From: Phallusia mammillata
Lineage: Eukaryota
Assembly: GCA_965637545.1 (NCBI GenBank)
Contig: OZ281494.1
Span: forward strand, 15,686,001 to 15,750,000
Direction: 5' to 3'
DNA length: 64,000 nt
In this document: positions 1-64,000 of the stretch, piece after piece
Position numbering within the stretch: position 1 is the first letter of the stretch
Layout: every line of letters starts with the position of its first letter
Notes under the pieces: model-generated
The model's input: only the letters and a program-made list of their open reading frames with translations
What the model was told of the DNA's origin: nothing
The model's database searches: none
Program-made: the position numbers and the translations under genes

Positions 1-2303
1 AACACTGAGTGTGACTGAGAACCATCAGATAATTCATCATCATCTGTAGCAGCTGTGTCTTTAACAAGGTGATCCTGCAAAATTGAACAAAATAGGTTAT
101 TATTCACTGAGCTGATTTTGAATCAAACTGTAATAGTGTTAAGTTAGTTAGCATTATTTCATACACATTTTTTGATTAGTTTTGACATGATTGCTTTCAA
201 AAAAATTGTTGGCAATTTTCCAATTCCGTGCAAAAAGATCAAAGCCAGTTTTTGTTCTTTTGGTTTAGAATTTAAAACCATGCGTTATGTACCTAATCTT
301 TTTTTATTGATTATTATTAGGGAACTTTTTACGTGCAACAACAAAGTTTAATACTATTTCGTGTACTGATTTGCATGTTACAAATTCCTAAAAAAGTCAC
401 AGCAATAAAAAACAGAATGAACAAAACAATTAGGCAAAAGCATAACTTGTAAAAAAGTTGTTGTAAAATATAAATTCATTAGTACTAACATGCAATGAAC
501 GACGACTCTTTGGCAAAACTGCTTCTACCAAATGAAAATCCACTGTACTGGTGTCATCCTGTGAAGCAGCAAATTGAACTGGTCTGAAAAACAAATAGGT
601 TAGTCAGTGTGTTTACATGATGATAACTATTAATAGCATGCTCGATTTGCAAAGCTTTTTTATGTTTTGAACACAACGGTTTTTTACTAATAATAGGCTG
701 CAGTGGTAACAGTGAAAAAAAATTTCAATTTACAAACTATAGGAGTACTATCTCCAGCGGTATCTGCTTTTAGTGGCATATATTTGCATAACCTTATCTT
801 TATGTCACAATAATAACAGCAGACAAATATATATACTGTAAATATATGTTATAGTTCAGCGAAAAGTCATGGCAATTTTGCCGAAACAGAATCAACATGG
901 ATCTGTTAATAAGTGTAATAATGAATATCATAGCCCAAGTAGATGTAAAAAGCAACATGCTTTATTATTCAAATGTTTTGAAAGTACTTATGCCATCATT
1001 AGTGGGTGCGACTGATGTAACCTCATTTGAATAATAAAGCATGTTGTGTTTTACATCTATTCTGGTCATCATATTTGCCCGTAATCAACAAAAATAACAC
1101 AAAAATTCATACATACTTGGAATCCAAACTCCATATCCCAGCTGATGCATCAGTGCTTTTTTCTGAATCATTAGTCAGTTGCTTCATCACACATTTTGTC
1201 GCTTGCCGTGGTTGTCTTTCGGTCTTTTGTAAAACAACAGTGTTCTGTTTTGGTGTGCTGCTTCGTGTGTCAAATCCCACCAACTTTTCTCTAAAGGCAG
1301 CTTCATGATGGGTAATTGGTGGTTTATGGCTCAAATGCTGGCCACCAACAGATTGCTTGTCTTGTTTGGTGGTGTCATTATTTACCACATGAGGATCTGT
1401 TGTTTCACTAAAAATACATTTAAACATATCTATTTGTATAGTCTACTCTTTGTGGTAATGAGCTGTTTACAAACTATACCAGTTCTCTTTAACCTTTTTT
1501 CGACCTTTTAAAATTTTTCAGCAATTTTGTATACCCAGTAGTGATGGGACGATACCAGGTTTTGAAGCGAGTACCGATACCTAGTATGAGTACCACATGT
1601 ATATACCTTCGATACAGAGTACCGAGTACTTAAGTGTAGGTCGGGGTACAAACGTGCACACACACATGCCGAAAAATGTCATCTCCACGCGATAGCGTAA
1701 AAGATATACATAAACTGGCGGAACTTTTTCCCAATTTTGTGCTGTCTGAAGCAAATATTGGCATAAAGTTCCCCGTATTCTTATGGTGTAAATCGGCCTT
1801 CAGTACTCGCACGTTGGTATCGAAAACTAAGACAAAATATTTCGATACTGAGTACGAGCAACGGGTACCTGTCCCATCACTAATACCTAGCACAGCATAT
1901 ATTAAAATTGTACCCGAAAAGTCTAAAAAAACATTGTGCAATTATATAACCTTAGATAGGTCAAGATGTGGTACCTTCCTGGCAACATTCATAGAAAGAC
2001 AACTGTGACCATCAGTATTCAGTAACACTGAATTAATTTGTAATTTATTCACATACCATTATTTCGTTATATACCCTAGTTTTGATGTTGTATACACTTG
2101 GGTATAAAGTATATCCGGTTGAAGAGCAGTGCACTTTACGATAACTAACCATTTAATTTGTTTGTAAAAAAAAGATATCTTCACCTGCTGCCATCAAATT
2201 CCTTCTCGGCATTCATTAGTTGCTCAGTTATGTCTTCAACCGCTGTTTTGGCTTGTATCAGCAAATCTTTTGACAACTTGTCGCATTCATCAACAGCGTC
2301 CAT
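1..2303 (-). CDS. Unidentified multi-exon protein-coding gene, 3' part runs off the window
   Basis: Exon 2185-2303 (MDAVDECDKLSKDLLIQAKTAVEDITEQLMNAEKEFDGS, donor AG|GTGAAG) splices in phase 2 to exon 1117-1407 (acceptor TTTTTAG, donor AA|GTATGT, 291 nt open frame). Further plausible exons lie at ~491-583 (KPVQFAASQDDTSTVDFHLVEAVLPKESSF) and 1-74 (DHLVKDTAATDDDELSDGSQSHSV), but their joining phase is unresolved. The region is CpG-depleted like a gene body. No domain recognised. Confidence 0.55.
1539..1882. mobile_element. hAT-type MITE (344 bp)
   Basis: TIRs TAGTGATGGGAC / GTCCCATCACTA; 8-bp TSD ATACCCAG / ATACCTAG (7/8); subterminal GTACC/GATAC repeats. Confidence 0.85.
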
Positions 2304-2480
2304 CACCTACCTGGTGAGACTTGCCCCTAAACCTTTCAAAACAAAAGGAAAACAATAACTTCTCCAAGCGAACGCCGCGTTGAGCATGACGCGTCACGCA
2401 TGATTAAATATTTTCGGCCGTCACACTTCAATGCATAGATAAAACGTATTTATTTTTAAAGGGGAGGTATATAACTATAT

Positions 2481-3738
2481 TAGGGTTGCCATATTTTATG
2501 ATACACAATCCCTGACAAAGTTTATCTCAGTTGCGTTAACCCAGTGGTTCTCAAACTTTTTCGTTATTTTCTCTAAACGGTCTCTTTGCCATTATTTCGA
2601 GGGTTTGTGGTCCTTAAGCCTAAATGTGTTTTTCAGAAAAAGGAAAATTGATTGCAGGGTTTTAGCTAGTTATGTAAAATTCTGCATATCAATGATCCAA
2701 ATCTGACATTACAGACAAGACAAAAACATTACCATTGTACGCGAGCAATTGCATTTTTGTCAGTAGGCATGCAATAAAGCTTATTGTTTGGCAATGGAGA
2801 CGGTCGATTCTCAATTTCACTTTGATTTAAACTTATTTAGTTGCACAAACTGACGCTAAATTAGAATATAGAATTACTTCCAGCTTTTTGCGGTCCCCGC
2901 AAAATTGCCTCACGGAGCCCTAAAGGACCGCGGACCGCAGTTTGAGAACCGTTGGGTTCACCTTTTTTGCGATCCAATTACTTCTATTGCGGAATAAATT
3001 TAGAATATTCGGAAGTCACACGGACAGCGACACGGCAAAACGTTAGATACGATACTCTGATCCTTGTTAATTAACTTTCTGCGTAAGCTTCTGTTTAGTT
3101 AAGTTTATTAGGCTAAGCTTACTACTCTCACTATCCTTGAAACAATAAGCACATATATTACGGGTCGCCAACCTTTGCCACTCTAAAAACTGTTCGGACC
3201 AATTTTAAATTGTCACAGAAAAACAGCAACACTGGGAGCCGCCTTTTTAAATTTGCAATAAAATGCCACTGTAAAAACGTTTTTATATCTCACGACATTC
3301 GACTTTTTGTTGTTAGTTAATTCCTTGCCTATTAGATACACAGTTAAAGCAAATGAAACTTCCCACGTTCCCACGTAGCATTGAATGCTGTGTTTTCTTG
3401 AGACACGGATTTTTATTTGTGTATTTAACGCGTATTGTTAGACAACTTTGGCAACAAACAGGTATTGTTACGCACGCACACACACTGCAAAACGAAACAG
3501 TAACTTTGTGCGTTAACCTGCGCGCCGCCAGTGTACCTCTTTACGTTTCATGGTATAGAGACGCGGTTGTAGCTAACTACTAGAAATTTTCTGCGTTGGC
3601 ACATTAATTTCATAGTATATCTATATTTTTTTCTTAAATTCCTGACTTTTAAGTACATTTTAACATTTCTCCCTGACGCAGATTTAAACACTAAATTCCC
3701 TGACATGTCAGGGAAAATCCTGACGTATGGCAACCCTA
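2481..3738 (+). mobile_element. Non-autonomous hAT element, family A copy 1 (1258 bp)
   Basis: TIRs TAGGGTTGCCATA / TATGGCAACCCTA; perfect 8-bp TSD AACTATAT (2473-2480, 3739-3746). Homologous to 3876-5043 and 11375-15449. Carries an older internal MITE at 2542-2954 (CAGTGGTTCTCAAACT ... AGTTTGAGAACCGTTG, TSD 6/8). Confidence 0.95.
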
Positions 3739-3875
3739 AACTATATACCCTCTCGAACTTCGTGTGGCAAAAGTTTACTGTCCCTAGGCACTAAGCTTGC
3801 TGCAACATATTTATCTCAGAAAACAATCCCTTCAAAGAAACCCGCTACAGGCTAATCTGGTGCTGGAGGTTAGAG

Positions 3876-5043
3876 TAGGGTTGCCATACGTCAGGATTTT
3901 CCCTGACATGTCAGGGAATTTAGTGTTTAAATCTGCGTCAGGGAGAAATGTTAAAATGTACCTAAAAGTCAGGAATTTAAGAAAAAAATATATATATACT
4001 ATGAAATTAATGTGCCAACGGAGAAAGTTTCTCGTAGCTAGCTACAACCGCTTCTATACAATGAAACGTAAAGAGGTAAACTGGCGGCGCGCAGGTTAAC
4101 AAACAAGGTTACTGTTTCGTTTTGTAGTGTGCACGTAACAATACCTGTTTGTTACTAGTTGTCTGACAATGCGCGTTAAATACGCAAATAAAATCCGCGT
4201 CTCAAGAAAACACAGCATTCGATGCTACGTGGGAACGTGGAAAATTTCATTTGCTTTAACTGTGTACCTAATATGCAAGAACCCAACTAACAACAAAAAG
4301 TCGAATGTCGTGAGACATAAAAACTTTTTTACAGTGGCATTTTATTTCAAATTTAAAAAGGTCTTTGTGGCTCTCATTGTTTGTTTGTTTTTCTGTGTAA
4401 AATTGGTCCGAATGGTTTTTTGAGTGGTAAAGGTTGGCGACCTCGGATATATGTGCTTATTGCTTCAAGATAAACTTAACTAACCAGAAGCCTACGCAGA
4501 AAGTTAATTGACAAGGATCAGAGTATCATATCTAACGTTTTCTTGTGTCGCCGTCCGTGTAACTTTCGAATATTCTAAATTTATTTCGGAATAGAAGTGT
4601 TTGGATCTCAAAAAAAGTTCTCAAACTGCGGTCCGCGGTCCTTTAGGGCGTTTTGCCGGGCCACGAAAGGGTGGAAATAATTCTATATTCTTATTTGGCG
4701 TCAGTTTGTGCAACTGAACAAGTTTAAATCAAAGTGAAAATGAGAATCGACCATCTCCATTGCTAAACAATATAGGCTTTATTGCATCACAACTAACAAA
4801 AATGCAATTATTTGCGCACAATTGTAATGTTTTTTTGTCTTGCCTGTGATGACAGATTTGGATCATTGTTATGCGTAATTTTGCGTAACTAGCTAAAATC
4901 CTACAATCAACTTTTGTTTTTTTCTGAAATACACGTTCAGACTTACGTTAACACGTTCAGACTTGAAGTTCGAGAAAAACTGGGTTAACGCAACCAAGAT
5001 AAATTTTGTCAGGGATTGTGTATCATAAAATATGGCAACCCTA
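3876..5043 (-). mobile_element. Non-autonomous hAT element, family A copy 2, inverted (1168 bp)
   Basis: Same TIRs; perfect 8-bp TSD GGTTAGAG (3868-3875, 5044-5051); reverse complement of copy 1 along its length. Confidence 0.95.
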
Positions 5044-5810
5044 GGTTAGAGAGATTGTTGGTAAGGACGAGATGGTAGTGGACTAGTGGTACGGTATTCC
5101 CATAATTTACGCATGATAAAATTACACATATAAACGAGGCACAAAAAAATTGTAACAAGAAAACTTTCTACGGTACCCTTCTTATGGTCTTGTAGAGAAA
5201 AAGCATTTTGTAAGATAAAAAACGACCGTTTCGTCGGATGTACATTTTTATCAAATATTTTGTAACGACAAAAATATATAGGCCTAGTCAGTGTGGGATG
5301 GGTAAGAATGGTGCTAGAGGTGCCTGTGGATGACCGATGGGGATCTGTTGAACACAATGGCTTGATGTTGAAAAATCAAATTACAGGATGCGTTATGGAT
5401 GCAGCAATTGCCGTACATGCTTCACGAGCATGTAGGTAACAAATTTTATCGTTTTGATCGATTGAGTTGCCAAACAAGAGGCTTTCTGGCGAAATTTAAG
5501 CCTATGCGCTGCGTAAGTTGGTCTTCGCACGTTAAGAACGGACGAATGTTCACCTGTAGAACGTGGACTGTTTTACCAATGTAACTGGGTATTTACATAA
5601 AACACGGTTTTCGTACTCAGTGGTAAATATCCTGTATAAATTTAGTTTCTTTATTATAGTTTCTACTTGGCAAGTTGCTTGCTTCAGATTATGTAGATTA
5701 CACTTATAGCTAGTTGATCTGTAAATTATTTAGTTCGAGGTTAGTTTCTAGGTTGCTTAGCTAGATAGTTGCTCTAGTCGTGAAGACAGTTTCTGAGACT
5801 TGCGAGCTTT

Positions 5811-5970
5811 ATTTGCACAAATGTGCGCAGAAATGTGCAAGCGTAAATGCCCCGATCACGCCAATTTTCAAAAAATGGTAGGCACATGTTGGCATCTGCA
5901 CATTTTCGAAAAATGTGCGCACATTTTGACTTCTGTCCGTTTTTGGCATCATGTGCGCACATTTTTGCGC
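5811..5970. repeat. Cluster of ATGTGCGCACAT palindromes
   Basis: Perfect 18-bp palindrome AAAATGTGCGCACATTTT at 5910-5927, ATGTGCGCACAT at 5951-5962, and half sites at 5819-5840. Confidence 0.6.
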
Positions 5971-6815
5971 TCGGTTTCTGATTAAACGTTGTGTGTTGAT
6001 GGACGTTGGTATTGGCCTACATTGTAGTGTAGAGATTGTAGGCTACATTGTACATATAGCAGGAGACACGCTTACCTTTTACGCCGACAAACATGCATTG
6101 AATGTGTAGCCACTTATTCTGTTCCTGGGCGAAATAAGCCACAATGTGATGACGTTAATTCCGTAGACTTTCAAGTTCATGGTGCCGGTGAACTACGTTT
6201 TCGTCGACGTTGTAGACGAAAACTGCGGAAGACAACGGTGGCACGTTCGCGTGGAAACAAAATTATCCGGAAAAAGGGTCTCAATTTTGTGGCGTGTTCC
6301 CGATGCTTTATTGACTCCGAAGGTAAAAACGTTCTTTTATGTCAGCTCAGTTTCTTGGGCTAATTTATTCTTACTTCATTTCATGGTTCATATCTGTTGT
6401 CTAAAATAATGATTGAGTTCATTGTTACTTTTCTTAAGGCTTACTGCACAGAAATGACATGATTCACAGAAAAACAACATTTATCTGCCTGTTTATTCTG
6501 ATTTAGCAATACATGACAATGACAAAGAGCAGCAAGTAGTGCATATGGCTACAATTGTACTGCAAAAGTTACCATTAACCAGGTTTATGCACTTCAAACA
6601 CAAAAACAAAAAACTGCTGCTTAATTTTAACACACAAAAAAATATGCCACTGCATGAAGAGTACGAAAATTTCCACATGAACTTTCTAGAATGCAAATCT
6701 AGCACAAATGAAGCATGGGTCATGATAAATCAGACACAGTTTTACAAAGTTTCTTTTAAAATGTCGCCACATTAATGAATGATGAAGAAAACAGCTTATC
6801 CTGTACCGTGACAGC

Positions 6816-9800
6816 CTATTTGAAATTCTGTAATTTCACTACCCAAGCCCACTGACATGGCAATTCTGAGACTGTTGCATCAGGAAATGAAATGTGAATT
6901 TCCTTTCCCGAAACTGACCAAACAAGAGCATTTGCCCAGCCAAGCATGGTAACTTTAGACTCAGTACCCATAGAAACAGGTTCACCTAACTTAAGCAGAT
7001 TATCAGTTGGCCAATTAAGGACAAATGCATAAACAGCACCCTTCTTTGCAGTGTACCAAATTCCTTCAGAAAGACTATCGTTTTGTGCTCTCCATGGAGT
7101 ACTAGAGTACACTGCCTCTCCATTTACTTTTAGCCAACTTCCCATTTGTTTCAGTCGTTCTTGGAAGATTGGAGCAATGATTCCATCTTTGGTTGGGCCA
7201 ATGTTCATTAACATATTGCCCCCACAACTAATGGTGGATGCAAATGTCTGCAAAAGAAATTAATGAGCTAATAGACAACTTTATTGCAAACTTGTCTATA
7301 GTAACTAAATTTGCTAAAATTGGGAAAAAAGAGTCAAATGGTTACCATGACTGAATATTTTTTGGGTGATTATAAATTGCCTAATAGAAAAACAAATTTA
7401 GTTCTTACTGAGAGAATATCTTCAATTGTAAGGAAATCTTCAAGCTTAGCATCTCTGCGATAACCCCATGATTTGCGATCAATGGTCATGCAGTTTTCCC
7501 ATTTATGATTCTGCACTTTGCCTGGATTATATCTGACCATGAAATAAGTTAGTTTGAAGGTGCAGTGACTGCATACAAAGGGGGACTTAAAAATAGTGAC
7601 CAGAAAAAAAAGTTCAATACACAACAGGCCATGTAAAATAATGTCTATATTTCAAGCATATTCAAAGCTGAGTTAGATTTGCTGAGTTATACCTAGTAGT
7701 CAATTACTGACCTGTCTTGACAAGTGTAGTAGCCACCATGATGACAAGCACAACCATTTCCCCATCTGTCATTTGTTACTACTGTATCCTGGAAGTAAAG
7801 CAAAAAAAAACAAATACATTTTAAAAACCTAATTTATGAATCACTTTCAATCTGAGTTTTCAAAGCACAGAGATGGGTGGAAAAATATATGTCTTGGATT
7901 TTGTTACAAGGAATGAATTTGTGGTTTCATTTAAGTATGTGGTATTCATAAAACACCGGGACAATTGCACTGTTACTATCTTTTCAAGTTTATAAGCTTC
8001 AGCAAGCATTTTTAGTCTCAATTGATTGGTAGTCCAATAGACACAGACCATAAACTCAAGTCATGTGAAACAAATCAAATATTGCCAACCTTAACAGGAC
8101 TCTCATTGTATAACCAAGCCAGAAATCCAGTCGAGTTCCAATACTCGACAGGTCCAACAGCACCATCCGACCACACAATCTCTGGTTTATATGTGTTCAC
8201 AATTTCAAACAGCTCAGGCAATGTTTTCTGAGTGACATAATTTCGAGTTGTGAAGTTTGATGATGAATCCCTTTAGAAATACATGTGTTGTTGTAAAATT
8301 GCAACCTTGCTGCAGATAATTAAATTTGTAAACAACTGTTTTATCAAAATTAATTTAGTCCAATACAATTAAATTGTTGGCTTTAATTTTTTTTAAACAA
8401 GTTATAAATACAAAAATACAAAAATTTTAAAATAATTTATAAGTTTAAACACACAAAACTAGAAGGGTGGCTTAGCACATTTTACTATAGCATATACACT
8501 ACAACCTATTCTGCAAATTGTAATATATTCTCTATATTTATTTATATTGGGTCCTATATTAGCCAACATTTTTTATAATCTTGATTTGTTTCTGCAGGCA
8601 GAAACTCATGGGTCCCCAAAACTGCAAAGTTGTAAACAGACAACCATAAGAAACGTTGCTATAAAGTCAAACACAGTGATTGGTAGTGTTACTTAAAAAA
8701 AGAAGTTATGTAAAGCACAAACTGTCCAAATCTCATGCAATTGAGACATTGTTATAAGTTTGTGTGCCTAAATAGCATAAAACACTGACATCTCAAAATG
8801 GCATATTATACAAACTGTCAAAATGTATTGTTGATTAATTCACCCATTTTGGGGGGTTGGTAGGGTAAATAATAGGGCTGCAGGGTGAAACACAATATTC
8901 GACAGCTACAAATGCCAAATTCATCCAAATCGGACGTTTTTCAAAAAATAGGTGGCTTAAGCAGTAAATATTGGGCTACATGGTGAAACACAATAATCGA
9001 CACCCTAAAATGGCATAATAAAGAAACTGTCCAAATTTCATCCGAATCGGACATTGTTTAAAAAAATCACCCATTTTAGGGGTCTACTGGGGTAAATATT
9101 GGGGGTAAAGGGTAACACACAATAATCGATGCCCTAACATGGCACAATGAACAAACTGTCCAAATTTCATCCAAATCGGACATTGTTTAAAAAATCACCC
9201 ATTTTAGGGGTCTACTGGGGTAAATATTGGGGCTACAGTGTAAAACACAACAAACGATGCCCTAAAATGGCACAATGAACAAACTGTCCAAATTTCATCC
9301 AATTCGGACATTGTTCAAAATTTACCCATTTTAGGGGGCTAGTGGGGTAAACACTGGGGCTATCGAGTCAAACAAAACAAATGGCACATCTACATAACCA
9401 TATCTACCATCTGTGAAAATTTCATCCAAATCCATCAAACATTTCAAGGCAAAACGAGGTGGACAAACTTTGGGCAGAAGAAAAAAAAAGAAAAAACAAA
9501 CAAACAAATCGAGTAAAATCAATATGTGTCCCCTTCAGGGAAGGGGACCCATAAAAAATTGAACACAGTTTGCATTACTGAAGTTTCAAAATACTAAAAA
9601 AATACAGCTAAGCTGATTGACACTATGAAGATGCCCCAAATGAGAATTATGCCAGGCAACAATATATACTGATTGACACCAGTTTATTAATTTTAGATTT
9701 CAAGTTGGAAATATTCAACACAGTATTACACAAAAACTAAACCAAATTGCTTACATTGGTCAGTTAAAAAGATATACATCCAAATTTTGCTTGTTTCTGT

Positions 9801-11103
9801 ATTATGTTTCAATTGTCCAGATTAATTCCAGCACCCCCAGTTGCCCATTTCACATTCTGCACCCATTCTTTATTTTTTAAGGCCCCCACTTTGAGAACCA
9901 CTGTTCTATATCATACTTACTCCAAATATAGGGGATTAAACCATTCAAACATGGAGTGGTATAACCCAAACTTGATTGAAGTTTTGCTTCTGATTGCAGT
10001 TGCAAGTTCTCCAACTAAATCGCGGTGAGGTCCAACATCCATTGAGTTCCAGTTCCATGAAACCTCAGATGGCCAATTTGTAAAGCCCTCATGATGCTTG
10101 CTGGTTAACACTACATACTTAGCACCAGACTCTACCGAAAAGACAAAAACATTAGTACTTATTGTGAATTAAAGTTTTTTATGAAAGGACAGATACAAAA
10201 TACCAGAAAATATGTGCTAAATTGTAAACAAAAAATTGATAAACACACTACATGAGAATCCAAGACCAACAAACAGGCATACGGTTCCCACAAAAAAAAC
10301 AGGTGTTAAAACATCAATTGTTTGAAGTGTATACATTTTAAAAATATTACCTTTAAATAGTTCGGCCCAGTCATCAGGATGGTAAAACTCAGTTGTAAAA
10401 TCTTTTGCAAAATCAGCATAAGTAAAGCCTGGTGGATAGTTTTGTTCCATGAATTTGACCACATCAGGATGTGGAGAGTTGCCCTAAAAAATTGCAATGT
10501 TTTTTAGCTACAGCAAGATTAGAAAAAAAATGTTTGGTATGCCAGACATCTGCATTTTTTATTTTCTTAAATAAATTTTTAGCTAGACTTTTAAAAATAC
10601 CAGAGTCAAAGTCACTTTTTTGTCTTGCTTTTCAATCAGTCTACTTTAAACATCTTTTTTTAGGTTTTTTAACATTTATTTCTACTTTCATGTTTTCACA
10701 CCTTTTACCCGACTTTGTAACCCTGGTTTAATAACTTCTGCTGTGAAATATCTTACATGCATACGTTTTGAAAACATCATACCTGCCAGTAATTCCAAAA
10801 CCACTCACTAACATAACTTGGAACTGAAAAGACACCCCAGTGAATGAAAATTCCAAATTTTGCCTCATCATACCAACTTGGAAGAGGTCTGCTGTCAATT
10901 GATGCCCAGTTTGGTTCATACTTTGTTTCTTTTGTGTCTTTTATTTCAATGTCAATTTCTTTTTTAACAGTGATCACTTCACTGTTGGATTCTTCCATGT
11001 CAACTTGAAGTTCCCGCATAACAAACTCCGAATCTGCATTTATTCCATTTGCCAATAAAGTAATGGCAATTAGACAAATATTTATAACACTCGTGGAAAC
11101 CAT
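6816..11103 (-). CDS. FUCA1: Alpha-L-fucosidase (GH29), 492 aa, 7 exons
   Basis: Exons 10783-11103, 10351-10483, 9921-10131, 8090-8270, 7712-7788, 7409-7532 and 6816-7247 total 1479 nt; all GT-AG and phase-consistent. Signal peptide. Motifs [26 protein letters not shown] (nucleophile Asp), [30 protein letters not shown] candidate at 6492-6497 (minus). Confidence 0.96.
8457..9554 (+). mobile_element. Helentron-associated (HINE/pearl/DINE-like) non-autonomous element with internal tandem repeats, in fucosidase intron 3
   Basis: Internal ~127-128 bp tandem units (GGTAAATATT anchors near 8963, 9091, 9219, 9346, degenerate units upstream), an (AAAC)n tract at ~9495-9508, and a 3' stem-loop GTCCCCTTC-AGG-GAAGGGGAC (9528-9548). 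A-rich flanks, no TSD seen. The 5' boundary is approximate. Confidence 0.6.
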
Positions 11104-11472
11104 TGCATTACAGATCTAGTTCCTGTTTAAAAATGATATGTGGTCAATATCAAAGCACATTACTACACAATCGCATGACGATTGTTGAAATGAACGTGTT
11201 AAAATTTACCTCCCAAAAGATCGGACAACTTTGTTTGCACTTTGCAGTGTTGTTTTCATTCCGCTTCATTGGACTTCTGTCTTCACGTCTGATTGCACAT
11301 CGTATCAAAACTCATGCGTCATATCATATGGTGGTTGGCAAAAAACATAAATACAATTGAGTGTGATGTTAGATTAGGGTTGCCATATTTTATGATACAC
11401 AATCCCTGACAAAATTTATCTCAGTTGCGTTAACCCAGTGGTTCTCAAACTTTTTCGTTATTTTCTCTAAAC

Positions 11473-12039
11473 CAGTGGTTCTTAACCGGTGGGAAATTTC
11501 CCACCAGTGGGAAATTTAACGTATTCAGAGGGAAATTATGTAAGTCAGGAGTAACGAAACTCGGTCCAGTGGGTCGAATCCGGCTTCGAATTGACCGTTT
11601 AATGTTAATTTACTGCATTTTTAGCAACAACATTAGATAAATTTCACCTGGTTTTACAAAACACATAAAAAATCAAATTATACAATCCAAAAAAACCGTT
11701 TGTTACATCACAGACATGTCTGAAAGCATTAATGCCTTTGTTATTGTGCGCGAATAAATGTCTTTCTATGTTGATTGTGATGCAATAATTGAGTTTTGCA
11801 AGCAGAAAGGATTCAACTTTTCACATATTTTTACTCTTTCACTGAAGCACTATTCAAACTAAATAGGATTGTACCAAGCTTTTAAGATCCCAACCAAATC
11901 GCTTTACAAAATTATTTCAATCAAAGAAATCAAAGTTAATGTAGAACACAAAACTCATCATAAAAATAACAGAGTGGGAAATTCGAACTTGGTGATCGAC
12001 TTTAGTGGGAAACGATCCCAAAAAGGTTAAGAACCGCTG
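11473..12039. mobile_element. Nested hAT MITE (567 bp)
   Basis: TIRs CAGTGGTTCTTAACC / GGTTAAGAACCGCTG; perfect TSD CTCTAAAC; empty site visible in copy 1 (TTTTCTCTAAACGGTC, ~2569). Confidence 0.93.
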
Positions 12040-13001
12040 CTCTAAACGGTCTCTTTGCCATTATTTTGAGGGCTTAAAAAAGGAAAATTGATTGCAGGGT
12101 TTTAGCTAGTTATGTAAAATTCTGCATATAATGATCCAAATCTGACATTACAGACAAGACAAAAACATTACCATTGTACGCGAGCAATTGCATTTTTGTC
12201 AGTTGGCATGCAATAAAGCTTATTGTTTGGCAATGGAGACGGTCGATTCTCAATTTTACTTTGATTTAAACTTATTTAGTTGCACAAACTGACGCTAAAT
12301 TAGAATATAGAATTACTTCCAGCTTTTTGCGGTCCCCGCAAAATTGCCTCACGGAGCCCTAAAGGACCGCACCCCAGTTTGAGAACCGTTGGGTTCACCT
12401 TTTTTGCGATCCAATTACTTCTCTTGCGGAATAAATTTAGAATATTCGGAAGTCACACGGACAGCGACACGGCAAAACGTTAGATACGATACTCTGATTC
12501 TTGTTAATTAACTTTCTGCGTAAGCTTCTGTTTAGTTAAGTTTATTAGGCTAAGCTTACTACTCTCACTATCCTTGAAACTATAAGCACATATATTACGG
12601 GTCGCCAACCTTTGCCACTCTAAAAACTGTTCGGACCAATTTCAAATTGTCACAGAAAAACAACAACACTGGTAGCCGCCTTTTTAAATTTGCAATAAAA
12701 TGCCACTGTAAAAACGTTTTTATATCTCACGACATTCGACTTTTTGTTGTTAGTTAATTCCTTGCCTATTAGATACACAGTTAAAGCAAATGAAACTTCC
12801 CACGTTCGCACGTAGCATTGAATGCTGTGTTTTCTTGAGACGCGGATTTTTATTTGTGTATTTAACGCGTATTGTTAGACAACTATGGTAACAAACAGGT
12901 ATTGTTACGCACGCACGCACGCACACTGCAAAACGAAACAGTAACCTTGTGCGTTAACCTGCGCGCCGCCAGTGAACCTCTTTACGTTTCATGGTATAGA
13001 G

Positions 13002-13583
13002 CAGTGCTCCGCAACCGCTGTGCCGCGGCACACTGGTGTGCCGCAAGACGATGCTGGGTGTGCCGCCACAAAACCGTAACTTTTTGTTTTAAATTTGTTT
13101 TTGTGTATTTTAACATTATAGCAAATGATACAGTAGTCTACAACATCCAACTAAACTTTATTCCAACTTTATTCGTAAGGGCTAGAAATAAATGCGACTA
13201 TTTAATCGTATGATGGAAATAGTTCCTCCTGTTGAAAATCAGCAATTCCAATTGTTGCGTCAAATTTTTCAATTGTGTCGTAATTGCATGTATATCTGTT
13301 TATTGCATTACGAATGTTTTTTGTACATTAAATGGCATGAACGCACAACATAAGCACATAATATTTTTGTTCAAATTACTTTTACAGAAGAAGTTCCAAT
13401 AGTACGAGTACGGCCCTTTACCAACGCAAAATATGTTTTGGGCCCTCAAAGAAGTTTAAGACCCCTTGCTTAATGCTTTTTTTAGTCTTTCGAAAAATTA
13501 TCGCATTTTTTGGTTCGGGTGTGCCGCCGAACATTTAAAGCTTGTATGGTGTGACGTGCGTGAAAAAAGGTTGCGGAGCACTG
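13002..13583. mobile_element. Nested hAT MITE (582 bp)
   Basis: TIRs CAGTGCTCCGCAACC / GGTTGCGGAGCACTG; TSD GTATAGAG / GTGTAGAG; empty site GGTATAGAGACGCGG in copy 1. Confidence 0.93.
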
Positions 13584-14161
13584 GTGTAGAGACGCGGTTG
13601 TAGCTAACTACTAGAAATTTTCTCCGTTGGTACATTAATTTCATGGTATATCCATATATTTTTCTTAAATTCCTGACTTTTAAGTACATTTTAACATTTC
13701 TCCCTGACGCAGATTTAAACACTAAATTCCCTGGCATGCAAGGATGGCAGTACGGTACGGTACGTATTACGTTGACCGTACCACGTACCTCGTCACGTAG
13801 AGCGTACCGTACCACCGTACCGTACCAAATGTCAAAAATCAAAGCGTACCGTACTCAAGGTACGGTACGAAAATTTGCGTACCGTACCTTCAAATAAACC
13901 AATCGGGATTAAGTTGGATAAGGAGAGGTGTCTAAACAACAAGCTGTCCCATTACAACCAGCTCATTCGAAATGAAAGGTTGATGCGTTTTCTACGATGG
14001 GCTCGTGCAGTGACAGTGGGTAATTTTCAACAGCATGTTTCTTAAGAGACAACAACACTAGCTAGCTTTTTCAACTAACTGGAGAATCAATTACAAATGC
14101 CGAGTTAATCTCTGTTCTTGTTACGTGCGCGTTTTAATAATACGTCTACGGTACGTGTAAC

Positions 14162-15032
14162 CATAGGCGCCGAGTTTTATAAAAATGCGAGGTGGCGGAC
14201 GTAAATTATGACGTCACTCTTTGTGACGTCACTAATGCGTGCAACCACACGAACCCACCTCAAAGCCCAAGAAACTTTCAATGGAATGTAACATTCGTTA
14301 AATTCTTTTAAAAAAACATTTTTTTAAATAATATTCAGTTAAAACAGTTTGCTTTAACGTTTTATTGGTTTAGCAACGTTTAGAAAAAGTTTCATCAAAT
14401 TGTTGCTCTTGTATCACCCAAAGTCTAAACCAGGGGTGGGCACCCTTTGTTACTTTAGGGCCAATTATGAATGTCAAAATTGGATCGCGGGCCGCACTGT
14501 GTATAACACAAAGTGATTTTGCTTTGTTTCTTACGAAATATGCTTAACTACAAGTATAATTCGTATTTGATTCTAGCCACATTTTGCCAGATCGCAGTAA
14601 ACTAGCACCAGGCGCATTAATCAGCTCAAAAATATGTATTAATTGGACTCGTTTGCGAGTACTTTTGAAATCCAAGCGTCTCTGCGGGCCGCACAGCCTT
14701 TAATGAAGGGCCGCATGCGGCCCGTGGGCCGCAGGTTGCCCACCCCTGGTCTAAACTATAACCATTCATCACAGTACAATCACATTGTACATAATAATGG
14801 CCATACATGCACTGCCAACAATTTGTTTGACGTCATAAACAATTAAAGCTCTAACCAAAACGCGTTGCAGTTTCCTCGCGTTTTGTTGCTTTTATGCCAG
14901 CATGCTTGTTCCCAATTTTTTTCAGATTTTACGATGCTTCGTACTATACCGCTACAAACAAATCAAAATATCCACGGTGGCCGCCACCGTGCTTTACAAA
15001 CCCGCCCCGCCACCGCCCACTCGGCGCCTTTG
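14162..15032. mobile_element. Third-level nested hAT element (871 bp)
   Basis: TIRs CATAGGCGCCGAGT / ACTCGGCGCCTTTG; TSD CGTGTAAC / CGCGTAAC. Confidence 0.85.
14431..14748. mobile_element. Fourth-level nested Charlie/Buster-like MITE (318 bp)
   Basis: TIRs CAGGGGTGGGCACC / GGTTGCCCACCCCTG; perfect TSD GTCTAAAC; GGCCCG/CGGGCC subterminal motifs. Confidence 0.93.
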
Positions 15033-18031
15033 CGCGTAACCCTCCTTTTGCATGGTAAGCACGCATTATTAAGCAGTGACGTCATAAACTTTTTTGAGCA
15101 CTATTTTGGTACAGGGACACTGTGATGAAATCATGTTTTAAACAACTTAAATTCAAGTTTCGGACAATTTTGATATTATCTGCAAATGGTAACGATTCAA
15201 AAATGACCGTTTAATCCACATTTAATATGCGTACCAGTACGGTGGTACGGTACGCTTTTAGTACGGTGGTACGCTCTAGTAAAGGACCGTACCACGTACC
15301 GTACCCGTACCTCAGCTTTCTTTGCGTACCGTACCTACGTACCGTACTTTTTGATGAAATTTGCTGCGTACCGTACCGTACCATTGTACCGTACCGTACT
15401 GCCATCCTTGCTGACATGTCAGGGAAAATCCTGACGTATGGCAACCCTATGTTAGATAGTAGACTAACTTAGAATCAAAGCGCCCAGGGCAGGCGTGGGA
15501 AGCATTTTACTTTAAATTAAGTCGCTGGTGCCAATCATAGCATACGACAAATTCGCATAGTCGACTGTAGGCCTCAACTACGCAATCTATTCGATCTACG
15601 CAAACCATACCTAGCAATTCATGGAACTTACATTAATAAAATGCTCACCCAATGCAAGTCTATAAGGCTCTAAGCAGTTGAAATATGTTCCAGGCTACAA
15701 TTTTGGAGTTGCCTTCGCGTTTATTTGCATCTCGTCATTCTTTAGTTTGTGAACTTTACAAACACTCTTATAACCTTCAGTTTAAACCCTTAATTTTGTC
15801 CAGTCATTAGCCCACTAGCTTATGCTTTAGCACAGTGGCTTGTCCAACTCCAAGTAGGCTAAACTCAACTCAAAGTATATGTAGAAAACTTGGATTCTGC
15901 TCCAAAATTTTTGTAGTGGGGACTGGGGACAAAAAATTCTGCTCCAAACCAATTAATGCAAAATACCATAAAAGATCACGTTGGTTTGCAGCTCATTTAT
16001 TTTCTTGCGGGGTTTCAACCCTGGACGCTCCCGGGAAGAATTATATTTTATATGAGGTGAAGCGTGGTGCAACTTCTTTTCCCTAGCGGATGCGTGACTA
16101 AAATATATTATTCGCTTTGTGTCAGTAAAGAGCGACATCCTACACTTTCGCTGTCCCAGAACTTATGCGTATCGCAAAACCCCTGCGGCTGCAGATGCAA
16201 AAATATAAGCTTAGCTTAAAATCAAAAAATACACGACGATAAAGTGTAGGCTAGGCTAATGAAACCAACGAGGAACATTCTGTGGTTTTTCCTAAACATT
16301 AAAGTCGTCAATCATGTTTATATTAACAGTTTGAGAGAAATTCATTGTGCTTTGTATAATCACCTCAGATTCCGCTAGTAAAAAATAAAACACAACAAGC
16401 TCAAAAAATCAATTAAGTCTTTTGAGCACGTGCCCGAAATGCCAGCTTAACAGCCTATGCGGACCGCCGTGGATGGTTGAAAAATACGCGTTTCAAGTGC
16501 AGGTCGCATTAAAAGCATTGAAATGTCAGCATGTGCCCAAGCGGCGTTGTTGACACAGCAGTCGTTCCATTCTCACCTCGTGCCAGCGAATAGCAACTTG
16601 ACTAATAATGGCCGGTTTCACCTGAGCCTCAACAATGCGTGAGTTTTACTGGTCAGTTTAATTCACTCCGGGTCTGCATTAAGGTTTACCGGCGTTGTGG
16701 TCAACAGTTGGTCAAACACGCAGTTTGGGACGAATCGTCGCATATGCGAACTTCAAAGTTAGCAGTGGTCTTTGGCGTTTGTATTGAAACGCATATAACG
16801 GCAACGCAACACATTAAAATTCGCTTTTTTGCCACAATTTTTGAATGAAAACGGTAACAAGCCTTTGTGTTTGTAAAATGCAGCGTTTAAAAACATTATT
16901 ATGGCGCAAATCTGTGCAAATTATTATTAACGCTAGGCTGTGCAAATCAAAAACAGTTTTGTGAATGAGTTTTACAGTGGTCTAACCTTATTTTGTTGCG
17001 ACGCAATCACTCGAGATCCCAAGAAGCAAACAACTCTTGACCCTAATGTTTTATCGTCGACTAAACTGCTCTTGACTCGCCGCTGCTATTTGCTCAGCTA
17101 AAATTCCCAGGAACGGACCAACTTGGTTTGAAAATTGGGTGACGGATTATCGATACCGTTTGATGCGCTTTGTTTCTGTTTTATACGAAACATGTTTTGG
17201 GTGTTTTTTTATAAGTGAAAACTACGCGTACACATTAATTTACGATACATGCTATATGATTGAAATTCCGCAAAACGATACAAACTAACATCTGGGTTAA
17301 AAACATTACAACTTTTCGACAGCGTATTTATAGAACCGTAAATTGTGTACCTAACTTTATTGAGAGATAAAGTTCCATCTTAGTTTTTCCTTATTGCGCT
17401 TAGAACCTAAAATATTTGATCTTTAAAATGTAGGCTAGCAAATTTCCCGTTCCATAATCGTTCAAAGTATACTAGTAATGCAACAAACATTTTAGCAACT
17501 TTTATGAAACCAGACCTGGACGGAAACAAGTTTCGATGACAAAGAACGACGGAAACAAACCAGTGCCGTGCCATTGACGTATACGTGCTTTCAACGTGTT
17601 GTGTATTTAGCTTGGTAGGTTGATTTTCTGCAGAGGCCAGACAATAGTGACGATCCAGGTGCCACAGTTGCTGTCAACCTGCTACGGAAATACAAAAAAA
17701 TGTTGCATTGCTTGTTCCTTTTGTTTGTCGCTTCCGATACAGTGTATACATCAAAAACTTTCAATAAAAACTACAGGGGAAGTTTGTTTGGCCAGCTTTA
17801 GATGGTGGATTGTGGGAACTCCACCTGCACTTGTAGCCTACTGTCCTCATTTTATTGTTGCTTCTGCAGTGAATTGCACGATCTTTGTAGATATATCTGA
17901 CACAGTCCTTTTGTACCTTTTTCAAGGAACCCTTCAAAGTTTTTGTCAATTGTTGCAGAAAATAGTAATTCAAAAATATGGTAGAATATAGATAACTAAA
18001 CTTTCCGTTTGAACTAACACGCCCTTAGAAC

Positions 18032-18123
18032 CAGGGAGTCGAACCGCTTGTCGGGTTCGGTTCGGGTTTAATGAAATTTACCGCTCAAACCGGCTCGCGG
18101 GTTCGGTTCAGTTCGACACCCTG
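18032..18123. mobile_element. Miniature hAT MITE (92 bp)
   Basis: TIRs CAGGGAGTCGAAC / GTTCGACACCCTG; flanks CTTAGAAC / CTTAGACA (6/8); GGTTC repeats. Confidence 0.7.
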
Positions 18124-20599
18124 CTTAGACACAAAGATAGTTTACTGTAATAAAATATGAAGACGTAAGTTTGCTTGGTTGTTTTCAGTCGATTCTCAAA
18201 GTTTTTGAAAATAAAAGTCAAAGCTTGGTTTACAGTTACTGATGCACAGGAGTGGGGAAAAATAGAAGCCAAAACAACAAATCGGTCTTTCCAACCGGTA
18301 AAACCTTACATTTGCTTTTAATCAGCTGCGATGAACAAAGCAAACACAGCATTAAATAACGTCTGAAAAGGGTGATGCGTACAAGACTTCAGATTACCCG
18401 CATTAGCCAGGTGCTTAGAATTACTCACCACATCGTCTGTCTAACTGTTACGTCACAGACAACAGAATTATCTGGAATTCGTGCATTATTGATTTTTAAA
18501 ATCTAAATCGTTTATAACTGTTTTAGCAGTCAACAATTTGGCTCAAATTTTTAAAATTTTTGACACAATCGTTTTGAAAATAAAGGCCTCTTTTAGGTCA
18601 AATGAAAAACAAACTTTAAACGAACAAACAAATATGATTTGTATGCTAAGGTTTGGATTCCATGGTATTCGAAATTTTATCTAGTTTCTAGACAATCAGA
18701 AAACTGTATCCCGGCAAAATACTTTTTGCAAACATTCGACTGTCGGAGTCAAGGTCTCGGCCTCTTTCAGGCCCATAAGCATTCACAGCAGCGTCTCAGT
18801 TCTTTATGAAAGCCATCAAAAGCGGCGACCCTGTCATTGCTGTTTGGTGCGATTCTCTCGTGCTGGTGTGGAAGAGTCCACGGACGAAGTCGCGATTCGA
18901 TCCTTTACGCAAACACTGCGCTCTTTTTAGGCCCCCAATACTGCAATAAACTAACAACGTCTGGTGATTTGTTGCCGTCAGAGACTATGTTAAATCTAGT
19001 TATCCACTGTGTTGCATTTTGTACCAGGATGTCTGGCAGGACAAATTAGTCGCATATGTTATCTATTAACGTGAAAGCATATAGTTTATGTGCAACATTT
19101 GAAATAACGTTATTAGATTGTCGTTATTAGAATTTTGCAATGTTTGTTTTCCCCAAAACATAAACGCTATACTTTAGAACATGTTAACTGCTACATTAAA
19201 ATTGATAAAATTATGCCAACTGTTTTTGCAAACCATTTTAGACTCTGGAGCCATTTTAGAACTAAGTTGGCTCCAAAACAAACACGAATCTAGGAACTTC
19301 ACAAGTATGCGATGGTCCAAGACAAATACAAATTCAATCAATGAGTCTTTGAACTTGATAAAAATGTGTTCATTAGTGGGTTTCTAACATCATGGAAGCA
19401 GCACTATACAGTTTAGAACCTTTTAATTTCGCTTTTACCCGATAGCCCATGATAAAGTCAGTCGTGTGGTCGTTTGATAAGGATATCTATGGTTTCAAAG
19501 ACCGCTTTAATGTTGAACATCTAACACAAAGTTGTTTGCCAGAAACACAAGAAGCTACAATTTTTCAAATCATTTCAAGAAATTGTAAGAAAAATTACAA
19601 TACACATTTAAGAGACACAAAATATTAAAAGCCACGCTTTTTATTATTTGTCAATATCCTTGTTAGTCACAAAAAACTGTTGCGCAGACGAACACGATCA
19701 GTTTCCGTTTAATAAGCAAACAACACACCTTCACTTCCTAAATTCCACCGTTCGACACACAAACAAACAAAATGGAGGCGAAAGTGAGAATTATTTTGCA
19801 CCGGTAACGTTATCCCGTAGAGTGACTCTCGCTACGTAAAAAATTTTGTGAAAGGAAGTTTTGCCGAAAATGCTTGATAGCTCTGCTGTGCCTTCCGTTA
19901 TTACTGCCGACCAAAGCAAATATTTGAGGATGTTTTGAAATGCGGCATTTATAGCCAATATTTTTCGCAAGTTTTAAAGTGAATGTATGTGTGTAAAATT
20001 GATACCTAGTTTCGTGCATGTAGTTGTCTTTATTACTAAAGAGAAAAAAACTTTAAGCATTTCTGGCATAGCCCTATTATCAAACGTCGTGATTCCTGAG
20101 GAATAAAAGCCAATAATCTTCTGAATAAACTGACCCAAGATTGTACACATTTCATATTTACAGAGGCTTTACCTCAAACTTGGTCATATAGACATAGAAC
20201 GATCAACAAACAGCTACTGTTTGAGGCGGTCAACATATAGCTTCTGTTGGCAGTTGTCAGAATAAGGCTAGGTTTGAAGGTTACTGTGTGTGCCGATAAA
20301 GTTGTAATTTGAATTTTGTCGATAAAGTTGTAAAAAAATCAAAATCGATTTTTGGGAATAGTTTTTTGAAAACAAAAAGGCTGGCAATATTGTAAACTTA
20401 CTTGATAGCATGATCGTGACCAAAACTGTATGCGTTTTTTGCACCTGTTACAGCAGTTTCGTCGAATTTTTCAAAGTGTAACTTTCACCTTCTATTTCAG
20501 TTAGAACTGTGTCTTGCAAAATTTAGAATCCCATGAAAAGTGTGAGGTTGCGATACGTTGATAGTACCTAGCTTATCGCAAGCTCGTGCGGGCACAGGC

Positions 20600-20800
20600 T
20601 TGATCAAGATGCATTACGTCACGCATCAAGACAGTGGCCCGCCAATAAGGGCGTTTCTAAAGCATGCGGCCGCTGGTCAGACCTGGGCCAGCCAAGGCGC
20701 GAGATTGGACCGCATTGATCATCGAAGAGAAAAAAGAAAGGGACTGGACGGAACTGGTGTCCAATATAAACCACTGAATGACCAGACGGAATCATTCCAG
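20600..20800 (+). promoter_or_regulatory. Candidate distal FoxA core promoter (CCAAT boxes, CRE-like site, TATA)
   Basis: GCCAAT ~20641, GATTGG ~20703, CCAAT at 20761 overlapping TATAAA 20765-20770, TACGTCA ~20616. Motif inspection only. Confidence 0.35.
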
Positions 20801-21377
20801 CCTTTGAGCTCATAGTAGTCATTTCAAAGCATCAGCAATCAGTTGTGAAACGGTAGCAAAATTACTAGACGAAATACGAATAGCCGTTTATACCTTATAT
20901 AACTAAGGGTTAGCGAGTGTGCAATTTAAACGCGTTAATGACAGAGTCTAATTTTTTGTACGCAATAGTTTTTACTTCGCAAAAATCGCAATTTTCTGTC
21001 AATAGTTGGTTTTCGATTATAATTTAATTTCATAACCAAGAAATGCTAGTGGAAGATGATAGAACATCTGCACAAAAAGATTTCGACTGTCGAGACCGTG
21101 TCTAATCGTAACCTGTTGAAAGCTATGCGCACAAGAAACTTCTCGAAAAACGTACATTTCAAATATTATGCGCCTCGCAACGCCAGAATAGACATATTAG
21201 ACAGGGAGAGGGCGCTGTTGTGCTGAGTATAACAGACAAATATTGTCCGCGCGCTCCATTTCTTGAATGTACGGTGTAACAGTAAACGTTTGGCGCTGAC
21301 CCGCGAAAGAGTTGCGAGAAAATTCGCAAGTCAAATATTTGTTAGGATCATGAAGTTGAACGTGAATGCCAATGTGA

Positions 21378-21384
21378 TATAAAA
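21378..21384 (+). promoter_or_regulatory. Candidate proximal FoxA TATA box
   Basis: TATAAAA ~390 bp upstream of the ATG; strong acceptor TTATTTTTGTAG ending at 21647 lies between it and the ATG. Confidence 0.4.
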
Positions 21385-21771
21385 CCCGACTAATTCGTCC
21401 ACAAAGCAAAAGGTTAACAGGTTATCGAAAGAGAGTTACATATTGAGGATCAGATAAACAGTAAAGCAGCGGATAGCCTTTGGCAGTGTAGCGTGATATT
21501 TACAGCCGTGTTTAGAGTATACATTACTATTTCCGCTAAACTCCAAAACGTGTGTGAGGCTTTGATTAAAACTTTGTCGGTTTTGCCATACCTAAATTTA
21601 TTTATTTTTTGTGCCAAACACTAAATGTGAAATTGTTATTTTTGTAGATATTTCACGAAACTGTCAAAAGATTATTTCTGCAAATATCTGTACAACTTGC
21701 TTTCTGCTCAAAAACACTAGTTCGTCTGCCGACATAAACGTTGCTTCAGATCAACGCAAAAGCAAGTCAAA

Positions 21772-23511
21772 ATGATGTTGTCGTCTCCCCCATCAAAGTA
21801 TCAACCGTTCCAGCAATCATACGGAGGCAACATGACCAACATTCCAAACGGAATGCAGGCACCCTACGTTAACACCATGAACTCGATTTCGATCGGAAAT
21901 CAGGTCGGTTTTAACAACCCAGTCAACCAGGGCTACGGCATGAACGGACATCATACGGCCCACAGCGTACAAATGGCGGCGGCCGCCGCTGCAGCAGTCG
22001 GAAACCCGGGAATGGCATCTCCCTACGCCGGCATGGGACCGGGCGTAGGCATTAGTCCCAATATGGCGCTTATGTCAATTCGCCGTACTGAGAAGGCTTA
22101 CCGTCGCAACTACACGCATGCAAAGCCACCATACAGCTACATTTCGCTCATTACCATGGCTTTGCAGTCATCTACCAGCAAAATGATGACTCTTAGCGAG
22201 ATCTACAACTGGATTATGGACCTTTTCCCATTCTACCGCCAGAACCAGCAACGTTGGCAAAACTCTATTCGCCACAGTCTTTCCTTCAATGATTGCTTTG
22301 TCAAAGTTCCAAGATCGGCTGATAAACCAGGAAAGGGTTCTTATTGGTCTCTACATCCCGACGCTGGTAATATGTTCGAAAATGGTTGCTACCTGCGACG
22401 CCAAAAGCGCTTCAAAAGTGACAAGAAGAACAAGGGTGGTGCCGGTCTAGACGTGCAGCAATCGCTTGAGCAGCTACAAAACGAAACTGCCAGCCCACCA
22501 CCGTCCAACCCCGGATCAGCAAGTAGCAGCCCACCGGACAACCACGGCGCTTACATCGATTCGGACTCGAGCATAAAATCACCAGAAATGGAAGACAGAA
22601 CAGCGTCAACATCAACGCACTACAACCCGGTAACGATGAGCCACACGCACACCGCTGCTACCAACGTTACTTCAGTCCATGAGCGTCTTCCAGTTCCACA
22701 GAGGCACCAAGAACCTTCCGCATACGGGTCCCACATCCACGGTGACCATGCTGAAAACTTGCTTGCGTTACAGCAGCACACTCAGCAAATCAGCCCTGCA
22801 TCAGTCGGTTCTTCATCCCCCGTCAACTCCGAATCAGTAGGCAACCTTCACAATATGGCGCCGGTGACCGAGAAACAAAGCGATGGACATACCCTTGGTT
22901 CACGCGCGCAAAGCGTTGAGGTGCCGCAACACAACCAAGTTGAATCGTCATCTGGACATCAACAAGAACACCATGACTTCTACTCGCACTACGCCCAAGC
23001 TACTGCGTACGCTGCAGCCGTCCAGCAACACCCTTTCGCCGCCGTAGCTGCTGCACACTCCTTTGCACCTCATCCCTTTTCAATCAGCAGCCTAATGAAT
23101 GTCGCTGACCAGCATCATCCACAACAGCAGCAGCAGCAACAACAGCAGCACTACGCTAATTCGAAAGAGTTGCGAGCTTACCAAGAAGCGATGCACTACT
23201 ACAACTCGGGCATGAACGGATTTGGTACAACAGGCATCACACCATCGACTGTCAATGACACAATGCCTTCGCAGCAATGTACCAACGCGCAGTCACCTAT
23301 CAATTCTGCATCATCATCCACATCAGTGTCGACGCCATCGCCTGCATCGTCGTCATCGCTCAGTCACTACTCGTCGGCCTTGCACTACAACCCGCTGCAA
23401 TTGCACGAGCAACACCAGGCCCCTCTTCCTTTACAATCAAGTCACCTGGAACACAGCGAACATCAACAAGATACAACGAATTACTACCAAGGGTGCGTAC
23501 CGGCCAACTAA
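21772..23511 (+). CDS. FoxA: Forkhead box A transcription factor (FoxA.a / HNF3 / fkh), 579 aa
   Basis: Complete forkhead domain with FoxA-diagnostic [21 protein letters not shown] ... [18 protein letters not shown] ... [19 protein letters not shown]1 motif HPFSISSLM and C-terminal YYQG. Single open frame; AATAAA at 24099-24104. Confidence 0.98.
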
Positions 23512-26500
23512 TACATCCACTAAAACGATTTTTTGACTGCTTCGCCGTTTCTACCACTTATTTACCATTCGCATGCCGTCCTGATAAATCTGCATGAAAT
23601 GAGGTACATTTTGACCTCTATAACACATGTATCATGGCGTCGAATGATCTATTCACCTTGCGCGTTTCAAGAGTTTCTATATTTTTGTGTTTCTGGCCAC
23701 CTATTTTTATGGTGTTTATTTATTTCGCATGTTGATAATGTCACTTGAAAGACCAAACATTTGTGGTTGTAATTTTCTTAAACATCTCATTTAAGCTGCG
23801 GTTTTTGGTTGCCTTTACACTGCATAAACATCTGCTACTGGTTGCAATAATTACAACTAAAACTTTACAGCTGCACCCATTGCCCATGGAGTAATTCACT
23901 GTCGATTGTGATTGTCGTGATTTATTACTTTGCTATTTTTTGTCCGCTGTGCAATGTATTTTGCATGTGCTCTGTACTAATCACAAGGTTTGATATTGGC
24001 TATACGAGTTTTGCGTTTTCCTGCTTGCAACAGGATAGTTGTAAATATAAAGTGCATTCAAACTGTGCATATGTGTTATAGTTCGTGAACGCACGAGCAA
24101 TAAACGTTTTGAAAAACTGCAAAGTTTGCTTTCATATTTTAGGTTAAAAAATGACAACACAACTAATCATCCCAAACACGTTTCTACGAATGCAATACAA
24201 AGCTAAAATATCACAAAAGACAGTTTTACAGTTAATATGCTTAAATCATAGGTCTACCTTTTTTCTCATGTCTGTCCCTTTGCAGATTTCAAAAGAAAAA
24301 AGGTTACTTCAACACACTAAATATTTACTCCCAAGTTTATTATCCACCCTATTGTTACATATCCAACATAATTTGGCCAACTTATTTTCCTCAAAAACCT
24401 AAAATGTATTCCCGTTTGACACCTTCTGACATAAATTGTCACGGACTGCTTAAGTAAGAGACTCTGTATTCTCGAGCCTTGTGGTTTGTAAGTGCTTAGC
24501 GTGCATGCTTTAACATAAAACAGGATCTATAATCTTATGAATATTATAGTTCCGTATCATTCATTCTAATCCTAACTCTTTTAACAAACAGTTTTTGGTT
24601 TACTGACTAAAGTAACAGCACACCCAACTTTTGTAGACAAAAATTGTAGACAAATGCATTAACGCAGTCTTCCAGTTTATCTTTCATTCACTGCGCAGAA
24701 CCTTAAATTGTGTTTAAACTTCTACAATTTTGTCCAAAAAGGTATATAGGGCCGTTTGTCTAAAAACAGTTTTATGACATATTTATTTACACAATATTTT
24801 AACACTTTTCTTTTGGAAATTCAAAACATTTGATACTTTTGGAAAAAAATATCGTGGTTATATGCTTGTGTCGCATGAACAAATGATTTACCTAAAGCGG
24901 TACTAATTTAATCAGCAATGTGACTTTAAAATTATTCCAATTAGCTGTCATGTAACTACTGTTTGGCAAACTGTCTTTAAAAAGGTTAAGTAAGTTAGCA
25001 ACTGTCATAGTTTACTTTTCGCTGAGGTAATGTACACCCGCATGTTAAAACATGCAAGTTTTCGTTTGAATTTATTCCAAACTAACAACACATAGCGCTT
25101 GTCATTGCCTCAGCTGTTTTAGCCGAAGGTTATTCATGACCATGAGCTTTACTCCGCCATTTTGTTTGCTTTGTTTTCGGTGCTCGTTCAAGGTCACGGT
25201 AGACTGAAACAGATCGTGCAACCTCGTAACTAGCACTTCACTGCGTGCAGGCTGTAACTGTACAGCAGTGTCAGGCAATTGTTCGCTTTAATGTAACAAA
25301 GTTTACAGTGCGAAATATTTGTTCGGGTTTGTGATGATTTAGCCAGTTGTGCTTACTTATCGACCGTGAAAATCTAATTAACATCAAATAGGTTGCTGTT
25401 TATTTTGGTTTGCAAAAAACGGAACAAGGAGGAAAGGTGAAAGTAATTTGAAACAAATGTATCATAAAATTAGTTGCTATCCGTCGTGTTATAGTATTTT
25501 TGCGTGTTGGTATTGCAATAGGTTTAGTTATATATTTCAGCTTGTTCGTTACATATAGATATCTATAGCTAATATGTGTTGTCGTTAATTAGGCTTCAGG
25601 TGTTTTCGAAAATGTAAAGCGCACTAGTTCATTCATTTTGTAGATAACACAAATTTTCTCGCAGTGTTTTGGCTTGCGCAAACAGGATTTTCGTCGGCCA
25701 GATGTGTGGATACTTGATACCCTCGCTGTGGTTGAGTACAGGCACGGTCCTCCATTTTTGCCTTTAATTTGGCACCCGGGTGGCAACCGGCTTTGGGGTT
25801 CTGGAGAGGTGCCGAGTTCTTAGCATTCGTGCGTTCAGCAGGTCAGAAAATTGAAGTGATGGATAACCCACAGTGTGATGCAAGAACGCCCATAAATGCC
25901 CAGTCAAACTCGTTGATGCGTTTGCCCCAATGCTCTTCGCTATTGCAAAGCGGCGTGTCCATGCGACAGGTGCTGTAGAAACGCGCATTAAAAAGCAAAA
26001 TCACCTGCCGCAAAAATGTTAAGCGCATGCTTAATCACAAACGTTTTTAGCTTGGGTCGAAGGATGGTGAGGTCCACGTTGTTGCAATCCAGCCATATCC
26101 ACCCTTCGCTCACCTTGCCGCGCACTATTGCCTCCCATGCGTCCAGCCATTACGGCCTCTGTCAACAACGTTTGGTAACAATTGACCCACGATGTATAAA
26201 ACTGGGTGTGTCCGTTTTCCACCTGATCAAGTCCGTTGAGGATTTGTACCAGTGTGAGAAGAGCATTGTGTGGTAAAAATTAACCTTTAAAACTTTGAAG
26301 CCTATGGAAATAAACTCTTATTGGGGTCCGCCTTTGTGACGAAACTTGAAGCGCAGCCACAACGCACGTTTATAGTCCATCGCCCGTAATGGCCCGATTA
26401 TGCGCTTGAAAGGAACTCTAGTGTTTTGGGTAAAAACTAGACCCGTCACACCGTAGCCGACCGCCACTGGACGTTACTGACCAGGCGTGCCACGAACAGC

Positions 26501-29500
26501 AAAAACAACAACCGCACGAGACCCAAGTGATTGTGTTACTGTGGAGTTTACGTAAGATTAAGTGGAAGTTTGATGCGATCTCTCGAAAAGCGTCACCAGA
26601 TGGGTGTCCACTACAAGTGCTGGTTTGTTGTCACTAGTTTAACACCTGCTCAAAAAAACTCATGTTAACGTGGTTCAGAATGAGTAGCAAATTAAAAAAA
26701 ATTGGGCACAAATAAGCAACACCTATTGTATGAAACGGACATATATTGTGGTGCTACATACACACTTGCCCATACGATACAGAAATGTTCAAAGTTTTGA
26801 TCTTGGTTGCGTTTCCGTACAAGGTGTCGCGGTGTATTGTTTGCTTGTTTGTTTGAACAACAAAGACAACACACATCAAGCATGTACGCTCGCGGGCACT
26901 TACGGGCGCACCGGGCTAATCGCACTTTCAATGGCTTGGCCTGTGTTGTAAAATGAAACTGGCGTGATTACATCACGTTCGGAACGCAGTAATCCGACGG
27001 CCCTGGCCCGGTCCACACAAACCCGCGTATTGTGCGACACGAATACGTCGCATTGTGGCGAGATATCTGCCAGATAAAGTAGGTCTGTGTCCACACTGAG
27101 CTGGCCCGATTCGATCTGGACCACCACGTCGTCTGCCTTTTGATTTCTATTGTCGCTTACGGGGCGGGCAAACACTGCCAGAGGGGTTACGCGACGGTCA
27201 ACATTCGATCGCTTTGTCGCCGTTTGTTTGGTTTGCAATTCTCCAGTCGCTTTAATTAATAATTTGAAGGTTCGCACGTGCTTTCCTGTGCAAATTGGTT
27301 TGCCTTGTCTCTACGTGTGTGTCTCGTGCCGAGTCACTAAATTTGCACCGGTTTAAAATCGTTTGATCTATTGTTGACATTTTTGGTTATGGTAAAACGC
27401 GAGGAAGACTGACATGTTGAGTTATCCTTGCCTTGTTTGGAATCTGCTTCAGGAATGCATAAAAGCACCGAGTTTGAAATCAAAAGTTTTGTTTGGCATG
27501 AAGTCACATGTGACTTGATTGCAATCAAATGATATCGATTTATTATCAAGATCATACAACAAACGAGTAAACATATACAATAAAACGCGTAGGCTGTTAT
27601 GTGTAAAATAGGTAACTACGTGGTTACAAAACGCAATGATTTAAGAAATCCAAATTGCTATGAAAACATCTATAGATAATAATTAGTGAGAATTTTTTAG
27701 ACCAAAAAAGTAAATTATATAGCCTACAGGCCGTTGTAAGTTGGCGCCATCCTTTCGTGTCCATTCCAACGAGAAAGATATCCTGACAAGTGCTCCCAGC
27801 TCGTACGTAAAGCACTTTGCCACTCAGCCTTTCGCTATCGTACCACACACTCTTCATCACAAGTCCCCACTTTCACTGCGAGGTCCCCTAGCTGGTGGCA
27901 CCAAAGCTTAGTCCTAGACGCCTCTCGAATAGCACTCGGCCGAACGATTCCCTGTTCGACAGTTGTCGCTGAGATATTGTGTGTTTTGATGATTCCCCAA
28001 AACTGGTAATCGGCGCTTGTAAAAGTGAAGAAAAGCCTTTGATGTCGTGACTTAATCTGCTCTTGTGGAACATCTTGCGAGGAATAACATCACGACATCG
28101 CTTGCAATTAATGCTCTCGCTGTTTTAGTAATTTTTTAAAAATATCAACCTCCGCGAGTATAACACACATTTGCTCGCAAGGTCCTATAGCAGGGTTCCT
28201 GGAAATCCTTTTGAAACAATGTAATAAGCACATTTTGCGTAAATTACAAAAACTTCTCGAGGCACCAAGATTCTATTTGAATCGACTTCGGTAGGACATT
28301 CACAAATTTTCGAACATATTCCGGTCCAAAATGGTTAGCCCACGGGCTACTGGATACAACGGTACAGTCACATCCGATGTCTTTACCCCTCAAACTTTCA
28401 GCAAACTGATTCGGGCGCGTCCTGGTTTAAGTTCAACGTTTTTGAACCATATCACAGCTTAAACGTCAAGCACAATAGCTTGTCTTTGTCAAACTCGCCT
28501 TGACATTGATTTATCTCTCGGTGTGCGTGGTCATATTATCCAAACTTTTCACTTCGGAAGAGCAATTAGCAGGTTTGCTGAGGTAACCTTCCCTTACATT
28601 TTGGTCACTGTCGCCTTAGCAACGACCGTAAGGTCGGGGTGCAACCATGCAAAAAATTGGTTCAAACCCTAACCCTAATTGGTCATCTTCTTAACCATGC
28701 CCCGCTTATAATACGAAACCACACCTGAGTCTGAAATCAAATGTTACTCTGCAGCACCCTAGACTTTTTTAATGATATCAATATGCTAAGACAACTTTTT
28801 AGGTTGGTTATGGGTTTTTGTTTTTCTGGAAAACGTTGGTTGGTATAGCTATATATATGCTTGGGATCGCGTAAAATTTGTATCACTAATACAGTGTTGG
28901 TAAACGTATTTATTTGAAAAAAATAATACACCATTTCGTCCCAAGTAAGGTTTTTCGTATGTGAGGTTTTTGACACTAGTTGCTGTGTTTTTTCTTGTTC
29001 TGAATTAATTAAATTACATACACATTTCTCGGAGGTTGTTGTGTATTATACTATCGTTTTGATTCATAAAAAAAATGTTTAAAAACAAGAAAAAACTCTT
29101 GAGTGGTTCAAATAGAATTCTTGTCAAATTAATCCGGGGGATGCACATACCCGTCACGAAATACCGTGACGTGTTGCTCAGTGGTACGCTTGACTGCCCG
29201 CGCTAATTGCAGCAGCAAGTTAAACCAAACGCTGGCAGCGTTTGCCGAATATCCACAATAAGTTCAGCGCGTCTCAAATCTTTTAATTGAGTCAAGCCTG
29301 CATCAGGATTCCCAACATACACGTTTGTGTGCTTATAAGGTGAAGTTGCGGCGTCAAGGATCGGCCTGTTGGCTTCAAAGCTTAACCTATGCACTAGAAG
29401 GCGTGATGCGTGGTCGTTGCCGGTAAGCAAATCAGGCAATGGACAAGACAAAACACAGTTAAAAGCTATTTGTCAGGCTGTCAATCAAAAGTGACACTTT

Positions 29501-32500
29501 TAACGTTACTATTTATACCCATTCGAGTGTGTTTGTGTTTTTTCTGTTTGTTTAACGACACAGTATGGCCATTTCTCCATATAACTTACATCGCAGCGTT
29601 GTATAACAAATCCTTTAAGTTAGTTACAAAAAGGTAGTGCTGCAACAAATAATTGTCATCCAATAACTTGGGTGATGCATCGGTGTTTATGGGAATAAGG
29701 GGATTGCAAAGGCAGTAAGGTTTCAAAAATACCTTTTACAGTTTTACGTCACAGTCTGTTTGGGGCGCGCCATTAAAAAATACCAGGAATGCCCGTATAA
29801 AAACCCGAGCTAAACATTTTTTTTCCTGAAACATATATTGTTTGTTTATGTTTGACATAATTTGTGTCCTACCTAAAAAGATGCAAAAATAATTTTGTTG
29901 CTTTTACTTTACCAATGCGCTCGTTCCAACACATAGCCAACCACATCAATCAGGCCCTTTCTCCATGAAATGACTCCCAACCGCCGGCCACTAACACTCC
30001 AAAGGTGTGGCGATTCGGTCACCCTGAATCATGACCAGCATAGGAACCCGAAAACGCAATCGCCGTGAGATTTCAGCCGCCCACCGTCGCTGCCTGCAAT
30101 CTCGCGTAACTGAAACTGGATTTTGTGCCGACCGATCGGCCACACGTATCGACATGGGAACGACCCGCTGTGTTTAGGCCACTTATGTGTGTGAACGATT
30201 TAAAATTCCTACGTTTTCGGACGCAAATTTGGGCCAGGTGTTGCCGAGACTGACTCTTGAACGACTGTGAACGGGTCAAGTTTTTGTTGCTAATGAGCCT
30301 AGCACTGGACAGAGGTCAGCTTAATGGGAACTGGAGTCGACCAAAAAATTGACCTTTCGCTCAACGTGTTTCGTTCCTTTAAGGCCGATTGAGTTGATAT
30401 CAAAAGTCTATTCAAGGACAAAGCCGTATAATTTTGCTGCCAACTTTAGTGAGCACAAACTGTTATCTTTTTTGCAAACCAAAGTTCTAAATTTGGCAAA
30501 AGGATTAATTAAGCCCGCGCCTATTATTTCTCCTGAAAGAACCTTCACACAAGTTTTACAATTTAAACGTATACTTACCCCTACCCACTAATAAGGCACG
30601 TGTAGGCTTTAAAACACTGAAAACGAAGTCATAAAATCTTTCAAGTGTTAACAACATGAAATGTTTAAATAAAATAATTTTCCTACAATCTACATTGAGT
30701 TATTTATGTGTCTCAGTGATTTCATTTTTTTTTCTGCGAAGATATTTGTTGATTCTACATAACACGTGGGCCTTTTGGCGCAGGGGGAAATGACACCTCA
30801 CATAAAGGGAAATCGATGCTCAATTGAGTAAACGTCGCGCTTTCGATCGAGCTAAGAACAAGACAAGCGCAGCCTTTTAACAAAGCGTGTTGCTTACATC
30901 TTTTTCGCGTGCTCACTTTCACAAACCAAGCAAACGTCGCAATTTAATCCCAGCCACTCGCTTTAATGGTTACCACAAAGAAAAGTAAGTGGTGGCGGTT
31001 TGTATAGACAAGTGTTGCTTATGAAAATGTTTTTTGTACGTTTGCTGTATCACTGTCTGAGTAAATTGTACGCCCGAGTAATGGGTCACCGGACCCTATT
31101 GGATTGGACAAAGGTGATGTAAACCGATATACCCTCAGCAAATTAGATGGGTATTGACGAATCAACATGATGTAATAGATTACATGCGGTGTTAATTTGC
31201 GTTGGGGATTTTGTTGGGTAATTAGGAGAGTTGCGTTGAGTGAATGCTTAATTAAACCCAAGAGACGTGTTTTTGCCGAGTTAAATAGAAGAAAAAGTCC
31301 GTTTCTGTCTCGACTAGCTAGTGTTTATGTTACGTTCTAATAACACCATCACATAATTCATTTTAACACTAATTACTTTAACCTCAACTCAGATGAAAAA
31401 CATAAAAAAATATATTTTCAAATGAATAAGCAAAGTATTAACAGAGCTAAGAAATAACGCTCACATGCAACAGGCCTAATCCTAGATTTTTTCCGAAATT
31501 ATTCTGATGTTTTTAACGTTATTATTTACTGTTTCTTTTTCATGAGCATGGGGATATTTTTGCCACGGGACTTAATTATTTTTCGTTCTCGTATACGGTG
31601 ACATGTTAACAAAACATTATTTATTCGAGCATTTATTGGTTCCAAATTGTTCCAAACATTTGCTATTTACGTTGTTATATTAGGGTAGTGGTGTCAATCA
31701 ATTGCTGGCCGAGCGTAAGATCATGTATACGCGCGTGTTGTCAATTTTCTCTTTTCTTTCGACCGAAGGAAACTTGCTTGTTCGGCCACGGGTCAACAGT
31801 TTGTAAGCTGTGCTCACCAGATTCAGAGCGAGGTGTGACGTGTTGGCAAACAACGGCATAATGTAGGTTGTTTACTCGTGCAAACACCGTCCTTCCTATT
31901 GTCCAATTGTTCTCTTTGACCTGCCGTCGCGAGCTCTTTGATGCCTTGTTTTTTTGTCTAGCCTGATCGTGTTTTTCACCCAGTTGTGGAAGCGGATGCT
32001 GCGAAACTCTCAGTTTAATTAGGCACCACGATTTGTGTGGTGTGTTTTTTGGTATTTACTTGCACGATTCTTTAGCGGCAATTCGGTGATCATTTTCCCG
32101 CCGACTGCGGTCCGTTTTAAAGATAAAATGGCGACAAGACACAACAGTCAGATTGATTAAACGTATTTTAAATTGCAATTAATATTCTATATTTGGGTTC
32201 AAATAGAAAAATAATGTCTAATTGTGCCAGATAAAGTAGTTGCGTTGTTTAATTGGTTCTGGATCTTTGGGCGTTGCCTCTAAATGTGGTTTTAATCAAC
32301 AAAACTAGAGACCGTTTGGAAGTTTTCCGATGAAGTCGGAGTGTTAACCTGGCGATAAAAGTAAAGTCTTCTCTAATTGTATAAAAGTCTAGGTAAAAAA
32401 GAAAACATCATTAAATGACCGTCTATAAACGGTCTTGCTATTTTCGTCTGCGTTTTAAAGTCATTTGCGTTTTAAATTTTCGCATTGATGAAATTGTTTA

Positions 32501-35500
32501 ACCCACATCAGAACAATGCTTACCACAAACCAAACCAAAAGTTTTGTTTGTATGTGTATCCGAAGTTACATTTGTGTGCGATTTTAGATTATTGTTGTAA
32601 TGTGAGCGTTTTCTTTTTTTATCAAAAAATCAAGATCAGACTGACTTTGCGACGTAGCATAAAAGAGCCCTCGTTTAAAAAGGCACTTGGGGCATCACTC
32701 TGATTTACCGAGGGTTGTTTCATAACACCGCAATCAATAATTTGCCCTTTCCTTATTTGGAATTTGTCACGACCCGCCCTACATGTTTTGAATAGTAAAG
32801 GTCATCGTCAAATTTCAACCACGAGAATATTGGCACATTTTGCCCGCACAGAAACAGCACGAACGCACGGTGCAGGACGCATTCCCATAACATTACAAAC
32901 GCCGCAATTGGACCGATTTACCATCGTCAAGACACGATTTTACCCCTTGCTGAAAGGGAATCCAAAATCGTGAGCACCAAAGCTATGCGGATTCGGCTTC
33001 TGGTAATCTGTTGACAGTATAGTAGCCCGAAAAGCTATGTCTATTGATGCGCTCCACTTTAATAACCGTTGGTCTGACGTTGAGCGATTGTCTTCAAGGC
33101 TCTGTTGTGGACCCGTGCCGCCAGGTTAATTCAGTTGGAGTGATTCCACAAACAAATTAAAAAACAAAAAAGAGAAACTCCCCCACCTCCTTGAATAACA
33201 AACCTCTGTTTGTTTGTTTCTTTTGGTTCAGATTTGTTTACTTTTTTATTTGGAATTTGTTCATTTGCTGCAGCATGAAAATGAATTATCTGCATGGCAT
33301 TTGAAAACAGCATGTTGAAACGGTGACAAGTTTTTATCGACTTTTAGTACAAACCACACATATGCTGACTTTGGATTACTGTGTGATGCCTATTACGTTT
33401 CGTTGCAAATCTGAATTTTGATTAAACATAATGAACAAAAACATATAGAAACCTAATTACTTTATTTAATTGCTCATTTTTGCACTGTAGAATGTCGCGT
33501 TCGTCGTGTCGCGTCTCTCGTCACGGGAGCAGCGAAAGTGAATCGGATCCACGATCATTCCATGCGCCTTCCATGCACCATTCGAGACGTTATTATCTGG
33601 CCCATTGCAGATGGCCCCACCACAAACCATCAAACCACTACCGTGAACATTACGCAAGATGATTTAACGGGTTCTGCTCTTGCTTTCCCGGGGGTCGAAT
33701 GAGGATAATCTTTCCTTGTGGTTTTAAATCGGGCGGTGCTCACAGTTCAGCTTTTCAAGATGTCAAAACTTTTGATTCGCATTTGTTGAGGTGTTGTGGT
33801 TTTCTGAGTCTGTTTAGTATTGCTTGTCAATTGTATCTTCTGTGACATAAATTCTAAATAAGTTTGAAGGTGAACCAATGAGTTTAAAACAAGCCATTTG
33901 ACAATTAAAAAGACATACTTTCACGAGAAAAAATATAGTGGTGTCGTTGAATAGAACAGTTTGTTTTGCTACTTTTATATTTTTGCAAGTTTTATGCGTG
34001 CCATTGTTGAAAAACATATGTAGTTCCATCCGCAAAAGGTTTAATGCCATTTTACATTGTTTATTTCCACACATGCAATTATAAGTTAGTTGCTTTTACA
34101 TCACCATTTTGAGGATTTTGTTTTGTGAGCCGCTGTTTTGTGCTCTTTTTTGTTACTTTATTTGTGTCATTGAAAACGATTCCAATTTATTGCTTATTTC
34201 AGTGTTTTTGAATACAGTTAAGAACCATATGTTAAAAGACGATTAGGTTGAATTATTTACGATTAGGTTGAATTATTAACTACGCAAGAATAAAAAAATA
34301 GTAACTCATACCTCTTTTTACGATTTTTACCTTTTTGTAGTTACTGTTTAAGACTTTAAAAAAATGCTGTTAGGTTGATAAAACAAGGTCAAAGTCTTTT
34401 TTATGCTTTAGTTATGACCACGGTTGCAGTATTAGGTCACTTGCATATTGCGTGCTTTTGTTTTTCTGCCATTGGAAAATTCTGCTTTAGTGTTATGCAA
34501 TACAAATTGTCAATTTATCAGTTGTCTCTTGTTGGTTCGTTTTGTCAGCAATACATTACCAGCATCAATTGGTTGTGTGGCATAATCAACAATTGATTTT
34601 TTGCAACTCACAAACGCTCTGCCGCCATATTGTTTTTTTGGCTTTAAACTTGAGGTTTTAAAACTTGAAAGTTTTAAATTGAAAACAAATACCGAAACGA
34701 AAACTTTGCAAGATACTTATATAGGTAAAATTGCAAACAGTTGTTAAATTTATAGGTTTAATAAAAAACATTACGTTTTCGCATTAATTTAATAGCGTTT
34801 GAAATCAGTTTGCCAAGTTTTGACCATAATAAAAGTTTTGCAAAAACTAAGGCAGTACCTATTCGCACTTTACAGATATTTCGCCGGTTTTAACGAAATG
34901 CAAAATAGTATGTGTTACTTGAATGGTTTTGACAAAGAATTAATACAGAGCAAAAACTACTACACCAGTATTTACAACACTCCTATTCACTAAACCGGAC
35001 AGCAGGGCACAACCAATACCCCGGTCTGTAAATATTGTATCAACGGGTACTCGGCCCGGCAAGCAAACAGCATTGGGTCTTGTGTCTATATGCACAAAGC
35101 TTGAGCAGGCGCGCGAAGCCGCGAAAGCCGCATTGAGACCAATAGTTTCCAAGTTTGATTCATTGGAGTGGGCCTGTCTTAACCCAACAGACTATCAATG
35201 ATTTGATTGTTTGCACTGCCATTAAGGTGTTGTATTAACGAGCAGGGAGCATGCCGTAAGTAAATAATCTTCCGGATTCGAAGATCAAGCACGACAACTT
35301 GGTGTGAGATGTAACTGGAGGTGATTTTGAACCAAACCGTATACCACACAAAAATTTACATTCTCTTGTCGCACACAAAAATATACATTCTCAGTTTTTT
35401 TTGTTAAAATTTAATTGTTTTGAAAAAAAAGCATAAAAAACAAGCAACAAAACTATCAACAAAATGTGCACAAAACGCAATGGTAGAAATGTGACCACAT

Positions 35501-37433
35501 CAATGTAAGGAAAGACACCATTATTTAAAGTACTTTGTGGGAATTCTTATCATCTGTACAGTAAAAATTCAACAGTAAAAGAATAACATAAAATTGTTAT
35601 TTAAAATCATGTTTTATTTCTGTTTTTAAATGTACAAAAAATATTTGATCTTTTCTATTTATTTATTGAATAAATAAGAGTAACCCAAACACAATCAAAA
35701 GTTTAAACGTTGCGACCAACATAAACAATGATTCACATTTTGGAATAATAAAAACATCCAAAACACCAACGTTTTTTCTGACGTTGAATAATTTTATTTA
35801 CTGTTCCAAATACGCAATCTGCGCAGGCATCTGTCTTAATATTGCCCACCATAAATTATGGATGCCAAGTTATATTGGAGCTCGTTTATTGGCGGTTCCA
35901 GACAATATTAGCTCGAAAATGAAACTGAAAGCACACAGCGACCATTGCACTTAGCGAAGATGCTAAAAGAGAAAGCAATCACTAGAAGAGGATGAGCTGT
36001 GGGTGTCGAGAGGATGAGGAGTGGGTCGTGAATCAAGCGCTGTTCGATTGCGAATAAAGGCCAGCAGTTAGGAATGCGAGGCCTCGTTGCTCTGTCAATA
36101 TTTGCTTGATCCTTTTGCGCCGTCTTCAGCTGCGATAATGACGACGAGAGGGAAAGCGGAGTAGGACGAACGAAGAGGAGAAGAGAGATTTAAGATCATT
36201 AAGTTCGCGTCGCCTGCTGTGTGAAGCAAAATATATCTGATTGCGATCGAGCGACGGCATCAGCCGGGTAGTTCGCGGGTTGGTGAGAATTCGATGACGT
36301 CTCTTCTATGAAGCGTCACTGGCATCAACGCTTTCGTCCCAGGCTTGATGACAGATAGGAGTGAATTAAATGGAAGCGGAGATTATCGTTGGTCGCCGAG
36401 GTGCGATCTCACTCAGACCGATTCGCTTTTGTATGCAAACATCCCATTTGTCAGCCAAACTCTGAGACACAACCTGTGGACGTAAATAAAGGCACGTTGT
36501 TGCTGGAGTGTTTTGGCAAATCTGCTTGGCGAATAAAATGACATACATCAGTAGACGTATAACATAGTGAAAAAAAATTAATTTATATTTTAGTTTGCTC
36601 TTTTCAGCTTCGTAACAATTCAATATCTAGAAATGTGTTTTAATGTAATACTTGCGTTAGCAGAATAAAAATAAACGGCCCGATAAAAGGTAAAACAACC
36701 AGTTTCTACACAAACTATAAGTGTTCGCATACTATCCAAAATAAACATTTAGAAATTGAGATCTGCGATTTTGAACTGCAGTTTAAAAGCATATCGGTTT
36801 TACAGAATTCGACACATTTAAAATCTACTCTTATCAGCATTTATCAACTTATACACTCTTTTATATTTCTAAAATCTATTTTAAACAAACAATAACTTAG
36901 ATCTTTTTTTATATCCAATTTTCGCCTAAAAGCGATAAAACATTTGTTTTGAATTGTTTTACCGGGTAAATAAAAAATGTAATTTAAATCCAAAAACATT
37001 TAAAAGAGTAAAAAAATTATAACGACGATACATCTGATTTTCGTTAGAAGCTCTATAGGCGATATGATTTGTTTAACACTATTCGGGCTTCGAAATCAGC
37101 TCGTGCTCTGCTATCTTTTGCATTTCACTTTATCGAGACAAATTCTTTTCGATAAAAAAATATGTTTTAAATAAAGAATTTAGGCAAAAAATCAAATACT
37201 ATGTAAAGTTAGAAAGGATTAAAACGATTAAATACACGGTAAAGTTTACCAACGCTTCAAAACAATATTTTTTATGTATGCTACGTTTAAAAGGTAAAGA
37301 AGTTTTTCAAACTTGTCAAAAGTGTTGTAATCCTAATAGAGATCCTTTATATTGTATCGTAAACACTGCTGTTTTATCAGGCAAAAAAACACAAGTTTGT
37401 ATGCGACATGATGCGCACCACAATGCCTTCAAT

Positions 37434-37937
37434 CAGAGGTCACCAAACTACGGCCCGCGGGCCGGATCCGGCCCGCGAGGTCATTTCATCCGGCCCGCGA
37501 ACACATTTTTGGTTTGCCAAATCGTATTGGTAACTTTGTAACATTCAAAAATTAATCTACTCCTTATGAAAGTTTTCCTGTCGCTATATGTGTAATTGAT
37601 ATTACCTATAGTTTTATAGAATTACAACGCCCAAGATTGATCCAAACCGGTTTGTTACGGCACAAAGAAGACTACAAGTGTTAATTGTGCGCAAATAATT
37701 GCCGTATTTTGTTACTTGTGACGTAATATACAAGCATTGCTCGTAAGATGAGACCAACTGTACAATTTAACAGTCGCAGTACCATATTTTAAATAGGATT
37801 GTAGAAAGACCATCTCTTGGCCCCCTATAAAGGGGCTAAGTTTGGAAAGACGGCGTTGGGGCGTGCAAACTATGCAGCCCGCGCGAATCATTATTAACCT
37901 TATCCGGCCCGCAGTGAAAAAAGTTTGGTGACCACTG
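37434..37937. mobile_element. Charlie/Buster-like hAT MITE (504 bp)
   Basis: TIRs CAGAGGTCACCAAACT / AGTTTGGTGACCACTG; TSD CCTTCAAT / CCTTAAAT; GGCCCGCG repeats. Confidence 0.92.
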
Positions 37938-39144
37938 CCTTAAATTATCGAATCTCATTTGCTTTAATTTTACTGCACAAATTGTATCTTCCAGATCATC
38001 ATGTTTTTAGCAGGTTGTTTTGCATGTTTTTAACGTATTACTATGCCAACCGTTGTTTTAAGTTTGTTTTTGTTGCGAGATCACTTTCACTAATTATCTC
38101 GTTAGCGCACTCCAGCGGAAAATTGCTTCTTATAATTTCATATTGCGGTTTGTCTAAATTGAGTTTTCCAAATAAAAAGCACAAGCGTTTTGAAGAAAGC
38201 ACGTAAAGAATTTAAACGCCATTTTAAAATTTCTTTGGTACATGTTTTCCTTGTTTTTGATTTTTTTGGATCGCGTTTACGTGATTTATCCCGATGTAGA
38301 GGCGGTTTGTATTTTATCCAGCAGGATAACAAATTATTAGTTCGAACTTAATACATCGTCACCAATCGATAAAACTAAATTGAAAAGAAACTGTGAAGTT
38401 TAATTTTCTTCAACAAAGAAAAATTTTAATACCGAAATCCTAAAAAGGTGTAACACCCCCTGGCCTATAGAAAATTAACTAAACGCAATTTCAACATTTG
38501 TTCTTTAAATAAATGATTGCATGAAGCAATTTTTTTACTTAAAGAGCACCCGTATCGTCTATTTTTTTATAATACACATAGTTTAGTTTGATTTATCACT
38601 AAAGATTATAATGTGAAAAATCACCTGCAGTAGTTCAAAGTGTGTTCGTTTCATTTTACTATTTATAGCTCATATGTTTTACATGATACTTTATGCAAGT
38701 TTAAACGTTAATCGGTACAATTTTGCTGCGAAACTTTCAGATCGAAACGCAGTCCTATTATGCGACAACATATATAGCATCGAAAACGAAACAGTCGATT
38801 AAATTAAAAAAGAGCGCAAAAAATGGCAAATATCAGATGTTGTTTGCAACAGACGAATCTCTATCGACACTGCATCTGGACTTACGTTTACCAATGTTGT
38901 GTGCATTGCTCAGGGCCCTGGAGAGAGAAAAAATATGCTGGTGCAAGTCAATTTTTGGGCCCCTCTTTGAACACTATTTATGTGCTGAATATCAAGCGTT
39001 TAATACGTTTATTCGCCAAAAGAACAAACTAAAGCAAGCTAGCCGCACTCATTAAACAGCTTGGACAATAACGCCAAACCTCTAAAGTTTTAAAAACCTA
39101 AAATTCCTATATTTTTACTGCATGCACTATAACGTTCGTACAGC

Positions 39145-39625
39145 AAAGTAAACGCGACGCGTGCCAAAGGCTGAATTTTAAGACCACGGCATGATAAAAA
39201 CTATAAACAAGCAGAGTAACAGGTTAAATTGTTACTTCAATATAAACACGCAAATCGGTTGGCGTGCCATAAAAAAACACCTGCGTGGCAACCTTGGCAC
39301 GCGTGCCAGGGGTTGCCGACCCCTGGTATAGTTAGTCTCATCTTACGAGCAATGCTTGTACATTACGTCACAAGTGACATAGAAAGGCAATTGTCTGCGC
39401 ACAATCAACAGTTGTAGTCTTCTCTGTGACGTAACAAACTATAGCTTTGAATCAATAATAGGCGTTGTAATCCTGTGAAACTAGGACTAGGTAATATCAA
39501 TTTCACATATCGAGACAGAAAAACTTTCGTAGGGAGTAGTTTAATTTTTGAATGTTACGAAGTTATCAATACGATTTCGCAAACCAAAAAATATGGTCGA
39601 GGACCGGATGAAATGACCTCAAAAA
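39145..39625 (-). mobile_element. Degenerate inverted copy of the 37434-37937 family, interrupted by or abutting a partial CAGGGGTCGGCAACC-type MITE
   Basis: 39330-39460 is the reverse complement of 37637-37760; 39601-39620 matches GAGGTCATTTCATCCGG; TIR GGTTGCCGACCCCTG ends at 39325, with the left TIR decayed. Confidence 0.7.
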
Positions 39626-39754
39626 AATAAAATATATATACTGGGTATACCAACAAAAATCCATACAAATCGCACAGTAAGTTCTGCTATTGTTTGGTTA
39701 AAGCCAACTGAACAGGTTATCTGGTAAAAAAATTCCTGTTTTTGTTGACATACC

Positions 39755-40012
39755 GAGTCAAGTCAAGTCTTTTCACAGCTGAGAAGACTCAAGTCAAGTC
39801 AAGCTTTCGAAAAATGTGACTTAAGTCGGACATGAGACCCCATTGCTGCTATACGTACAGACCAATTAAAAATGTTAATACGAAGGCGGACAGCAAAGTA
39901 AACGTCTTTCACATTTCACCCTGTAACTTTCAACTTAATAATTATGGGCCCCCCAGACTTTCATGGGCCCCAGTGCGGCGCACCGGCTGCACCCCCCTCT
40001 CGTGGGGCCTGG
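39755..40012. mobile_element. Fragments of further DNA-transposon relics
   Basis: (CAAGT)n subterminal-type repeats at 39755-39830 and a GC-rich terminus CCCCCTCTCGTGGGGCCTG at ~39993-40011; no partner ends found. Confidence 0.4.
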
Positions 40013-40933
40013 TATTGCTTGTCTGATTCTGAAGTGACCCCATACAAATTCTATTTTAAACAAGTGAAAGCTATAAGCGCAACAAAACTCAGGTGTAAAC
40101 TTAGGCGATTTACAATAAAAAATTTAAGGAATCATTGGGAGGCCCTTAAAAACCTGACAAAAGGATTTAAGAAAATGAAACGTATTGTTTACCTTCTTCG
40201 TGGTAACGAATTGCGAAATCAAGTTCAGAAATCTTCGAGGAACAACTGCAAAGCCAACAAAGTTTTGTAACTATCATAATAACGTATCAGAACTGATTCC
40301 ACCGATTCGTGTAAGTTAATAGTGATATTACGCGTTAATAACAACACATGTCAAAATAAAAGTCGTCGTAAATAAGACGACTGAGTTCGACACAAAATTA
40401 CTGTTCACTGCCTGTCTAAATAGTAGTTTCAGCAAAATAATTTGATATTCATTAATAAACAAGCAATATAATTTTTTGGTGTTTTATTTAATTAGGCTAT
40501 GTGTTTATATTTGGCAAAAAAATATTTTGCCAGTGAAGGTATACAGATAACCGTCAAACCCTTAATTTTTTTTTAATATTTTGTTTTTGTGATAAAATGC
40601 TTTTTTGTTCACCAGAATCGTTTCATTAAACAAATCAAATAGTTTTTGTACTCCCTTGGGTTTGTTTATAAATTCACATTTCAGAACTGAATAAAGCTAC
40701 TTTATTCCGAAAAATGGACATATAACCGATTGTAAGACGTTTTACAAAGTTTAGGCTGTGGTATCAACAATACACATTTCAGGTAAACGCAAGTAGCACG
40801 CACAATATGCATTCGCCATTTTGTACATTAAACCAAAATTTTCGGAGTTGGAAAACATAAAATAGATTTTACAACAGGAAATTTTAATTACGATTTTTTG
40901 GCTTCAAATCTATTGATTGCAATTAGACGTATC

Positions 40934-41113
40934 CAGTGGTGGGATTCGGCCGGTTCGCACCGGTTCTATAGAACAGTCTTACGAACTTTTATGAGATCAG
41001 CGAACCGGTTAGCATTACTGGTTACTGCCAATGGACTTTTTGTAACAGAACTGGCAGAAAAATATTACTTTTGTGATAGAACGGGCTGACAAAAAATTTG
41101 AATCCCACCACTG
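40934..41113. mobile_element. hAT MITE (180 bp)
   Basis: TIRs CAGTGGTGGGATTC / GAATCCCACCACTG; perfect TSD GACGTATC (40926-40933, 41114-41121). Confidence 0.94.
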
Positions 41114-44100
41114 GACGTATCGCCTCAAAAATACGCTGTATTTAGATTACCTTTGTTATAAGTTGGTTTATTGCTGTTGCCGTTTTTGTTCACTTTCAGG
41201 TTGGGTGTCGAAATCTTGCTTCAGCTCCATACGTTGAGGTGTTAAACCTGTATAGGTTGAACAAATCCAATTTTTGTTTCACAATGCCACTGCATGAAAC
41301 GAATGTTGTTGTATAATAAAAATTTCAAACATAATATACTCTATGCATTAAACATTCAAGACGCTGTTTTTTAAACGGCAATAAAATTTACAGAGTTTCA
41401 AAGAAAAACATTGTGTCCGATCAAAAACATATTAGTTTTTTTAGTTACGTTTATTTTCTTGTTTAATTTTTCCGAATCATGAGATTCGAACAAGGTAAGT
41501 AAATTCAAACACTTTATATTTGTTTGTTGGTGAAAAGGTAAAATTAGTTACATAATCTTTTTAGTTTTTAAAAGGATAATCACGCCGCATCATGTATGTC
41601 ACTCAACTGCAACATTAAGCCAAGTAATACACTAAAAACAGTATTCCTAATAACTTAGATTCCAATACCTGATTTTTTTGTCTCATAAAGACATGTACAA
41701 TTCAGTTATTATAACATATTGGTTGCTTTATTGCAATATGTATAAATGTTTATTCTGTGCGCTGGAAACAAAATAAATTGAATTGTTGTCATTGCTGCCT
41801 GAAGTGAAATAATTCTATTTTCCGCTTTTGTGTTGGGGTAGCCTATCAGCCACAGTTCTTCCGAGTGTCTGTAAAAATACATTTAAAACTTTAATATTCC
41901 CCAGTTGCAATTCTATAATTCCTATTTGTGCAATCGAGTACTAAAATAAACAAGCAAGTTGTACATGGGCTAATTGCATAGTCCCAAATGAACAATAAAA
42001 CAAACATACCTATTGCACTGTTGAAGGAGTGGTGCAAATTATTTGTATTAATAACACTTATTATTTGATGTTTCCATGTATGCCACAAACAAAAGTCACA
42101 AAAACGCCAGAACATGAAACAACGTACTAGGCATTCCATTGTGCAGACGTTTCGACTATTTATTTTCACTTGCTTAACGGAGAATATATAGCCAGAGAAT
42201 GCGTATAGCATTTGATAGTGACATAGTCAATAATAATATTGCTTAAGAAGTTTAAGTTTGTGCAGTACACCAATGTATTTGAAAAAACACCTTAAAATTG
42301 CTTGCCCATATTTAGAGTTAAGCACATTGTTGTTTTTACAACATGCCAAAACAATTGAGCACCACATTTACCTTTTTCGGCGTTTCTTGTCCCTGACGAT
42401 CAACACATATTTCCACCGACCTTAGCGCAACAGACCTGCTGCTGGCCTTTGGCGTTGACGCCATTTTGAGCGCATGTATGTCTTCACCGCTTTGTGTTCT
42501 GCCACCAAATATTTTCTATTGAGGCTCACATAAATAAATATCATAATGTATAAGCTAAAAATAAACAAAAATTAAATTCTAACAGACAAATAAGGTTAAA
42601 TATTCATTGCAGATTCACAGTTATTTTACAGCAGCGTTCAAACCTCAAACATTAAGGCCAAGAGCCCTTTAGAAATGCAACATCAAGGCCAAGGGCCTTT
42701 CAGAACTGTCAACAAATTACTGCAAAAGGGTGAAAAAAGCATTCCCGAAACTTGATCTTATCAAAAGCAAGGGCCGGGGGAAAGACGCAGGCGCGGGCAA
42801 TTTTCTTGCATTAGGCGTAAAATCCAATTGGCCCCCAGGTTTGCAAGGTAAAAATCGATCTCCCATGCTCTGTTTGCGTGACTGCCATTGTTTGCTTTAG
42901 TTACTTGATGCCCAATGGCAAACATGGGCGGGCATTGATCTCCTTGAAGCTTTCACAGGTCAGCGGCGATTTTAGGTGGCCCACTCTTATGCACTGGACA
43001 GTGAACAGTGAACTTCGCGGAAGACAAAACAGTCGTTATATGATGGGCGTGTTTTGCAGAAAAACATAAACTATAAACTATTTTGATACGTTGTTAATTT
43101 TGTTGTATTTTATATTTCACCTTCTTAAGGCTGCATTTATTATTTTATCTAAATGGTTTTAATCATATCGATGAACAATATTATGAAGTTATTGTTTGAC
43201 CTAATTAAAATTAAATTTCCATGGTGATTTGCGTCACGTATAAACATTGTCTGGTTTTAAATCCGGCGTCCAGAATTCAAGTTTTAATTAATTTATGCCA
43301 TAGCAAATACAACGTGGAATGTTGTTGTAAAATTATGAAAAGTTCAGGCAGTTGCTATCGAATTGACAAATGATATCTAGTCTTCACGTGTCACCCCAAG
43401 CATGACAATCCCATACATCTGGCAGGACAATATTTTGTTTCTTTGTCAGTCAAAATCAACAGTCAAGGCCCTCAATTGAATATCTTTATTCTTTTTGAAT
43501 ATATCCATGGGAGATCCAGCCAACATATGTGAAAATTCTCTTGTCCACTTACAAGGTTTCTTGATGACGACATTGATGCGTTTGTTGTAGAATAAAGCAC
43601 GTTCGTTTTTCCCGCTCCATTGAGGTTAGAAGACATTCGATATTTTGCTGAGTGCAAGACGTTTTGGTCTGCGCGAAGATTGTTTTGTCATTAATACATG
43701 TAGTCAAGCCCTATACAACTTTACAAATACAGATTACATGCCAGGTAATAAAAACGTATTAAACGTTCATAAGAATAAATCAAAGTTTCCAAAAATCCTA
43801 AATTAGTGTCCATTTCAACGCTTAAAACTTTATAACTTACCTTTTTAGGTTACTTTTGTTGGCATGGAAGGTGAGCAAACGCCATTTACTTCAAAACTGC
43901 GTGCAACTAAATTCACTTTTTACCCAAGCATAACATCACACAGGCAGCTGGGTTGATACGACACCCATCATCGTGCGGCGTATCTAATTCCTGTATCAGG
44001 TGTCAGTTGCTTTTAGTGAGTTGGGGGCGTAAAAAATCGCCCGGCTATCCCAGCTTACGACTCTTACTGTTCAGAATTCGTAAAACGGCTGTTCCTTTAC

Positions 44101-47100
44101 CACTCAAAGATTAAAAATTTGCCGCCAGGTGAAACACACCTGGACTCAGGCAAATCGATGATTCCAAGCAGTTTGCGTCAGTTTTGACGATAAACAAAAC
44201 AGTCAAGTGAGACTTTAAATAGCTGGTTAAGAGTGAGACTATGTGTTTACTGTTGACACTTTCTTGTTGCCCGAAAATAAATGTTAGAACACAATCCTAA
44301 ATTGCTTTGCAAGCATAGTAAAAACGTTTAAAAATATTTGTAGTTTTGGTGCATTTTTGAAATCAAAATGATGATGGATTTTCACTCAATGGTGCAGCAC
44401 AAAGGTTAAAACTCAAATTTATCTTTTTCCAGAGAAAATTAAGACAAATACGTTTTAGCTAAATAGTGTTTTCGAGCAACATCGCTCTTAAGGTTATTAC
44501 ACCAACTTTAGTCCACCCGAAAACAAAATGGCGGCCGTGGTTGAACCGTTCAGCTTTCTTGCAATTAGTGCATTATTTATGGCGTCTTGAGTAAATCAAC
44601 ATTCAAAAAGTGGGATCCGGTTTCACCTCATCGGCGCTTGGAAAATTGAGGGTAAATCCGTTGAGTGCGATTATCAGGTCGTTGTTACATCACAATGGAG
44701 TGTGCGTTTGGATCAGTTCATCAGTCATTTCCAGCCTTTGAGCTTTTTTGTTGTAATCCATGGTATTATAACACAAAAACCAGGATCTGGACTCAAGTAG
44801 AGAAAGCTCTGATAGTGCAATTTTAGCCCAAGTGTGGTAATACATCTCCTTGGCCGCGAGTTCGCCTTGCCAAAACGTTTTAGCAGCGGTGCGGCCATCT
44901 TTCAATAGCCGCAGCTTGTCAGCAGTTATCCAGTCAAGCTGAACTTCGTAAACATAGCAACGATCGCTTAGTCATCGGTCTTGGTGTAATATCGCGCAAT
45001 CATCCTGCCAGTGCCGATCGTGCTTACCAAATAAATGAAAACCACAGCGGGGTTGAAGTCAAGGCTAAAAGTTGCTCTGCCGAAACAGAGTCTTCGCCGG
45101 TGGCCAGCAAGGTCAGTGAGTTTGAATATTGAGAAAAGGCGCGTTAATTCTACTGGCAGTTTTGTAAATTGCAACAACAAACGAAGTTTGACGTAACGGT
45201 TTGTGTCGTCATTAAGCAATTGAAACGTGCAACCGATTGTTTTTTGTAGAGTAAATGTTTTGATGAGGGCATTTATCTTCCGCTTTTCGCTGTCCATTTT
45301 CAAACACCTTTTGACTCCTGCGATCCCCGGCCGTCGAGCGGCATCTTTAATGTGACGTGAGAATGTGTAAAATCCACTTGGGAGCATTTGGAACCGAACG
45401 CGACTCTTCTTCATTTTCCGGTCAGCGAGCGACACTTGAGAACAACCTTCAAAAAAACCAAAACCCAATGAGTGTCCACTACTGGACAGATGACCTTCTC
45501 GCCTTTGCAAGCTAGATCCCCGCACGCCACCCCAACAGTCAATGGTGCTGTGTTAAGACTCTGTGCCATGGTAGCTTTAGGTGGGTCAGGTGACGGGATG
45601 GGGTCAAAGGGCGGCGAATCAAAGAACCTTAGGACAAGGTCTGTTTCGACCGCGGAGCGTGTGTTGCAGCGGTTTGCATCCGGTGGTAAGATAACCTGGC
45701 GTGGATAGCGCTGTTTCGCCTGCATCTGGAGTTGTGTCAGCTCTTGAGCGTGGCAGCTTTGTTTTGTTGGCATTTTTACCGGGATTAAGATGCTGGCTAA
45801 GCGGAGTCGATGCGCTAAACGCCATTTTTACCTAGCCGGTTTGTGAGAAACGGCTGCCGCTAATAGGCTTGTAGTATCACAGCGCGGCGTTTTTAGTGCT
45901 TTTGAAGGGGCTTTTCACGTTAAATTAATTAAGGGATTACAATCATTTGCGTTAGCGCTTAGGCTCACTGCCTGCTGCGCATGTGTGCACAGTAATCGCA
46001 ACGACGGCAAGGTGAATAGTTGGCTTGTCGGCAAGCAATAATTCCAAACGCTGCACGAACTTGCTTGTCACCTGCGATCCATCAGCGGTTCATCCGGGCA
46101 CTTTGCTGTGCGCGAGAATACCAAAACAAACACCCAACGTTGAACTTTACCTTGCCAAAACACAGAGGAGATTCCGTAATCGTGCGCATGTTGACTTAGG
46201 GTGTTGGTGTTTTTGCCAACCATTAATACCTCGTTATAAGGGATGCGAGAATGCCCGCAACGTAATAATGCAGCATGGATAGCGTTGATAGACGTACGAC
46301 CAGGGCGTCACAATATTACGCAAATTTCTGCACGATCTTCGTCTTGGAGTCAAAGGTTAGCTTCAGGGGTGTCAAGAAATTTCATTGTGTTGTCGAAAGA
46401 TCTTGCGTACAAAGCCACTGGTACAAATGCACGATTCTGGCGTATCCAAAAACATAAAAAATATCAGGTTTCTTAAACAAGTAACAAGTGAAAAGTGCTG
46501 CAAAATGTAAACAGCTGAATTTTTTGTCGTTTTGAAATTATTGTTTTAGGGCCCCATTTCGAATTTTGTGTACATTTATGTTTGACACCATAATAAAAAC
46601 AAAATTTGGCACTCCAATAAAACTTTTTACTAGATTCATTCAATGTGTTCCATGCTTACAAACATTTAGCATGTATTTGTCAGTAAAACGGTAAATATGA
46701 AAACCTTTTTTCCTGCTATTTGCAACACAAGAATATATACACGTGCATGCACATGTAGAGTATAAACAACACACAGCCCGACTTAATTGCGTGCTCATGA
46801 TCCACTCAAAACAAGAAGAGAATTTAAGAAGCCCTTCCCAAAAACCCACATGCGCCCATTAAAATTGTTTCACGATTTGGGGCGAACGGAAGACGAACTT
46901 TTCACCCCTGTGGTCAGTAGAGAAACCGATCACCCCCATACTGACTTAAAATCCATCAAAAGATTGAACGGACCGATAAAGTCAGTCTGCTCGGGTGGCA
47001 AAGCGCCGCCCAGCACTAAACAGGTGCACCCAGGCGATCGTTAGATCTGGGCCCATCGTATCAGAAACGCCAGTGTTTTTCTGATGGACCAACTACGCGG

Positions 47101-49460
47101 TAGCCTGGCAAAGCGATGTGGAATGCAACGAACGCTTTGACGTGGCCGGCGCAGGGTTCGCGACCCTCTTGTGATTGACGATGCTTTTCCGCCCAGTCTT
47201 AGTCCTGAGTCAGGGCTCTTACCGTGTGTTGCTGTCTCACGCTTTCAAACTTTGAACTAGCCTGCCCAAAACTGTGCTCTCGGATAAAGTGAGGCGTTTA
47301 GCTGGTGATGATTCACACCACGTTTAACTGACGAGATTTTCAGGTGCGGGCCTAATTAACGCTTTTATGGTTAAAAACGCGGTTTCGTTCAACTGGTTAA
47401 AGACGCGTTACAAAGGAACACTATACACGGACTTAAAAGGTAATTTAATTAAACATGGTGCACTGATGATGACAACAGAGATTGTTGAAACGTCTCCATG
47501 ATATATTCTATATACACCAGTACTTCGGCAGTTATATTTATGATTAAAAGGCGGTACAAATTTTTTAACGAAACAATACGTGGTTTACGCCAGTGAATCC
47601 TCACTAAGGGATTTTGGGATTTTTGTAACAATAAGTGCGTTGGAAGGATCGCGTGTGTCTCTTTGCAGTGCTTTATGTTTTTGCCGAATCTTTTTCTCCG
47701 CCAATAAACTTTTCCAAGTCATGTGGCCGAAAAACACACTAAAAGGGACCAGTCGGACAAAGACAGATGACATAACTTGTGTACCAGCCCAAACAACACA
47801 AGTAAAACGTCGCTATCGGTCAGTTCCGTTCGCGAGCGCACGGTCCCGCCCATTGTGATGCATTAACGCCGTTCACAATGGAGCCGGGAACACCAAATCG
47901 CCTTATCAGAGATGGATGGAAGGCGAACGTGCCCGCGTCATTCCTTCTTATCGACTCTTTGCTTTGTCGCCATCATTTACAAGAGTAGGATCCAGGTGTG
48001 ATTTCACCTGCGTCCGAGTTTGAAGGTGTTTGAGGAGAATTGTTTTTGCGTTTGTTTGATATCAATTCATCACTTTAAAGTTTCGTTCGCGTTTGGAACT
48101 GCTTTTATGTAAGCAGGGTATGAAAATCATTTCTGTAATAGCTCTTAATAACGATAGCAGCATCAAAAAATGGACCAAAATGAAAAAAATGACTGAATTC
48201 TGTGATTTCCTTACCAAAACATTAATTTTTATTGATAGAACCGAAGCATAAAACAGATTTGTTGCCGCCATACAACACTCAAGAAATATATGCTTTTGGT
48301 GAAAACCGAAGCAATGTTTTTTTTCTTTGCGTACATTAGTGAAAAAAGTGTGTTTGAGTGTAAAATCTTGTTTAGATTTGTTTTCTTAACTTACGATTAT
48401 TGATGTTCATGGTGCCTCATTTACCTCGTGTGCAGCAAAAACTCGACTTCTGTCGATTCACTTGTGGTAAAGGACTCGGCTTGAGTTAGGTGACAATAAC
48501 AACGTATTTTGTCCGTCGGTAATAAAATATTTGATCATTGAGTAATCGGTACAGTACGTGTAATTTTTTTTATTTAGGTTTGATTGTTATTAAGTGTGTG
48601 TAAGCCGTAAGGCACTCTTAAATAATGCCAGGTAAGTAAACAATACGGCGGTCCTCAACTATTCCCACAATTACTCGGACTTGACTCGATTTGTGTATTT
48701 TTGAGAGTTTGGCTTTGACTCGCTTGGTAGTAAAGTTGACAAGTAGATCGGGTGTAAGTACTCAACAAAAGTATTTTCGTCAAACGGTTGGAAGTTCTTT
48801 CGGCCCAGTGGCGTTTTCTACGACTCTTTGCCGCGACCTGGCGGATTTCATAAACCCTAACATAGAAAAAACGAAAAACAACGTATACAGATCCACAACG
48901 ACACACCGACTTTGTAAGAATTAGTATCAAATTCATGTTGTGATTGAATCAAAAACAACCAGGCAAATAACACACAAAATTAGGCACTCTGACGCAAAAT
49001 AAAAAAAAGTCAATTATACACATAAATTGCACAAATTACAAGATTATTTAAACAATAAAACAACGCAAAACATCAGTACTAAAACTTCACGCAAAAATTG
49101 TAGTATTCCGACCAAAACGATAAAAAATGTTGGTAATTTACGTATGTTTTTGCATAGTGGTCGAATTTATTAAATGCAATAACAATTGCCAAACAACGCG
49201 TGATCATGTGTGGACTTGCCAAAATTCATTTCCTTCGAAGCAAAAGTGATAGAATTCATTCGAAACGAAAGCGATTACACAAATTGATTTGCAACGTATA
49301 ACAGAAGCAAATTGATTTTAGCAACTAGAGGCACAACACGCACTTCAATAACATTCCGCAAACCTACAATACCCACTGTAGCAAAGAGTTCCAAAAGCAA
49401 ATTAACCGTGAAAAAGCGCAGCAACACTTTTGTGTAGGCTTCGCTTAACCCGTAAAAGTT

Positions 49461-52400
49461 TTATTCTATCAGCGAATGCCTGTACTTTTCAGGTATTGCT
49501 TCCAGTAGGCCTTTACCATCGAGCCACGATTTGCTGTAGAGTCGAGTAAAGTAGCGCTGACCCGTATCACACAAACACGTCACCACTGTGTGTCCAGGTC
49601 CAAGATCACGTGCTATTTGTACCGCTGCGGCCACGTTGAGACCAGATGACGCCCCGAGGTAGAAACCCTCCTCGTGAAGCAACCGAAAAGTCTAAAAACA
49701 AAATAGTACATGTACCTCCTGTTCATAATTAGCCTCGACCTTACCCACTGGAAAATGTCGGTAAGTTTAAAATTAAACTGGGCAAAAATATCGAAAACAA
49801 CTTAGCTGCAAAGACGGGTACAGCATCGCTATTGGAAGTGGCACATCGCGGCATAAAAACACTTGTTCATTTTCACTAAAATTTGCATTCTTAGTTTGGT
49901 TTGACTAGACTAGAGGCACGCCTCGGCATTAGACAAACTTAGATGCCAAACAACAAACGCCAGCACATAACTCGATGTCGGGTATGATACGCAAGACAGC
50001 AATTAAACTAGGAGACCTTGCTCAAAAATGTGCAAAAGATACAAACAAGCTTTTTGAAAAAAAAACGCAGTGTCGAAAACCTTTACATATAAGTTATACG
50101 TTACAAATGAATTGAACCAGTCTGTGTTTTGGGTGTACTACAGTGGTGTAAAAAACGTAAAGTGCATTGGATTGATACAAACAACAAATTTTACCATTTC
50201 AACGGCATCAGTATCTTGTACGCATATTGCCCCATCAATCGGCGCGCCTTGCATATTGGCTGTGACCCTTCCTTGTCCGATACCTTCCGTTATCGAAGAG
50301 CCATCAGACCGCTCTATGCGTCCATTTGTGTACCAGTGATACAGAACACTACCCTTCAAACAAAAGTGTTTTATTAAGACTTTACATAAGACAACACATC
50401 ACACAATCATTAACAAACAATATTAGCCTATAACGAATTAATAAGAATCGTCCGGGTAAATAGACATGGACAATTTCGCATCACGCAGCAAGAAAAAAAA
50501 ATGACAAAAGATTATCAACACTGGAGGAACCAACGTTGAATTTTTTAGTTTTGTATTTCTGTAATGTCAAAATTAACAATAGAACATAAAATTGACGAAA
50601 TACCAAAATAAACAAAATATGGTCTGTGTTTGGTGAACATCTTAGAACAAACAAGGTGGTAATCCGTCGACTTCGTCAGAAAACCAAACAAACACGACTC
50701 CAGTGAGTCACCTAAGGGTCGACTGCATCTATAAACCATCACGTGTGGACAGAAATTTGTTAAACCACAAATGGACGCGGCTTTGATCTTTGCAAGTTAG
50801 CTGAGCCGTGGTGCCAAGTGGCAGTCTCGAAACAGCGTGGCAGGTGCCACTGCGGCACGCCCTGTGACTACTCGAGTACGTCTATCACGTTGTGGGTGAC
50901 TTATCCGCTACTGACCACCCAGAAGCGTAAGAAAGTAAAGTTTTATGAGGTTAAGGTTCCTGACAAAGTATTTGGCGTTTTGAGTTGCTGTGTAGAGTTT
51001 TATCTACCGTCGAGCGACCAGCACAAGCCATGCATCCACGAGGCTTGTGGTTTTAATCACGATTTGAACAAGCATGCTTTCAAAGGTCACACGTTACAGT
51101 CAGGGAGTTCAATAGTGGTTTTCAGAGGTCAGATATTTCGGCATCAAACAATATAGCGTCGCAATCGACGCTTGATGGGAGTCGCAAATCATCTTTTCTC
51201 GCTACACTACTGTTCACGGTTCTAGAATCCAAATGGAACAAAAATGCAAAATACGTCGTTAAACCAAAACAATCCGTGAATCGAAATTTACGATGTTAAG
51301 CTGACACGAAAGATCGCCGTGAAAACAAGTGGTAAATCTGTTATTTAGTAAAATATTAGAAACTTAGCAAAAAATAACTTTTGGTTTTAAAATTGTAAAC
51401 TATGTCAACAATATATGAACTTCTTTATTAAAACTTTCATAACCTTACCTGTGGGTCGGCGACAATCGTTTTAATATTCTGGTTTTTGGTCTTTAAGTAA
51501 GTTGCAACTCCTACAAGGTATGAGTAACTGATTAGCGTACAAAAATGCCAGTCAACACAATTAGGTAAAAAAAAATAAAACATGCACATTTACCAGACAT
51601 GGTTCCTCCAGTACCAGTGCCAAAAGTTACAGCATCAACTTTACCACCTGCAAATAACATACAGCAATATTACAGGAATTTTTGTTCTGTATCTGTCACT
51701 TGCATAAAACTGTTGGTACACAGAGCACAAGTAAGAGTGGGTTTATGCTTCTTGATTTATATTGTTTTGGAAAACAAAAACTTAGTTTTATCAAAAATAT
51801 TTTAAGTGAAAAACGTTGGAAGGTAAACTAGAACACTGAATATAGTCAAGAAACCATCAATGTCACAAAAATATACAGTATTTTTTGTAATGTTCCTACC
51901 TGTTTGCCTCCAAATTTCTGGTCCAGTTGTCTCTATGTGAGCTCTTCTATTTGCTGTATTGTCAAACTGATTAGTCCACACTGCATTTGTAAGGGACTCT
52001 GCATATCGGCGTGCCTAAATTGAATGGAAACAAAAATTATAAAAACACAAAAAGTTTACTGCCTTTTACATGAGCAATTGATTTACCTGATGATTGTAGT
52101 TGTCAGGATTATCAAAGGGAACAGCAGGCACAGGTCTTACATCAGCCCCAAGCACAGAAAGCAATTCAATCTTTTCCTGGAAACAGTTTAATGTTTTATC
52201 AGCGATTACAAAATTTAGAAATTCACTTGAACAAAACTTTTCTGCTGTTTTTGCAATAGCCCAACTAATTTTTTCTGCTGGGTTACAATCAAACCTCGTT
52301 AAATTATGATTTGAAAAACATATTTAGTTATTATGGACTGCTGAGCAGCACACAAATATTTTGAAGATTAGGTTTATTTTCTGCAAAATCGTTAACCTGT

Positions 52401-54540
52401 TTGGTTGTTTGAGTTGAAGTAAACAAAGCTTACTATGAGTAAGGTGTAGTCTAGGGCTGTTATCAAACAAATAATTATTTGATTATTTGAAATTTTTTAT
52501 TTGATTATTTTTACACAATTTCAAATAATCAAATAATGTTTTTCTATGCAGTAAACCTTGATATATGTGCAAAATCAATTTACTTGAAAACATTGGTGAC
52601 ATTTTTATGAAATAGAGGTTACACGAAGCACTGCAACATATGTTTTCAGCTTTCTATTAATGTTCATTAACTCATTCCCCCAAAATTGTTGGACAAAAAA
52701 GCATGACAGTTTACTGTTCATTTCGGTATTAGTTACCCCCAGAATTATTAAAGTTATTCAAGCAAGTGACTAAAATGTTATAAAACATATATATATCACA
52801 ATTCAATTCAGCAAGTATCCAAGAAAAAGCTGATGCAATAAAGAGAAAAAATGCACACGAAAATACATATGGTTTTGCCAAATTACGGAGAGTAACTGAA
52901 GCATGTCTCTTTCTGTAATAATTTATTATTTTAAACAGAAAAAAGATGTAGCCTGGATTTAATTACTAAGAGCTTACAAAATTCGTTTAGTAGCCTAATT
53001 TTAACTGGGATTTTTAATCCTTATTTATTAATAACTCAGGCCTTATGTATCAGGAGTTCTAAATTATTTGAATTTTTTGATTATTTGATTTGAAAGGAAA
53101 AAAAATATTTGATTATTTGAAAAATTAAAAACCTTTATTTGATAACAGCCCTAGTCAGACTACATTTTTATGATTGTTTTGTAATCAAATATATGAGTAC
53201 TTTTAGTAAGCTTGTTTCATTCTGACGAAAATGAGAACCACACATATGACACCCATGTAAATTGAAAAAGACAGGCACTACCAACAAGTTGTTGGCAACA
53301 ACACAAACATATTACCTTGGATTGAGTGTTTGGCATGTAAATAATGCACTTATATCCAAGTGCATTACAAATGTGAGCAAGACCAATGCCTGTGTTGCCA
53401 GCTGTGCCTTCAACAACAGTTCCACCATCTTTTATTAGATTTTTTTCTTGTGCATCCTTCAGAAGGTAAAGGGCAGCCCTATCTTTCACAGATCCTCCAG
53501 GGTTCATAAACTCTGCTTTTACCAAAATGTCACAACCTGAAATATTAAATTGTATATTTCAAACTTTTTTGGGATCTTGTAAAGAGGGCTCATTTATTAT
53601 GCATACCAGTTTCTTTGCTGATTCCATTCAGTTTAATCATTGGTGTGCTAAAATATAATAGAAACATTAATTTATCTAATATTTTTCCATGTTAAATCTT
53701 AGATGAGTTACCTTTGGACTAATAAACATTATGGTAATTTAAAAAAGCAACACCAAGTTTATTGAATGGTCAAAAAGATATTTATTTTATGTTTTTGCAT
53801 TCAAAGACCCCTTGCAAGTTGCAACTATCCCATAGACTCCTTGGGAATGCATTAACCTAGTCTGAAAACCACACTAATCTTGTTTAGGCCTAATGTATGT
53901 TAACCACTAAATCAGTGGCTTGATAATAATCAGTGATATTTTTGTATAAGTTACAAAATTATACACATTTCAGAAATCCAAAATGTCCTTATCAAGTGCA
54001 AAGAAGGACATGACATTCCCGTTTTTTTTTGAAAAGGTTTGAGTAGTTTTAGTCAAGCAGAATTATAAGAAAGGGTAGTGATAATTGATAAACACACTTA
54101 ACTGTACTTCACTTACTTTCCAACTGTTCCATAGAATCCATCCAAAATGGACTGAAATCAAATCATGCCAGATAACTTTTTGTTAATGAAATCATTGGGT
54201 TACATCATACAGTAATTAATATCCTTTTAGCTACTTACATTTGACGTAGAGTAGCATTTTATGAACCCAACACGTGTCACACATTTCCGGCAAACTTGTT
54301 GTGGAAACTGCGCCAATGCCACACGCAACATAACTTTCAACTTTTAAACCTGTACAGTAACAAATACGTACTATACACAAGCTTGTACAAACATGTTTTA
54401 CAACAAAACGTGCAATTAAGTACACAACTCGTTGCACCGCCTTCAAACTGAAAAAGTAGTATCAACCTGACAACTGAGCAAAAGTGACAATGACGTACAA
54501 ACTTATTTCGAATGCGCCAGCAGTTTTTTTGCTGTGTCAT
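49461..54540 (-). CDS. Cys1a: Fungal-type cysteine synthase (O-acyl-serine sulfhydrylase, PLP fold II), 349 aa, 10 exons
   Basis: Exons 54499-54540, 54117-54151, 53607-53647, 53316-53536, 52087-52176, 51900-52014, 51594-51647, 51449-51510, 50195-50353 and 49461-49691 total 1050 nt, phase-consistent. PLP lysine in [48 protein letters not shown]. The pattern resembles S. pombe Cys11 / Aspergillus CysB as recalled. Exon 1 is the least certain. Confidence 0.93.
52452..53153. mobile_element. MITE in a cysteine synthase intron (702 bp)
   Basis: TIRs TAGGGCTGTTATCAAA / TTTGATAACAGCCCTA; TTATTTGA subterminal repeats at both ends; TSD not cleanly resolved. Confidence 0.85.
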
Positions 54541-54993
54541 CGTGTTATCAGCAATCACTAGTTTGCGTAGCAGTCAGCTACTTTACATTCGTCACAACCC
54601 ACAACACATAAAGTTGTCACGGTTTTGGGTGTTTTATCAGTTTATACTTTATACCAATGCACTTCTACAATTTAGGGTAAAGCACCGTTATTACACTTTT
54701 TGTAACATGCCATTAAAACGCTTGTCAAAAATAATTTGGTGACTTTTTGTACAACTTTGAAAAGACCACAAAGTGTTTTACGGCACTGTCGACTCTACTA
54801 CCAATATCTAAATGAATAAACCAAATAGATTATATGCTCTGAGGGTATACGATACGTCATTTTCGGGTATACTTCTTGTAATTAATCATCCATGAAAATC
54901 TCTATTGATGCTCATCCATGCATGCGCGGCTGATTTTTCTCTTGAAAAGTTGTTATTTTTTTAATTCTGGTAAGAGTTTATTAAAATCTTGTC

Positions 54994-56849
54994 ATGGAAG
55001 AACACGAGATTTTTCCATTGCCACCATGCAACAGCAAACAGCCAGATATCATCAACACCTTACTATATAATGGGTCAAAATTCAAAGGGCACCAAAGAAG
55101 TAAAGGAAACTATTACGATGTAGAGGTAAGCCAACTTTGTAAAATTTTGACCATACCATCAGTTTAGATAGTTTATTGGTTAACTTCAATAAGCATTTTT
55201 CAAAAGGGGCATGGCCAAAAATAATGTAAAAAACATTTGGTATTTGTAGCAGTATTTGCACCAATATATCACTTTTGTTGTGGTGTTGGTTGATTGACAA
55301 ACCACTTTGTTTTATGCTAACACAGTTTAGCATAATTTACTCTTTTTCAATACTTAGTTTAGAATAATTTATATGGTGTATTATACACATTACACTAGCA
55401 GTATTCCTTTTTTTAAAGTTATATCGTAGTGGCATCCACATGGTATTTTTTAATGCAGTATGTTGTATTTGCTTGATGTGACTGTGAAACAAAGTTTCTT
55501 TTGAACTTCTGTTTATCTCTCCCTGATGTGGAAAGGCAAGATGTGTGGGGAAATTACCTAATGTATGGACATTTTAATTCATCAGATTTTAAAAATGCAC
55601 ATGGTTAGGTCTAGTGGAGTAAGGATATGGGTCCCTAATTAGGAAAACAAAATAATAAGCCAGGAAATTTTGGTGTATGTGGATTTGGCTTTAATCAAGG
55701 TGTGCACAACCTTTTCATTGAAATGTCAGTCATGTTACAGGGGCTTATCTCACCAAAGGCCACCAGTGTCTTCATGACTTTCGTTTATAAATTGGTGTAG
55801 GATTTTTGTTCTATCCCAAGTAATTGTACCTAAAAGTCTACTTGATTAGTGTCCAACCATATGCATAGATTTAAAAAACTTGCCATTTCACTCTTATCTA
55901 CTTATGATGAACTGAATAACTTGCCATTCACTATTATCTAGTTATGATGCTACCATCTATGGTTTGCATTGACTGTTTGTTTTGTGTTGTTTGCATACAT
56001 GACTAAAAGTCCAGTGTATGTGTAATATTACAAGCCCTTTGAAGCACCACAAAAATTTATTGGGGCTTGTTTTAGAAGCCAAATATGTAGTAAAAAAGTT
56101 ATAAATCAATGTCAGTACATATATTGTAATATATTATTGGATGACCTAATATTGTGCACCTCTGACATTAACTAATATCTATTCACTATTTCTTTCTTGT
56201 TTATTTAAAGTTACTTTTATCTTTAGGTAACTTTGCAACATGTTGACCTCGACAACTCATATGTTTGTGGATATCTAAAAATTAGTGGCCTTACTGAAGA
56301 GTTCCCCACAATGACAACATTTTTTGATGGTGAAATTATAAGTGAGAGATATCCATTTTTGACTAGGAAGTGGGATGCTGATGAAGAGGTTGACATAAGG
56401 CACTGGAAAAAATTCCTGTCATTTTACCAATTTTCCAAGACCTTTAATAGCAGTGGATTTGACTATGCCAATTTAAGAAACAGTGATTATGTTTTCATGA
56501 GATGGAAGGTATGTTTTTTAAATGTTAACAATGTATTTACAGTAAGGATAAAAGCTGTTAACCTTGCCTTTAAATAACAATGCGCTGCGATGGCAAACGT
56601 GCAATGTATTATCACTACCCTTTCTTATAATTATAATGTTAAGCTCTTTTTCAGGAACATTTTCTAGTGCCAAATCACAAGATTGAAAACATACATGGGG
56701 CTTCATTCGCTGGATTTTACTACATTTGTTTCCAAAAGTCGACTGCTACTATTGAAGGATACTACTACTACAGGACATCAGAAATGTTTCAATCCCTTAA
56801 TCTGAGACACTCACCGGAATCAACAATATCTGTTTATCAGTTCAGATGA
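54994..56849 (+). CDS. GID4: Glucose-induced degradation protein 4 homolog (CTLH/GID E3 ligase substrate receptor), 202 aa, 3 coding exons
   Basis: Exons 54994-55125, 56227-56508 and 56655-56849, all phase 0. Motifs [61 protein letters not shown]. Candidate polyA signals ATTAAA 57298-57303 and AATAAA 57502-57507. Confidence 0.96.
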
Positions 56850-58524
56850 GCGATTTTAACAAAGTTTTTCAACTTCTCTATAGAAGAAAGCTAACTGCAG
56901 ATCCTTTATATGACAGGAAAATGCTGCCCTATTGGATATGCCGAAGTTTGTTGTAACACCTCATGGTGCCTAGTTTCTCCATGGACCTTACCTTACAAGC
57001 AGTGACAATGTCCCTATGTAAACACTTTCAGTAAACATCCTTAAACACCCACTTCATTGTAAAGTACTCAAAGCTAAAGAGTGATTTTAGATTTACAGTA
57101 GTAAAATTTAAAATTTTAAACCATGTCTCAGCGACCTATTGTGCCTTTAAAGAACATACTGCATTGCCATTCACATTAATACTAAAATGTTACAGCACAG
57201 CTCAAACCATGATTATCCTGATACAAGGTTATGTTATAAACACATTGTTATTGTTGTAACTCATCTTTGTTGTCACCTGTTTGTGTTATCTCTGCTCATT
57301 AAAGTTCTATTCTGGTTGTAAACCGAGTGTGAAGTTTATGGTTGTTTGTCACAAAGCTTAGGGACAGAATGATTGTCCCCCGAACATCGAAGGTTTGTCA
57401 AATCTACTGAATTGATTAAAGTAAGTAGCTCAACTTACTTGCAAATAAGCAACTAGTTCAGAAAACATTTCTAACAACCTTTTAACATAATTGGAAGTTA
57501 CAATAAATTTCATATTTTTTGCAAAGTACCATAACGTAACAAACCGAAACGGAAACTTGCGTCCGTATCCCACTGAACATAAAACGGCGAAAATTTTGCA
57601 TCAAAGGGGATAAGCGTTTTCTATTGCAGATCATCCAAGCGTGAAAATAGGTAGAGCAGGAGGGCGCGGCGTTACCGGTTGATTTCGTATCCGTGTGGAT
57701 AAAATCGTGCGTGGTCTACATCGGACTAATTTGATCATTTCAATACATCCTTGTGGGTTTGGGTTCGGCGTTGTGATCAGTGCGCGTCCCTGAATATTTT
57801 TTGGTGCTGTGCTTTGTTTGAATATATCGTGTTTGTTTGACATTAGCAGTTTCAAAATGTTTGAATCGTAAACTCGCGCGCACATTCAGGTAAAAGGTCA
57901 AATTGGCAACGATTTGTGTTACACAAGAAATCGATTCACAGAATTTTGATGCCAGAACAGAACGTTGTATAGGTAGGAGCTTTTGTAAAACGTATCAGGT
58001 GCTTTACTTTTACTTTAGTATGGACAATCTGGAATGTTATGTTATCGGTTTTAGTTTATGCTACTATAATTAATTAAGTTTTATGCATTTGTAATTATTG
58101 ATTATTTAGGCCAAATTTTGTGTTTTTACCAAACGTGATACGTTATTTTTAAACTTTTATGTTTACGTTTTACATACACACCCAATTATTTCAGGTTCCG
58201 TTACCCTAAAAGTTATTCTTTTGTGCATTTTTGATACAGATAAATATTTTTAACCAAAATGTAGTTTTTTAGGTAAAAAACAATTATAAATACATTTGAA
58301 TGAAATAATAATTAAGTGGCATTTACACTGTTATTTTTATCATAAAGTTTATTGATTTCAGTTCCACTGTGGTTAATGCTTCAGTATGATAGGCGATAGC
58401 CGCAAAATGTGGTGAGGCTTGACTTTTTAAGTCTGCAAGTCCAACAAACTGGAGTACCATAGCCTGAATATCCTAGCATGTTTGACTGATGTATACTAAC
58501 CAGCAGCACCGATGAGCTATAGGT

Positions 58525-58755
58525 CCAGTCTAGAGAGTGTGGCAGCTGCATGCGCTATTTTTTTTTTTTTTAAATTTGCACGACAAGATTTGGGGTTTGC
58601 ACGCGAAAATTTTTGCACCAAAGGCATTTAATTGGGCTGTCTTGACCTCTTTTACTTGCTTTGCGCCTGCTGAAATTGGCCTTGCACCGTGCACGCGGGA
58701 CATGGGCCCTGCACGCCTGAGATCTCATCGGGAACTGCCATGTTCTGCAGACTGG
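58525..58755. mobile_element. Small TIR element (231 bp), probably hAT
   Basis: Ends CCAGTCT / AGACTGG; perfect flanking direct repeat CTATAGGT (alternatively a 10-bp GCTATAGGTC with CAGTCT ends). Confidence 0.75.
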
Positions 58756-61700
58756 CTATAGGTCGAAACAGAGTGCACTGTCTACAAATAGTTTATCTTT
58801 GTATGGGCATGTTGCCTTTACAAATCAATGCCATATATAAGAATTTTATTGCATGTGTGCTAGGCTTTGATTCATTTATGCCAAAGTGAAAGTAGTTGGC
58901 TACATTTGGATTTTTATGGCCATTAAAATGTAAGAAAGTGAAATGTGTTGGAAAATGTAACAGCATTTCAGGAAAAATGAATTAAATTGTACAACATGAT
59001 AATAAAATCAAGAGAACAGTGAGATATTGAAATGGCATGTCATTTATCATTAATTCAATAGCTTGTCAATAGTATTAAGTCAATGCTATCCTTATTTCAT
59101 AAAAAGGGTGTATGTTGTCAGAAATGTGTTTTTTATGTGAATAGGGTGATTGCATCACTTTGATTAACATTTATTCAATGTTTGTTTCTTTGCCAGAGAG
59201 TGCTAGTATAGTCACTGCCATAGACCATAACAGCTTTAATCACTCAGCAGGAAATGAAATTTTGATGACTATCCCTCATGTGTTTACAATTTTGTTTGGT
59301 AGCTAAAAAATAATACCATTTGTAGCTGGTGGCACTCTTTTTTGTTTTTGTTAAATCATCAAATTTATTTAATTAATCCAAGGTTTCGATTCATTGCTAA
59401 CAAACAGTTATTGTTTTATCTTTATTTAATTTTAAATAGTTTTTTTTTTGAGTGAGAAAAGGTTGAAAATGTCACTTGAAATGTTTAAGTTTTCTTCTGG
59501 CAATGTTTGCCATGTGGGTGTGGTAATAGATGTACACCACATGTCTGTGGTTTGTTGGGTATCTTTTATGTATGAGACAGAACAGGTCATATTGCAATTG
59601 TCTGAATTTTTCTTTTCACTGCTGTGTTTTTTATGTGTAGAATTTAGGTTTGGTAAAAGGGAACAGCTTGAATTTGAAGTACTTTATACAATAAGTTATT
59701 ATGATTGTTATCAAGTTGTCTTGTTTAATCTTACACTTGCCTTCTGAGTTGTTTTCAACCACTTTCCAAGAACCAGTGATAAATGTGCACCTCGGTTATT
59801 AATCGAAGTTCCCCACTTTGTGGAGGCACTAGGGTGCAATAAATCTCTACAGCTTCAATTACGCCGGCTACATGTGCGTTTCAAATTGCTTGGTTTGATT
59901 GCAGTCAATCATTAACAAAAAATTGTGAGCTGACACCGCATTCCACTTCAAATACCAACACTGTTAGTTGCCCATTGGGGAGGGCTTCAGTGGCACTCAT
60001 AGGGATGTAATATTTTTAACCCATTTTGCTAGGATTCAGTTGCCTGGTTAATGATTTCTTTTTTAATCCCATATTGTTTACTTCCCTAGACGATTACATG
60101 TGTACTGTAGTATTCTTTATGCGCACAGTACTTGACCAGACGTTTCATAAAAATACTTTGTGTCAAAAAACAATTATTGATACTTTTGGGGGATTGTGAC
60201 AATCACTGATCTTAATACAACTCAAAATAAACTGGTTAGATATATTAAGTACACAACGACAGTTACATAATTAAGGCAATGTTAGATTTACATTGGCCTT
60301 AAATGCATAAGTGTTCCATTAAAATTGCTTCAAAACTCCTTAAATGACAGACTGTCTTGGTACCTTGACAGCACAAACTGTGACTACCGACTTCCTATGT
60401 AGTTTGATGTCCCAGGGCAGTTAAGCATGGGGACAAATAGAACAAGGTCGTTATCAGCCCTGACAAGGAGTTTAAGTCGTGCCTTGGTCGCTACTTAAGT
60501 ACCAGTGTGACCTGGGCTGTAGACTTCTAAATTGTGTGGATTTTCTGCAGTTCACCTATGTGTTGTTTAATGTTACCGCACATTTGTGGTCCAGTTCTCG
60601 TTGTCACGTAAACCAGGTCATGCTTGTTAGCAAATGTAACACCCCACTGAAAGTTTGCCGACAGTTGCGAGTTGGTCTACTGCACAACCTCTATCTAGTG
60701 TCAGTCAGCCTGGACTCAACACTGGTGACGTAGCATGCCAGCTGTCTTACGTGACGAACTTTTTTTGGTACGCAGCCCTATGATGCTCGCCCGTCTGTTA
60801 AATTAATTACGGCCTGCTTCGTCGCAGCATTGAAGCCGGCCGGGACGTGCAGTTGTGTCAGCACTTGCGGTAGCCGTCATCTCTTCGCCTGCAGCAAGAT
60901 ACATTATCAAGCCTCGCGGTTCTACAGTTCGACCAGACCGGCGCATACACATTACCGCATAGAGTTCTTTCGTCTGCAGTTGTGTCGCTTTGCGAAGTTG
61001 TGAGACCGCTATGTTTATCGTATGAACAGACAGCAGTATCGGACATGCGGATGATTAGATTGGATTTCTAGCAAAGCAACTTTCAGTACGTTTTGGACAG
61101 TTAGATTGGATTCTCTCATGGAACAGTTATAATGTTAGGTAACGTTACCACAGATACGACAACTAGCCGAACAAGAACATGTTGCCATTTTACTCTCTAA
61201 CCTGCAAAAGCTCAAAGCGTTTAACCTGTACAGTTTAAAGAGTGTCACTTAAAAGGTTGACTGCCAGTATAACGTGTACACGATCAGCGTATTTTGGCAA
61301 GTTTTGTGTATTGTGTCACAATTATTTTAGCTCGTCGTAAAATCTACATTGAACTTATTTGTATGTGAACGTTTTTGATCGGTTAGACTCCCTTAAACCT
61401 TTGCCGGGGTTGACTGAACGGAGCTCCCTCGAAACTTTGTAAAGCTCTACTGAGCGACCAACGTAAACGATGCAACGGAAAATACTGTGTAAACTGAGTG
61501 TCAGACAATTTGACTATTCTGAATCTATTTTTAGGACACCAGTGTTGTAAGTAAAACAGTTCGTAAGAGTTGACACACCTGCGTTTACACCACCGTGGCC
61601 TGTTGTAAACCTGAACAAATACGATGGAACAACAAACAGAAGATTATATGCAGCAGGAAGAGGGTTGGGATAGAGAAGGACTTCTTGATCCAGCATGGGA

Positions 61701-62794
61701 ACGACAGCAGCGAAAAGTAAGCTCACAGTTCTGTGTACTTTACGTCACAACGGCTTGGTCTTGATCAAGTCATAAATCGTGTTTTGATCATGTCCTATAT
61801 TTGGCCGAGGGGGTGGACAGAGGCGGACGTTGATATACTTTGTTTATAAATTTGCCATATTCTACCCTGGTTAAGCGCCTGTGTGGTTTTCTGCCCTATG
61901 TATGTACATTGTATGAATGCGCTGAAGGCCGGTTAACCGAAAAAAAGGTTGTAACCATTTCTCCCCAATCGTCCTAAATGATGACATCGACCTTTTAAGG
62001 CGGCGCGGAATTTTTATGAGGCAATGTTACGCAGTTTAAACGTGCGTCTGTCGTTAATAACTTACCCATACTCGTTCAGCCAACAGGCAAACTCAGGGCT
62101 ATCGGTATGAATAAGGGAAGATGAGTTTCGAGATCTCATAACCGCGTCTTGTCAGTGCGGTCCAAGTACCTGTAGCACACTGATTTAACTACATTCATGC
62201 GTGTCAATGCCGCGCGCGCATTTTATGCCCCACTGCCTGTGTGTACGCGTTGGGCGCGTCCTTTAGTTCTGCTCTCACTATCACTGATGATTTTGGTCAA
62301 CAAATGAAACCGGCCCATTTGGAATTCGGCTCCAGAATTTAGGTCGCCAGATTATTTGGATTTTAGGTAGGTGACTGGACCGGCCGGCCCACGTTCTCTT
62401 GCCTTCATCCGCGGCGGAGAAAAGCGTGGCCGGTGTGTGCGCAGGGCGCGAAATGAATTACAACAAATTGTTTAACCTTTCGAAACACTATGTGCGCAAA
62501 ATTTGTTTAAGGGCCGCTTTTGAAATTTGCAAGAGCAATGTCCAAATTTGTGTGAAATATGTAATCACTTGGTAGATCGAATTTGTCAACTTGGATTCAA
62601 TTTGTTAAAAACAACAGCTTGACTGGACAAGGTTTCCTATGTCTGTTCAACAGATTACACACTTAAATATGGTGTTGTTTACGTAATCAAATCGGCCTTT
62701 ATTGTCAGATTAAAACCGGTACTGTTTAACATAGCGCACTCATTTCGAACCTTGTTGTCGGTTTAAGCGTTTGGCGCGAAGCTTCTTGTTTGTC

Positions 62795-62906
62795 TATAAA
62801 AGGGCAGTGAATCGGCGAGCCGTATTACATGCCCTGCTCCTTCCGTCTCTTTGCTTGCTCCGCTCCGCCTTTGTGTAGCAGGCTCCGAAATGCCGTTGTG
62901 TGTTCA
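62795..62906 (+). promoter_or_regulatory. Candidate TATA promoter and first exon of a gene continuing beyond the window
   Basis: TATAAAAG at 62795, CpG-rich upstream region, donor CA|GTAAGC at 62907, possible ATG at 62890. Confidence 0.35.
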
Positions 62907-64000
62907 GTAAGCACGGGTGAAGAGATAGATCTCACCAGCGACCGAATCGCATTTTGTTGGAGTGCCCACCACCACAAAATAGGCACCTATGAATGTTATC
63001 GGGCAAATTGCATTCATGTTACTATTGTAGATGTTTCGCAGCCTTTCGCTCCAGTCTTACTGTAACGCAATTTACTTAATGTAACGTAATGTAAATGCCT
63101 GTGCCTGGGGGTTTTTTGATTGATTTTTTGTGAACAATATGTGGAAAATGCATAATTGGTCTTATTTGAAATTTGTTATTTGAACACTGGGGCGAAAATG
63201 CAATTACTGTAAGTAAGTTTAATCTGCCTAATCGCTGTGTAGACTCATTAAGCTAAACCCTGGAAAATCATATAATACACAGCAGTGGCCTATTAGCAAG
63301 ATTGTTATCGTTGGTTGCGTTTGTGTGCTTACTCGCCTGGATAAGGCAAGCGATTTCTGAAATATTTCCGCAATTGGAGTAACGACGTGCAGTCCCTGCG
63401 TCATACCGTTCCGCCTGATTTCGTATGTCCACACCTCCTTTACTCGAGGTGAAACGGGTTCATGTTTTAAGTAGTTCATATTTACACGTTGATCCCGTGG
63501 GACACATTTTAACATGATAACTGCAGGGCACGAACAATTAGCTGCAAGCCTTTGGCGGTTTATTATGCCGTCTTACCTTTACAAGTTCAGTCTGTAGTCG
63601 TCATTGCCATGCCTCGCGGCAGACGTGGATGCATGCACGCTCGTAACTTGAGTTAAAGATTGCCTTCGGAAGCGTCTACGTGTACCGGTTGTTGATGTCA
63701 CCAAGCAATTATATACTCGATAATTGACTGCTTCTGCAATTTTCGCATTGCGTTTTTAATCCAAAGGATATGCACATTAGCATTCAGCTTCCTTTTATAG
63801 GTCGCTGGGAAAATCCATTTTGTATTTAGCAACTTGGGGTTCCCCCTTATTACCGGTTCAAGTTATTGTAAACCCCAATTGCAAATAGGGTGGGTACTTC
63901 AAAGTTCAAAAGAATATGGAGGCCAAATACATTACCTTTCCTAAGGAAATCCTGTTAGTACTCACTACTCAGTAATCTTAAAATGCTTTACCAAGCAGTT

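What the first reader, a model, noticed from the sequence alone, without database searches (positions are those of the whole stretch)
49461..54540. Intact, intron-rich fungal-type cysteine synthase in a chordate genome
Seen: a complete 349-aa, 10-exon gene retaining the PLP lysine (SVKDR), the substrate loop (TAGNTG) and the phosphate loop (GTGTGGT). Known: vertebrates make cysteine by transsulfuration (CBS/CTH) and lack this enzyme, whereas a fungal-like Cys2 + Cys1a route from serine and sulfide has been reported in corals and other invertebrates. Inference: this tunicate keeps a serine + H2S cysteine pathway, or an H2S/cyanide detoxification activity, that the vertebrate lineage lost. The short basic, acid-free N-terminus ([14 protein letters not shown]) may be a mitochondrial targeting signal.
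Basis: partly seen in the sequence, partly recalled or inferred. Interest (0 to 1): 0.7.

Follow-up and report, generated by a model that had tools for sequence, protein, structure and literature searches.

The report
Known sea-squirt Cys1a cysteine synthase
This is a real, expressed sea-squirt gene for a fungal-type cysteine-making enzyme (Cys1a), but the same protein is already in UniProt and in a 2022 paper on this pathway in invertebrates, so only the corrected start of the gene is new.

Summary
The gene is real, intact and transcribed.

The mRNA is trans-spliced to the 16-base ascidian spliced leader at 54350|54349. Translation starts at 54331, and the true first coding exon (54331-54239) adds 31 residues. 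The protein is therefore 366 aa, not 349.

This 366-aa protein is 365/366 identical to UniProt A0A6F9D973, Phallusia mammillata "Cys1a". That entry is listed in Data S3 of Salazar et al. 2022 (Sci Adv), which reports Cys1a and Cys2 in all animal lineages except vertebrates, arthropods and nematodes.

My own tests agree with the Cys1a assignment:
- It has the Cys1a-type TAGNT asparagine loop.
- Its best NCBIfam family is NF007989.
- It is 61.5% identical to fungal Cysteine synthase 1.
- AU tests reject a clade with CBS or with CysK/CysM.

The genome also holds an intact Cys2 (MetX-G3c) partner, CBS and three tandem cystathionine gamma-lyase-like genes. It has no detectable sulfite reductase or CysE.

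The true N-terminus looks like a mitochondrial presequence. Verdict: already known; low interest.

The parts
54332..54351 (-). SL trans-splice acceptor (AG at 54351-54350) and 18-nt 5'UTR (54349-54332) before the start codon
   Evidence: A contig from run X9 ends at 54351 with 20 loose letters. Their reverse complement is TACGGG followed by the first 14 bases of the 16-base ascidian spliced leader; the last two leader bases (AG) coincide with the genomic acceptor. Leader plus GT donor occurs 3179 times in this genome and 0 times in the control.
54239..54331 (-). True first coding exon: ATG at 54331, 31 aa (MLRVALAQ...YSTSN), presequence-like
   Evidence: The joint 54151|54239 is seen in RNA contigs from three studies. 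The translation matches the N-terminus of UniProt A0A6F9D973. It has 5 K/R and 0 D/E.
54117..54151 (-). Coding exon 2 ([12 protein letters not shown]..., start of the GNTP motif)
53607..53647 (-). Coding exon 3
53316..53536 (-). Coding exon 4: PLP lysine (SVKDR) and asparagine loop (TAGNTG)
   Evidence: PALP 87.5 bits. NF007989 125 bits against CysK 86.5 and CBS 84. Junctions confirmed.
52087..52176 (-). Coding exon 5
51900..52014 (-). Coding exon 6
51594..51647 (-). Coding exon 7: PLP phosphate loop GTGTGGT
51449..51510 (-). Coding exon 8
50195..50353 (-). Coding exon 9 (second substrate loop region)
   Evidence: NF007989 52.4 bits; no other family matched. Junctions confirmed.
49461..49691 (-). 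Coding exon 10 with the stop codon (49461-49463). The 3'UTR continues below 49400.
   Evidence: NF007989 76.9 bits against CBS 38. RNA contigs run about 240-260 nt beyond 49400.
54499..54540 (-).
   Evidence: No joint from 54499; depth is zero in bin 54504-54650. Unspliced contigs stop at 54434/54443.
50574..51221 (-). Transcribed single-copy stretch inside intron 8. An alternative acceptor at 51221 joins it to exon 8, and the frame stops after 4 codons.
   Evidence: no Rfam match.

Best explanation
The locus is the single-copy Cys1a gene of the ascidian Phallusia mammillata. Cys1a is a fold-type-II PLP enzyme of the fungal 'Cysteine synthase 1' / NF007989 family. Its pre-mRNA has nine cis-introns. 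The 5' end is made by SL trans-splicing 18 nt before the ATG at 54331, and the product is 366 aa.

Inferred mechanism. Lys59 (in SVKDR) holds PLP as an internal aldimine. An O-acylated serine is supplied by the genome's MetX-G3c enzyme Cys2; this is O-succinylserine in S. pombe and Acropora, while O-acetylserine was the substrate assayed for A. fumigatus Cys1a. The acyl-serine undergoes beta-elimination to an aminoacrylate, and sulfide or another reactive sulfur species adds to it to give L-cysteine.

The 31-residue basic, acid-free N-terminus suggests import into mitochondria, and Cys2 has a similar N-terminus. The animal has no sulfite reductase. Sulfide must therefore come from the environment, from microbes or from catabolism, so the route runs beside a complete CBS + cystathionine gamma-lyase transsulfuration route.

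Shown: gene structure, transcription, family placement, presence of the partner. Inferred: substrates, compartment and physiological role.
For: - Gene model and motifs.
- All junctions, and the spliced leader, seen in RNA contigs of up to four studies.
- 365/366 identity by eye to UniProt A0A6F9D973, 'Cys1a' of P. mammillata, in Data S3 of PMC9506716.
- NF007989 is the best NCBIfam family for every exon long enough to score.
- Best solved structures are the ~345-aa cysteine synthases 5I7W/5JIS/5JJC, ahead of CBS.
- 61.5% identity over 338 aa to fungal Cysteine synthase 1.
- The maximum-likelihood tree puts it among Cys1-like proteins. AU tests reject a clade with the genome's own CBS (p=3.8e-5) and with E. 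coli CysK+CysM (p=3.6e-4).
- The TAGNT loop is the Cys1a/OCBS form; CysK, CysM and CBS have TSGNT.
- Cys2: a multi-exon MetX gene at G000:C2:22579710-22583621 covers MetX profile positions 36-375. It is colinear with Ciona savignyi MetX-G3c H2YKH8 and has GLSA, the Ser-Leu nucleophile and GHDTFLLD.
- No CysE and no NIR_SIR in the genome.
- Acropora Cys1a and Cys2 rescue the S. pombe mutants (PMC9506716).
- A fungal Cys1a is predicted to carry a mitochondrial presequence (preprint).
Against: - No enzyme assay or localisation exists for the ascidian protein.
- CBS and three CGL-like genes are present, so the animal does not need this route for cysteine.
- With no sulfite reductase, sulfide supply is uncertain.
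- The amphipathic-helix score of the N-terminus is only weakly above shuffled sequence (9% of shuffles reach it), and no targeting predictor was available.
- The tree backbone inside the Cys1-like set is poorly resolved. Its Cys1-like rows were chosen by similarity to the query.
- The whole-protein NCBIfam cut-off was not tested, because the joined protein was not submitted to any search tool.
Confidence: 0.8

Rival explanations
1. The enzyme's main role is detoxification or signalling rather than cysteine supply. It would consume H2S or persulfides, or act as a beta-cyanoalanine synthase (cysteine + cyanide), as mitochondrial plant CAS and nematode CYSL-2 do.
For: Transsulfuration is complete (CBS; three CGL-like genes), so cysteine supply is already covered. 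The genome has no sulfite reductase. The N-terminus is presequence-like, and mitochondria are where sulfide and cyanide act. The preprint on fungal Cys1a reports broad tolerance of sulfur donors and discusses SQR-derived reactive sulfur species.
Against: Known CAS and CYSL enzymes belong to the CysK/OAS-TL branch; that placement rests on my own knowledge, but the AU test does reject a clade with CysK/CysM. A dedicated serine-activating Cys2 is retained intact, and it is needed only for the synthetic direction. The Acropora orthologues make cysteine in yeast.
Confidence: 0.15
2. It is an O-acetylserine-dependent cystathionine beta-synthase (OCBS-like) that condenses acyl-serine with homocysteine, not sulfide.
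For: According to the preprint, the TAGNT asparagine loop is shared by Cys1a and OCBS enzymes.
Against: The closest relatives are fungal Cysteine synthase 1 and NF007989 proteins, and identity to them is high (61.5%). The orthologous coral enzyme rescues cysteine auxotrophy in a CBS-less yeast. The genome has its own canonical CBS.
Confidence: 0.04
3. It is bacterial or fungal contamination, a recent horizontal transfer, or a silent pseudogene.
For: The best database relatives are fungal and bacterial.
Against: The gene lies inside a 36-Mb chromosome-scale contig next to ordinary animal genes. It has nine spliceosomal introns and is SL trans-spliced, a tunicate mRNA feature. The frame is open and RNA contigs come from four studies. 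Orthologues exist in Ciona, amphioxus and many invertebrates.
Confidence: 0.01

Closest known systems
UniProt A0A6F9D973, Phallusia mammillata Cys1a (Data S3 of Salazar et al. 2022, PMC9506716)
   Same: The same gene product: 366 aa, 365/366 residues identical by eye, including the N-terminal 31 residues.
   Different: One residue differs: Ile52 here, Val52 in UniProt. RNA contigs from four studies show no other letter at that exon, so this is probably an allele. The record is a protein/mRNA entry; the exon-intron structure and the trans-splice site described here are not given in the paper's data.
Fungal Cys1a / 'Cysteine synthase 1' (S. pombe Cys1a, A. fumigatus AfuCys1a, lichen-fungus P0023)
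   Same: 61.5% identity over 338 aa to P0023. Shares the TAGNT loop, the GTGGT phosphate loop and the SVKDR lysine. It is a single PALP domain with a short presequence-like N-terminal extension, and a MetX-type Cys2 partner is present.
   Different: An animal gene with nine introns and SL trans-splicing. The preferred acyl-serine (succinyl or acetyl) is unknown. The host has no sulfate-reduction pathway.
Acropora loripes Acys1a/Acys2 (O-succinylserine pathway in animals)
   Same: The same two-gene pathway. The metazoan Cys1a and MetX-G3c subgroups include tunicates.
   Different: Acropora lost CBS and may depend on this route. Phallusia keeps CBS and CGL. Function was shown by yeast complementation only for the coral genes.
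Bacterial NF007989 (PRK10717) 'cysteine synthase A'; PDB 5I7W, 5JIS, 5JJC
   Same: Best profile and best solved-structure matches for the exons. About 61% identity to the unnamed P0043/P0275 cluster.
   Different: The bacterial proteins lack the N-terminal extension (P0275 starts directly at the conserved GxxGxTPL motif).
Cystathionine beta-synthase (the genome's own CBS at G000:C2:488415-492308)
   Same: The same PALP fold and PLP chemistry.
   Different: CBS has a TSGNT loop and C-terminal regulatory (CBS) domains that this protein lacks. Profile scores are lower. A clade with CBS is rejected.

Membership tests
Cys1a-type cysteine synthase (fungal Cysteine synthase 1 / NF007989) | Fold-type-II PLP domain (PALP) with the Schiff-base lysine in SVKDR and the GTGGT phosphate loop | tested here: met
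   PF00291 hits on exons. SVKDR at residue 55 and GTGTGGT at 191 of the 349-aa numbering.
Cys1a-type cysteine synthase (fungal Cysteine synthase 1 / NF007989) | Asparagine loop reads TAGNT (Ala), as in Cys1a/OCBS, and not TSGNT as in CysK/CysM/CBS (criterion from preprint 10.64898/2026.06.04.730285) | tested here: met
   TAGNTG is present. The genome's own CBS has TSGNTG. Criterion read.
Cys1a-type cysteine synthase (fungal Cysteine synthase 1 / NF007989) | Scores best against, and above the cut-off of, the NF007989 profile | tested here: inconclusive
   NF007989 is the best family for exons 4, 9 and 10 (125, 52 and 77 bits against CysK 86.5, none and 39.5). Four genomic pieces sum to about 316 bits over positions 25-329, against a cut-off of 387. 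The joined protein was not submitted, so the whole-protein cut-off is untested.
Cys1a-type cysteine synthase (fungal Cysteine synthase 1 / NF007989) | Groups with fungal Cys1/Cys1a and apart from CBS, CysK and CysM in a phylogeny | tested here: met
   Local ML tree. AU tests reject a clade with CBS (p=3.8e-5) and with CysK+CysM (p=3.6e-4). The published tree used this very sequence. Caveats: small taxon set, no nematode CYSL, unresolved backbone.
Cys1a-type cysteine synthase (fungal Cysteine synthase 1 / NF007989) | A MetX-G3c serine O-succinyltransferase (Cys2) partner is present in the same genome | tested here: met
   The multi-exon MetX gene on G000:C2 has GLSA, Ser-Leu and GHDTFLLD. It is colinear with Ciona savignyi H2YKH8. 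Its transcription was not tested.
Cys1a-type cysteine synthase (fungal Cysteine synthase 1 / NF007989) | Catalyses acyl-serine + sulfide -> cysteine | not testable with these tools
   Shown only for the coral and fungal orthologues.
Cystathionine beta-synthase | TSGNT loop, C-terminal Bateman (CBS) module, best match to TIGR01137 | tested here: not met
   The protein ends at 366 aa, shortly after the last PALP match. TIGR01137 scores are below NF007989 on every exon. A separate CBS gene exists. The AU test rejects a clade.
CysK/CysM O-acetylserine sulfhydrylase (includes plant CAS and nematode CYSL by my own knowledge) | TSGNT loop, best match to TIGR01139/TIGR01138, CysE-type serine acetyltransferase partner | tested here: not met
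   TAGNT loop. Lower profile scores. No CysE in the genome. The AU test rejects a clade with E. coli CysK+CysM.

The most novel reading that the evidence does not exclude
Both enzymes of the O-succinylserine route (Cys1a, and Cys2 on another chromosome) carry mitochondrial presequences in this chordate. The pair would then work in the matrix mainly as a sink for sulfide or persulfide, and only secondarily as a cysteine source. It would run beside a complete cytosolic transsulfuration route, with an unproductive alternative exon in intron 8 tuning its level.
Probability: 0.25. Interest if true: 0.4.

Novelty: already known. Interest (0 to 1): 0.15.

Why it matters
It bears on whether chordates outside the vertebrates can make cysteine directly from serine and sulfide. 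That was already stated in print in 2022, using this very protein.

This check adds the following:
- A verified genomic gene model: nine introns and a spliced-leader acceptor.
- The correct start codon.
- A corrected, presequence-like N-terminus that makes a mitochondrial location testable.
- The location of the intact Cys2 partner.
- The metabolic context in the same genome: CBS and three CGL-like genes present, sulfite reductase and CysE absent.

These points are useful for annotation and for anyone planning an assay, but they are not a discovery.

Tried and rejected
Rejected. No RNA joint uses its donor, and the mature mRNA starts with the spliced leader at 54349.
- **Other PALP genes as extra cysteine synthases.** The two intronless genes on C7 and one on C1 are Ser/Thr dehydratase-like. 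Only the window locus and CBS match cysteine-synthase profiles.
- **The search for homologous proteins with P0023.** It returned only fungal proteins, so no named animal orthologues were fetched. The listing of cluster members gave almost no names for the closest fragments. The tree therefore lacks named animals and nematode CYSL.
- **tblastn of the local model against the CBS locus.** It found only two exons. The CBS core was instead concatenated from HMM-matched exon stretches, checked by eye against UniProt A0A6F9D8Z1.
- **Rfam scan of the locus.** Nothing found.
- **Amphipathic-moment test of the N-termini.** Weak: 9% of shuffles reach the Cys1a value and 39% reach the Cys2 value.
- **Joined protein.** It was assembled only inside local scripts from window coordinates and used for local blastp and trees. 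It was never typed or sent to database, fold or look-up tools.
Full report
**Observation.** The stretch 49461-54540 holds a minus-strand gene. The frame carries the motifs GNTP, SVKDR, TAGNTG and GTGTGGT. The longer exons match Pfam PALP (PF00291), with exon 4 alone scoring 87.5 bits.

**Correction of the 5' end.** A second open segment at 54343-54230 begins MLRVALAQ....

I laid public RNA contigs from four studies on 49400-54650. Every intron between exons 2-10 appears as a joint with CT..AC ends on the + strand, in up to four runs. The joint 54151|54239 appears in three runs.

One contig ends at 54351 and continues with 20 letters that do not match the locus. Their reverse complement reads TACGGG and then the first 14 bases of the 16-base ascidian spliced leader. 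The leader's final AG coincides with the genomic acceptor. That leader followed by a GT donor occurs 3179 times in this genome and 0 times in the reversed control, including 553-bp tandem arrays.

The mRNA is therefore SL trans-spliced at 54350|54349. Its 5'UTR is the leader plus 18 nt, and the first ATG is at 54331. Because these are assembled contigs, rare isoforms cannot be excluded.

**Identity.** Data S3 of Salazar et al. [quoted passage not shown] I compared its sequence by eye with the printed local translation. It is identical at 365 of 366 positions; the one difference is Ile52 here and Val52 there. The CBS exons of this genome likewise match the paper's P. mammillata CBS entry A0A6F9D8Z1.

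The genome is therefore P. mammillata or something extremely close. Two earlier notes of this scan name the same species, but I did not rely on them. [quoted passage not shown] It also reports that the Acropora genes rescue the S. pombe cys1a and cys2 mutants.

**Independent family tests.**
- *Profiles.* Exon by exon, the best NCBIfam model is NF007989 (PRK10717, 'cysteine synthase A'). Exon 4 scores 125 bits, against 86.5 for CysK and 84 for CBS. Exon 10 scores 77, against 39.5 and 38. Exon 9 scores 52, with no other family matched.
- *Solved structures.* The best matches are the ~345-aa cysteine synthases 5I7W, 5JIS and 5JJC, ahead of CBS.
- *Closest full-length protein.* A search of 1.8 billion representatives with exon 4 gave P0023 as the closest full-length protein. 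P0023 is a lichen-fungus 'Cysteine synthase 1'. It is 61.5% identical over 338 aa to the locally joined model.
- *Tree.* A local maximum-likelihood tree used 21 rows: the window protein, fungal Cys1, unnamed Cys1-like representatives, an alga, the genome's own CBS core, E. coli CysK and CysM, and two Ser/Thr dehydratases as outgroup. It places the window protein among the Cys1-like rows, while CBS, CysK and CysM form a separate branch. AU tests reject a clade with CBS (p=3.8e-5) and with CysK+CysM (p=3.6e-4).
- *Limits of the tree.* The Cys1-like rows were picked by similarity, the backbone is unresolved, and no nematode CYSL or named animal sequences were available.
- *Loop motif.* A 2026 preprint on A. 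fumigatus Cys1a gives TAGNT as the Cys1a/OCBS form of the asparagine loop, against TSGNT in CysK, CysM and CBS. The window protein has TAGNT and the genome's CBS has TSGNT.

**Genomic context of the pathway** (searches of the window's own 240-Mb assembly).
- *Cys1a.* The gene is single-copy. The other strong PALP hits are Ser/Thr dehydratase-like genes.
- *CBS.* A canonical multi-exon gene lies at C2:488415-492308.
- *Cys2.* A multi-exon MetX-family gene lies at about C2:22579710-22583621. Its exons cover positions 36-375 of the 381-position MetX profile in order. They read colinear with, and by eye highly similar to, the published Ciona savignyi MetX-G3c (Cys2) entry H2YKH8. The residues the paper ties to serine O-succinyltransferase activity are present: Gly-Leu-Ser-Ala, the Ser-Leu nucleophile and GHDTFLLD.
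- *Absent.* No CysE-type serine acetyltransferase and no NIR_SIR sulfite reductase were found, although the controls ring.
- *CGL.* Three tandem Cys_Met_Meta_PP (cystathionine gamma-lyase-like) genes lie on C4.

The animal thus has a complete transsulfuration route and, in addition, the two-enzyme serine + sulfide route. It has no way of its own to reduce sulfate to sulfide.

**Mechanism and compartment.** The catalytic scheme is inferred from the family. The PLP-Lys aldimine undergoes transaldimination with acyl-serine. Beta-elimination then gives an aminoacrylate, and sulfide adds to it.

The true N-terminus (31 residues before the conserved core) has five Lys/Arg, no acidic residue and a Ser/Thr-rich end. 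The Cys2 N-terminus is similar. Bacterial relatives lack the extension, while other eukaryotic Cys1a-like sequences have one. The preprint predicts a mitochondrial presequence for the fungal enzyme. My amphipathicity test was weak and no targeting predictor was available, so a mitochondrial location is a reasonable but untested inference.

**Rivals.** A detoxification or signalling role is compatible with the intact CBS/CGL route and with the missing sulfite reductase. It is not compatible with the CysK-branch origin of known cyanoalanine synthases, and it does not explain why Cys2 is kept. An OCBS-like activity shares the TAGNT loop, but the orthologues' behaviour in yeast argues against it. 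Contamination, recent transfer and pseudogene status are excluded by the chromosome-scale context, the nine introns, the trans-splicing and the open frame.

The joined sequence was built only inside local scripts from window coordinates, and was never typed or sent to a database, fold or look-up tool. Whole-protein profile cut-offs, structure prediction and fold search were therefore not done.

**Verdict.** This is a correct sighting of a real gene with a wrong first exon, and an interpretation that matches the literature. The gene product is already in UniProt and in the 2022 Cys1a data set. Novelty: already known. Interest: low. The corrected 5' end, the trans-splice site, the presequence-like N-terminus and the mapped partner gene are minor additions.

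Noticed in passing
window 50574-51221 (minus strand), inside intron 8: A single-copy stretch is covered by RNA contigs in two studies. One contig joins exon 8 (51449) to an alternative acceptor at 51221, and the frame stops after four codons (NREQ*). It may be an unproductive 'poison' exon or a separate RNA. There is no Rfam match. G>A differences occur at 50840 and 50892.
   Followed up: partly
G000:C2:22579710-22583621 (L012:2711-6622, + strand): Intact multi-exon Cys2 (MetX-G3c) gene with a presequence-like N-terminus (MKLKVLYWAAAVSKR...). P. mammillata Cys2 is not among the entries of the 2022 paper's Data S3, which lists only Ciona savignyi for tunicates.
   Followed up: partly
G000:C4:15844309-15870325: Three tandem cystathionine gamma-lyase-like (Cys_Met_Meta_PP) genes within 26 kb.
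   Followed up: no
G000:C7:22524195-22525085 and C7:1958482-1959357 (L001, L002): Two intronless, complete Ser/Thr dehydratase-like ORFs (362 and 339 aa) on a 25-Mb contig. The second passes the NF005292 'threonine/serine dehydratase' cut-off (402 bits against 371). Being intronless with bacterial-type best matches could mean retrogenes or old transfers.
   Followed up: no
window 56233-56574 (+ strand): An exon of a Vac_ImportDeg (GID4/VID24-like) gene (107 bits), the divergently oriented upstream neighbour of Cys1a.
   Followed up: no
G000:C3:11108338-11147465 and genome-wide: Spliced-leader sequence plus GT donor occurs 3179 times, much of it in 553-bp tandem arrays (the SL RNA gene clusters).
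   Followed up: no
window 53607-53647 (exon 3): Codon 52 encodes Ile here and in the RNA contigs of four studies, but Val in UniProt A0A6F9D973. This is probably an allelic difference.
   Followed up: partly
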